Source of the DNA: Podarcis pityusensis
Taxonomy: Eukaryota
DNA length: 64,000 nt
Assembly: GCA_964106645.2 (NCBI GenBank)
Contig: OZ067038.1
Direction: 5' to 3' (one strand)
Shown piece by piece: positions 1 to 64,000 of the stretch; the first letter of the stretch is position 1, and each line of letters starts with the position of its first letter. Position numbers and translations under genes: made by a program. Under the pieces are notes generated by a model, which was not told where the DNA came from, ran no database searches, and saw only the letters and a program-made list of their open reading frames with translations.

Positions 1-2251
1 CAGTATAAATTGCTTTCTAAAAAAAGGTCACCATTCTGCTAGTAAAGGCGTGATCCACTTTGACCTCAGTTTTACTGTGTCCTCCCAGTTTATAAGACAG
101 AACATAAACCCATCTGCGTAGAAAGCACCAGTGGAGTGACCAGATTTTTGTACGAAGAGCAGCACACAGGTTGAAGTTGAACTGCTGTCTTTTATTACTG
201 GTCCCTCATAAATACCAAGAGATATTAGATGTCAAAACATTGACAACACCAAACTGCAATTAGGGATAGGTGAATCTGTCGATTTTGGTTTCTTACGTTT
301 TTGTTTTCTTTCCCCCAGTCTTAAGTTCATTTCTCCACATTTCCACTTTATTTATTTTTAAAAGTCATCATAAATAAAATGCATAAACTGAGATTAACCG
401 GGCTGCAACCTTGCTTTGAACAGAGCTTGAGTACCCAGCACACAAAAAAATACAAATTGTGCAATCTTCTAAGATCTATACATCAAGGTGGCCAAGTAGA
501 ATGATGGTTGGCCACTGAGAGGACAGGATGCTGGACTAGATGGGCCATTGACCTGATCCAGCAGGCTCTTCTTAAACTTCATAATCTAAAGGCTATTCCC
601 CTTCATCTATAAAGTCATTGAACAAAGTATTAGTATATTCATTTGAAAGTTCATTTGCATCTGAGGTGTGTGTGACTTTCAAGCTTTCCCCACAGCAACA
701 TAGATGTAATTAGATTTAAGAATGAATTCAGTAGTTTCTTAATTAGCCAAACGACGGAGCATTCTAATTGTTTGTGCATGTAGGCACTGGGATGAAAAGA
801 AATTGCTTTTTCATAAGAACTGAATAAAGATATGGCTCTGTGGGGAACACACCATTCAACCGTGGGAGGGGGGAACACAGAGAATCTGTAAAAAACAAAT
901 GCAATGCCTGTATTTCAACAATGTACAAGCTTAACAAAAAGATAAAAGGACCCAATCCAGAGAAGCAGTAGAAAGTGGTGTACACAAGTAGAATCTGGGA
1001 ACATATGCAGTGAGAGGAGGACACTGACAAAATACATAGCCATTCACATCTGATCCCAGCATTGAATTGAAAGCTATAGTGCACTCAGTTTAAATCTAAT
1101 AACCTACACAAGTACTGTTCCTTCTGCGTGCACAACACGTTGTGATTTACATGTAGAACATTAGATGGGATCCATCCTATATGTCCTGCTTTCCAGCCGC
1201 ATGCTACCCTTCCCTACATGACCAAGTTTCTTTCTTTTTTGAAAATTAATATTAGGTAGAGAAGGACAGCTCCAGGTTGGACACCACTGATGGGATCCCC
1301 ACCGACCTGGCACTGGTCTGCTGATATCAGGTGCTTGCATCAGCACTGATGTACAGTACAAAACTGCAATTTCAGCCAAAAGTTAGACCAGGTCCAAGAA
1401 AGAACTAAGGTATCTGGTTTAGACAGCTAGTATGATTGCCTTGGCGAGCCTTCACTTTGGCTCACAACTGTGTTGGCATGACCAAAGTTGCATTAGGGGT
1501 ACCTACTTCTCAATTATCTTCTTTTCTGAACTTTTACATTACCTGTTGGACAGACCTGGGGAAGCTGGGTTGTAACAATGAGAATAATGTGACTATTTCA
1601 GTGTCAAAAGAATGTTAAATGCACGCACTCTATGTAACTGATCTACAGGCGTGGGGTTCACTTTAGACAGGAATCTCACCTAGGTGTAAATTGAAAGGAT
1701 GAGCAAAACAACAGGTGTTCATTTCAGGTATCCTGTCAGACCAGGAAACTATATGCTGAACCTTCGTTTACAAGTAGATGATGTATTCAAGGGGCTATTT
1801 CAGAAATAAAATCCTCTCAACGTACATGCTGTCATGACCTTTCAGATATAAACTAGATTTTCCCACCTAAAAGCTGCATTTTCCCACCTGGTTCTGTCTT
1901 CTTTTTTGAGCCCATCCACTTATGCATCACCAAACCCTTCATTTTACATCTTTAGACTCCTTCTTAGTTCCTACTCATCTGCAAAATTTTAAGATCAGTT
2001 TTTTGCAATGTTTAGCTTGCTCCAGTCATTTTCTGCTCCTGTTACACTGCTCTCAAGAACCAGTCCTATCATCTTCCATTGTGCTAGGATTGCTCTATTG
2101 AAAGCCAGCATAAGTAAAACTTTGCTCCTATCACTATACTCTTGGGTTTCCATGATGAAGGGTTATTCTCAAACCGCTTTGTTTCCTTTTGTTGATTAAG
2201 GCTCTAATTCATTTAGATTTAGGTGTATGTGAATGTATTAGTTATAAGTTT

Positions 2252-2330
2252 ATTGTTGTTAGCCGCCCTGAGCCCGGCTTCGGCTGGGGAGGGCGGGATA
2301 TAAATAAAATGTATTATTATTATTATTATT
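2252..2330 (+). mobile_element. L2 3'-terminal fragment, same family as 16567-17351
   Basis: TTAGCCGCCCTGAGCCCGGCTTCGGCTGGGGAGGGCGGGATATAAATAAAAT plus (TAT)n matches the reverse complement of ~16567-16645. Confidence 0.85.
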
Positions 2331-5300
2331 AAGTGCTGCCTGCATATCTCCATAAGGTCAATTCACATTAGTTAATCTGGCGGTTAGTTCTGTTATTCTT
2401 TTCTTCTAATAAACCTATCTGTGTGAGGATGTGTTTGTTGAATATATAAGGATTTGATTAGGGACACATTTGGAACAGTGCAAGGTTTGACTCCACACAC
2501 AAGATGTTGTTGCTCCCCAAAAAATATGCATTAGGTATTGTGGGGGGGGGGATGGACACACAGAGGGGTTTCCCATGTACATGTGCAACAACTTGTATAT
2601 AACACAGCCATGTTGTAGGTTCAAGGGTCAGGGAGATGCAATGCAGGGGGCGGGGAGCTTAGCATGCTCCTCCCCACTCTCCCTTCTCATGTGTAGCTTT
2701 TACATGCAAGCAGGACACCCATTATCAGAGACTGGTTTGGTGACCTGATTTCTATTCTCACCAAGAGAATTTTCCCAGAACATTAATGCATCCTTACAAC
2801 TATTCTCATGCTTTAGCGAACTTGTGCTTGCAAAGTTTATGACTGCCTCGGGCTTACATTATGTGTGTATATACACACATACATAAATGCAATGCATAAA
2901 TGCTTTTTTTCAGAAGCTATTCTCTTCAGCTTCTTCTGCAAATTTAGATAGGGCCAAATGCATTTCCAAGAGCACTGTTTCTTGAGATTCGTCCACATTT
3001 GTATTTATTTTAAACATTCTTCGTGAGGCAATATTCTATACACACACCAAGAAATGCTATGTGTATTTGTTCCAGTTTTTACTTTTGCTTAGCCGTTGTG
3101 TATTTTCATTTACAGGCTAAAAAACATTTGGTCCATTTCTGTCTCAGTGTTGTGGACATTTGTATTCCAAAGAGCTAATTACAGAGGTGACCTGAGGCTC
3201 TTGAAATGCATTATTAATGCATTTTCTTAGTGATGGAGAAACACTAATGTGAACCACTTCTTAGATGTTTGTTTGCCATGCTTCCTAGAGTGAATTAATT
3301 TGAGGGGAAAGGGGGGGTAGGGAGATTCAAAGAATCCTCTTCTACCATCACTCTATAGCACATGCAGCATCCAAGCAGCAATTCAGGGTCCTTATAGACC
3401 AACATCAGTGTCTCATCTATAGGAGCAGCTTGTAGAAGTTGTTGCAGTTGTTACCAGGGAAGAAGGGCAAGGTTTTGAGTAGATCAGCACAGTGTAAATA
3501 TGTTGGCAGGAGACCAAATCGGCTCCATTGGTGCCTTTGCATCATACCAACCTCACCAGCGCCTCATCTCTCCCCTTCTTCATTCTGGTAGCTGCCATGA
3601 GTCAGTCAGAGGAAGGTAAGGTTAGCAGGGTAGCCCCACCAAACAAGTACTGTTTGAATTGCAAAAAAAACAAAATAACAAAAAAGCTTTGGCGAGGATG
3701 ATTTTTTTAAAAAATAAATCATGACTGTTGCAGGGAAAGGAAGACTGCAACTCCACAACCCTACCACCATAGTGCCAAGACTGTCTGATGGTTACTATTT
3801 ACATAACAACAACAAAAATGTGCACACTAATTGCATTCATGGAATTACCATCAAATCTAGTTTGGACCTGTGATAATACTGATGCCAGTTCGTACAACAT
3901 TTCCAAGTGTTCACCACTGGATGATTGCAGCAGCCAGGGATGCTTTTAGTGTTCGAGTGACCCATCACAGCTAGAAATCCAAGTGGAGTTGATACATCAT
4001 TGAAATGCAAAGGCTTTCTAATGGTGCTCATTTACAGATTCAATTGATAGGGCATACATATTCATCAAATGCTGTACATATGTGTGAAGTGTAGCACAGT
4101 CGGAGAAGACTGATACAGAAGTGTGCGTGACTCTTCAAAGATAGCCACTAAATGACAAGTCCTCTAAAAAACTAAAAAACTTTGTGTGCCCTATCTTTCT
4201 GGATTGTGACCCTGCAGGAAAAGATCATCTTAGTGCTGGTTTTTGTAAGCCACTCTGAGAGCTTTTCTGGCAGAAAGGGAAGTGTATAAATGCCTAAAAT
4301 AATTAAATATATAAATAACACTCTGGTTAATGCTTACATATGCCCTTCTTGTTTACTTATTTAAAATTTTTATATGCTGCCATTTGTCAGAAAGGCCACA
4401 GGGTGTTTTACAACACAGTTTCATAATAACATAATATATGCACATAACATAAGATTCATAAAATACAAAAAAATATTAGAACATAAGCAATACATTATAC
4501 ATAACAGACAGCACTGCCAAATTATTCACAGTGTCAACTCAGCAATAAACTGCACTTTAAATTGTACATAGCCTTCTCATGATTGCATAGAATAGCCTGC
4601 TAGAATAAGTCCCCAAGTACTCAACTAGAATATCTTGCTGTATCAGAATATCATTATTCTGACTCACAGGTGCTGAAAACGGTCACTGAGTTGGTAATTC
4701 ACCTTGATTCTATTTGACTTTCAGTCCTCATGTACCTAAATTCTAGGCTTTTATTCTTCTCATGTATTCCCTTGTAATTCTTACTAACCTCCTGTCATTG
4801 TAGCTAAACGTATGTGTGCCTCTGAAGTGGTTATACAAGGTTTGAAATTTCAAAACCTTATATTTGGGGCATCCAAAACCTGTGGCAAACACTTGACCTT
4901 TGACCTGAAAGTCAAATATATGCAGTAAGCTATTGTACAGGTTTTTGCTTTCTGCAGAAAATAAGTAGAGATTATACAGAGAAATAGATAACCAGCCTGC
5001 AGGAAAATTCCCATTGAGTCAGGCTTGGAACCTTTCTGAAAGATCCAAAGCATTTTCATTAAAACTCGGAGAATAGATTTTACTTATTTCAAGTCCAGTT
5101 CTGAAACAAATCAAACTCTGTTCCACCCTCAGTGATATCACTGTGAGTGCATCAGAGTCTGATCCCTTTGCCAATTCCCGGCCCCCAAACCCTCTCCCAC
5201 TCATTCACTTACATGGCTAGCAGTGCAATGGAGTAAATATGGAGTCATTCTCCCCCCCAACACCCACTGATGCCTGACATGCTGTTCCAGAGCCAGCTCA

Positions 5301-5729
5301 TCACAGACTCCATTTTGCAGAGCTCCCTTCCTCCCCTCCATTGCCAGGGCTGCAAGGGAGGTAAGTGGGTGTGTGGACTGATGGATAGAACAAAGGGAGG
5401 AGGGCAGATGAAATGGAGGAAGGAAGGTGGGAGGAAAGAAGGAATATTTACGTAGTTTAAGTGGATGAAATTTTATTCTAAACTTGAGAAGAACTCAGCT
5501 GCTCATGTTGTATTTGAGGCGAGCATTATGAGCCGGTAAACATGAAAATTTCTATAGATTAAAAGAAATACTAACGGTACTCAGTGCCCTCCTCAGTAAT
5601 GTTCTGCTATACAATCCAGGAAGAATTACTGAAAGATAGGAAGAGAAAGAGAAGCTGCTGTGTCCTTTTGCTCTGTTCAACTGATGTCTTGTACTTGGAG
5701 GTGATGCTGGATTGGGGTTGGGCCAAGAA

Positions 5730-6150
5730 GCTGGATTCTCAATAGACAGATGTGTTGTGTATCCCAAGTTCTCATGTCTGGGAGGTGAGGACTGCTCTCC
5801 CCTGGAAGAAACAGTCCCATACTTTGGGGGTGCTCCTGGATTCAACACTGTCATGCCTCCAGCTGGTCTGCCATCTCTGTTGGACAGAGTTCAGAGGGCA
5901 TTCTCTGTGGCAGCCTCTAAGTTGTACCACTCCATCCCACGCAGTTGTATACTTAGTGCCTTCATTATACAGCTTTTGGCAAATGCTGAAAACAACCTGT
6001 TCACCTTGGCTTCTGACACTGAGGTGCATATTTTTAGGACTTGCCTGAATTTTGAAATTTTAAATTGCTTTAAACTGTTTTGAAACTATTTTAAATATTG
6101 TGTGATCTTGTGCTTTATTAATAATATTGAGTTAGGGTGAAGGGTGAGTG
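5730..6150 (+). mobile_element. Degenerate L2 fragment
   Basis: Remnant peptides LGVLLDSTLS and RAFSVAASKL in different frames. Confidence 0.65.
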
Positions 6151-7500
6151 ATAAATTGCAGCAGCAATAGCAATCATAAAAGGGTGGTGGCACTGACTGA
6201 AAAGTGACAATAAATGTGGCAGCCTTCTTCTGTACTAGCAGTCCCTCCTTTCAGCAAAAGCACACTATCCAAAAGAAGAATGCAATAAAATGAACTCCTT
6301 CCATTTCTGGTGCTTACTAGCAAGGGCTCACTGCAAGAGAAGTTTCATCTATCGATTAAAAAGTAGAATGGAATCTTCAAATACAGTGTGAACTAGTGCA
6401 GAACAAATAGTAGAACCATAGTGTCATTGTACAGTATAGCCAGACAATTTATTTGTTTCATGTCCTAAATGCAAAACAAAGTCTACATTCACATAGCTAT
6501 TATTCATTATTTATTAATTATGCATCACACCTTCAATACATTTCAACAATTACTCCAGCTTTAAAAGATGATGCTATCTATATTTGATAAGAGTGGGACC
6601 AAAGCTTACATTAATCGTATTTGTATCATTCTTCTAATTCCTTCAGCGTTAAAAAAAAATGCAGTCAACCATGCTGGCATCACCCTCAAGGATGTTATTA
6701 ATCAAATCTATTATTGTCAAATCTAAGAACACAAAGATCTGACAGAGTTATCATTTCACTAGCTTGCCTTTGATACCATCTACCCCCCTGAAGAAATGAA
6801 TTTAGAACAAAGGATTTATAATTTAACAGTATTCATAACTTCAAAACAGTTTTTTTTTTTTAATGACAGTCTAAGAGCTGCATGGGCCAAGGTGACTGAT
6901 AATCCATGCAGTCAACAGGGACCTGATATTTAGTGGAGTGGAGGAAAATTCACTTTTGGGGTGGGGTGGGGACTTCATTGCCCAGGTTCCAGTCTGTTGG
7001 AGAAACAACGCATTTACCAGCTTCCCTCAAGACCACGTCTGTTACATGTCATGAACAGTTTGTTTGTGGTTTAATTGTCTATTGCCTTGAACAGTTTGCT
7101 GCAAAGGGGACACAGAAGCTTTATGAACAAACAGACTATCATATTTATACCAGCCTAAAACCATGCAGTTTCAAAAGAAACACAGCGCCAAGTGTATCAT
7201 CACAATAGCCCACATAGGAACTGTGTAAATAGGTTTTGTCCAGATTTGGATGGTGCACTAGTTGTGCCTATTTCAGGTACAACTGGGCTTGGCCAAGTTG
7301 CATCTTTGACTACTGGGGCACCATCTATGTGGGCTGCCACTGAAAACCACTCATAAACTTCAGTTGGTGTATAATGGCATTACTAAAATCATGAGTAGGG
7401 CATATAAAATAATTCCATTAGATGCCTTATTTTTCTCTTTACTCCTTCTTACTTTGTTTTTCACTCAAGAGCAAAGAGTACTGCAAATTATCCAGATCAT

Positions 7501-7705
7501 TTGCACATATTTTTGCACCAGTTGTATTTTTACACACAAGAACTAACTTTTGCCCTCAAAACTGATAATGATAAGCTAACATTTTAGATGTATGAAAAAA
7601 CATATATTGCAAATATTTTTGCACCAGTTGTATTTTTACACACAAGAACTAACTTTTGCCCTCAAAACTGATAATAATAAGCTAACATTTTAGACGTATG
7701 AAAAA
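7501..7705. repeat. Tandem duplication, 106-bp period
   Basis: 7501-7599 and 7607-7705 differ at 3 positions by eye. Confidence 0.9.
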
Positions 7706-10667
7706 GCTTTGGTGATAAATATTGCCACTGTCATTTTTCTTTGCAATGCAAAATGTCAGTATCAGATAAAAAATATTGTGGCAGGGGAGGGGGGGAGTGT
7801 GAGTCATCCAGGAAAGTATAATATGAAATAATTTTGTTTGCTACACAACATGCCATTACTGATCTGCAACATTTTGCATTGGCTCAGATTTGGAATAAGG
7901 AATGATTTGACCTGAGTTATGAAGACGCTTCCAATTTCTGGCTTAAATTAGGGTATCTGCAAAAATGCCCCACATGGCTCAAAGTGTACTATAATAAAGA
8001 CTTTTAAGCCTAAAGTGCTATCCCCATCACCCCATGGCTATTTTCATTCACAGAATCACCTGCTGGTGGAATTTGCTTAGTGGCTCAGTGCTCTCTGTGT
8101 TATCATTCTCTGACAAACCCACAAGAAAACCCACATGGGAAATTAAAGCTAACCGCAGCTCATGCGTTTCCATTCCACTCTGCCAAATGACCTCCACTGT
8201 GAAGGGAGTAGGCAGCACGCACGAGTGGGAAAGATACTGACAGGGCTACGCAAGGAACACATAGGCCTAGGGGTCACTTGCATGGTGCCACAGCACCAGA
8301 AGAATGTGTGGGCTATAAGCCTCTAGAGAGGGAAGCTCTAGAGTTCCTCCACAGAGAGCTGACCACAAGTTTGGCAATATTATTTTTACTGGAGGGAAAC
8401 TTTCAGTTTTGAAAGCACTTGCCTTTCGCAAAGAAACAGAGGCCAATGCATTCAACCCCAACTGAACAAAGGGTGCATTAAACAATCAAGCATTTCTGAA
8501 CCTCTCCTGTTTTCATGCACATATAAAATCATATGCCTCACTAAAAGGTGTGTTATTCATTTACCCTGGAGGAGTTTCCAGCTCTATGGGAAATGCATCT
8601 TTCCCACTCTCCGGCTTCATGTTGTAGATGAGGTGCTGCTACCTCCCTGAATGAATGAATGAATGAATGAATGGACAATGGGAACTAGCACAAAGCTGCT
8701 CCTGAGAAAATCAGAGAAATGAGTCAAGCTAAGCTTATCCTTCACTAAGTATTGGGGTTTAAAAGTTTCGTAGCAGTTATAAATATTAGCATATTACTAC
8801 TAGGTAAATGTCAGACACTAATCCAGCAGCTGCAGAAATTAAAAATAAGGAAAATGGGGTGAGCAAGATGAACCTAGACCACTGAAAGGAGGCGTGGTTG
8901 TCTAGTAAATCAGGAATGGCTCACCAGATGCTGTAGTAAAAACTCCTATCAGCCTCAGCCAGCACAACCAATGATCAGGAATGATAGGAAGTGGAGTCCA
9001 ACAATTTCTACAGGGCTGCAGGTTTCCCCACCCCTGTAATAAATTAATCAGGAGCAACAAGAAGTACCAGGAGTAGCCAGCATGCTGGGATGGTGCCATG
9101 CAACGACCCTTCCAACAGTGGTCTCATTGCCACTTACTTGGGAGATGTGGAGGGTAGGGTGTGGTTGGAGGTGTGTGGGCACAATGTTGGGAGATTGGCT
9201 TCACCAGTGTGGCCACGTAGCCCTGACCTCACTGCTACCTTCCCCTGATAAGCGGCAGTGACACTACTATTGGAATGGTGGATCTGCCGCACTGCTCGGC
9301 TACACCAGGTTCTATTGAAACTACACTTCCCCAAGAAGCCAATGAAGGCTCCAACGATGCTCAGAAATCTCAGAGTGAGGAACAGTTTAGAGCATGGCTT
9401 TTTTCTGTCACAGTATTCACTGGCGCAAACTACCAGCACTCCCCCCCCCCCCCGCGCCCCCAGCAACCATTTGCACTGATACCCACAGCACTTCTATCAA
9501 TATGAGTGTCAACATATCTTTCTTTTTTACATACAAAAAAAACCACCCCTCACTGGTTTAAAGAGTAAAACTGTAGTGTTATTTTTAAAAATACATTACT
9601 CCTTCTTGTGAACCATGAGTCAGATTTAAACTTTGTCAGTGTCTAAATGACTTTAAAGTAGCCCTCCGTTTTAAGCTTGGCTGAAATTTTTCCACCTCTG
9701 CCCTCCCTTCCCCTCCCCAGAGAAGCTGGTAAATTTGGGAAATGTAAGGGGAGAGAACTTGGCAGATGGGTGGGCTTGCTCTGAGCCTGTTGCAAGCCAA
9801 GGAGAGAATTAATTTAGAAGAGGGTTGGGTCAGCTCATAATTGCTCTGGGATTTCTCAACTGTGATAATTCATTTGCAGCCCCACTTTCCTGCAAGTCTT
9901 GTCCATCTCAATGAAGCTAAAGCAAATATTCCAGTTGTGACTTTCTCCTTTGTCTCTCTCTATCTATCTATCTATCATCATCTATCTAAATCTCCCATGC
10001 AGAAATGGTGCAGTTATTGTGCTGTGGCCCTTAGTCACACAGCAAAATGTCCCAGATGAACAAGTGCCAAGTGTACAAGCCTATTTTTTCCTTTGATTCA
10101 AAACTGAACAAGAATTAACAGTCCAAATTATGTGCAGAGGTAGTACACAAGTACCTTTCCTTACCGATGCAATTTCCTTCCTCTCTTTTACTTTGTGAAA
10201 GGCACTATTCTTTGGAGGCCTTGGAGACAGCACCCTGCTAGAACTAATGAACAAATTCATGGAATGCAGACGTCTATTTCAGCAAGCCACTGAAGTGGAG
10301 AACAGTAATGATCAAATTTGAATCCTGCTTATAACACATCCTTTGAAATTTACAATAGATCGGATGGCTGATTTTGGCTTAGCCTTACATGATTTGAAAA
10401 AGGGGATAAAGGTATATAATTGCTTGCCTGTCCACCTGCTACGTACTCCAGATGCATGCTGTGAGGGTTCAATCAATTTGTTAATGTTTATAACGTCCTC
10501 TAAAAATTATGCTGCAAACTAATCTACTGTGCAGCCCTATCTCAATGGCTCTGTTTAAGTCTCAAGACCTCCACAGTGTGGCCCACTGAGTTGAGTACAG
10601 CCCACCAACCACATGTAGTGGTGTGCTGGTGCTTCCAATTTCCCCTGTTTTGGCAGTTTCACAAAGG

Positions 10668-10720
10668 CATCATCATCATCATCATCATCATCAACATCAA
10701 CAACAACAACAACAACAACA
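10668..10720. repeat. Compound microsatellite (CAT)n(CAA)n
   Basis: Direct reading. Confidence 0.95.
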
Positions 10721-10807
10721 GAATAGGCACCTGGTAGCCCCAAATATGTGGTTGGAAGTCTATGCTTGGTTTGTTCAATCATATGTGGTGCAAGCTATCT
10801 CAAATAA

Positions 10808-11040
10808 GAGACAGTGTGGTGTAATATTAAGACCATGAAGACCTAGGTTCAAATCCCCACTCAGCTATGATGAAGCTCACTCGATGGCCTTGGGCCCATC
10901 TCTGACTGTCGGCCTTGCCTATCATAGGACTGTTGTGAGGATAAAATGAGGAGGGAGGGAGAGAGAGAGAGAGAGAGAGAAAGAGAATCATATGTTCTGC
11001 CTTGAGGTCCTTGGAGGAACGATGGGATATGAATGTAGTA
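10808..11040 (+). mobile_element. tRNA-derived MIR/CORE-like SINE with (GA)n expansion
   Basis: Homologous to 21912-22145; B-box GGTTCAAATCC. Confidence 0.7.
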
Positions 11041-11302
11041 TCATAAACAAAATTGCTATTAAATTAAATGTTAATTATCTTGATTTAAAAGCATGCAAAT
11101 GTTATGCAAAGAGCTTATGTTTTGTAATTTAAAAAAGAATAAGATTGGGTTCATATGTCACTTGGCTTGTTTAACGCTCCTTACTGTATTCTAAATCGAG
11201 CACCCTTGTAGGATACACAGTGCTGGATTCTGATGAACATCCATGGAGAGATAAAAAAATTCCTTCCTGTAGCACCTTAAAGACCAACTAAGTTAGTTCT
11301 TG

Positions 11303-11340
11303 GTATAAGCTTTCGTGTGCATGCACACTTCTTCAGATAC
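11303..11340 (-). ncRNA. Minimal type I hammerhead ribozyme, inverted copy
   Basis: Exact reverse complement of 11353-11390. Confidence 0.7.
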
Positions 11341-11352
11341 ACAGATACATGT

Positions 11353-11390
11353 GTATCTGAAGAAGTGTGCATGCACACGAAAGCTTATAC
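11353..11390 (+). ncRNA. Minimal type I hammerhead ribozyme, copy 1
   Basis: GTAT-CTGAAGA-a-GTGTG(catg)CACAC-GAAA-GC-TT-ATAC: stem I GTAT/ATAC, core CUGANGA and GAAA, 5-bp stem II, palindromic AAGCUU stem III; predicted cleavage after 11386. Confidence 0.72.
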
Positions 11391-11530
11391 CAAGAACTAA
11401 CTTAGTTGGTCTTTAAGGTGCTACAGGAAGGAATTTTTTTATTTCGACTATGGCAGACCAACACGGCTACCCATCTGTAACTGGAACCATGGAAGGCACC
11501 ACATTGAGCCGCATGAAATGGAAGTCCTGT

Positions 11531-11568
11531 GTATCTGAAGAAGTGTGCATGCACACGAAAGCTTATAC
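11531..11568 (+). ncRNA. Minimal type I hammerhead ribozyme, copy 2
   Basis: Identical to 11353-11390; predicted cleavage after 11564. Confidence 0.72.
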
Positions 11569-12049
11569 CAAGAACTAACTTAGTTGGTCTTTAAGGTGCT
11601 ACAGGAAGGAATTTTTTTATTTCGACTATGGCAGACCAACACGGCTACCCATCTGTAACTGGATCCATGGAGAGAGTGATCAGTAGTTTTAGCTAAAATC
11701 TTTATTTGTGTCAGCCACAAGCCATAGCAAAGGACTCAAATACAATAAAATACAGATGTAGCTAGATGGTTGCTACTCAAAATGGGTTCTGAAAGTTTAC
11801 AACTATAAAAATCAAAGAGCTAATATACAAATTAAAAAACTAATACAAATAAATATATAAATAAAAGAGTCAGCTCTAATAAAGGCCTCTCACGATAAGG
11901 ACACTTGCTTTTTCTGGCGCACAATATCAGGTTTTCTAGAGAGTGCATATAATGCCCCCACCCCACCCCATGCACTATCGGACCCAAGGAATGGATGCAA
12001 TATTACTACTCACTTTACTTTGTTCACAATGATGAGGTCAATCAAATAG

Positions 12050-12755
12050 CAGAATATTTACCACACTGACCTCCTGTTTCCATAACCCAGGCCAAGAACC
12101 TCATCTCACAGTTAAAAAGTAATAAAGCACCAGGCAGAGACTACCTGCTCCCAGACCTACTAAAATCTCACACCGACTGGTGGGCTGCCCTGTTGTCAGT
12201 TATTTTCATTACGGTAATTGACTAGTCGGGAATAATGCCTGATGTCTAGGTCACAGCTATAATTATCCCTATATTTAAAAGGGGTTCAACATCTGACCCA
12301 GCTAACTATCATTGAATCAGTCTGTTATCTACAATTAGCAAATTATATGCAAAACAGCTCCATAATAGGTTGGTTGGGCTGGTTAACTGATGAAGCTATC
12401 CGTGCCAACAAGCAGCCAGGATTTAGACAAGGTAGATCCACCATAGACCACTGTTTTGTACTAGCCCATCTAATATGCTAAGAAACCTGGTGGTTATTTC
12501 GTTCTGGAGGTCTGTTCTTAACCTAAGGTACCACTTTAGCTAATGGGGCCTCCCGCTGCCACCACACGATTTCTGTTCTCATCCTGAAGCAAAGTTCTTA
12601 ACCCGAGGTACTATTTCTGGGTTAGCCGAGTCTGTAACCTGAAGCATCTGTAACCTGAAGCGTGTGTAACCGAGGTACCACTGTATGCATGTTCATTGAT
12701 GTGAAAGCAGCATTCGATTCAGTTTCTCAAGGAAGACTGTGGGACAAGTTGAATT
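12050..12755 (+). mobile_element. Degenerate non-LTR reverse transcriptase fragment (possibly RTE-X-like), interrupted by a MITE
   Basis: IIPIFKRGSTSDPANY, ISLLSTISKLYAK, QPGFRQGRSTIDH, FIDVKAAFDSVSQGRLWDKL, with stops. Confidence 0.75.
12497..12683 (+). mobile_element. Tc1/mariner(pogo)-type MITE, left end missing
   Basis: Homologous to 57909-58150; right TIR ...CGAGGTACCACTG followed by TA. Confidence 0.85.
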
Positions 12756-13545
12756 CTTCAGCTGACAATGACTTGGCGCCAGCCCTCTCAAATGCCACTT
12801 TCCCTTCTTTGCCAAGCTCCATGGGCTTGCAAAAAGTTGCTTTTCACATGCATGTTCAGTATTTTGCTGTTTTGAGAGAATTCCGATTAACCATTATATG
12901 ACTTAATCAGCCACATTTCTGGGGATAGATGTTCATTCTATTAGGCATAAAGCCATTTGGGTCTTCTCCAAAGTTGCCATTTAAGGAAAAGTCCAACATT
13001 ATCTAATATCTAATGGTGACACTGGGGAATGCAAAGGCAGTTAGGCATCCCAGCTAAAAAAAAGTTTTTAGTTGCAATATTTGTAAAAGTGCCATGTATA
13101 GATTTTAGATATATTATCAGAACTACATAAATAATTGGATGGATGCTACTTATAACCAAGCATACTCTTATATAAGCATATACACACTTAAACATATGAA
13201 ATGATGTGCATATATGCTAACTTTTCCCCCCTTACAGAGTTAAAATAAGCTGAGAAAGTGTTTTCTTTTTAATAAATGACATACAATATCTTTCCTCATA
13301 ATACAAGCATCTCCCTGCCGTGCTCATTTCAAAAAACCTTCTACTTTTTGCCTGCAGCCGTTAATCAGCTTGTTCACTGATTTTAAAGTTTTTGACATGC
13401 TTCAGTCTGGATTTGGTCTTTAGTTCAGTTTATCACTGTCCCTAGATCTGCACTGTTTTGTTTATTTGATGTGTCTCTTAAGTACTAATGTTGCTGGGAT
13501 CATTTCCCCTTTGGCAAGTAGTCACACACTTTGGCACACTCTGGC

Positions 13546-13695
13546 CAGTCCCATGCAGTGGGGGATGGGCAGCCAGGTGCACTTGCCCTGGGCCCCGGAG
13601 GGCTAAGTTGCTCAGGGCCCCCCGCCAGCACTTATGCTATCATGCTAAGAACAAGACTCCCACCCTGGGCCTCAAACAAGTTCTACACAGGCCTG
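13546..13695. mobile_element. hAT-type MITE
   Basis: TSD ACTCTGGC/ACTCTGAC (7/8); degenerate TIR CAGTCCCATGCAG/CAGGCCTGTGTAG. Confidence 0.6.
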
Positions 13696-14835
13696 ACTCT
13701 GACCAAAGTGAGTTGAATGGTAGAGTTAATGCATAAGTGTACAGTCATCCCTTTGATGTCAGTGGGACTTAACTTTGCCTGAACTTTGCCCATTATGGTT
13801 CCACAATTTCAGATTCACCTTGTTGAGCAAAACATATGAAGCATAGCTAGTATCTCCCTACCTGGAATGGATTTGAAAGCTGAAAAGTACTATGCGTTAA
13901 TTTCTCCCAGTTAAATGGTATTGCTCTTTGGTTTCATAAATCTAGGCTAGTAAAAGACAACAGACCATTTCCGTCATGATTGCTTTTTTAATGTAAGGAG
14001 TTTCCATAGATGTGGCAATGACAAATGTCTCTGCACTGTACCTATGAGATCTAAACATTGGGTGTGGGGATTCCAGTAAACCTCCAGAAGCTATGCCAGA
14101 TATGGATATCTGGGATTTACTAGTCACACCGCTTGAAATGAAACCTGCTTCAATTTTTAACAGCAGCAGAATAAAAGAAAAGAGTAGATAATAATGGAGG
14201 TGCAGTACTATTTCTAGAGCAGTTAAGCTTTCTAGATGGGCTGTTTGAAAAATGTGTTTTTAAGCAACAAAACCACCAACTGCACCATTTTAAAAAGTCC
14301 AAAAATACTGCAGTGTTTGCTGGAACATTTCCAATATCTTGTGAGACAGGTTTTCTGCAGTGAGTGCAACATTCATCAAATGAGAGCATAAAGTGCTTCC
14401 TGGGTCTCACAGTTTAACAGTGAAACATGAACTTCTAGACTCTCAAATGTGCTTTTTGTTTTCTCAATTAAGCATCCCTTTCTGTTCATTTTGCATTTCA
14501 TCCACATCACACTTATGTTTATCTTTAGTGCTTAAGGTTGGGCAGTCTGAGGACAGCCAGTTCTCAGTTATGGTAACAGACCTATTCATAGCACCTTCTG
14601 TGAAGCGAAGGCCCAATGGCCAGAATTGGTGGAAAGGGACAGTCCAGAGACTAGGGATATTATACTACTCAGGTGGATACTCCACCCTTCAGCTCCACAG
14701 CTTACCACATGAGAGAGATCTTCACACATCCAGTTCTAGCCTGGAAACAGCAGATACAACAACGGCAAATAATCAATAGCCTTTAGTCAAAACTAAATGG
14801 TAAAATTTGGAAGGTTTTGTTTTCCTGGTCTGAAC

Positions 14836-15025
14836 CGGGGTGCCAACTTGAATAAAATATTGTGGGGGCCCAGGGGAGCCCCACCCTGCACAATCAATCA
14901 CATGACACAGTGCACACATACCTTTTGAATAGCAGTGCCCATCAACTTTGGGGAGGGGTGGCCCCCTCAAATGTTTTATTGGGGGGGGACGAAGCCTCCA
15001 CAACTTCTAGGAGTTGGCTCCTATG
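14836..15025. mobile_element. hAT-type MITE
   Basis: TSD GTCTGAAC/GTCTGCAC (7/8); ends GGTGCCAACT / AGTTGGCTCC are inverted. Confidence 0.65.
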
Positions 15026-16566
15026 GTCTGCACTTTGTACTTTTAAAAGTTAAAAATTCAGCTTGGGTATTCAGAAGTAATATAAACTGAGACTGACAAT
15101 AGGCTCAATACTGTCTAGAAATCACATCATTAGCCTTAGGGTATTAGTGGTGTGGAAGGTTGCTGTAGTTAAAAGGGGACAGGCCTTCTGCACATGGCCA
15201 AAGGTGGTCTTTTTCATATGTCCTGGGGCCAAGCATAGATCAGGTCTTACAATTATACCTTGAAAATTGCTAACTTGTCTTGAGTCTTGTCCTGGCAAGA
15301 TGGCTAGCAGTGTGAGCCTATACATGTCCATTCAGAAGTAAGTTCCATTGAGTTCAGTGGGACTTACACCCAGACACATGCATATAGGATTGTATCCTAA
15401 CGGAGTTGATCTCTACTTATTTTCATACATTTTTATCCTTCTTTTTTCCACCAACAAACCACCTGTGGTCCACCAGCTTCATTCAGGTGGTCCATAGTGT
15501 GTCAGTAAAGAGAAAATTAAATATGCATCTAGCACAGCCCATTGCAATTGCTACAACAGGAATAATAATAATAAAGTGATCCATCAAGATCCTCAGCAAT
15601 TTTCAAGGGGTCTCGTTGGGGGAGGGGGGACAGGGTTTGGGAACCAGTGCTCTAGGATATCAAGTGTGGGTCAAATAAAGAGCACTAAGGGAAAAAAGAA
15701 GGAACACTTGGGTCTAAGAGTAAGAAAAGGACAGTTTTACAATTTTCTACAGTTAAACCTCTAACTTTCCAACTTTTCATGGCAATCCTATTGTTTCTCT
15801 TTCTGAATAAATATCCCACCCATGTACTCTGCCCCTTCTGTGCCCCCTCCCAGTAATTTTCAAGGTGTGCTGCTACCTTCTGTGTACAAAGGAAAAATGA
15901 ATCTCATTTCCATGGCAAGCACATTCCCTTGTATTATTTCAGCCTCTTATGTTTATTTTCTCCTTCATTTCACCCTCACCCACCCTCCGCCAAGGAGTGC
16001 TACTATACTTTGTCCCCAACCTTGAGATCCAAGTATTCTCCTCACAACTTACACCGTGCACTTTAGAGAGAGAGAGATTACTGCACAGCATCAGGTCCTA
16101 AATTAAACTGCCTGCTGAATCAGGTGTAAGAGTCAGTCTAGAGGAGGCCAGCTAATTGCAGGAGCTCTATTCTGGCTGTTGTGATCAATACCACCAGGAC
16201 CTGAGTGCATTAGAAATAGATAGTGTGCTCTAGACAGCCCCACCTCACTGTCAGATAGGTCAGGCTCCTAGACAGCTAAAAGTTCTTGAGCCTCTTGGCA
16301 GAGACTTAATGTTCAAAGATATAAATGGGCTAAGTCTTAAATGACCATGACAAATGCCACCTACCTTTGCAGTAGATGGTTTAAGTTGACTCATAAATAG
16401 TTTCTAAGACTGGCTATGTACTTCCCAAAGCAACAGCAATAGCAGCACCCCTGCACACATTTTGATGGGAGTTTTGTGGCAATCATAAAATGTAGAACCA
16501 TTACCAAGGTTTTCCAAGGAAAGTTTGGCTCTTATAAAAAAAAAAAAGGTTGAATTTGTTGTTGTT

Positions 16567-17351
16567 AATAATAATAATAATAATAAATTTTATTTATATC
16601 CCGCCCTCCCCAGCCGAAGCCGGGCTCAGGGCGGCTAACAACAATCAAATAATCAAAAAATCAAATAATCACACAATCTAAAAATATTTCATTATAAAAA
16701 TTAATTAAATCAAATTGATGGCAACCAATTAAGCAAAGTTCTGTGCAGGTTGCCAGAGGAGGGAGTCAGGCTGCGCCCTGATCAAAGGCCTGGTGGAACA
16801 ACTCTGTCTTGCAGGCCCTGCGGAAAGATGTCAAGTCCCGCAGGGCCCTAGTCTCTTGTGACAGAGCATTCCACCAGATTGGGGCCGCAGCCGAGAAGGC
16901 CCTGGCTCTAGTTGAGGCCAGCCTAACCTCTCTGAGGCCTGGGACCTTGAGGATGTTATTATTTGCAGACCGTAGGTTTCTCTGTGGGGCATACCAGGAG
17001 AGGCGGTCCCGTAGGTACGAGGGTCCTAGGCCGTATAGGGCTTTAAAGGTTAAAACCAGCACCTTAAACCTGATCCTGTACTCCACCGGGAGCCAGTGCA
17101 GCTGGTATAGTACCGGATGAATGTGATCTCGCAGCGAAGAGCCCATAAGGAGTCTCGCCGCGGCATTCTGCACCCGCTGGAGTTTCTGGGTCAGTCTCAA
17201 GGGCAGCCCCACGTAGAGCGAGTTACAATAATCCAGTCTGGAGGTGACCGTCGCATGGATCACAGTGGCTAGGTCAGGGCGAGAGAGATAAGGGGCCAAC
17301 TGCTTAGCTTGGCGGAGATGAAAAAATGCCGCCTTTGTTATAGCTGTAATC
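16567..17351 (-). mobile_element. 5'-truncated L2-clade LINE
   Basis: Open frame 16766-17351 with SRLDYCNSL, LQRVQNAAAR, LHWLPV, RAFSAAAPIWWN; (ATT)n tail; possible TSD TGTTGTTGTT (16557-16566, 17352-17361; low complexity); CpGs intact. Confidence 0.9.
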
Positions 17352-17799
17352 TGTTGTTGTTTGTTTAACTGCCCCACACAACTGAAGGCATGAAACGAGA
17401 AAGCAAATAAAAACTAGCCTCCTGGTGTAATTATTTGTAAAAAAAATACTAAGAAAACTGAAGCAAACATCCATAACCAATTCCATACATATAATTCATA
17501 TGAACTGCATATTGGCACTGTGCAAACTATATTAGAGAGAAATGGCAATTCCTTTTAATAAAGGAATAAATTTTTATCATGCATAAGTCGAGGGGGGGGT
17601 TGCATCATGGAGCCATTTCCACTTATGGGAGAAAAAGACTATAACAGCTTGTGGCCTGCACTCTCACTATGCCACCCATCTGTGGTTCAATAAAATTTTG
17701 GCCTGTTATTTTAAACTAGTGCATGCCTGATCTCAGTGATGGTCCAAAATGCCGGGACCTGAAGCAGAAGTCTAAGTACACCCACATAAGTGTGGCAAA

Positions 17800-18420
17800 A
17801 GTATTTATTTTTTAAATAATTTCTGTACTGCTTAATACGGTAGTTTCTAAACAGGTTATAGCCTAAATAAACACTGGTTAAAAGTAACCATAAGATCAGA
17901 AAAACTTACTTAAAACAGCTGCTAAAATAAAATAAAAAGTTTTCACCAAGTGGCAGAAATTCGTAAGGGAGGGCACTGGCAGAGGAAGGGGTGTGTGGTC
18001 CACCCTGGGTGTCATCCCTGGGGAGGGGGTGACATTGCCACGGGCAGTGCCCTCCTGGGACGCTCACTGCTTGCCATGGCACCCCCCTGGGACGCTCACC
18101 ACAGGCAGCGCTGCCCCCATGTACAGCTCGCCCTGCCCCCAGGTGCACAACATGTGTGCCGCTCTGGGTGCCAGAGCAGCTAGCTCCGCCTCTGAGGGAG
18201 GGTAGCTGTCTGATCTCAGTCAGGAGACAGTTCCACAGAATTTGACCTGCAATACTGAATGCACAGCTACTGGTGGATATGAACTCTGCATCTGAGCCAC
18301 AGTGGACCACTAGCACTGACTCCCCTGAAGACGTCAGTGATCAGGCAGGAATATAAGCTATCCTTTTATAATAATGAACTGCCATCTGAAGCGGGCTGCT
18401 TCACACTGCCTAACTGTAGG
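17800..18420 (-). mobile_element. Degenerate L2 3' fragment hosting the 17974-18194 MITE
   Basis: Remnant AFSIAGQILWNCLLTEIRQLPSL resembles the L2 ORF2 C-terminus; boundaries approximate. Confidence 0.55.
17974..18194. mobile_element. hAT-type MITE inserted into an old L2
   Basis: 8-bp TSD AGGGAGGG (17966-17973, 18195-18202); imperfect TIR CACTGGCAGAG/CAGAGGCGGAG. Confidence 0.75.
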
Positions 18421-18639
18421 AGCTTTTCAGTTTGGCTAAGTACAGAACCAGTTCAGATGAAATGGATCGGCATGTCAAGACAATAATGGCGGAACTGCAG
18501 CAGCCCGGGCCACTTAGCCAATGTGATTGCCCCACCACCAAGATAGATGCTCATCTCTTTGGACATTACTCAGACAGGGCCTTCACAAATATTATTCAAC
18601 ATTCACAGGTCTGGATTAAACAGTTAGTTCCCATATATC

Positions 18640-18982
18640 ATACTCTCCAACATCTCTCCAATGAAAATAGGAACAACCCATTCCATAATGATCATTTTAC
18701 TATTTATACCCCACACATCTTACTGGGTTGCCCCAGCCACTCTGGGCAGCTTTCAATATATATAAAAACATAATAAACCGTTAAACATTAACAAAAACTT
18801 CCCTATACAGGATTGCCTTCAAACAGCTTGGGCGCTGGATAACTCCATACCCTCCAACATTTCTCCAATGAAAATAGGTACATCCTAAGGAAAAGTGGGA
18901 CAACCCAGGATCAAATCAGAAACCATGACAGCTTCTTTAAATGAGGGATGTCCCTGGAAAATAGGGACACTTGGAGGATCTG
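18640..18982. repeat. Composite repeat: duplicated MITE-like end around a reversed L2-type tail
   Basis: CTCCAACATyTCTCCAATGAAAATAGG occurs twice (~18645, ~18852); the sequence between matches the reverse complement of 22148-22228; closes with TTGGAGG. Confidence 0.55.
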
Positions 18983-19351
18983 ATATCTTATAAGAACCAC
19001 ATAGCTCAAACAAGGCATGTAGGCCTTGTCCAAACATTATATCAGATGCATAATGATGCTGCACAGAGGCTGCATTGCTTTTAGAATTTGTCCAAACCAA
19101 CCTGCGTTTCTGCTCATGTCAGATGTTTGGGTTAACCACAGCAGGCAGTTTTTCACATACTAGAATTCTAAGTAGGTTGATCGGTGGCATGAAAAATTAT
19201 GATCCATGCCTATAATTAACTGTTGACGTCTGGTTGAAGCAAAAGCATTTTTTTAAACGCTCAGGTGGAAACGAAGCTATTTCCAAGCAGGTTTACCATT
19301 CCTGCAGTTTGTAAATGTGATTCTCAAAAGATTTACAGCTACAGTATAAAG

Positions 19352-19761
19352 AAGGGATGGGGAACCCTTTTCAGTCCAAATGCTGTATACCAAGGGGCTC
19401 TCGAATGTCTGTGGTGGGTGGGAACTTAAACAAAGACAGGCAGAACCAAAGTGGGCAATGCAATGGATGATATTCTTACCTGTGTTGAATTCTTTCCTCT
19501 GTAAAGTAGGCTACATCCCACTCACACCAAGGTAAGAGGTTTCCAGGCATACTCATACCCACACATCTTTCTCTCCACACTCCATCCCAGACAAGCAAGA
19601 GGCACTATCATATTCCAGACAGGGAAAAGCACCTGAGGAGGGCCTGTGAGGTGTGTGACCTGAGCAAAAGGGGAGCAGCTAAGGAAGAGAGAGTCCGAAA
19701 GGTCTGAGAGAAACGCATGGAGGGCCCCATCCAATCCAAGGCCTGAGGTTCTCAACCCCTG
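19352..19761. mobile_element. Degenerate hAT-like MITE; relatives at ~27741-28062 and ~36259-36586
   Basis: Ends AGGGATGGGGAACC / GGTTCTCAACCCCTG are inverted; shared subterminal sequence. Confidence 0.55.
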
Positions 19762-20299
19762 AAATAATATCTGTATGAAACAGAAAGTCCCCATAAATTT
19801 AATTATGATTACACAAGAACATGCAGACTGATGCTGGAAGGTAGGCACAGTGAGTTAGCCAAATGATTCAACCCTAATTTCAGTGTTCCAAACAATTTAT
19901 CCCCTTGCCCTCTTTATTCAAAGGGCAACATGCGTAATTATTGATATTTGAATAAAGTAAGTAAGCAAAGCCATTAGTCTGTCATTTCCGAGCTTCTAAA
20001 ATGCTTTAATGGTTTTAGATGAAAATGGTGGAGGGGTAGGGGACTTTTACAGGGAACATAAAGTAATGCATCTCAGAAGGGAGAAATTCAAAGGCTTTAT
20101 AATTTCCTTTTGACCTCCTTGATGATCAAGGTTAAGATACAGCTTTGATCTGGAATCTCTGTGTTGTGATCACATCCAAGATTTTGCTATAAAAGAAACT
20201 ATACTTTGTCCTGGAAACAGAGTTTCAAATTACATAAATGCATAGACCTTGGAACCACCCACCCCAGTGCCTCTGTCTTATCAGGATTCGGTTTCAGTT

Positions 20300-20600
20300 T
20301 ACTGGCCCTTATCCAGTCCATCACTGCATCCAGGCACAAGTCTAGGTTGTAACTGCCAGGGGTCTGAGGCACAATTACCCAATATTACTCTCTGGAACTG
20401 GCCCAGGAACCAATGCAGGAGGACACCATGGACAATAGTGTCAAAAGTCACTGAGAAATCAAGCAAGAGTAACTTGGTGGCAGCCTTGCTGTCCCTTTCC
20501 CAATAGGCATAATCTGCCAAGTGATCAAGGTGAATTCCAACCTAAACCTGGGCCTGAGCCCAGACTGGAATGGGTCCAGAAAACTAGTATCTTCCTAAAA
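20300..20600 (-). mobile_element. Degenerate L2 RT fragment
   Basis: LLLLDFSVTFDTIVHGVLL resembles L2 LLDLSAAFDTIDH. Confidence 0.65.
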
Positions 20601-20684
20601 CATCTTGCCCAAAGAAGGGGATTTTTTTGCAGGTGGTAGTTATTGTAAACATCTGGGTTCAAGGAGGGCTACTTTAGGAGTAGT

Positions 20685-21234
20685 CAGCGGCGTAGCGTGG
20701 GTTATCAGCACCCGGGGCAAGGCAAGTAATTTGCGCCCCCTAACCCGGGGCAAGGCAAATAATTTGCGCCCCCTAACCCGGGGCAAGGCAAGTACAGTAA
20801 TTTACTCTCCCAAGCAGCAGCAGCAGCGAGGCTTCTCTTTCCCCCGCGCTCTCCTGGAGCTGCCTCTTTTCTTTCCTTTTTTCCTTTTCTCCAAGGCTTT
20901 TCGCTTTCTCTCCTTAATTGATTCCTCCTCCACACCGCAGCGTTTCCTAGCTGCTTCCCCCCCCTTCCCCTCTCTCTCCTCCTCGCTCTGCTTGCCTTGC
21001 CCTGCACCGGCAGCAGCCCGCCCGCCCGCCCACCCGGCTTCCTCTCCTTTTTTTGCCCGCGGCAGAAGGCTTCGCTCTCCCCCTTCCGCGACCTCCTCGC
21101 CAAGCCGAGCGAGCGCGGGCTCCCTAACCTGTGGATTTTAGTAGGGGCAGAGAGCTGCTAGTGCGAGCGCGCCCCCCGCCCATGTTGCGCCCGGTGCGGC
21201 CGGCCCCCCTGGCACCCCCCACGCTACGCCACTG
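20685..21234. mobile_element. Non-autonomous hAT-type element with CpG-rich interior
   Basis: Perfect 8-bp TSD GGAGTAGT (20677-20684, 21235-21242); 17-bp TIR CAGyGGCGTAGCGTGGG with 1 mismatch; 33-bp subterminal tandem repeat at 20710, 20743, 20776. Confidence 0.9.
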
Positions 21235-21730
21235 GGAGTAGTCGCATAATTGCTTCTCTTCTCATAATTTAAGGAGCAACCAAAATACTGTAGTAATGCA
21301 GGCATAACACTGCAAGAAAGGACGACCTTTACAGAGAACTGTGCTGTTCAACACATTGAGAATACAGGGGTGGGGGGCGGTCTGTAAGGCTGTGACTAAA
21401 TGCAAAGATATTCAAGCCTCAAAACTTTGGCAGTCTCAATCAGAAATTGAGCTGGCAGCCACAACCTTCTTACCTGCATACATCTTCATTGTGTGGGTTT
21501 CCTGGAAAACACATTACTCATGTATATCGAGTCAGAGCATCCTAAAATAATTGGATCATTTTCAATGTAAACCCAGACTTCAATAATGTTGGTCTGTAAC
21601 CTTGCCACACTCTTGCTGCAAGGTTGTTTTTCTGCATGGCATTTACTGGATGTGCATAGGATTGAAGCAAAACTCATATTTTCCACATGAAGCAGGATTA
21701 TCAGTGATTGGTAAGTAGGGTATGTGTTTC

Positions 21731-21871
21731 ATTTTTATCTTCTCCTTTCTCCAGGCTGCTCAAGGAAGCATCTCTTGCTCCAGATTTCCCTTACAACATC
21801 CCTGTGAGGTGGGTGAGGCTGAGAGATAGTACACAGCCTAAGGTCATCCAGTAAATTTCATAGCTAAGTGG
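21731..21871 (-). mobile_element. MIR/CORE-like SINE fragment
   Basis: Reverse-complement similarity to the neighbouring copy (ACAACATCCCTGTGAGGT, AAGGTCATCCAGT). Confidence 0.6.
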
Positions 21872-21911
21872 TCCAACTGGCATCACAATATCGCTGGCAG
21901 CTTTTCTTTCC

Positions 21912-22145
21912 AGAGTCAGTGTGATGTAATGGCTAGAGTGTTGGACTAGGACCTAGAAGACCAGGGTTTGAATCCCCACTCATCCATGAAGCCCACTGGG
22001 TGACCTTGGGTCAGTCACCATCTCTTAGCCTAAACTACTTCACAGAATTGTTGTGATGATGAATTGTGAGAGAGGGGAACCATGTACACCACCTTGAGAT
22101 CATTGGAAGAAAAATGTGGTATATAAATGAAATGAATAAATAAAT
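21912..22145 (+). mobile_element. tRNA-derived MIR/CORE-like SINE
   Basis: A-box TGGCTAGAGTG, B-box GGTTTGAATCC, GTGACCTTGGG core, TTGTTGTGA, A-rich tail; followed by an L2-type tail at 22148-22228. Confidence 0.75.
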
Positions 22146-25100
22146 ATGTTGGAAGCCACCCAGAGTGGCTGGGGCAACCTAGTCAGATGGGCGGGGTATA
22201 AATAATAAAATTAATTATTTTTTATTATTCACCAGCTGGGGCTGAAATGCTTCTATTATCTGCCAGAAGTAAACAGCGAGTTAACTGGGATTGTCCAGGG
22301 GTTGGGTTTGCCCTTTGAGCTATTGCCATATACTGTTGCAATAAACCATTTTCAGTACTTCTGCTCTGTCACAAGCTCTTCCGCCCACCCTGTATGTTGG
22401 ATGCAATATTTAGGAAAGCAATTCAGAATTACTCTACGGCAAACAAACTGCTAAATAACCCACTGACAATCTAAATGTTGTAAGCCGTTTAGTAAGGTGC
22501 ATATCACTTGCTATCATTTTCATGTCCAGGAAATAAACTGTTACTGCAGTGCTGTGTTACAATTCACTTACAGGGACAGTCATTAAGTGTGTGTGGGTTT
22601 AAAAAAATATATCCAAGAAGCTTTTGGCTATTTATTCATCTAGGGATTTCTTGTCGGGTGGTTTGCTTTCTATTTTATCACGTGTAATATAACACATAAG
22701 TGATTGCGATGAATTTGAAGTGCTAATCTTACAAGAGTTAACATTAGTGCAATACAAAAAGGTGGTCTGGATTGAAAACAGTTGTGGTCGATGTAAGGAT
22801 CAGTTTTACCAGTACTCAAAATGGAGTGTGGTGGTGAGGATGCCCATTGCCAGAAACTGATGCTAATCTTTGGGAATTAATTAAGGGCATAATCTCAGCA
22901 CACCCAAAAACACCACCCCAGTCTGATGCTGTGACTGTGGTCGTATGGATCCGCAGGCAGCCACAATAGGAATCCAAGGTAGCACTAGAGGCACTTAACT
23001 CAGAAGTGTCCCCTCTCTTGCCTTCCCTAGCAGATGACTGATTCTAGATTCTTCAAGTCGGGACACTCCTCTGCCCTAGGACCAGCCCAGCTCGACAAAA
23101 AACCATAGGGCATCATCATGAGGGTGGGACAGCTGAAGGCAAGACTTCTTACAATGTTTGCCCTAGCACGGCCTTGGGGGTGACACTGGCCTCTTCTTCT
23201 TCAGGCAGCCAGATATCTTGGGCCGGCACCAACTTCCTCTCAACTCCAATTTCCATCCCACTTAACAACAGACTGACTGGCACAGTGACAGTTTTTCTGC
23301 AAACCAGCCCTCTACTGGATCCGCGATGAGACTGTGAGAGCAGCAACAGGCACGGAGCCTTTTATAGTTCTTTGAATTCCAGCCAATGTCTGAAATCATC
23401 TTTAATGAAAAAAATAAACCACTTAAGCCCGTTTGTTTAGAGCAGACACCATATATGCACACAAACACATTACAAGCTGTATAGGCATGCCGGGAGTGGA
23501 GGGAATGTGCTCCCCTAAGGCTCTCTCATAAAATAATTCAGTTTTGATCTAGAAACTGCCAACCCTGTAATAATGTGGCATGGCACTGAAGCATCCTTAT
23601 TAAATTACTCTTATGTTGTGGCTGGGTTTCTTGGCGCTTTTTTATGGGGGAAACACAAAATATAGATCAAAGCAGTGCTCGCTATTATAGACTTGGTGAT
23701 TTTATTTTTCAGGTTGCCACTGTTACTGTTTAAATTGCTAGGTGATCTGAAATTAATCTGGCACTTTTAGCAAACATGAGCTCAGATCTCTTGAGGCGTC
23801 CGAGGATGCAGGTTAAGCATTGTGAATACTTAACAGTGATTTTAAAATTCATTTTAGGTACTGGACCTTCAGGACCATTTATCAACATAAACTGAGAAAA
23901 CTTTAAAAGAAACAGACTTAAGACTCTCTCGTGCAGTCAAGTTCCCATCAATCACTTCAGCGTAGCACAGATGACAATGTCTTACGAGGATAATTTCACA
24001 CGCTTCATACTACTTTACAGAGAAATACAGCTACACAAGGAGCAGTGTATTTCTTCGAAATACTGATGTAAACTAAATCCCCAAAATATCTACTGGCTGC
24101 TCAAGAGTGATTTTAGCATTGCTTGATACATATTTCTATTTAGTATTTCATCGTGGATAGAAAATATAACAAATATAACATATTTGATCACTCACGTGAT
24201 TTCATCTACCCCAATAAAAAATCAATAGATCCATCTTTTCAAAAAAAATATTTAAATTGGATAATGATTGCACTTATTAAGTTTTAATTAAATTCATGGT
24301 CTTTCCAGACAATCTGTAGCATAACAAAAGTACAGTTATTATTGATTTATTGCTCAGTATCAACATCAAATCCCTCAAATGGTTCTTTCTGACTCTGGTT
24401 ATTTTACTGTTTCAGCCATACCTCTTGCTTGTTGACAAGTTTATTTGCCTAACTGACATCTAGCAAAGTTCAACAAGCTTCTGGGAAGATCAGGCAGGTT
24501 TTGTGTAAGGTGCTTCCAGAATCCCCCATGCCTAATGACATCTTCTCTATGATAGAAACCTGATTATGAAATGCACTTCCACTGGAAGCGCCAGTGGAAT
24601 GTATATAAGCCATACATTCATTTTCTCAAAAAATCCTGGGAACTTTAGTTTGTTAAGAGTGCTGGTAATTGTGGTTCTGTGGGCAGAAACTGTAATTCCC
24701 ATAAATCTTTTTGGGAAGTGATGTGTTTTGAATGTATGATGTGTACACACCCTGGGGGCCAAATATGTTTTTGTTTCAGCTCTAGGGTAATGACTCACAT
24801 TTTCTGGGCTTTTGTATCTTAGTTAGGAGCAGTGAACCCTTGGCCCACCAGATGTTGCTGAACAACAATCCGCATTAGCCCTATGGCCTAGAACCCCTGG
24901 AATCTCACACCACTCAGAGTTGGGTGGGGTGCAACAATATCATGGCTGTAAATTGTAGCCAAGAAGTACCCAACAGGATGCCTTGTAGTTGTTGTTGGAC
25001 TCTCACTACCCTTATCCTTGGACGTGCTGATGAGAATTGCTGTCCAAAGACATCTGGAGGGCACCACATTGGCTAGTCTTGATGTATATAGCCTAAGGCA

Positions 25101-25910
25101 GAGCTAATGTGTCACAAATCAGTAGAACAGAAGAATCCAGTATTCCTTCTGAGACTTAGCCATCCAGAGAAGTCTCAAGCACCTTAAAAACACACTGAGG
25201 TTTTGCAAGTGTCCTTCAGCTCAAAATACAAAAGGAAACAGTGTGGAAACTGCTACCACATATCATAGCAAAAGTAATTATTCAAAGGTCATTTTTTATC
25301 TTTACAAAATGATTTTTTATGTTTGAAGGCCATCACTGCAGCAACATGAAATGAGTTTTTGGGAGTTACTATACTAGCCAATACCAGGTTTTTGTTTTGT
25401 TTTGTTTCTTACAGCTGAACAATCTTTTATGCTTTCCCACAAAAGCTGTTGTGCAGAGGAGAAATGATACAAATGGTTTAATCAGGAAGACAGGCTTCCT
25501 CCCACCTCAGCAATTGATTATATTAAAGAGCTGTACAAAAATAGAGTTGGGGACAGGGCCAAATCTCCCTCTCCTGTTCCCCAGTAGGAATCTATTCTTC
25601 ATTTGTAGCCAAAGAGTTCGCCAAAATAATATAACTTTGTCCCTGTGTAGTACTATGCAGCACAAGTGACTTAAATAGACAATAGGTATACTCAACAATG
25701 GTAGGCATCTCGTGGGGAAAAAACCCTCATATATTACCTATAGAACAGATACTTAATCAACATTGATGGCTGGGATTTAGAACTTGGAAAATGGAGTCCC
25801 CTTCATGTGTGCATCACAATAAAGGGACTCATGCATGGAATAGAACTGCAGGGGTATATCGCTGCCCCTGCACCTCCTGTCCACACACCTGGAAAGCAAA
25901 GTTTATGTGA

Positions 25911-26078
25911 GGAGCCATAGCTTAGTGGCTGAGCACATGTGGTGTCTACAACCATGTCCCAGGCTGAATGCCCAATATCCCCTTGTACAGCAGGAAATCC
26001 TGGTAAATCCCCGGAGAGCCTCTGCTAGGCAGTTGAGAAAATATTGAATTAGATGGCATAAGGTAGCATCCTAATGTC
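25911..26078 (+). mobile_element. Degenerate tRNA-derived SINE (Squam3-like)
   Basis: GGAGCCATAGCTTAGTGGCTGAGCAC head; a related 3' part also occurs at 61135-61248. Confidence 0.6.
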
Positions 26079-28109
26079 TATACATGTAGGTTTTCTCTAC
26101 GTGCTGGAAGACTGCACAATTGGTGTTCCAGGGCACGGAGACAGCTTCACGTGTGGATAGCTGGTCCTTCTTCCACAGAATCCTTGCTCAAGTGTCAGGA
26201 AGAACATCTTAGTGTCCCTAAGCATTACAGCATCACTGAGTGCCACAAGCCAGAACAACTACATCCTTCCAAAAGTATTGGTCACCGCCTGCAGATCACC
26301 TAAAGGTAGGGTACATAAGATTTCTGGCAGTAACCAAGAGAACTGTGCAAACAACAACAAACAAATTGAACTGAAAGTCATGGATTCTGACTGTGTGCTT
26401 TGGAGAAGAGCATTATTGGATTTGTGAAGCTCCCATCCAATGAAGCAATCGTATTTTCAAAATGTATTTTGTTACGTTTGAACAAATGCAATTTGTTTTG
26501 TTACAGCAGGTACATATGAGTGCAGAAGCATTTGCCCAGACATACATTTGATCATAAGCTGTCCAAAATGACATTAAAAATAGCAGCTTAGTAAGGCAGA
26601 TGATGACCTATTTACATCTAATATATAAATAATTCAACTGTCATAAGTCTAAAAAAAAAAATTATAATTTTGCATTTGAGGAACAAATCTGTCTATTTTC
26701 AGAGTGTGCCACTTTTGTGGCACCCACAATCCATCCCTTACCCACATTCATCTGCATTAAAAAACCCACCTCTAAGTACCTATGTAAATAAGTATTTTAA
26801 CATATCTATGACTACTAGTACCAGCTACCTTATAGCGGGAGTTATATGGGTTAATCTATGCAGAGCTAAAGTGTATAGCTTCCTCTACTGGAATCAAGTG
26901 TTTGGAAGAATGTTTTCTCCATCCCTTTCACAAATTCACTGTTTGTGAAATATCTCTGTATCCTGTGACAGTTTTGCATTTATCTGACAGATCAAAGCCA
27001 CATTTTTAATTGCTACTGAAGTGATCTCTTTAAGAGTTAGGAAATAACAAAAAACCCACTAAGAAGGTCCATAGCACTTAGAGGTGTAAACAGTCAGATA
27101 CAAAGTCAATGCAAACGGACAGATTTGATACTTGAGCAGCAGTATAGAAAAGTTCACAGTCAAGGCAGATTATATTGCTTTGAAGAAGAAAATTGCAATC
27201 AAAAAGAATCCAGATCAATATACCAGTCTCCACACAATATTAATTACTGTTGATATTACTGTCCGCAAAAGCACAATACTTGGGGGAGGAGGGGTTTCAC
27301 TGTAGTGTTGCTTTACTATATTTGCAAAGAAAATATTTCATTGCCTTAACATCAGTTCTAGGCATCTTGCAAAGAAATGCAGTAAACTGAAATTCTCAAA
27401 ATTCAATTTGTGCCCTCTTAGCAAACTACCTACAGACTCAAAATATCTAATAGTTTCTTGCTGCGAAAGTAAACGCTCCAGCTGTTTAAGGACTCAGCTA
27501 CATTAGTCAAATTACACCGCTATAAATGCATTATAACACTGTGACACCCAATGGTGCTGTAGAGCTGAAATAGCAACTCAGTGATATTTTCCATTGCGAG
27601 CTTTACAACGGTTTTTTCCAGAGCATTTTTTATAACTGTGTAGATCTAGTGTAAGACTACCTGTCCTTGAGCATCAAACTCCAGCATGAATACACAAGAC
27701 AACCTGCCATTTTAAAGCCATTTAATTAGTTCATTTAAGTCAGAAGTGGTGAAGCTTTTTCAACCCAAGAGCTAAATTCCCTCATGGGGAAACTTCTAAG
27801 GGTTGCATGACTGTGGTGGGTGGAGCCATAGGGAAATGTACATAGGTAGAGTCAAGTATGCTCCTCTTGCCTCTACTTGTCTTCAGCAGACCAGTCATGC
27901 ACAAGTCAAGAGATGCCCACATAGGTCTTTCCATTCTACATCAATGCAATCAGCAAGCACATTATCACAGCTCAGGGCTAAGCAAGAGCTCTTGAAGAAC
28001 AATGCCAGTGAGAAAAATGCCTAAATGGGCACATTCAGCCCCCAGAGGTTTCCCACCCCTGGCTTAAATGCAGCTGCTGTCCACTGACAAAGAGAACTGA
28101 AACCCCATA

Positions 28110-28760
28110 TTCACTATACATTTAAAGCAGCAGCATTCTACTTTATGGCTTTCCCCAAAAGGATGGTGGGAACTGTATATTGTTGAGGATGCTGCGAATT
28201 GTTAGAAGTCCTCTATTCCCCTCAGGAAGCTACAATTCCCAGACTTAAGAATTGTAGCTCCAAGAAGAGAATAAAGGTAAAGGGACCCCTGACCATTAGG
28301 TCCAGTCACGGATGACTCTAGGGTTGTGGCGCTCATCTTGCTTTACAGGCTGAGGTCATGTGGCCAGCATGACTAAGCTGCTTCTGGCGAACCAGAGCAC
28401 CACACAGAAATGCTGTTTACCTTCCCGCTGAAGCGGTCCCTATTTATCTACTTGCACTTCGTGATTTCGAACTGCTAGGTTGGCAGGAGCAGGGACCGAG
28501 CAACAGGAGCTCACCCCATCATGGTGATTCGAACTGCTGACCTTCTGATCGGCAAGCCCTAGGCTCTGTGGTCTAACCCACAGTGCCACCTGCGTCCCTT
28601 CATGAAGAGAATAGAGATATCCTAATGACTTTCAGCACCTTTAACAAACTACACTTCCCAGCATTTTTTTTATTCCCTCAGGATTTTTTTGATTATTTTT
28701 TTTAAGGGGGGAACTGGGGGGGGACCACCATGATACTGCTTTAAATGTACAGTACAGGTG
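28110..28760. repeat. Palindromic interspersed repeat (MITE-like) split by the SINE
   Basis: Inverted ends TACATTTAAAGCAG / CTGCTTTAAATGTA and inner GGGAACTGTA / TACACTTCCC; related copy at ~24620-24750. Confidence 0.65.
28274..28598 (-). mobile_element. Sauria-type SINE
   Basis: Minus strand starts GGGACGCAGGTGGCACTGTGGGTTAGACC, B-box GTTCGAATC, ends CCCTTTACCTTT; TSD GAAGAGAATA (28264-28273, 28604-28613). Confidence 0.88.
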
Positions 28761-29094
28761 GTGGGGTCTTAACAGCTGAAGGATAAAGATGACAAATAAA
28801 ACACCATTCCTCTCTCATATGGAACAGAACTTTGTTTTATAGCTCCTTTATATTCCCCATCATTCCCTGTGGGAAAGAAGTGGCACATTTCCATGCTCTA
28901 CTAAATTAGGAGTTTCTTCTTCCCCTGTTTCTGACTCCCAGTTTCTTACAAACTTGCACATACTGCTTGTTTAATTCAACATGCAGTGTGCGAAAGGAGA
29001 ATCTAGATCAGTGCCTAAAAGAGCTGCCATAAGTACATTTTACTTGGAAACAAGCACTGACTCCTGCAGGCAGGGGTCTTTCCAGGAAACACAG

Positions 29095-29254
29095 GAGGCT
29101 GCATTATACTCAGTCAGACCACTGATCCAACTAGAACTGACCGACAGTAGTTCTCCATGAAGTCTTTCCCAGCCCTACCTTGTATTGCCATGGATTGAAT
29201 CTGGGACATTTTGCATGCAAAACACATGCTTTCCCACTGAGCTATGGCCTTCCC
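29095..29254 (-). mobile_element. tRNA-derived SINE (Squam3-like)
   Basis: GGCCATAGCTCAGTGGGAAAGCATGTG...TGCATGCAAAATGTCCCAGATTCAATCC; homologous to 47507-47667. Confidence 0.72.
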
Positions 29255-31239
29255 TCTGTAAATAAGCATGCTTAGGATTACAGCATAAATCTGACTCTCA
29301 AGATGCTTTAGTGACAATAATGGGAGGAAAGCAGGGGTACAACTACAATCTACATTCCTCGCAGGACAGGAATGGCCCCTGGACCTGTAACCTGTCTCCA
29401 TTATTGGCTTGCACTAAATTGCTAAGAGAGTTGAACTGATGGGAAGAGATAAACAACAGTGGTTGCAGAATTTTCCTGCAGAATTTCTGGCAGGTGTTTG
29501 ATCCATCTCATAGTTTTATGAGACAGGAAAGCAAGGAACCCTATAGCCCGTTTGTCTGTGACCCAGCCATGTGCCCATTTTCATCCTTGGAAACTAATAC
29601 CATCTGCACTACATTTTCAGGCAGAAGGCAGGTACAAAATAAAAGATCATAAACATGTTGAAATCCATTGTGTTTTGCATCTTTTGTTGCCCATATGTGA
29701 GGCTCGTACCTACATCAGCAATTCAAAAACTGATTGATATGTGAATATGGAAATATTGAGAACTGAAAACAAGTTTTAGCCTTTGCAAGGTATATTACTG
29801 TTAGCCCCATAGTTATTTTGAATCCTCTGAATTCTAAAAGTACCCTGCAACTATGAAAAAAAAAGTCTGTATTAATCCAGTCTAAAGTCAATTACACCGA
29901 GTTCCAAGCGTCTGTGTGGGATGTAATAGTAGACCTTTCCTTTTAAAATCCCCTTGCAGTTTCTGGACAAGAAACCAGAAGTGAAATGAAGCACATCTTT
30001 TACTGCTCCCCCCCCAACCCTCAACTGCCAATGTAGAAATCCCCTAGAGAAGCAGGCATGATGCAGTGCAAGAAAGCCCAGCAGCAATATCGCACATTGA
30101 TTTGCACAGTTTGCACTGTCCCAGCTATGATCCATTTCTGATCATAGCTGCATTTCTGATCATCTGCAGATGGCAGGGGGCTGGTCTGGGCTCCACGCAG
30201 AAGGGTGGTGTACTGCAGAGGACCAAAATCCATCAATCTCATCTCTACCCCCCCCCAAAAAAATGGGCTTATCAGCATCTATTCATTTATTGCTATTGTT
30301 ACTATTATTAGTACGATTGCTACTATTACTATTATTCATTAAATTTCTATACTGCCCCTCATCTGAGGCTCACAGGACAGTTTATAATACAAAAGCACAA
30401 AAATGCATAACATAGGAATGAACAAAAACAATATCCACACAAACAGTTTAAAAGGCCATAGATTGTTTAATATTATGACCTTTTTTTCTTTTCATCACAC
30501 TGCAGTCCATTTCTGCAGCACAGATTGTATGGACTAAGAACCAAACTAAACACAATTTTCATTGTATGAATAAAAGTAATATACATTGTTTAATATATTT
30601 TTAAAACTCCCTTTGGTGGGAGGGTTTCTTGAGTAGGACAGGGACCATAAGGAGTAGAGATGAGAGTTAACCCTTCCTTACCCAAACTGTAGACTGCCAT
30701 GTCCCAAAGCTCTGAAGTACTGTGAGGGAGCTTCCATTAGAACCAATAGGAAATTCCACCCCCACAGGGCTAAATACCAGCTTTGAAGGCACAGGACGTG
30801 TGGGCTGTTGTAGCCATGGCAGGGCACAAAGGCTTGAACTCTCTTCCCCAATCCACCATGATCTTGACCCCACTCTGTCCCCAGCACAGCAGCTATTGCA
30901 TTTTTTAAGTGCAGGTTATTTGCTTTCATACACTCCATGTCACACCTGGCTTGGCACAATGGAGATGTATCTAAATCCACACATATATGCAACAATAGGT
31001 GCAAATCCTGACTCCATGCAAAAGAGCATGCACTGGCTCTATACACATGGTAGACACATGTTCAAGCATATACCTCACAACCTATACACCTTTCAAAACC
31101 AGGACTGGTTCCAGCAAAAGCATTTTTGCTCCACATAAGAATTCCTATAGAGCAGAGATGTTGATGCCACACCCCAGACCCAGCCTACCAACCCATTTTT
31201 AATGGCTTGCCAGTCCCCCTGACAAACATTTACTGCTTT

Positions 31240-32612
31240 CTTTCTTTTTTATAAATGATTTTTATTAAGGTTTCAATAAAAAGTTAGACAGAAAAACATA
31301 GAAAATAAATACACAATACATAATCCAAAAAAAGAAGAAAAACACACAAAAAGCAAAAATAGAAACAGAACAATTAAAAACAATATCACTTTTTCATTTC
31401 CGTTTTTAAATTTACTTATTTTCTGGACTTCCTCATACCTCCCTCTTTTGTATCCCAGTCCAAATTGTTTGTCCAGCAATTTCTTTTCCACTTTTTTAAT
31501 CCCAATTTTTAATCTTAATATAATATAACGTCAAAATTTTACCTCTTAAATACCAAATTTCCATTTCCTTAAACTTCTTTAATCCTAATCTTTAATTAAT
31601 GTAATATAGCATTAAAATTTTACCTCTTAAGTACCAAATTTCCATTTCCTTAAACTTCTTTAATCCTAATCTTTAATCTTAATCTATCTATAACTTTATC
31701 CTGTACAGCTGGAAACCACTTATTTTCAATCCAACATCACTCTAGCATTCTTTAATTTTGCAGTGTTTCTGTAAATAATCTTTAAATTTCTTCCAATCTT
31801 CCTCCACCGACTCTTCTCCCTGGTCACGGATTCTACCAGTCATTTCCGCCAGTTCCATATAGTCCATCAGTTTCATCTGCCATTCCTCCAGCGTGGGAAG
31901 TTCTTGTGTCTTCCAATACTTTGCGATAAGTATTCTTGCTGCCGTTGTTGCATACATAAAGAAAGCTCTATCCTTTTTTAACACCATTTCGCCAACTATG
32001 CCCAGGAGAAAGGCCTCTGGTTTCTTGGGGAAGGTATATTTGAATACCTTTTTTAATTCATTATATATCATTTCCCAGAAAGCCTTAATCTTTGGGCACG
32101 TCCACCAAAGGTGAAAAAATGTGCCTTCAGTTTCTTTACATTTCCAACATTTGTTATCGGGCAAATGATAGATTTTTGCAAGCTTGACCGGGGTTATGTA
32201 CCACCTGTATATCATTTTCATAATATTCTCTCTTAAGGCATTACATGCCGTAAATTTCATACCTGTGGTCCACAACTGTTCCCAGTCAGCAAACATAATG
32301 TTATGTCCAACGGCTTGTGCCCATTTAATCATAGCCGATTTTACCGTTTCATCCTGAGTGTTCCATTTCAGCAGCAAGTTATACATTCATGACAAATTCT
32401 TAGTTTTGGGTTCTAACAGTTCAGTTTCTAATTTTGATCTTTCCACCTGGAAGCCAATTTTCTTGTCCAATTTATATGCCTCCATTATCTGAAAATAATG
32501 AAGCCAGTCTCGCACTTTGTTTTTTAATTTTTCAAAACTCTGCAATTTCAGTCTATCTCCATCTTGTTCCAAAATTTCCCAATATTTCGGCCATTTGACC
32601 TCCATATTGACC
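31240..32612 (-). mobile_element. 5'-truncated L1-clade LINE (ORF2 C-terminus plus 3'UTR)
   Basis: 17-bp TSD CAAACATTTACTGCTTT (31223-31239, 32613-32629); Cys-rich CWKCKETEGTFFHLWWTC motif; one in-frame stop at 32387-32389; A-rich tail. Confidence 0.92.
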
Positions 32613-35600
32613 CAAACATTTACTGCTTTTACCAGTTTTCATCCATTTTACTGATTCCAACTGTGGCTCTGGGCAAACCACTATCATTGTGAGAGTTGGT
32701 TGGGGTACTCTAACCTACGCTAGTGTTTCACAACTGCTGCCCCCCCAGTGGCTGTCTCCAGAGTGATTTAACCAGCTGTCAACCACCAAATTCACCAAAA
32801 TGCCCAAGCACTGAGGAGCAGGGTTGATGAGAATGGGTGGGTGCACTGTATGTGTAGAAAGGGGGTGGCTGTATGTAGGGCATGGCAGTGAATGTGCATT
32901 ATCTTTGTGGGATGTATACATGTGGTGAGTGCACTGTGTATCTAGCATGTGTGTGGATGTGCATGGTTATGGGTGTGCTGTCTGCACCCACTTGGCCCTA
33001 CCCATCACTGACTTGCAGCCTTCAGAGAGTTAGCCAGCTCTTGATGCAGCTCTTGGACTAAAAAGAAATAAAGGTTAGGGGCCCTCTTTGCTATCGGGGA
33101 ATGAACATAAACCGTTGTTGCTGTGCACTATCTATGTGGAACTTACACTGTGACATATGTTTTAATACACGTTTTCTCAAATGATATTTCTCTACAGTGG
33201 AAAAAAAAATGTAAGATTAGAATTAGCCTACAGAAGAAAGCAAATAATAATAATATTTTAATGTAATAGCTGTTGTTCCTTCCTTCAGTGGAACTATAAC
33301 AAGAATATTAAATCTTTTCATAACTCTTTTGTACAGCTGGCAACTACTCTGCATCCTTGGCAGAACAGAACCCTGCAAGGGGTACTTAACATATTATAAT
33401 TTTAAATCGAAGCATGCTCAAACTGCTCTGTTTTCTGCAAACATTTAAAACAGCGCTGAAAAACTCCTGACTCTTCTGAATAGTGGGAAATTGTACTCCT
33501 GGTGGTACCATTGGATTATTTATTCATGTTGCCATCACTATCCCATAGTGAAGTTATCCTATAGCCAAACCTGACTGGCTTTGGGGTGTTTTTAACATTA
33601 TCCCATTCATTAGCCCTAGTCAGGGGTTCAAAAGACTACATGAGGGCTCAGACTATATAGCAAGCCTGACAATCGGTTGTGGTGCACGTGATGGCCCTAA
33701 CCTAACTCTCCACATCCCTTGGAATGCTGGCTCCACCTCTCCTCTCCCGACATGTGCAATGAACAGATCTTGCACGGCAAGTGGAAAATTCTGCAGAGTC
33801 TAAGCATGCTAGAATCTTCCTTCAGATCTTCACTCAAAGGCTGGAGGAGCAGTAGGGATTGGGGGTGCCTAAGGGATACTGGGGGCATGGCCAGTGAATA
33901 CACTCCTGCCCCCCTCCCTATGCATGCCTAAATAGAGGTACTGTATGCTCCCTAACAAAGCGGGATCACACATTTGACTAATCCAGAAAGGGAACAAAAG
34001 CAAGTGGGTTTGAGGCAGAAACTCTACCATGCCAAAAATCCTATTTTCTGTCTAAAAAATGAAATTGGAGTGTATTGAGTACAGCATAAACTTTATATGA
34101 GCAAATGTTGCAGACCTGCATAATGCATGCTAAACCTCTTGTGTTTAAGGCATTGTGCCCATCTTTCACCTTTGTAGACCACAGGCACCAAGTAGACATG
34201 GCTGGCATCAGCTCCTTAGCCCATGGGATGCAATGTACCCATACATTTAAAATGTAGGCACATATAAGCAACACTGTTCAGTAATTTGTGCTCACTAAAG
34301 GCATGGTGTGCGGAACAGCTTTGTGGGGCCGGGAGGAACCAAACCCATGACGACTGAAATAGAAGAACGGCTGGTGTTTGGAGAGTCATTTCATAAGTTC
34401 CATTAGAAAAGGCAATTAGATATAGTCTCATACATTAGGCTTCTACAAATCACCCAGGAACATAGTATCAATTTTTCTCAGTGGTAACAAGGATTTGTGA
34501 AAAGCAAATTTAGCTATGATTACATCCCAAGAAACTACTGACCTTGCTTTAAATAAGGTTTGTTACACCTTTTGTAAACATTTGGTGCCTACCTGCTTTA
34601 AAATAGCCTTTTTTCAACCATGCCATTAATCTAAAAGCTATTAATGACCAGGGCAATGCTCACAGTGCATGTAGTTCATGCCTAGGACAAGTAATTGCAC
34701 ACGGCCAGAGTAAAGATCCTTAAGTGCGCAAAAATTTCCAGTTATTTGACAGGGTTGAGGGGGGCTCACAGTGCTTTATTCATTTTTTAAAAAAATAAAT
34801 TGGAAATATGTTTGCAAAAATAGCTAGGAAAATTTAAAATACTCAAGCTTTACATTGACAAATGGCATGGTAGCAACTGGAAGATAAAAACAAAACAAAA
34901 ATGCCTTGTCAAAGTCCAACTAGTGTTGATCTATAAGGATTTGAACCTATATCAGGTTGGATCCACTTAAGCGCATTACACTGCCAGTGGGACCATTTAC
35001 ATGCTCTTAAAATGCTAAATAGATTACAGTGTATTCATAGGATGAGGGTAGGGAGTTCAATATATTGCAGTATTGATCTCTAATAGATTAGGTATAGCAT
35101 AGCACTGGAAAGAGAGGCGATGGGAGTGAGCCAAGCTTTCAAGTTATTTACAGGCCATCTTTCCCTTCTCTAGGTGTCCTGCCTCATCTACTTTTACATA
35201 CCATTTCTATTTTTGCATTCCCAGTGATGTTTCTCTGCCATCTGAATGCAGTCAAGGACCACAGCACTCAAAATAATCTCTATTTATTTATATCAAGTCC
35301 AACTCTAAAATACAAGAGATACTTGTATCATTTTGAAGATAGAAGGATTTCATGCATGGATGTGTCTGCATAGATAACGGTTTTACCATTTTCTCTTTTG
35401 AAATTTTTTAAGATTCAGATTCAGACATGGACAACAATGTAAATACATCCCAGAGTCTAATCACACCCTTCTTTTCCAAACTCTTTTTTTGAGTCCATTT
35501 AATTTTTAGATTGCAAGCCTTCGGGGAAAGCCCAGTGCCATAAAATTACTTTTCTACGGCACTTTGTAACCTGCAGTGCTCTCTAGAGCAAAACAACAAA

Positions 35601-36144
35601 ATTAAGATGGTGCCCCACATGCCTAGAATTCTGCCTCCTTTATCCTGAATCACCTTGTCCATGTGGGAAGAGCAGATGCTGTGGGGAAAATGAAAGACCA
35701 AAGGGTAGTGAAAGCCTTGATATAAAGATGCAGCAAGCAGTGTGTGTGGTGGGGCAGAGACATTGAGCCTGCCAACCCCCACCACCCACCATGGCCACTG
35801 CTGCTGCTGCTGCTTACTTGAATGGGGCTGGGCTGGGTCAGGGTTGCAGTAAGGTTGGAATCACATGGTTACACAGATGGGAGTTGCCATGACCAATCTG
35901 GCACTCCTGTAGCTACAACAGCCTTCCCCATCCTCATGCTGCTAGATGAAGCTGCAGATGGGCAAGAAAGCCAAGGGATAAAGAGAAGGCCAAAGGAAAG
36001 GTGAAGGAAAAGAAAGGTGAAAGGAGTGACATTCACTCATTTCCTCAACTCTAGCTCAGTTTTGTGGCCACATTTTTCATACACGCACCCCCGCATTTGT
36101 TGTCCTCCTCATGGATGATTTTTAGACATCAGCTTAAAACACAG

Positions 36145-36210
36145 TCATAGAATCATAGAATAGTAGAGTTGGAAGGGACCACGAGGGCCAACCAGTCCAA
36201 CCCTGCAATG
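36145..36210 (-). mobile_element. CR1 3' end
   Basis: GGTCCCTTCCAACTCTACTATTCTATGATTCTATGA octamer tail on the minus strand. Confidence 0.8.
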
Positions 36211-37866
36211 TAGCAACCTTTTTGCCCAATGTGGAGCTCAAGAGATAAAGATTCTCATGCAGGGATGGGGAGGTTTTCTCAACCTAAGGGCCACACTCCT
36301 TTCTGGGCAGCCACATGCCAATGGTGAATGGAGCTGGAGGCAAATGTGGATAGAACTTCTACCTTTGTGTCCTAGGCTAGTTTTTCAACACCTTCTCACA
36401 CCCCTTTCTGTTCTCTATGCAAGCAAGCAAGGGGTGCTATCAAAGACACATTCCAGCCAAACAAAAACACTTAAGGGGAGTGCAAAGCAGGGATGGCAAA
36501 GGCTATGGCTTGGAAACAGGTCTAGGGTGTGATAGAGAGGCCAGAGGGCCACATCCCCCCCCCCATCAGAGGTTCTCTGCCTCTAGTTTAATATGCATAT
36601 AAACAGACATCTTAATTTTATTGTTATGCTGTTTTTGGTTGTTTTGTTCAGTGCCCTATGATTATATGGGATGAAGGGAAGCAACAAAATAAAAATAATA
36701 GTAAAATGCCACTGGCTGATAGCAATAAATGGGCATGTTTTGACCAGACCTGGTTAATGCCAACAAGAGATAAGCAAGACAAAATGACAGAGCAAGTGGG
36801 GGAAATGGAAGAACCACAGGTGATTGTCACAGTCAGCCGTTTTAGTCAGAGAATGGCAGGCTGCCGATACTGAATGCTCAAGTCAATCCAATAATGTATG
36901 TGTTTATATGCTTGTTTCTTCTGACTGTGTAGCATGATCCTAGGTGCATTTACTCGGACGCAAGTTGCATTGTGTTCAGTGGTGCTCATCCCTTAGAAAG
37001 TGCACCTAGGATAGCAGCCTTAAATTCCGTGTTCCCAAGCGTGTAGGCACATTGCGGCACGTCTCTCACAATATTGTCTCACCTCTCAGAAAATTCTGCC
37101 TGACAAATGACATTACAGTGTGCAAGAGTCAGGTTTATGGATAGCATCACTGAGTAGAAGAAAAGTCTAATTATCCAATGCTGAAAATGCCGACAGGGAA
37201 TTGCATCGCTGCTGGGACAAAATAGAGCGGTAAAGCCTATACAAGGCCATTAGAGTGCTAAGCGCTCAGACAGTCTTCCCATTTGATGTCATTAGCTCAT
37301 ATTAGTGATGTGTGACATTTGTTACACACTGTATAGAATAATTCTTAATGGACCAAGCAATCAGGCTATTTCTCAGATATTGACTTACATTATAGCACGG
37401 TACATTTTGGCAATGGTCTGCTCCAGTTTATTAAACAGCTGGAATGGGGGGAAATGGTCATGTATTTCCAAAATGCTGTATACATTTAACTGATTTGCTC
37501 GTGCAAATCTTTGCATATAAAATAGAATTGTGGAGCTGAGAGGGAGAGGGAGAGAGAGAGACTGCATCCACTTCAGATATGCATATATACACTAGGGATG
37601 GGTAAATCTGTCAGTTTTTGTTTCTCTTTTTTCCAGTCTTGGGTTAAGGGCTTCACATTTCCACATTGGTCTGAATGATGCAATAATATCCACATCTGAA
37701 TGCACCCTAAGAAAGCTGCAGTATTGCGTGGGCAGTTCGGCAGTTCCACCCCACCAAATGGGCCACTACTGTAAGAGTCTGACTTATTTGGGGTAGGAGT
37801 GGATTTATTGCACAAGAGTAATATTTAGCATTTGCTATTAGTCACAATGTACCCACTTTCGTTGTG

Positions 37867-37995
37867 GTGTGTTCTCGAAGCTACCAACATGAGTTTGACC
37901 AAACTGCGGGAGACAGTGGAAGATAGGAGTGCCTGACGTGCTCTGGTCCATGGGGTCACAAAGAGTCGGACACAACTAAACGACTAAACAACAAC
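37867..37995 (+). mobile_element. RTE-BovB 3' end
   Basis: CATGAGTTTGACCAAACTGCGGGAG...GTCCATGGGGTCACAAAGAGTCGGACACAACT plus (AAC)n tail, characteristic of BovB. Confidence 0.85.
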
Positions 37996-40900
37996 GATGA
38001 AGGTGCAAGATCTGTGCAGAAGTGCTGCAGTCTGACACAAAGACAGAGACCAGATCTAAAGTGCTTCCTATCATAACATCTGCTGAGCTGTGTTGGTATG
38101 AGAAGAAGCTTCCAAATTGCTGCCCTACCAGAACTTCAGACTCCAGTTCTGCTTAAAAATAAAATTGGTCTACAATCCAATCAGTTGCTTGCTTTCTTAC
38201 TATCTTACTATCAGAAATATGCTAATAACTTTGGTACAGATTTTCTGAACTTGTACGCATACATGAGCCATAAACATGTGGCATATATTGGGGGGGGGGG
38301 AGGAAGAGTAGTCTTTATAATTCTCCTCCAGACAGCAGATTCTGCATTACCGGCTTTTTGCAGCTGCAGGTGAGTATTTCAAAGTAATTCATGTGCCTTT
38401 CCCAATGGATATTTTCTGATGTGCTGCTACAGTTCCATGCCATGCCCCTGTAGTCTAGCACTATTCCAGCTTGATTAGTGTTCCTCATATGCCTGGACTT
38501 ATTTGAAGCACTAATCACACATCCAGTTCCTGAAAGAAGGAACATTTTGGGGTGAGCTCAAGAGCTACCCAACCAAAGAGGAAACGACAATGCATGGTCT
38601 TCAATAATGACAGGAAAGTCTCCCAGCACTGCAAAATTAAAGATTCCAACACCAAAACAAGAAAAGTAGCTTAGTAAATTGCTCTAAGCACTCCCTATTC
38701 CAGGGTACCCCTTGATCACTTTCCTGCATGTAACACCAAGTCATATCCATTCACCAAGGGGTGTAAGGCAGAAAGCACCACCAGGAAAATGTCAAAAGTA
38801 TGAAATGCACAAATCTTCATTGTGTTTTTTTCCCAGGTAAATTTAACAGCTTGCTGCACAAACAAGGTGGAAAATATTTCTACTATGCAGTGTTCACACT
38901 TTGTAAGATGTTATATATTCACACTTATGTTATCAAGAGACTCAAAGTTGTTGAATTTATCAAGCCCAAGCTATTGAATTTTTTTAACAAGATGAGCAAA
39001 GCTTTAGCAGTTCTCTCCCTCTGTGACACAATCTTTCCATTTTGCCATTAGTAAAGCATAACGGTACACCCAACAGTGGTGAAATTCTGCGACAGGATCT
39101 AATTTACTTTCAGTGTTACAAGATGAGCCAACAGTGTAAAGAATAAAAACAAGTCATTTGCCCAAGGGGTGGCTTCTGAAGTCAAGGTTGTAATGAAAGA
39201 GAAATAAGGTGGGTATTTAGCATTCCCAGCTAGACCCTAAAAAGTTTTCTGTATTACAGATCTAAGTGAAAAATCATTAATTCAGTCAGAGAGCTGCTTA
39301 GCTCTCTAAGATTTGAAAGTGTTTCAGAAAATGCAGTAAAATGAATCTCAGTTAAGAGAGGGTTTCATTAGAAGGCTGGGAACTTTATCTAAAGTAAGCT
39401 GAAATGCTTTTGCATCCTCTCTCCTGTTTTCATTGGAAGGAGACTTCACTGACAGAGTAGAGAATCCGAATGTTTTGGACTACAATTTCTATCACCCGTG
39501 ACTATTGGAAATGCTGGCTGAGGTTGTAATCCAAAACATCTGTAGGGCACCAGGCAAGGGAATGCTACCATAAAATGACTGTTTAAAAAAGAAATAAAGA
39601 AACCCAGAGCCACACATTATTCTTCATGTAAATATAAAATGAATTTTATTTATTGACGTTTAGAAAAAGTAAAAAAAATTCCCATAGTTATGCCTTGTAG
39701 TGAGCCAGACCAATGGCTCTAGCTGGTTCACCATGGCTTACCCTGTCTAGCAAAGGCACTGAGGCAAAATTATTTTTCTTGGAATCACCTTCTAAGTTTA
39801 AGCTTCAAAATTTATATATTTAAATTACTGAGTTGACTCATGGGCCCTTTGCAAGACAGGTTCCCAACAATTGCACTTTAGTTTGAAAAAGATCTATGGG
39901 TCAGTTTCTTCAAAGCAGCAGTCACCACCATGGCAGATTATAAATACAACTGGGAAATGTGCAAATTAAGTAAGAGATGCAAACAAAATAACCCCAAATT
40001 ACGTTCAAAATGTCTTGCAATATTTGATCAAGGTTGCATATATTTCCTTTCGTCCAGTAACCACTCAGCCCTTGTAGTGTTCAATTACAGCTCAAACCAC
40101 TCTCAGATCAGCTGCATCCAGCACCATTTTTTAAGGGCTTCTATTCAGACTAACAGCAATCATATATTACAAAGCTGTTGAATAGCATAAAGTGGAGGTT
40201 TTTACTTTCAAAATATGGACCAAAATCTAGCCCCACCATTTGAGAACTGATCACAGTTTCATATTTTTGCAACACACCGGCATGAAAATTGGCAAATCAA
40301 TCCCCTGCCATCTGATACAGGGTCTGTTTTGTCTGCACAAAAATATAGTTAATATAATAATCCGGTCTCAAGGTGCTTCCCCAAAAAATGTATCCATAGT
40401 TTTATTAGGTGTCATGTTGCACTTTCAAACAATATATGCAACTGCCTGCCAGTCTTGCCACTGCGTAAGTAAAAGCAAAACTTCACCTTGTTCTAATACT
40501 TGCTTTATAGTGCTACACAGGGAAAAATGATTATTGTTAGAAAACATGGATCAAACCGGAAATTTCACTTGCAGTTCAAAGATTCTAATAATGACCTTTT
40601 TTGTGGGAGGAAGATTGCTCTTGCTTTTCTTATTTCCATGAAATGGAAGATGCTATACAGTTGACTGAAGCTAATGAACATGCAAACATCTCCAAGACCA
40701 CTATGTTTCAGAAACATTGACTATGGTTTGTCTGTGGAAAGTGTGGCAACTTAAGATTTGAATTCATGCCGTCCTCCTAAGTAGATTTCTTTTTGATCAG
40801 CCTTTGCTCATGCACTGTTTGCCAGAAGCCCCCAACCAGATTTTGCACTGAATGGTCTGTTTCCATGTTTTCTACCACTTTTTGCCCCCTTTATCCTCCC

Positions 40901-41429
40901 CATCTGTATTGGATGGAATGTGTGGAATGGAGGCTGCACCTGGGAGCTTGAAAAAGGTGAGAACACAGGGCACCGTGCACAGAATTGTGATGATGACAGT
41001 CTCAGGATCACAATGGCACAGGACATCCATCTCACATGACTGCAGACTATCATGATACACAAGGAATAATGATCATACATGTTTGGTACAGCTTTTCCAG
41101 AAACACTAGGTGGTGGAGCCGGGGCAGAATCACTGCAGGCAGAACCCTGACAGGAAAAGGAAGAAGGCACCATGCATCTTCTAACTCTCAGCTCTAATGC
41201 TGATGCAGATCCAGTTGTTCCATCAGCAATTCAGGCCCCGACAGACAGCAAACTACCCAGAATTCATGTTCATCATGGCCAATGCCTATCTTCTCTCCAT
41301 TTCATTTTGGATACAATCCTATTCCCACTGCACCCCAGTCTGATTCCACTAAAGGGTACTACAACAAAACCTTTTCACGGTGCCCAGTAGCATACCAGAC
41401 ACCCCAGCTTGTAGATTGTACACCTACAA

Positions 41430-41521
41430 AGGCTGCATTCCTAACCCTGCTTGCCTGGGAGTAAGCCCCCTTGAATTCAATAGGTTTATTTCCAAACAGA
41501 CGTGCTTAGGATTGCAGCCTT
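41430..41521. repeat. ~90-bp hairpin interspersed repeat
   Basis: AAGGCTGCATTCCTAA...TTAGGATTGCAGCCTT inverted ends; relatives near 15312-15398, 36930-37021, 42355-42430, 42632-42700, 58335-58408. Confidence 0.7.
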
Positions 41522-43851
41522 GACTATTAAGCCACTCCATGTACAATTTTAATGTTTTTGTCACTGTCTCGCAGTACATTCCAGCTGATTGCTGAAAAAA
41601 AAGGATTAGCACTTCCTCCCTACCCCCAATTTCTATTGGAAACGCTACATCTAAGAAAACATGCTAAAGAGCTGGCTTTTTTTCAACTACTGAAGCATAT
41701 TGTATCCCAACTTCATATTTATGTCAGCTTCTGCTACCATTTCCTTAGCACTGCAGTATCTTGAAATGTTTTCAAAGCACATAATACACCTGACATCATA
41801 AAGAGAGTGCAAAATATCAAAAGGTTTATCTTGGGCATTGTTATTCTTATGACAGCTGTAGCACAAAGGGTCCATGGCTAAACACAATTCGCTGGTGTTA
41901 TTTCTTCTCTCCCCCCCCCCCGCTCGCTCACACACATATTGACCAATCTGGGTTTTTAATGTGACACTAACGTTTTTGTGCTTTCTTCCTGGCATGTGGT
42001 CAAGTGCATTTAATAACTGCTGCCAACAGTGAAAAAAATAGTTACAGCTGTAGCAGATATGATACAGGTCCCATACTGCATTGCACAGCCTTCATTTAGT
42101 ACTCACAGAGTTAGGACTGAAGATCCTTAAGAGGAGTGGAAGGTGATTTTATCTTAACTGCAGTATGACCGGTTTAAATGCAATTCATAGGATTTTGCTT
42201 ACCTTCATATGCAAACATGAAACAAGTGGTCATTTAGTTTCTATAGATACCATTACAACTTGTGTGGCTGAAAATTACAATCTTGTGAGAAACACATACC
42301 TTACGAATTACTCTTCGGTAATGTAGCCCATTTACACACACAAGAAGAAGATTAAAGCTGAAATCCTATGCACACTTACCTAGGAGTGAGCCCCAGTGAA
42401 CTCACCTGGGATTTGTACTGTATAGGATTTTATTATGTCATGTTTCCTATATTGTGTCCAAAACAACTAGCAAAGCTAAATTTGTTTTAGAAACTAGTTT
42501 CGCTGTAACCGTACTTTACATCATTCATTTCTTTAAAGAGCCTAGATCCTCACTGTTCATAAGAATGCAGGAAGCCGCTGGATTTTGCCATATCACAGGG
42601 TGCCCAGCTGTGTGCACATTTTCTTGCAAGTACGGCTACAGTCCTTCAGATACTTATTTGGGAGTAAGTATCACTGAATGCAAATTGCATAGGGTTACGC
42701 TCCATGTCCCACTGCATGCAGTAGAATGTAGTTCCAAGTAAGACTGAGCCTGATTGCAGCTATAGCATTTTTATGCCCCTTCTGGCAGAATTTCAAACTT
42801 GGCATTCCATGTTGTGCTCTATATGGTCTTTCATATATATTGCTAAATATATAAAATACCTGCTTGTGATAGAATGACTCAATAATACAGCCCAGAAAAT
42901 AGCATTATGCAGGGCTCCCATACACACATGTAATTGTAATGTAAAGGAAATAGATTAAGAAATGCTTACACCACCAAAAAGTCTGTGCCTTGCCTGAAAA
43001 GTTATTTTCACTGCTTTACATTTACCTTACTGTAAAGGGTAGATAGGTTTATACAGAAACCACTGCAGTCCTTCTGTCGGCCCTTTTCACTGTAATATTA
43101 GCAATGTCTATCATTTGCCACACATCGAATATGTATGCATGTGGCTCAAATGCAGAGTAAGGAGAACACAAAATGATGAGAGAGCTTATTTCATGTTGTT
43201 ATTAGATCAATCCACGTCAGTCAAGACCGTTCACAGAATGACAGGGCCATCAATAAAAGTTCAGCTTTCCACAATATCTCTAGGCTATCCCAGCCACCAA
43301 AAACATTTTCAATTAACAAGCCAACAGCAAGCCAACTATACTCTATTTCATTTCAACTTGGCACACATATCTATTCATACAACTGATCTGACCTTACCAT
43401 TAAAATGATTGACAAGAATTCAAAATCCCAGTGCCTGGAGCATTCCATACAGTACTCAGACAACACAAGAAACTAATGGAAAAAAATCAAACAGGTTGCT
43501 AACTGTGTGTGTGGTGTTTTCCTTGGCTGTTTTGCCCCTCATTGTAGAAAGTACTGCCAAGCCTACCAAACTTGCTAATCATTATAACCCATTGCTAATA
43601 TTTAAACTTAGAAAGCTCACCAACTTAGCTATCCTAAGTGAAAACTAGAAATAACAATGCAAGCATTATTCAAAAAATTCAGAATCAAAAGATTCAAGTC
43701 TCTTCTTATAATCCACAAGCAATCAAAATTAGTCAAGCAAATATGTCAGAGTTTCTTAAATATGCAAAATAATGAACACCACACATTCCTATATATATGC
43801 ACAAAGAGAGAGATGCACACACAATCTGCAACAATAATGAATTGTCCATAC

Positions 43852-43911
43852 CTTGATCGTCTTGGATGACTGGCATTTGACGTGATGGGACACTGTTGCA
43901 GTTTGGTTCAT
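43852..43911 (-). CDS. DPP10: First coding exon of inactive dipeptidyl peptidase 10, isoform a (MNQTATVSHHVKCQSSKTIK)
   Basis: Minus strand reads ATG AAC CAA ACT GCA ACA GTG TCC CAT CAC GTC AAA TGC CAG TCA TCC AAG ACG ATC AAG|GTATGG: 20 codons, phase-0 GT donor, A at -3. Closely matches the human DPP10 N-terminus as I recall it (MNQTASVSHHIKCQPSKTIK); the paralogous DPP6a N-terminus differs after MNQTA. Confidence 0.93.
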
Positions 43912-44230
43912 GTTTCAGCACCCAGGATAGCGCACAATTCCACAATGAGTTATGGAGCAAATGGCTAGAAATCCGTCCTTCTTGCTCAGACTTCTGCTGT
44001 TGCTCTCTCTCTCTCTTTCTTTCTCTCTCTCTCCCCTCCTACGAGTGCTTATGGCTCTAGAGGCTGGGATGCTGTCAGATTTGTACAAGTCTGAATCTCA
44101 GCCTTAAACTCGAGTATTCATTTGATTCATCGTTCTTCAGGTTTCTGAAGCCTCTGCACACAGAGAGCTCAAATGCTGCTTCCATTCACTTGCACTGCAC
44201 CTCTCCAGCACTGAGAATGTGACAGCTCCT
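43912..44230 (-). other. DPP10: Probable 5'UTR of DPP10 exon 1a (TSS not determined)
   Basis: TE-free sequence between the ATG and a CCAAT box; contains a GA-rich tract on the gene strand and uORFs. Upstream boundary is a guess. Confidence 0.55.
43914..43934 (+). promoter_or_regulatory. RE1/NRSE-like (REST-binding) element
   Basis: TTCAGCACCcaGGAtAGCGCa vs consensus TTCAGCACCnnGGACAGCGCC: perfect left half, canonical 2-nt spacer, 2 mismatches in the right half. Confidence 0.7.
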
Positions 44231-44234
44231 CAGC

Positions 44235-44245
44235 GCAGCCAATGA
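44235..44245 (+). promoter_or_regulatory. CCAAT (NF-Y) box, inverted relative to DPP10
   Basis: GCAGCCAATGA, CCAAT at 44239-44243, ~330 nt upstream of the ATG. Confidence 0.5.
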
Positions 44246-46099
44246 TCTCGACTCACCAACCCTTTGAAAAGAACAGAATACCAGCAAACTGCATCAGTAT
44301 TTACTGCAGCCCAGCACACTCTCTCCTTCCTTGAAATTAATCTAACTCAGGGGGTAATTACAGATTAGCCTTCAAATCCTAACTGCACAAACACAACGCA
44401 CCACAGACACATACATACACAGAATTTCAGTGTTATCAATTAATTTCGGGTTGCTGAGGTAGTGCTTGGAAAAGTAGCTGAAATATATGCAGACAATGAG
44501 ACATCCCATCCAGATGCTTGCATCAAAACTCCCTCCTAATTTCTCTTTTGGAAAATCTGAAGGGAACCACCTGTTCTTCAGTCACACCATACACATTCCT
44601 GTGTTGAAATGGCCCCATCCCTTGGCATTAGGTTAGTACCTGGACTGTATTTTACTACAGAGTTCTCATGTTAAAACAGGATGCTGATATTATACCTTTG
44701 ATCCTTTTCAAGTAGGTATAAGGGTTACACTATGCAAAATCAGATCAAATCCCTGCAGTAGTTCCCCACTTCTCCATTTCTCTTACAAGGGCTACAACAA
44801 CTTGACTGACTTTCTTGTGGTCATTTTCTACAGTTCCTATGGTGCACAGAAATACACCAAAAATGAGGCAGCTGTATTTGTAGACATGACAATCAACGCC
44901 ACATATGCTGAGGTGTAAGTGTGAACATGACAAACAGAGACAAAGGGAGAGGGACAGTATAGTTTATTGTTGACATTGTTTCTCTTGTAATGCTCTTCAC
45001 TGAGCTAAATCAAGTCAAATATCTTGATTTGCAACTTCATGGAAATCAGGTAAATCAGCTCATTCCTGCTTTATACACAGAGGTTGCTTTCATTTGATGC
45101 ATTTATTTTCTTGATATCACATGCTTAGCTCATCACAATGGGTGATATGAAATATGAGTCATATTCGGAGCAGACTCTGCTTTGAATATGACTTAGTCAG
45201 ATTATCACCAAGAATCTATAAGGATGATCTTGAATATTAATGTTTTCTATTATGCATACAGTCATCCAAATCTATACATGAGACATTCAGTGAATGGGAA
45301 TGTTGATGTAAATAGTTAATCCACGCTAATCATCAGGTGAAGATGTAGGAATAAATAAGAAATTCTGTTGCCCATTTAGTAAAATTGAATGTTATTACCC
45401 TTTTATGTCATGAGCAAAAGAAATGTGGCAGAACAGCCTCAGCTTCATTTATAAACAGGGTGGTCATGCTTTTAAAGCCCAGAGGTCTCCCGTGCCTTGG
45501 GAGGTTGATGATGTCACTGCATGCCACGCTAATAGCTCTAAGTGACAAGACCTATCATAGCCTCACAACTTAACAGAAATCAGCTTTTTGTAAACTGCTT
45601 TGAAGCTTTGTTGCACTCAAGTGGTACAGAAACCTCATGAAATTTAAAAAAGAAAAAAGAAATTTAAAGAAATCAATGACCTGTTAATGGATTCTGATAT
45701 GTCCTGGTCATGATTCAATTCCACCTATAACATGAACTGTATATTTTGGAGCAGATTCCATTTGTACAGAATTTGGCTGCATTTCTTCCTGGCAAAGTGA
45801 CGTAATTCACTTGGGTAACACGTCACTCACTGCTGCTACTTGTAATACCAGCACTAAACATGACAGATATGTCAAAGCAGAATGGACCATTGTGTGTGTA
45901 AATGTGTGTGTAAATGTGTGTGCTTGTATGTGCAGCTAACATTTCCTCTGTGGTAGCCTATACAAAACAGACAACCTGAGAAACAAAGCCTACATTTTCC
46001 ATATCACTTCTGTGAGAAATTACATGTCACATCCTATGAGGCTGTGCCTATGCTGGAACCTTAACTAGTACAGGCTAATAATACTATATAGTGTTTGTT

Positions 46100-46178
46100 T
46101 GTTATTATGGTATGTATTTTTTGTGTTTTTGTATTGTAAGCCACCCTGCGATCTTCGGGTAAAGGGCAGTACAGAAAA

Positions 46179-46220
<42 letters not shown>
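46100..46220 (+). repeat. L2-type 3' tail with (AAT)n; reversed relative at ~30330-30470
   Basis: TTGTAAGCCACCCTGCGATCTTCGGGTAAAGGGCAGTACAGAAA plus (AAT)13. Confidence 0.7.
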
Positions 46221-46221
<1 letters not shown>

Positions 46222-47506
46222 AAGCATGCTGATTTCCTGAAAACATGAGTCCAAGCAGGGCTGTGTCTGGATTCAAGAGGAATTGATGAAAGAATTCCCA
46301 CAGGAAAACCTACATCTAGGATGAAGATCTGCCTAAAGGCACTTTCACATGTACTAACAGGAAGAGCAGTCTAGAGCAAAAGTCTGCCCAGTTCCAATGA
46401 GTCCATTTGGAAGAGGTTTGACCAGTCCTGAGGATCAATGAGGAAAATTCCAGGCAGGTGGATGAGCAAACAGAGATCCAAGGGTGAGCAGACACGGCTG
46501 GAGTAAACTGCAGGAAGTTACTCATACGTGTCCTTGCCTTTGCCCCCAAGAAGAGATAATGGCTAAATGCTTTCCCCCTGAACTAGAAAAAACATCATTT
46601 CATATTTAACAAACTGTGGCACACAGTATTTGAAGCTAATGAAATTCATTGCTAAGAGTTTGAGGAGGACTAAATATGCACTGAATTTTATGAGACCCAA
46701 TAAGAACTTTATTGGAGTCTTTATGTCTTGTTTCATGCTTTGGCAAAAACCAATTTTCTGTGCAAATTTCCCCAAAAAGGCACCTAAATTAGACACCTTG
46801 AAGCTGTCAAATAAAATCCTTCTTTAGACAACAAGAGATGAGTGGGAGGGGGAGCAGACAAAGACATACAGCATGATCAATAACTTGCTGGCGTTGTGTT
46901 TGGATGGACTTCTACAAAATGTTAATTTATCTGTCCCTAGGAGGCATAAATTTCACTGATTAACCTCTCAGTCTTATTTTATCTGACCTAATTATAATAT
47001 AAGCCTAACAAGGGGTCTCAAGAATGATAATGACTCTTTAAGTGGATCATTTATCAAGATAAAACATCATAGGGACAACTCCAATCAATAGGATGGGATT
47101 CCATAAAACGCTGCCTAAAATTCTCTGCAGGGCTGTTGTGGCGCTCACTCTTTGGATAAATGCCATCCACTTCTAGTCCTTTCTTTCTTTAATGCAACTT
47201 TTAATCCTTCATAGTGCTTGTAATCCTCTTTGGTAACTGGCTGCTTAACTAAATTCAGTTCTTCTTAGCATTGCACCTCGCTTGCTGCCTGCTAATGTGC
47301 ATATTTGCCGTTGGCTTGTTCCAGAAGGAGGAAGAGGACAGATTGAAAAAAACGTATCATAGCCTTCAGGGTGCAACTAAATAACAAAGTGGATTCCAAA
47401 AATGTACTGGAGAGCATACAAAAGCCATGGACAGCTGCCTAGATTTCACATTACAGTACAGAGGAGGAAATCATAATGATGACTCTCCTCCTCCCAACAG
47501 CCCTAA

Positions 47507-47667
47507 CAGGAACATAGGAACCTGCATATCCTCAAACCATTGGGTCCATTTAGCAGTGGCTCTGCAGGCAGGGTTCTCTCCCAGCCCTACCTGGAGATGC
47601 AAGGGATTGAACTGGGTTCCTTCTGCATGCAAGGCAGCTGCTCCACCACTGAGCAATGGCCCCTCCC
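47507..47667 (-). mobile_element. tRNA-derived SINE (Squam3-like)
   Basis: GCTCAGTGGTGGAGCAGCTGCCTTGCATGCAGAAGGAACCCAGTTCAATCCC head; TTCCTATGTTCCT tail. Confidence 0.75.
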
Positions 47668-50600
47668 AAACAGAACCTCGATCATCCTGGAAGAAGGGCA
47701 GAATTGAAATACAATTAATTAATCGATCAATAAATCATCAAACAAGCTGCTTCCTTTGAAGACAGAAAAATCTTTAAAGAACTCCCATAAGTCCAGAGGA
47801 CAGCATCACCAAAACTTACGTTGTTCAAAGCCCTGCAGTTAAAACACATCAACAGCAACTGCAGGACACTAATACCATCATTGCAGCCATCTAATTAGAG
47901 AGACTATTCCCTGCAGCACTTGATCGTTATTCAGATCTCTCAGTACCCTGCTGTTAATACTCTAATTCCCAGTATTGTTCCCTTGCCACACATATTTGCC
48001 TCAGCCTTACTTCCAAAGCCTTATGTTCTTCCTTACCAGCGCTGCCAAAGTCAAATTTTTCAAATTATGATGCATCTAATGGATGTGATAGCAAAAGAGA
48101 TGAGCAAACCAATATACTAAAGTTTTGATAGGCAAGGAGCACTCAAGGGACGATCCCAATTGCTATTTTGCTTTCCTTCGACAAAATGCTCTCAGGCAGT
48201 ATTTTTTCCTTTTATTGCTTCTTATACGCTCTGTGAGCTGGACCATGGACTTACTAAACACTAGCAACTACTGATATCAACTGAGCATATTCTAATTAAA
48301 AGGGGTAGCAATAAGCTTTTATGAACAAGTGCAAGGCAGATTTCTGAGTGATTGGTAATCCCATCCAATGGCAAAGAGCAAAACCTCAGAATCCTGACTA
48401 GTGTTAGAAATGGAGGGGGGTGGCCAAGTTTTGATCCTACATGGCGGGTGCAAAAGAAAATGGCATTGTTTCCACTTTACATTCCTTCAGATCTAGACTC
48501 ACAGTTCTAATCATGTGAGGGTAAAGTAGGAAATAGGAAGGCCAAATTATCATTTTTTTTAAAAAGTTGTTAATTAAGTGTGTTAATTAAGAAAAAATTA
48601 AAACACTCACAAAGTTCTTAAGGTTGGTTCTGCTCATATCACATCATGGAGTACCTCACAGGAAGTGGCAAGGGAAGTGACCATCATCTAGCCTACCCTA
48701 TTACCAGTGGGGCAGTATACTCTATAACCAAAATACACTGACATGCAAAAACAGAAGACCATAGTATACAAGTACTAAGATGACAGCATGCCACAAGAGA
48801 AGAGCAAAAGGAATGAAGTTTTACATGCCATGGATATATGTAAGACAACAAATAAGATTATTCCCAATAGATATGTTAAAGACAGGCTGCCACACATACA
48901 CACACGCTTGGCAGATCACCAGCCAACGTTATACAGAAGGCAGGATAGAAATTGAATAAATAAATTAAAATATAATATTTTATATGTTATTTTGTAAACT
49001 GCTTGGCGAATGTCTCAGTGGTAAGTGGTGTGAGTGGGTGTAAGAAAGATTTATAAAAATGACACTTATCTGAGCTCTCCATAACACAACAAAGAGCATG
49101 CAGAGACCATTTATTTTGTCTGTCTGTTAAGTTATCCTGCCTTTTATCTATCAAACAAATGACCTTGTGATTTGATGGACTGCTTGTACATGTGACTACA
49201 GGGAAACACAGTACTTTTTAAAAGTGTCAGCTCAGTAAAATTTCTTAATTTGTCTTTTACTTGTGGCTCCCAAACAGATGACTACTGTTTTAAAAACAAA
49301 CAAACACATAGATAAATGTAATCATACACTAGATTATGTTTGCAAGAAAAGCAAAATAAATTTGAGCCAGTTGCTTAGAATTGGCTTCATGATGTTTAAC
49401 TTCAACCAATATTGAGGGGAGGGAAATAATGTAGCACTCTGGCCCACTAGAAGAATTAAGTGGGGTGGGGGAGAAAGAGAAATGGTTTAGAGCCTTCATC
49501 ACTAAAATATATACTGTCACCCACACATCTCACTAAGTGTTTGATGCTTTGATCAGAAAATATTCATGGCACTCGGTACAATTCTAAGGTTTTCTCACAT
49601 TATGCATTTCCACATTAAGCTTTTTAGTAATTGTTTTTCATAAACACTAGGGCATCATGAAGCTACGCCATTATCTAAGCACTTGAGGTTATTTTAATTT
49701 CAGCAAACCCTTATTTACACCAATCACCTATAGTTAGATTCTTCTTTATAGCTCTGTTCAGGTGTTATAATTCCCCAGGTGAGTAGCATTGAGGGGGGAG
49801 AGCAGGGGTGAATGCCTGAAACTCCACCCTGGTCCCAATGTCCTCCACAAGTTGATTGTCTGAAGTGGGAGGAGCCACTGGTATTTATGGAGACTATCAG
49901 CATGGTTCTGAATGCCCTTCTGACAGCACAGGAGACACTCTGCTTCAGAGGTTGATTCTCCAACTCATAGAGGGTGATGGAGATGAGATACAGCTTAGCA
50001 CACACATCTGTGCTCCTACACACATGGTGGTACTCATGTGGGGGATTGCAGCACCTGAACAAATCTAACTTCTGCATGCTTTGTGTCATACAGCACATTG
50101 TTGGCCTCTTCAACCCATTGCAACAGAACATTCATAGTGGAAAAGAATCCAAAACAATGAACCAAATTTCATGTAAGAGATGAGCTGCTACCAATACTTA
50201 AGGCACTCCTACATTTCCAGGCTATCGCAAATGGCCAAAATATAAAAATGACAAAAGAGGTCATTCTGTTTATAGCTTTCTATACTTCTTCCAACAGCTA
50301 AGTTTAACTAATATGGGTGACAACGGGACCAACACATTATTAAGTAGCATGGCAGCATTCCTTATCCACCATAAAATGAATGGAAAAAAATAGGTGGGGC
50401 AGAAAGAGAGAAATAATGTGTAGAAATTTTTGGTCATTTCTCCTCTCCTCCTTCCTGATTTCCACATGTTCCTTACATGGTAAGTGGGGGGATGCTGAGC
50501 AAAACAATGCCACTTTCCAAAACCTCTCAAGGTGTAATGCTGGCCTTTCCCATAACCCTTTCCTTGGGCCTCAGGTTGTTCGCTCCCCTTCCCCTTCAGC

Positions 50601-50805
50601 CCTGAGAGAACTGCACAAGCTGGTCTTGGAGATGATCATAGAATGTCACATCCATTCCCTACACATAAGGGATACTGGTGATAGATTCAAGGCAGGTCAC
50701 TTGCTCCCATTCGCCAACCTCAGCTGCGAGTGTTTGCTGACCAAGGACTACAGCCCTGTGTGCATTGTTCTATATGGCAGAGATTTTCTCTGGCAGTGTG
50801 TTTGT

Positions 50806-52617
50806 TTTTTTTTTTTATAAGATATTTATTAGGATTTTTTTTAAATATTACAATAAAAAATGAAAAAGAAAAAAAATACAAAATAAAAATGATTAAAAAC
50901 ACTCAAATTTTCCATTGCTTATTTTTCCTTAGCTTGTTTCCCGGACCTCCTCATACCTCCCATTTTTGTATTCCAGTTCAGTTTGTTGGTTCAGCAAATC
51001 CTTACCCTCTTTATTTATCCTAATCTTTGGTCTTAAAATAGTAACGTTAGATTTTGACCTCTTAACAACCCCTTTTTCATATTCCCTTAAAGCATTACAG
51101 CTAGAAACCACTTAATTTCTATCCAACATCCTTCTAACATTCATTAATTTTACAATATTTCTGTAGATAATCTTTGAACTTCTTCCAATCTTCTTCCACC
51201 GACTCTTCTCCCCGGTCTCGGATTCTGCCAGTCATTTCTGCCAGTTCCATATAGTCCATCAGCTTCATCTGCCATTCTTCCAGAGTGGGTAAATCTTGTG
51301 TCTTCCAATACTTTGCAATGAGTATTCTTGCTGCTGTTGTGGCATACATAAAAAAGGTTCTATCCTTCTTTGACACCAATTGACCGACTATGCCCAGGAG
51401 AAAGGCCTCTGGCTTCTTCAAGAAGGTATATTTAAATACCTTTTTCAGTTCATTATATATCATTTCCCAGAAAGCCTTAATCCTTGGGCACGTCCACCAA
51501 AGGTGAAAGAACGTACCTTCAGTTTCTTTACATTTCCAACATTTATTATCGGGCAAATGATAGATTTTTGCAAGCTTGACTGGGGTCATGTACCACCTGT
51601 ATATCATTTTCATAATATTCTCTCTTAAGGCATTGCATGCCGTAAACTTCATACCTGTGGTCCATAACTGTTCCCAGTCAGCCATCATTATGTTATGTCC
51701 AACATCTTGTGCCCATTTAATCATAGCAGATTTCACCGTTTCATCCTGAGTATTCCATTTCAACAGCAAGTTATACATCTTTGACAAAATCTTAGTTTTG
51801 GGTTCTAATAGTTCTGTTTCTAATTTTGATTTTTCCACCTGGAAACCAATTTTCTTATCCAGATTATATGCCTCCATTATCTGATAATAATGAAGCCAGT
51901 CTCGCACTTTGTTTTTTAATTTCTCAAAACTCTGCAATTTCAGTCTATCTCCATCTTGTTCCAAAATTTCCCAATATTTCGGCCATTTGGCCTCCATATT
52001 GAGCTTTTTCAGAGCTTTTGCTTCCATCGGTGACAGCCACCTTGGAGTTTTATTTTCCAATAAGTCCTTGTATCTTATCCAGACATTAAACAATGCTTTC
52101 CTGACGATGTGATTTTTAAATGCTTTATGTGCTTTGACCTTATCATACTACAGATATGCATGCCATCCAAATACATTGTTAAAACCTTCTAAATCCAAAA
52201 TGTCAATGTTTTCAAGAAGCAACCATTCTTTCAACCAGTAAAAAGCTGCTGATTCATAGTAAAGTTTAAAGTCTGGCAGGGCAAATCCACTTCTTTCCTT
52301 TGCATCTGTTAATATTTTAAATTTTATTCTAGGCTTCTTGCCCTGCCAGACAAATTTAGAAATATCTCTCTGCCACCTCTTGAAACAGTCCATTTTGTCC
52401 ACAATTTGCAATGTTTGAAACAAAAACAACATTCTAGGCAATACATTCATTTTTACCGCAGCAATATAGCCCAGCAGTGAAAGCTTCAAATTTGACCAAA
52501 TTTCTAAATCTTTTTTCACTTCAGCCCAGCATTTTTCATAGTTATCTTTAAATAAATTCCCATTTTTTGCTGTCATGTTAATCCCCAAGTATTTAACTTT
52601 CTGAACCACTGTTAAAC
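50806..52617 (-). mobile_element. 5'-truncated L1-clade LINE (ORF2 C-terminus plus 3'UTR)
   Basis: 18-bp TSD CTCTGGCAGTGTGTTTGT (50788-50805, 52618-52635); KVKYLGI, KMNVLPRMLFLFQ, Cys-rich motif; TGG>TAG stop at 52148-52150; poly(A). Confidence 0.93.
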
Positions 52618-52949
52618 CTCTGGCAGTGTGTTTGTATAACCCTCAGCCCATGACAGTTTCGAGTGTCTACTGAGGCAGCAGAGGAACTTTGATGAACTAC
52701 AAAATCTAAGATGAAGTTTGCCTTTTTGACAGAAACATTGGGCCCTTGAGAAAGGCAATACCTCTGGACCTTTAAGACATGCACCATTCCACTGCCAGTT
52801 AGAGAAGGGCTCAACTAGCACAGAAGACATCTCTCCAACCTTTCTGAACAAAATTGCTCAAGACAGCATTAAGGACTATTAAGAGGGCAACAGGACCCAA
52901 AAAAAGGAAGATTTTGTATAAAGAGTGGGGTAGATAATTGGGGAGGAGT

Positions 52950-53088
52950 CAGGCATGGAGAACTTGTGGTGCTCTAGCTGTGGTTAGACTCCACTTTCCA
53001 TCAGCCCCATCAATGTGGACAATGCTCAGGAATGATAGAAGTTGTCATTGAGCAACATCTGGAGGACCACAGGTCTCCCATCCCTCCT
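52950..53088. repeat. Short palindromic MITE-like repeat; relatives at 8910-9035, 24975-25080, 39465-39570
   Basis: Shared GACTmCAAyTyCyATCA...ATGATrGrAGT..CAACATCTGGAGG pattern. Confidence 0.6.
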
Positions 53089-53403
53089 TTAAACATTATC
53101 AGCAACCACAATGGCAGAGGGTGCAGCACAAACAGACCTCCTATATCCAAGTTCATATGAACATACAAATGCTGCCTACCGGTAATTAAAAACAAACACT
53201 GGGTTATGTCCAGAGAATCTCCAGGGGAGTTAGCCTTACGCAAGGGTACTTTCCCAATGCCACCTTCACGCTTCAGCCCCCATCACCTTCAAAGCCTGAA
53301 TAAAACAAACTCTTGAAGGTGCTCTCCAGAATGTCATGGAATGGGACATGGGAGGCTGCAACAGGAGAAGAGAATCAACAGAAGTGAGAAGTGTGTTAGA
53401 TAA

Positions 53404-55165
53404 AGTAAAATACCTAGGGGTAAACATAACAGTAAAAAATCTAAGTCTATTTAAGGATAATTATGAAAAATGTTGGACAGAAATTAAGAGAGACTTAGAT
53501 AGTTGGTCAAAATTGAAACTTTCTTTGTTAGGCCGAATTGCTGCTATCAAGATGAACGTATTGCCAAGGATGTTGTTTTTATTTCAAACACTTCAGGTTT
53601 TGGACAAAACGGAGTGCTTTCAGAAGTGGCAGAGAGACATTTCTAAGTTTGTCTGGCAGGGCAAAAAGCCCAGAATTAAGTTTAAGATATTAACCGATGC
53701 AAAACAAAGAGGGGGCTTTGCCCTGCCAGACTTAAAGTTGTATTATGAAGCCGCAGCGTTCTGCTGGCTAAAAGACTGGCTACTTCTTGAAGACACTGAT
53801 GTGTTGGATTTGGAAGGGTTTAACAACGCTTTTGGATGGCATGCATATTTATGGTATGACAAGGTTAAAGCAAATAAGGCCTTTAAGAACCATATTGTCA
53901 GAAAATCACTGTTTAATGTCTGGACAAAATATAAAGACTTGCTGGAAAATAAAACACCAAGGTGGCTTTCACCTCTGGAAGCTAAGGCCCGAAAAAGACC
54001 CAATATGGAGGCTAAATGGCCAAAATATTGGGAAATACTAGAAAAGGATGGAGACAATTGGAAATTGCAGAGTTTGGAGAAAATGAAAGACAAAGTGCGA
54101 GATTGGTTACATTACGCTCAGATTAAAGAAGTTTTTAAAAATGATAAGAAACTAGGGTTCCAGGTGGAGAAATCGAAACTAGAAACAGAATTGTTAGAAC
54201 CAAAGATTAAGGTATTTTCAAGGATGTATAACTTGCTGTTGAAATGGAATACACAAGATGAAACGGTTAAATCGGCTATGATAAGGTGGGCACAGGACAT
54301 TGGGCATAATATCATGTTTGAGGACTGGGAGAGGTTGTGGAGTAATGGATTGAAATTTACTGCATGTAACGCTCTGAAAGAAAATGTAATGAAAATGATT
54401 TATAGATGGTATATGACCCCAGTCAAACTTGCCAAAATTTACCACCTGTCTGATAATAAGTGTTGGAAATGCAAAGAGTGTGAGGGAACGTTCTTCCACC
54501 TCTGGTGGACTTGCCCTAAAGTGAAGGCGTTCTGGGAAATGATTTATAATGAATTGAAAAAGGTATTTAAATATACCTTCACTAAGAAACCAGAGGCTTT
54601 CCTTTTGGGTATTGTCGGCCAAGGGGTGGCAAAGAAGGACCAGACATTTTTTATGTATGCAACAACAGCAGCAAGGATACTTCTCGCAAAACACTGGAAA
54701 ACTCAAGATCTACCCACACTGGAAGAATGGCAGATGCAACTGATAGACTACATGGAACTGGCTGAAATGACCGGCAGAATTCGTGACCTGGGAGAAGAGA
54801 GGATTGAGGAGGATTGGAAGAAATTTAAGAACTATTTACAAAAGCATTGTAATTTGAGTGAATGCTAAATAAGATGCTAGACTAAAACAACTGAGCACCA
54901 CTAAATTTAGAAGTTTTTAAGAAAATAAGTAAGACTGTGAAAATTTAGCTCCTTCTGAGAATTATAAGATTATGAAATATAGAAGGGATATAAGAATTTA
55001 AATAAGATGATAAATTGCTGACAAAATGTTATAACGATGAAAGTGGGAGCGGGAGATGTGAGGAAGTCCAAAGAAAATGTGAAACTATGTTAAGACAAAT
55101 GTTATATTGTTTATTATGTTTACTCTTATTGTAAAACCCAATAAATTGCTTTAAAAAAAAAAAGA
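53404..55165 (+). mobile_element. 5'-truncated L1-clade LINE, uninterrupted ORF2 C-terminal frame
   Basis: 18-bp TSD GAGAAGTGTGTTAGATAA (53386-53403, 55166-55183); open frame to 54868; AATAAA 55140-55145 and poly(A). Confidence 0.93.
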
Positions 55166-55394
55166 GAGAAGTGTGTTAGATAACTTGGGATCAAACATAT
55201 TAATTAAAACTAGGATTAATTTATTTTAGATCTTTTGTTGAGGGCTGCAAGTAGAGGCCCATCATAGTACCAACCCAACTCATTATGCTGCCCCAATTTT
55301 CCAGTAACTATTCCAGCAAATGGTTTTAAATTTGGAAAGGCAGCATACAAATAACATGACTGACTGATTGATGGGATTTCCAGCAGCTAGAAAT

Positions 55395-55532
55395 CACAAA
55401 TGGGAAGAGTGCTATTGTGTTCAGGTCCTGCTTGTGGATTTCCTAAAGGCACCTGGCTGGTCACTGTGTGAACAGAATGTCAAGCCAGATGGGCCTATGC
55501 ATGGCCTGATGCAACAGACTTCTTCTTATGTT
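55395..55532 (+). repeat. Retroposon 3'-end repeat (CR1-like tail); related copies at 502-573 and, reversed, flanking 57909-58150
   Basis: Shared GGCCACTG..ACAGGATGCTGGACTAGATGGGCC..GCCTGATCCAGCAGGCTCTTCTTA pattern. Confidence 0.65.
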
Positions 55533-56710
55533 GTGATGTGACACAGTCACATCCAGGATACGCTACAATGTTTTGTTAAGGGAGTATAACTTGTTAGTTG
55601 AATTATCCAATTTAACTAATGGAGGGGGGAATCCCCTTTTCTTCCTAAGAAACGCATACAAACAAAATCCAGAAAACCTTTTGCAGAGCTGCAGAGCTGT
55701 TAGGAACCCCACAAGCTAGATGGAACAGGAGTAAATGTCCTGAAGCTGGAAATATTGCTCAACTCTAGCTAATTCTAATTCAAATGGTCTTCACCAGTGG
55801 TCCTAAAAATAAAAGCCAATGTGAAACCTGCTAATGGATGCTGGTCATACAACCAGGTTTCTTTCTTTCTCTTCTGCTTTTAGTGAAACAGATATTTACA
55901 GTCAGTTCTGGAGAAATGTTCCCTTGGTCTGCCACTGTAATAAAACAGTTTATCTGGGAGTTTTCCACAACCACTTTGACTTTACAATACAATTTTTTCA
56001 ATATTTGCTGATGGGTTGTATTTTTTATTTCAGGTCAACACCTTCTGATATATGTTCGGTGTCGTACAAACAGGGAGGGGGGAAATGACAGATATTTATA
56101 GTTAGCATGGGAAGAGAGTATTCCCTTGCAATATATATAGAAAACATAAGCGGTATATTTGGGATCCAGACACAAACACACCACCTCAACCTTATGTTCC
56201 AAATTTTCCGTTTATGTTGCTGGGAAATGAAAGTCAATCTGATGGGAAAAGCTTGGGTGGCAGGTGGGGGAAGTATTATAAAATCTCACTACTGGGCAAG
56301 TAAATATAATTGTTTGTCCTTCCATGGACCTGTTTTCTTCACTGGTTTTCAATTGGTGGATTGGGGACTCAAAAATAGGCAGTGTCCCAAATTTAGGTGA
56401 GTCAAAGCAGTAGATTCAATGGCATTTACATTTCTTTCGATTTTGTTTGAAGGAGTGGGGTAGGCACACAGACCCAAAACAAAGGAAGACAGAGCTAGTT
56501 TACTTTTCATACTTGTATAGAAAGGGGAATTTTGTCTGGTCTATCTTGTCATGTAAGATTGGAAAGATGCAGCCTTCTACACAAATGCATCTTGTCTCGC
56601 TACAGAGAAAAACAGAAAGATGACCATATGGCAAAACATTACAAACATGCCCTTGGGTTGCTGTTGATGTCATCAATCAATAAACAACTGATTTGGGAGT
56701 GAGTTCCAGT

Positions 56711-57126
56711 TAAGGATGGGGCAGAAATTTGATTTTGTTTGCATTTTAATGGAAATTTACCTAATTCACACTTTCCAAACCAATACACAAACCAAAACAT
56801 AGCTATCCTTTGAAATTCACACATCTTCACATTTTGTGCTACAGTTCTCTAATCAGCCAAAGCGTGCAAAAATTCACATGTTAGGGGGAAATATGTATTA
56901 AAACGAATATATTCATGTGGGAGGGGAATACAAAAGTGCAAAATATTAGGGGAAAACTGCAAAAATGCTTCTATTAGTTAAAACTGCATTAAAAATTGTG
57001 TTTACTGGGAGAAATTTGCACTGAGATGCGAATGAATTTTCATGAGGAGCTTTAAAAAAAATGCTGAAGAAATATAGAGATCTGAATTTAAGACTGGAAA
57101 ATAGGGAAAGCCAAATCTACAGTCCC
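56711..57126. repeat. Interspersed repeat; end fragments also at ~261-370 and ~37593-37670
   Basis: Reverse complement of its right end (TTTTCCAGTCTTAAATTCA) matches both shorter copies, which begin TAGGGAT(A/G)GGT. Confidence 0.55.
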
Positions 57127-57908
57127 AGAAAACTCAGTGTCACTAACTTCTGAATACAATATACATTGTACTGGATGTGTATCTCGGTGACTCCAGAAAA
57201 AAAGACTGCAGCTTGTTGACAGACAAAACAGTAGACAGAATGTGAAAAAGAAACCTGCAGGATTTGTCACCTGCAGCAACCCCCAGTGCTAACTGAAGTT
57301 TTCTTTTGGCAGAAATATAATTTTAATTGGATTAGACATTATAGGCATATATAACAAGGCAAGCTGAAGAGCACTGAGACACAACAGAAAGGTACAATTC
57401 AGGAAGTGGCTTGTAACTCCCTTGGGTCTGTTGGAAGAAAGTGGATTTACATTTCAGGACATTCAAGTTAAGATGCTATGAACTGGCAGCCAGAGACTGT
57501 AGACAATCAACTGAGCTCATTGTCAGTTCAGAAAGAAAGAGATGAATGAGAAGATATGAAAAAGAGAAATGTGCTTGGAAAACTAGCAAAAAAAAAAAGG
57601 TAGTAATAATGGTCAACAGGGTCTAAAATGTTGCAAAAATAGAAAGATGAACTGCACCACACTTGAATATGAGAATATTAATATTTCCTCTTTAACTTGG
57701 ACTGCCAAAAGCATTGCAATGGAATTGGATATCAGTTTTAAAAGATCTATGTAGGAACTAGGAGGAACCTCACATGACACAGGAAATAACACTGACATAA
57801 TTAACTCTTCATCTGTAATATTGGATGAAATATGGAATTACTACCTTGCAAGTCAATAAGGTTTATCACACCAATGTATGAATTAGAAGAGCCCTCCTGG
57901 ATCCAGTA

Positions 57909-58150
57909 CAGTGGTACCTCGGGTTAAGTACTTAATTTGTTCCGGAGGTCCATTCTTAACCTGAAACTGTTCTTAACCTGAAGCACCACTTTAGCTAATG
58001 GGGCCTCCCGCTGCCGCCATGCCACCAAAGCACAATTTATGTTCTCATCCTGAAGCAAATTTCTTAACCCGAGGTACTATTTCTGGGTTAGCAGAGTCTG
58101 TAACCTGAAGCGTCTGTAACCTGAAGCGTATGTAACCCGAGGTACCACTG
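57909..58150 (+). mobile_element. Tc1/mariner(pogo)-type MITE, full length
   Basis: 18-bp TIR CAGTGGTACCTCGGGTTA/TAACCCGAGGTACCACTG; TA duplication on both sides. Confidence 0.92.
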
Positions 58151-60899
58151 TACCATGTTTCCTACAGCCAGATGCCTTCAGGTGCCCCACAAGAAAAGGA
58201 AGAGTGAAATCATTTTCTCCTGTTTTCTGCCCCCCTGCCCCTCCCCCCCTACAAAATGCTGTCTCTGAGTCTGGATGTAACTTATTGTAATCATAATTCA
58301 TTGCCACTTGTGGTCTTATCCTCCACGAATTTGTGCAAGCCTAATCATACGTCTTATTGAATTCAATGGGGCTTGCTCCCAGGTAAATTGAGTTAGGAAT
58401 GCAGCCTAATAGTGGCATCACCAGGAATAGACAATGTAGTGGAACAGTGACACACACCAAGGGTGTCATAACAGCAGTGCCACCACTGCTTATCGTGATG
58501 GTGCAGAATAAGGGCTATGTGATGCTGAGGTTGTGGTAGTAATGTGGACACACAGGCAAGAGCACTGGATTGCCTCTACCAGTGTCCCCCATCCATTCCT
58601 GACCACACCACCATTCTTCCCTGTCCCTGCACAGTGTTGATAAGTGGCGCAATGCCACTGCTGGGAAGGTGGTGCCATGGTACTGCCCTACCATATTGGC
58701 TGCTCCTGGGCATTATCTCTGTGGAAAGGTACTTCCTTTCTTCTGTTCTGAATCTTTACATAATTCATATTTAATAGATTATACCAAGTTCCCAGCATGC
58801 ATAAATTTATGCACATCTACCACCACCACCCCACTATGCAGCTTTTTCTAAACTAAAAGTCCTCCAAGGACATATTTTTTTCCAGTTACTCCCTGTATAA
58901 GTGCAAAGAACACTACAAAAGCACCACACAAATGTAAGCATTACTGTATTGCTATTTTATTTGCTAACATGGGTGGATTTGTAATCATGTGCCTCCTGCA
59001 AGCATCTCATCTTGCTAGTACTCTAGCAATATAAACCTATGCAAACACTTGACACCCAAGGAAAGTGTGATTCAACCAAACTTGTGGGTTTATTTACCCC
59101 AATGGCTGCAGAGTTTTCACTTACATTAACACTGGCTGTTGCTTCAGATTTGTAGGTTTGCCAGCAACACACAAATGTACACCAGCCCCCTTAACATATT
59201 GGTGTTTGATGGTGCAAAGTTGTCAGTCAACATCAAGGCTGGCTTACCAGTGCCATATTGTTATAGCTCTTCTGCATCCTGGCTACAAACCAGACTTACT
59301 AACGTGAGCATTTCAACAAACATGATTCAGCAAACTAGGTGGCTAAAATACCACTCAAAACAACTGAAGACTGCTTAGGTAGGTTTGCAAAAGCTCTCTG
59401 TTTCAGTGACCAAGATAAATTACACCACAGAAGCTCATTTTCTAAGTGTTCAAGCTGTCTTCCTTGCCCTCCTACTAGTATTCAAAAAGCAGAATGAAAA
59501 ACCTTAAGTCAAAGCCACAGCAAACACTTCCCCACCCCAAATTGAAACCATCTCTAGCTTTAAAACCCAAATGCCCAATTAAATGCAAGTGGAATGTAAT
59601 TATTAGCATTCCTAAAGCAAAATAAAACCAAAACAACAAGAATATGTTAATTCAGCAACCTTAACGAAGAATCTATGGAAGTTCGTGGGAAGAAAAAATC
59701 CATTGTCTGTCAAAATATGGTTATTCACTGAAACAATAAATGTCAGCTAAACCACAATTCTTGTGAATAGTAATTTCCAACACAGTTCTTTGGCATTTTA
59801 ACACAAGATAGTTGGGGCTGTTTAACTGTTCAGATAGCCATGTGAGCGTTGTCAACTTAACTTTCAATGAAAAACAAAGTTTCATTTCATACAGTCAAGC
59901 TGGTCATCCTAACCTGGCTGTAATGAGACATTACAGAATTCAACAGACTTTTTTTTTACTCCTAGCATATCTTGGTTCCACAGTGAACCTGAAAAGCACC
60001 TGCAGTTTGTGCCACTTCAAAATCAAAAAGCAAATTGTCCAAGTATTACTTTTAATTCAGAGCATTCTGCTGGCTACGCAAAGAATGATAACCAACTGTG
60101 TATAAAGGACTTTCATGAGCAGAACATGACTCCCCCTTTCTCTCCTGACCCTGGAACAGCAAACAGGTACAATACCATGGTAAAGTTCTCAGTAAAGTTC
60201 TGGCCATTTTAAACCAGTATTTGGACGCCTCAGCAGCATCCTGCCACTATCAGTAACAGCTTCCAGAACTACATATATGTATGCAATTTGAGACTTTTGC
60301 AGAACTATATACCCAGTTTGCAGAATCAGCTGAAAAGCAGCTAATGTCAATAAAAAAGTACTTAACCACAGAAGAAAAATCCAGAACGACATGCTTTCAC
60401 CACCAGCAGTCAATTTATGCTCTGAGCCTAAAAGCGCCAAGCTGAAAGAGGCATGAAATCTACTTTGCATGTATTTCCTTTGAACATTATTAACGCTGAA
60501 TATATATGTCTTCCAAATCCATATACTGTGGACTTCATCCCTACCTAACCCCACCTTGGCCCAACGTCATTTTTCCAAATTAGAGTTGAAATGCATACAA
60601 GTTTGCCTTGAGGTTGTGAATACTACTTTGACAGTGTGCTTACATGTGAGTCCTATTGAGTTAAATTAGGCTTACCCACAGAAAAAAATAATGCATTGGA
60701 AATGTCTAACTAAAACTGAAAAATGCATTCAGTTCATTTGGCAACTTCTTTTTTATTTTATTGAATAGTGTGATAATGATCAGGTGGCACACAGGGTTGG
60801 TTCACAGATGCATGTTCTATTGCTTGATGGCTTCATCACTGAATAGAGCCATTGCACATCAAACAGTGTCCCCCATCATATATTTGAGCAGCTAAGTGT

Positions 60900-61125
60900 A
60901 GAACCTGAAATTTGTCCCTGCTGAAATTCATTTTGTTCTGGCCCAGTTCTCCAATCTGTTAAGGCCATCTTGAATTCCGGTTCTGCAATAGCTACTCTTC
61001 CAGTTTAGTGTCATCTGCAATTTTTATGAACATCCCCTCAATTCCTTCATCCACATCATTTATAAAGTCGTTGAACAACAATGGGTCCTGGACAGAACCC
61101 AACAGCACCTCACTTGTCGCTTTTT
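60900..61125 (-). mobile_element. CR1 reverse transcriptase fragment
   Basis: Translates to GSVQDPLLFNDFINDVDEGIEGMFIKIADDTKL, a CR1 FADDTKL-type motif. Confidence 0.8.
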
Positions 61126-62129
61126 CCAATTACTGCTGGGAATATTCCCTGCCTGAAACCGGGGAAAGTCACTGCCAGTTGATATAGACAATACTGAACT
61201 TGGTGGACCAATGATCTGACTTGATACAAGACCACTTCTTCTGCTCCTAAAAGTAGCATTTAAAAAAAAAAGTTAATAATATTTTCTGTTTCCCAAAATT
61301 TCATCAAAATTGGTCAAAATAAATGGATGTCAGCCCAGCCTTCTTGGCTCCTACCCTTCAAGTCAATGCACATTAAAGAAAATACCTAAATCAAACAAAT
61401 TCCTCTCAAACAACCTCAGAAGTTGAGAAATCTCCCTGAGTAGACTGTAGCTGTGTCTGGGAGCTTTTTTAGCTCAAAATTAAGCTACCGGTAAATGTTT
61501 TTCACATTAATCAATCAATTATAAAATGGCTATTTCTCATGCCAATATTGGCATATAGTCTGTGTCTTGGAGGTCAGAGTTTTTACAGACATGTCTATAT
61601 GCTGGTGGTTCCATTCAGAGCAAGCTGGCTCATTTCTAGCCATGTGCTCAGCAGATGGGCTGCACTTTGCTAAGCGTATTTGACACACAGCATTACAGAA
61701 CTTGCTGCATGAGGAAAAACTATCTGCAGTGCCCAGAGAAGAGAGCCCAGCTTCTATAAACAGTGACCATCCTGCATTCTCATAGGATGGCAAATTTTAG
61801 ATACATTACTCTGTAAGTATAATGACTTTAGAGAAAATCCTTCCATCCAAGCTGTGTTCCTGTCACACTTCAATCGTGCTGCTCCCTATCAGTTACGGCA
61901 TACATATCTCTCAAGGCCCCTGTTATTTATGGTAGTGTCAATAGAAAAGTGTGGGGATGTAATTTCCCCGTTGGTGGAGGGTGATGGTGGTGGCCCAGAA
62001 CAGTGCTCTGGCTGCTGCTGAATAATTCTGAATTGTTACATTGCAATTCTGTAACTTCTATAACTCAGACATAAGGCCCACTGAGTTCAATAAGACTTTG
62101 CTTCAGAGCTATGACTGCAATGTACATAG

Positions 62130-62325
62130 CAGAGCTTTCCAAACTTTTCAAGTTAGTGACACAGTTTTTGGACATGCATAATTTGCAACACAGTAATTCA
62201 GTTTTGCATAATTTCATGACACAGTAATTCAGTTTTACTACAAAACCGGAGGTTAAACTAACCCTTTCCAACCCCACTGCAGCCAACACACCAACATGTC
62301 ATGACACACAGTTTGGAAAGCTCTG
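62130..62325. mobile_element. hAT-type MITE
   Basis: Perfect 16-bp TIR CAGAGCTTTCCAAACT; TSD GTACATAG/GTGTATAG (6/8); short internal tandem duplication. Confidence 0.85.
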
Positions 62326-62408
62326 GTGTATAGGATTATAGCCTCCAGGGTGCTTTTTTCTTTCTCTCAATGCCATGAATTGTTTTTTTCCTTAATGCCT
62401 TCACCCAC

Positions 62409-62498
62409 CATAGCTGTCAACGTTTCCCATTTTTTAAGGGAAATTCCCTTATCCCGAATAGGATTCCTCGCAAGAAAAGGGAAAAGTTGACAGCTATG
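62409..62498. mobile_element. 90-bp hAT-type MITE
   Basis: Perfect 13-bp TIR CATAGCTGTCAAC; perfect 8-bp TSD TCACCCAC. Confidence 0.88.
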
Positions 62499-62802
62499 TC
62501 ACCCACCCCAACAATATACAATATTCAATTTATGTATCTACTACATATTTTCCTTAATTTCCTTAATTTAAGTTTAGGAATTTTTACAGCCAAGTGTAAG
62601 AAATTGTACAAATGATTGATTTATTTTTAAGCACACATTTCATGTATTGCTCCATTGTTGTGTGGATGTGAACCCTGATGGTTTTCCCATACTGTGAAAT
62701 CAGTCATTAAGTCCAAACTGGAGGCAGGGCGGTGTTATACCACTGCAAAATTCCTGAGTTAAAACCATGAGGTGAAGAATGAGTGCAGAAGAAATTGCAA
62801 CA

Positions 62803-62890
62803 TAATATTATATTATATTATATTATATTATATTATATTAATAATTATATTATAATTATTATTATATTAATTAAATATAATAAATATTTA
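62803..62890. repeat. (ATATT)n AT-rich microsatellite
   Basis: Direct reading. Confidence 0.9.
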
Positions 62891-63822
62891 ACCCCATCTT
62901 CAGTCGCCTAAGCCAAGCCTACAATAGATACTTTATTTAAAGTCCCCTTACGATATTGCTTCCAAAAATGAGCTAACCAAAATGGCCACATCCAAAGTTT
63001 AGGCTTTGTTTGCTTTTTTAAGGGGCAAGGGGGGACCTGGAATACTTTTTCCACCTCTGGGGCTTTCTTTTAATGGCCTTTGCAGAATAGGAAAAATATT
63101 TCCGCTTCTGCAGTCCTCAGTAAATAGCTTTCCAGTTAATTGTAGAATGTTTCCAAATAATACTGCTTTGCTCCCTGTTAACTTGGTTTCCAGCTTTACA
63201 CAATTAATTATGGAAGCATTCAGAGGCCTCCATTTTAGACCACTTAGTTAATAAGGAATGAATGTTTAATGGGTGCTCCTTTCAGACTGTTTAATTTAAT
63301 GAGAGAATTTGCAAGAAAAGGAAGTAAGGAGGATCAATTTAGCATGTAGCTACCTGCAACAGAAAAAAAGCAAGACAAGAATGTCAAGGGAAATAGCATA
63401 TGCATTCATTTATTATTCAAATGCACCACAAGTCCCATATTGAGAGCTTGGGGTGTTGTATAATCACAAGACGTACAATTTATTAGGCCAAACAGGTTTT
63501 CCATCTATCAAAAACAGAAGGGAAAACAACTTTAATTTTAATACATTCCATCAGTTAAAACTTGTAAACACTGTGTGTTCTGCAGGGGAATAAATGTAGA
63601 CTATAGTAGGCCCTGGCTGAGTAAAGCAGAAGCCAAATTAGCTTTCTCTGGGGGTGATATGGGCAATGTACCAGTAAGCCACATGTGGCACCATTCATCT
63701 CAAGGATGCAACCACATGGAGAGAAGAGAATCATACTACAAATCTGCACTCAATCAGAGAAATAGGATAGTGGTACACTTCTCTTCACAATGTGGGTGAA
63801 TGCTTGAGTCAAATGGCTCAAT

Positions 63823-63983
63823 GGTTAAGAACTTTGCTTCAGGATGAGAACAGAAATTGTACAGCGGCAGCATAGCAGCAGCAGGAGGTCCCATTAGCTA
63901 AAGTGGTGCTTCAGGTTAAGAACAGTTTCAGATAAAGAACTGACCTCCGGATTGAATTAAGTACTTAACCCGAGGTACCAGTG
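63823..63983 (-). mobile_element. Tc1/mariner(pogo)-type MITE, partial
   Basis: Reverse-orientation homolog of the left part of 57909-58150; ends in TIR plus TA. Confidence 0.85.
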
Positions 63984-64000
63984 TAAGTCCAGTATAGAAA

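Follow-up and report, generated by a model that had tools for sequence, protein, structure and literature searches.

A tandem hammerhead insert in Podarcis pityusensis as a probable by-product of a Neptune-type Penelope-like reverse transcriptase

An insert of approximately 410 bp in a 64,000-nucleotide stretch of the Podarcis pityusensis genome (GCA_964106645.2, contig OZ067038.1; hereafter the window) is composed of three exact pieces of the 5' end of a Penelope-like element (PLE), which were probably laid down in one event by the element's reverse transcriptase (RT) acting on a single capped RNA, with two internal priming sites and a jump back from the cap. The observed basis for this reading comprises the pieces themselves, their identity to full-length copies, the target-site duplication (TSD), the clustering of ends, and the lack of a junction common genome-wide; the transcription start, the RNA 3' ends, and cleavage are deduced from DNA ends only. 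The insert works like, and belongs to, PLE insertion products, and short tandems of this type have probably been produced again and again as by-products, rather than by a retrozyme family that spreads itself. Taken alone, the locus is minor, since by-products like it number about 54 among approximately 1,900 hammerhead copies. The parent is an apparently intact young Neptune-type element, and the insert ends map its start site, two priming sites, and a jump site, which makes two points directly testable: the purpose of the hammerhead and the regeneration of the pseudo-LTR (pLTR), described as having "no obvious mechanism" (PMC2377424).

The positions in the parent element are given as q, with q1 at window position 11350. 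The insert, which is without a promoter, runs in the order TSD, inverted q93-2, 8-nt filler, q2-178, T, q2-136, and TSD. The left TSD of 13 bp (11239-11251, plus strand; its last base is common to the insert) matches exactly the right TSD (11663-11675, plus strand), the first bases of which agree with template q136-144 at 8/9 positions; in the element family, TSD length has its mode at 12-13 bp (40/63). The inverted copy of q2-93 (11251-11342, minus strand) contains a third hammerhead, and its 3' end is priming site A. The filler at the head-to-head joint (11343-11350, no strand assigned) consists of a re-copied piece of the element 5' end plus T and presumably arose by slippage. Direct copy 1 (11351-11527, plus strand; q2-178), here called the second lap, comprises a hammerhead, the leader, and the first 26 codons of the parent open reading frame (ORF), and direct copy 2 (11529-11663, plus strand; q2-136) ends at priming site B and carries a tail of approximately 40 nt. 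Between them lies a single untemplated T (11528, plus strand) at the jump junction; a T precedes q2 in 7/7 junctions with bases inserted before q2. Each of the three pieces matches the 5' end of the full-length copy L034 with 100% identity, the inverted arms are 96 nt long and 99% complementary, and 11350-11671 forms a tandem repeat with a period of 178, 1.8 copies, and 99% matches. An earlier note on this DNA had treated the tandem pair as the whole feature; the pair is real, and what it missed is the inverted third hammerhead at 11251-11342 and the 13-bp TSD around the insert.

The two direct hammerheads (11353-11390 and 11531-11568, both plus strand) are minimal type I hammerheads, identical to each other and 178 nt apart as the earlier note had stated, with the cores CTGAAGA-A-[GTGTG CATG CACAC]-GAAA-GC-TT at 11357 and 11535. 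The boxes of PLE minimal type I hammerheads are present as CUGAAGA (q8-14), GAAA (q30-33), and the NUH site CUU (q35-37); an extra A15 follows the A9 position, the pair G10.1-C11.1 corresponds to G16-C29, and all forced pairs are valid in folding. Stem I has 4 bp formed by GUAU (q4-7) with AUAC (q38-41), stem II has 5 bp with a CAUG loop, and the dimer stem III is the 4-bp palindrome AGCU, which pairs only with a second copy. Cleavage is predicted after U37 of each unit in the C-U-U triplet, which is located at the cut positions proposed before, i.e., after 11386 and 11564. The assignment to Penelope-type minimal hammerheads is upheld. The 35-nt hammerhead core has 1,920 genome occurrences and its reversed control has 0, so the cores are not due to chance. 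Genome-wide, the cut-site base q37 is U in the youngest subfamily and mostly C in older ones and in a related organism, and loop II varies (q22) across genome copies with stem II conserved. The Rfam scan of the locus gave no hammerhead family match; its 17 matches were sub-threshold microRNA matches, which appear because of the inverted repeat. A host microRNA reading was rejected, as the insert is young and the Rfam scores are sub-threshold.

The parent was found by searching the genome (1.5 Gb, 336 contigs) with the 178-nt unit, which returned 67 matches from 40 scored of 1,895 candidates; among the matches listed were copies whose "spacer" continues into a long ORF. The parent unit is 3,010 bp long, and comparisons of L034 with three other copies show 13, 10, and 16 differing sites. 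Its frame is open for 921 codons, 910 of them from the ATG at q101, and encodes RVT_1 (Pfam, E 3e-12) and GIY-YIG (E 2e-4) domains; the GIY-YIG score of 21.9 is just under the Pfam cut-off of 22.6, with the motif VYAIKCQQC..YIG present. Between RT and EN lies the linker CNKPRCQLC at residue 770 (CX4CxxC), and a CX2-5CxxC linker marks Neptune or Nematis (PMC8557442). From its sequence, the parent appears to be an autonomous Neptune-type EN+ PLE, with the clade taken from the linker, which Nematis also has. A PDB sequence search gave 0 matches. In layout, the family shows pLTR partial tandems, the inverted 5' copy, the one-sided tail, and the TSD. The earlier note had seen no ORF in the unit; 11450-11527 (plus strand) translates into the first 26 residues of the 910-aa protein, and the approximately 43-nt "spacer" lies inside these codons. 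The spacer, as the start of the parent ORF, therefore codes for protein and comes from an autonomous element's 5' end. Full-length copies with uninterrupted frames of 921-926 codons and about 99.5% identity occur at L034:1704-4713 (G000:C2, near 122.63 Mb), L032, L033, L037, L038, and L039; this Neptune-type PLE is very young and probably still active. In two pairs, L031/L032 (G000:C6, 47 kb apart) and L039/L040 (G000:C1, 4.7 kb apart), the element and its flanks are duplicated at 99.6-99.9% identity, reflecting either a recent segmental or tandem duplication or an assembly duplication.

The ends of the inserts point to the 5' end of the RNA. The segment q7-56 has 1,463 exact young copies. In 498 of them the match also covers the 18 nt upstream; the remaining 965/1,463 do not continue 18 nt upstream, although some of these fail through point mutation. 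The copies not running on have their 5' ends at q-3 to q7 in 24/30 scripted loci and at q36-40 in 0/30. In a hand count among the matches listed, with a pattern that excludes run-through copies, the corresponding values are 70/100 and 1/100. Since ends are lacking at q36-40, the copies do not begin at the ribozyme cut. The parent has a TATA box at -30, i.e., 30 nt upstream of the 5' end cluster, and TATA plus initiator has been described in a pLTR of rotifer elements (PMC3846280). Transcription would start at q2-q4, 30 nt below the TATA box, which would make the hammerhead the first thing in the RNA. In the junctions with bases inserted before q4, G is the last base in 12/13. An extra G is expected when an RT copies a cap; the G before q4 may thus be a copied cap, and the T before q2 may reflect slippage on the GU repeat. 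The copies stopping at q2 have the same extra base next in 30/33 (hand count among the matches listed), often with short re-copied pieces, which is like telomerase-style slippage at a template end.

The target-joined 3' ends lie either in site A (q85-106) or in site B (q120-145). Of 43 inverted inserts, 37 have one end at each of the two sites, a count that omits loci under 93% identity. Both target strands would therefore be primed on one RNA, one at A and the other at B, which gives head-to-head copies with a tail on one side. Each cDNA would extend to the cap, where the RT adds a base; one cDNA would then jump to about q178-191 of the same RNA and copy the leader again, and the two cDNAs would be joined head to head. 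The template would be linear, capped, and uncut by the ribozyme, and the landing at q178-191 is probably a trimmed RNA 3' end just past the protein-bound region. In the window, the 8/9 match of the target to the template bases after site B suggests that pairing may have aided priming here. The required RNA of the anole Poseidon in vitro reaches approximately 55 nt beyond the RT start sites (PMC11167929), and site B plus 55 nt, about q188, coincides with the jump hot spot. Rarer jump landings are found at q259, q294, q300, q328, q337, q698, and q1054. Counting against two-site priming is the reading of head-to-head inverts as self-priming on an antisense template (Arkhipova et al., 2013, PMC3846280). 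One locus (L041:1128-2290) has its target-joined end far inside the ORF, at q1170, together with an inverted q4-134 copy, which indicates priming at a distance from the usual sites.

The junction search of the genome, which detects donors only from q174 to about q219, identified 60 short junctions, which are distributed over 54 loci and fall into 43 types; the junction of the window locus is unique (1/54). The tandem period ranges from 170 to 210 nt over the 54 loci and is 176-190 nt in 48/54, in agreement with the earlier claim that the unit size is no random truncation. The upstream copy ends (the jump donor) at q178-191 in 47/54 loci. The search for the same 178-nt architecture, suggested in the earlier note, gave a period of 178 at just 6/54 loci, reached via four different joints. 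Only 17 places show a direct tandem of two exact young hammerheads at a spacing of 88-258 nt, with periods of 178-187 in 10/17 and outside this range in 7/17, this search being wider than the junction search. Among 100 of 269 matches listed, collapsed by hand to 57 places, 34 continue into the ORF, 23 break at q175-201, and 0 break at q202-229; 22 of the 23 breaks join the 5' region of another copy. Eight junction types recur, and each spans at least two subfamily haplotypes. There is no sign of a master copy for the 178-nt unit among the 54 loci, and one amplified 178-nt master was rejected, since the window junction is unique. The earlier proposal of a self-contained non-autonomous family is therefore not sustained, given that the pieces are the parent 5' end, the window junction stands alone, and the recurring junctions cross haplotypes. 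The same note had named heterogeneous spacers of autonomous Penelope 3' ends as the finding that would overturn it, and in essence this is what the genome shows: the spacers are heterogeneous and the element is autonomous, but they derive from the 5' end of the ORF and not from a 3' end.

The reading proposed there, a self-propagating non-LTR retrozyme whose tandem hammerheads release a 178-nt RNA that is circularized and re-inserted by the Penelope enzyme, is very unlikely. Its size and layout fit the published definition, and reptile families have a mean of 176 bp (bioRxiv 10.64898/2026.07.22.740005). Trimers or tetramers with identical repeated junctions are present at 5/54 loci, with a maximum of 4 units, and the rolling of a circle, or later DNA duplication, would give the same multimers with one junction, which counts against the by-product reading. 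Similarly, L109 and L124 are the only loci sharing both junction and haplotype (L093 is close), as a short master would also produce. Against the retrozyme stand the 43 junction types in 54 loci and the form of the ends: a circle is endless, but 34/54 loci have an outermost copy that ends at q8 or upstream of it, and in all 5 multimers this copy ends at q2-q5, which a circle does not force. The insert also lacks a TATA box, and a read-through transcript would be predicted to pair hammerhead 1 into a 96-bp hairpin with the inverted arm; the computed double-hammerhead fold lies 22.5 kcal/mol above the best fold over the span considered in the earlier note and 77.5 kcal/mol above it once the inverted arm is included, so that the release of a 178-nt RNA from this locus, as previously envisaged, is unlikely. 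Minimal hammerheads cleave poorly even as dimers (PMC4209133), and 8/9 frog dimers failed to cut (10.64898/2026.07.22.740005). The hammerheads in the insert are predicted to be passengers, and the insert to have been dead on arrival.

Two further explanations concern how the tandem was joined. In one, the by-product origin is the same and the jumping cDNA lands on a second RNA, or at an internal site beside a protein-bound hairpin (q169-180), instead of at the 3' end of the same RNA; this is unlikely but deserves more weight than the retrozyme. The donors are found immediately 3' of a predicted small hairpin (AUGG-AAGU-CCAU), a related enzyme has been modelled as a dimer (PMC11167929), and 14/34 loci have no 5' end common to the two copies, many of them at inversion joints, which counts against the by-product reading as preferred here. 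However, the upstream and downstream copies share a 5' end in 20/34 readable loci with 8.9 expected, and 0/20,000 permutations reach 20, also within subfamily groups (20/54 loci have no readable upstream start). The shared ends include the rare q-20, q-1, and q5, and private variants are common to the copies inside one locus (e.g., L111, L125, L097, and L108). Junctions are, moreover, identical inside multimers and different between loci, all of which argues against a second RNA or an internal site. In the other explanation, the tandems formed at the DNA level after insertion, by slippage or unequal crossing over, or by random truncation. It would yield the identical junctions of the 5 multimers, but copy 1 has q137-178, which is absent from copy 2, and therefore cannot be its duplicate; a single TSD encloses all pieces, the joints have untemplated bases, and the end hot spots are sharp. 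This origin is very unlikely, random truncation was rejected on the sharpness of the end hot spots, and DNA-level duplication explains at most the extra units of the multimers. The jump of one cDNA back to the same capped RNA is the preferred account.

The long copies behave differently at the start site. Of 40 loci with the ORF start, 28 contain the complete ORF and reach the next hammerhead. Among these 28, 25 continue past the start site to q-36 or further, and the others stop at q4, q41, and q85; L031 and L032 have common flanks and do not count as independent loci. The start site is the stopping point for about two thirds of hammerhead copies, as against 1/26 of those reaching it after a full ORF. 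The 26 head-to-head pairs counted by hand among the matches listed comprise 17 short/short, 9 long/long, and 0 mixed pairs. In the scar test for strand transfer at the cap, 19 run-through copies are non-A at q1 (7 T, 7 C, and 5 G) and at least 498 are exact, which gives no T excess. Taken together, the run-through, the lack of mixed pairs, and the lack of excess scars indicate that the template of the long copies has no end at the start site, a pattern that fits a circular full-length template. It is tentatively suggested, with more doubt than confidence, that two templates are used: uncut capped RNA gives short dead inserts, including the approximately 180-nt tandems, and a hammerhead-cut, ligated 3,010-nt circle with the same priming sites gives run-through past the start site, by which the promoter and the pseudo-LTR are regenerated. 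If true, the approximately 180-nt tandems now counted as reptile "retrozymes" would be dead inserts from uncut capped RNA. A full-length circle formed by two pLTR hammerheads was proposed, without evidence, in PMC4209133. Alternatively, strands may be transferred efficiently from the cap to the 3' pLTR, or longer arrays may be read through, although no triple array occurs among the matches listed. Hammerhead cutting is not needed by a related enzyme in vitro (PMC11167929), which is an argument against its being obligatory for the insertion step as such.

In a related organism, four raw RNA runs were compared with the parent 5' region. The reads, mostly 90-99% alike, cover both strands, and 91-97% continue into other sequence, with loose ends at q2-5, q91-95, and q132-134. 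A joint of q193 to q1 is present in 2/4 runs (7 and 12 reads), and no pile of ends is seen at the cut site among the matches listed from the four runs. These reads show that the relative has the same insert layout; this bears on neither expression nor cleavage at the window locus.

Several other repeats share the window with the insert. Those at 12484-12671, 57907-58152, and 63823-63985 are short, related to one another, and carry terminal inverted repeats as well as a 16-bp repeat in the interior; they are presumably a non-autonomous DNA transposon. LINE ORF2 fragments at 31490-32609 and 51096-54868 include a 1.5-kb inverted pair with 79% identity, and an 81-bp tandem ends one of them (31490-31677). 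A 215-codon frame at 16766-17413 (minus strand) is taken by us to resemble the C-terminal part of an L2/CR1-type LINE protein. The GC-rich island at 20500-21200, which contains a 33-bp tandem (20710-20794), may represent the promoter of a host gene, and 7501-7712 holds a 106-bp tandem (1.9 copies, 96% matches) without a hammerhead motif.

The open PubMed Central and bioRxiv literature, searched by title and abstract, gave no PLE cap stop, second lap, or jump hot spot; the genome-wide pattern may be a new variation on PLE insertion, and the reptile families of the 2026 preprint may already contain the unit. Among known systems, EN+ PLEs of the Neptune type resemble the parent in having a single RT plus C-terminal GIY-YIG ORF with the CX2-5CxxC linker, and are also alike in the hammerhead in the pLTR, the partial tandems, the inverted 5' copy, and the one-sided tail of 30-40 nt (Craig et al., 2021, PMC8557442). 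In the published EN+ PLE partial tandems, the element 3' end is upstream, whereas in the window the upstream copy is the 5' end with the ORF start, joined to the start site (PMC8557442). The anole Poseidon PAc likewise has a tail set by two adjacent internal RT start sites, and both target strands are extended (Frangieh et al., 2024, PMC11167929). It belongs to another clade, and its ORF starts inside the hammerhead, unlike the parent here, in which it starts about 60 nt after it (PMC11167929). The third landing site for template jumps and the cap stop would be features of the present element that the accessible text of that report does not describe for Poseidon PAc (PMC11167929).

The R2 reverse transcriptase is known for template jumping, in which it runs off the template 5' end, adds untemplated bases, and continues on a 3' end. 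The proposed second lap likewise involves run-off, untemplated bases, and a new 3' end, but here the jump apparently returns to the same RNA, after internal and not terminal priming. The metazoan PLE minimal hammerheads share with those of the window the extra base between A9 and G10.1, the G10.1-C11.1 pair, the palindromic 15.2-16.2, the short stem I, the dimer-dependent design, and the occurrence of closely spaced pairs in opposite orientation (Cervera and de la Pena, 2014, PMC4209133). The hammerheads here differ from them in the 5-bp stem II and in the predicted cut after U in the youngest subfamily and after C in older ones (PMC4209133).

The animal non-LTR retrozymes are likewise short tandem type I hammerhead units of 170-400 nt related to pLTRs (see Cervera and de la Pena, 2020, PMC7229834; Li et al., 2026, 10.64898/2026.07.22.740005). 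The layout of the window locus, with 1.8 units of 178 nt each bearing a type I hammerhead, lies within this range and would pass the tandem-plus-hammerhead filter of the preprint (10.64898/2026.07.22.740005). The 54 loci do not appear to form a family from a common non-coding unit, as they have an ORF spacer and junctions that cross haplotypes, and the insert ends do not indicate spread via a ribozyme-cut circle, as the outermost copies stop at the presumed start and 0/30 stop at the cut site. Retrozymes that have been validated show canonical hammerheads, circles in abundance, and long arrays (PMC7229834; 10.64898/2026.07.22.740005), in contrast to the minimal hammerhead, the coding spacer identical to the parent, the maximum of 4 units, and the new junction at nearly each locus found here. 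The preprint itself ascribes such reptile units to local amplification of terminal sequence (10.64898/2026.07.22.740005), and its reptile mean of 176 bp suggests that units of this kind have already been counted there as retrozymes. The present results suggest that such reptile short tandem hammerhead units can arise repeatedly as second-lap products with no circle of their own.
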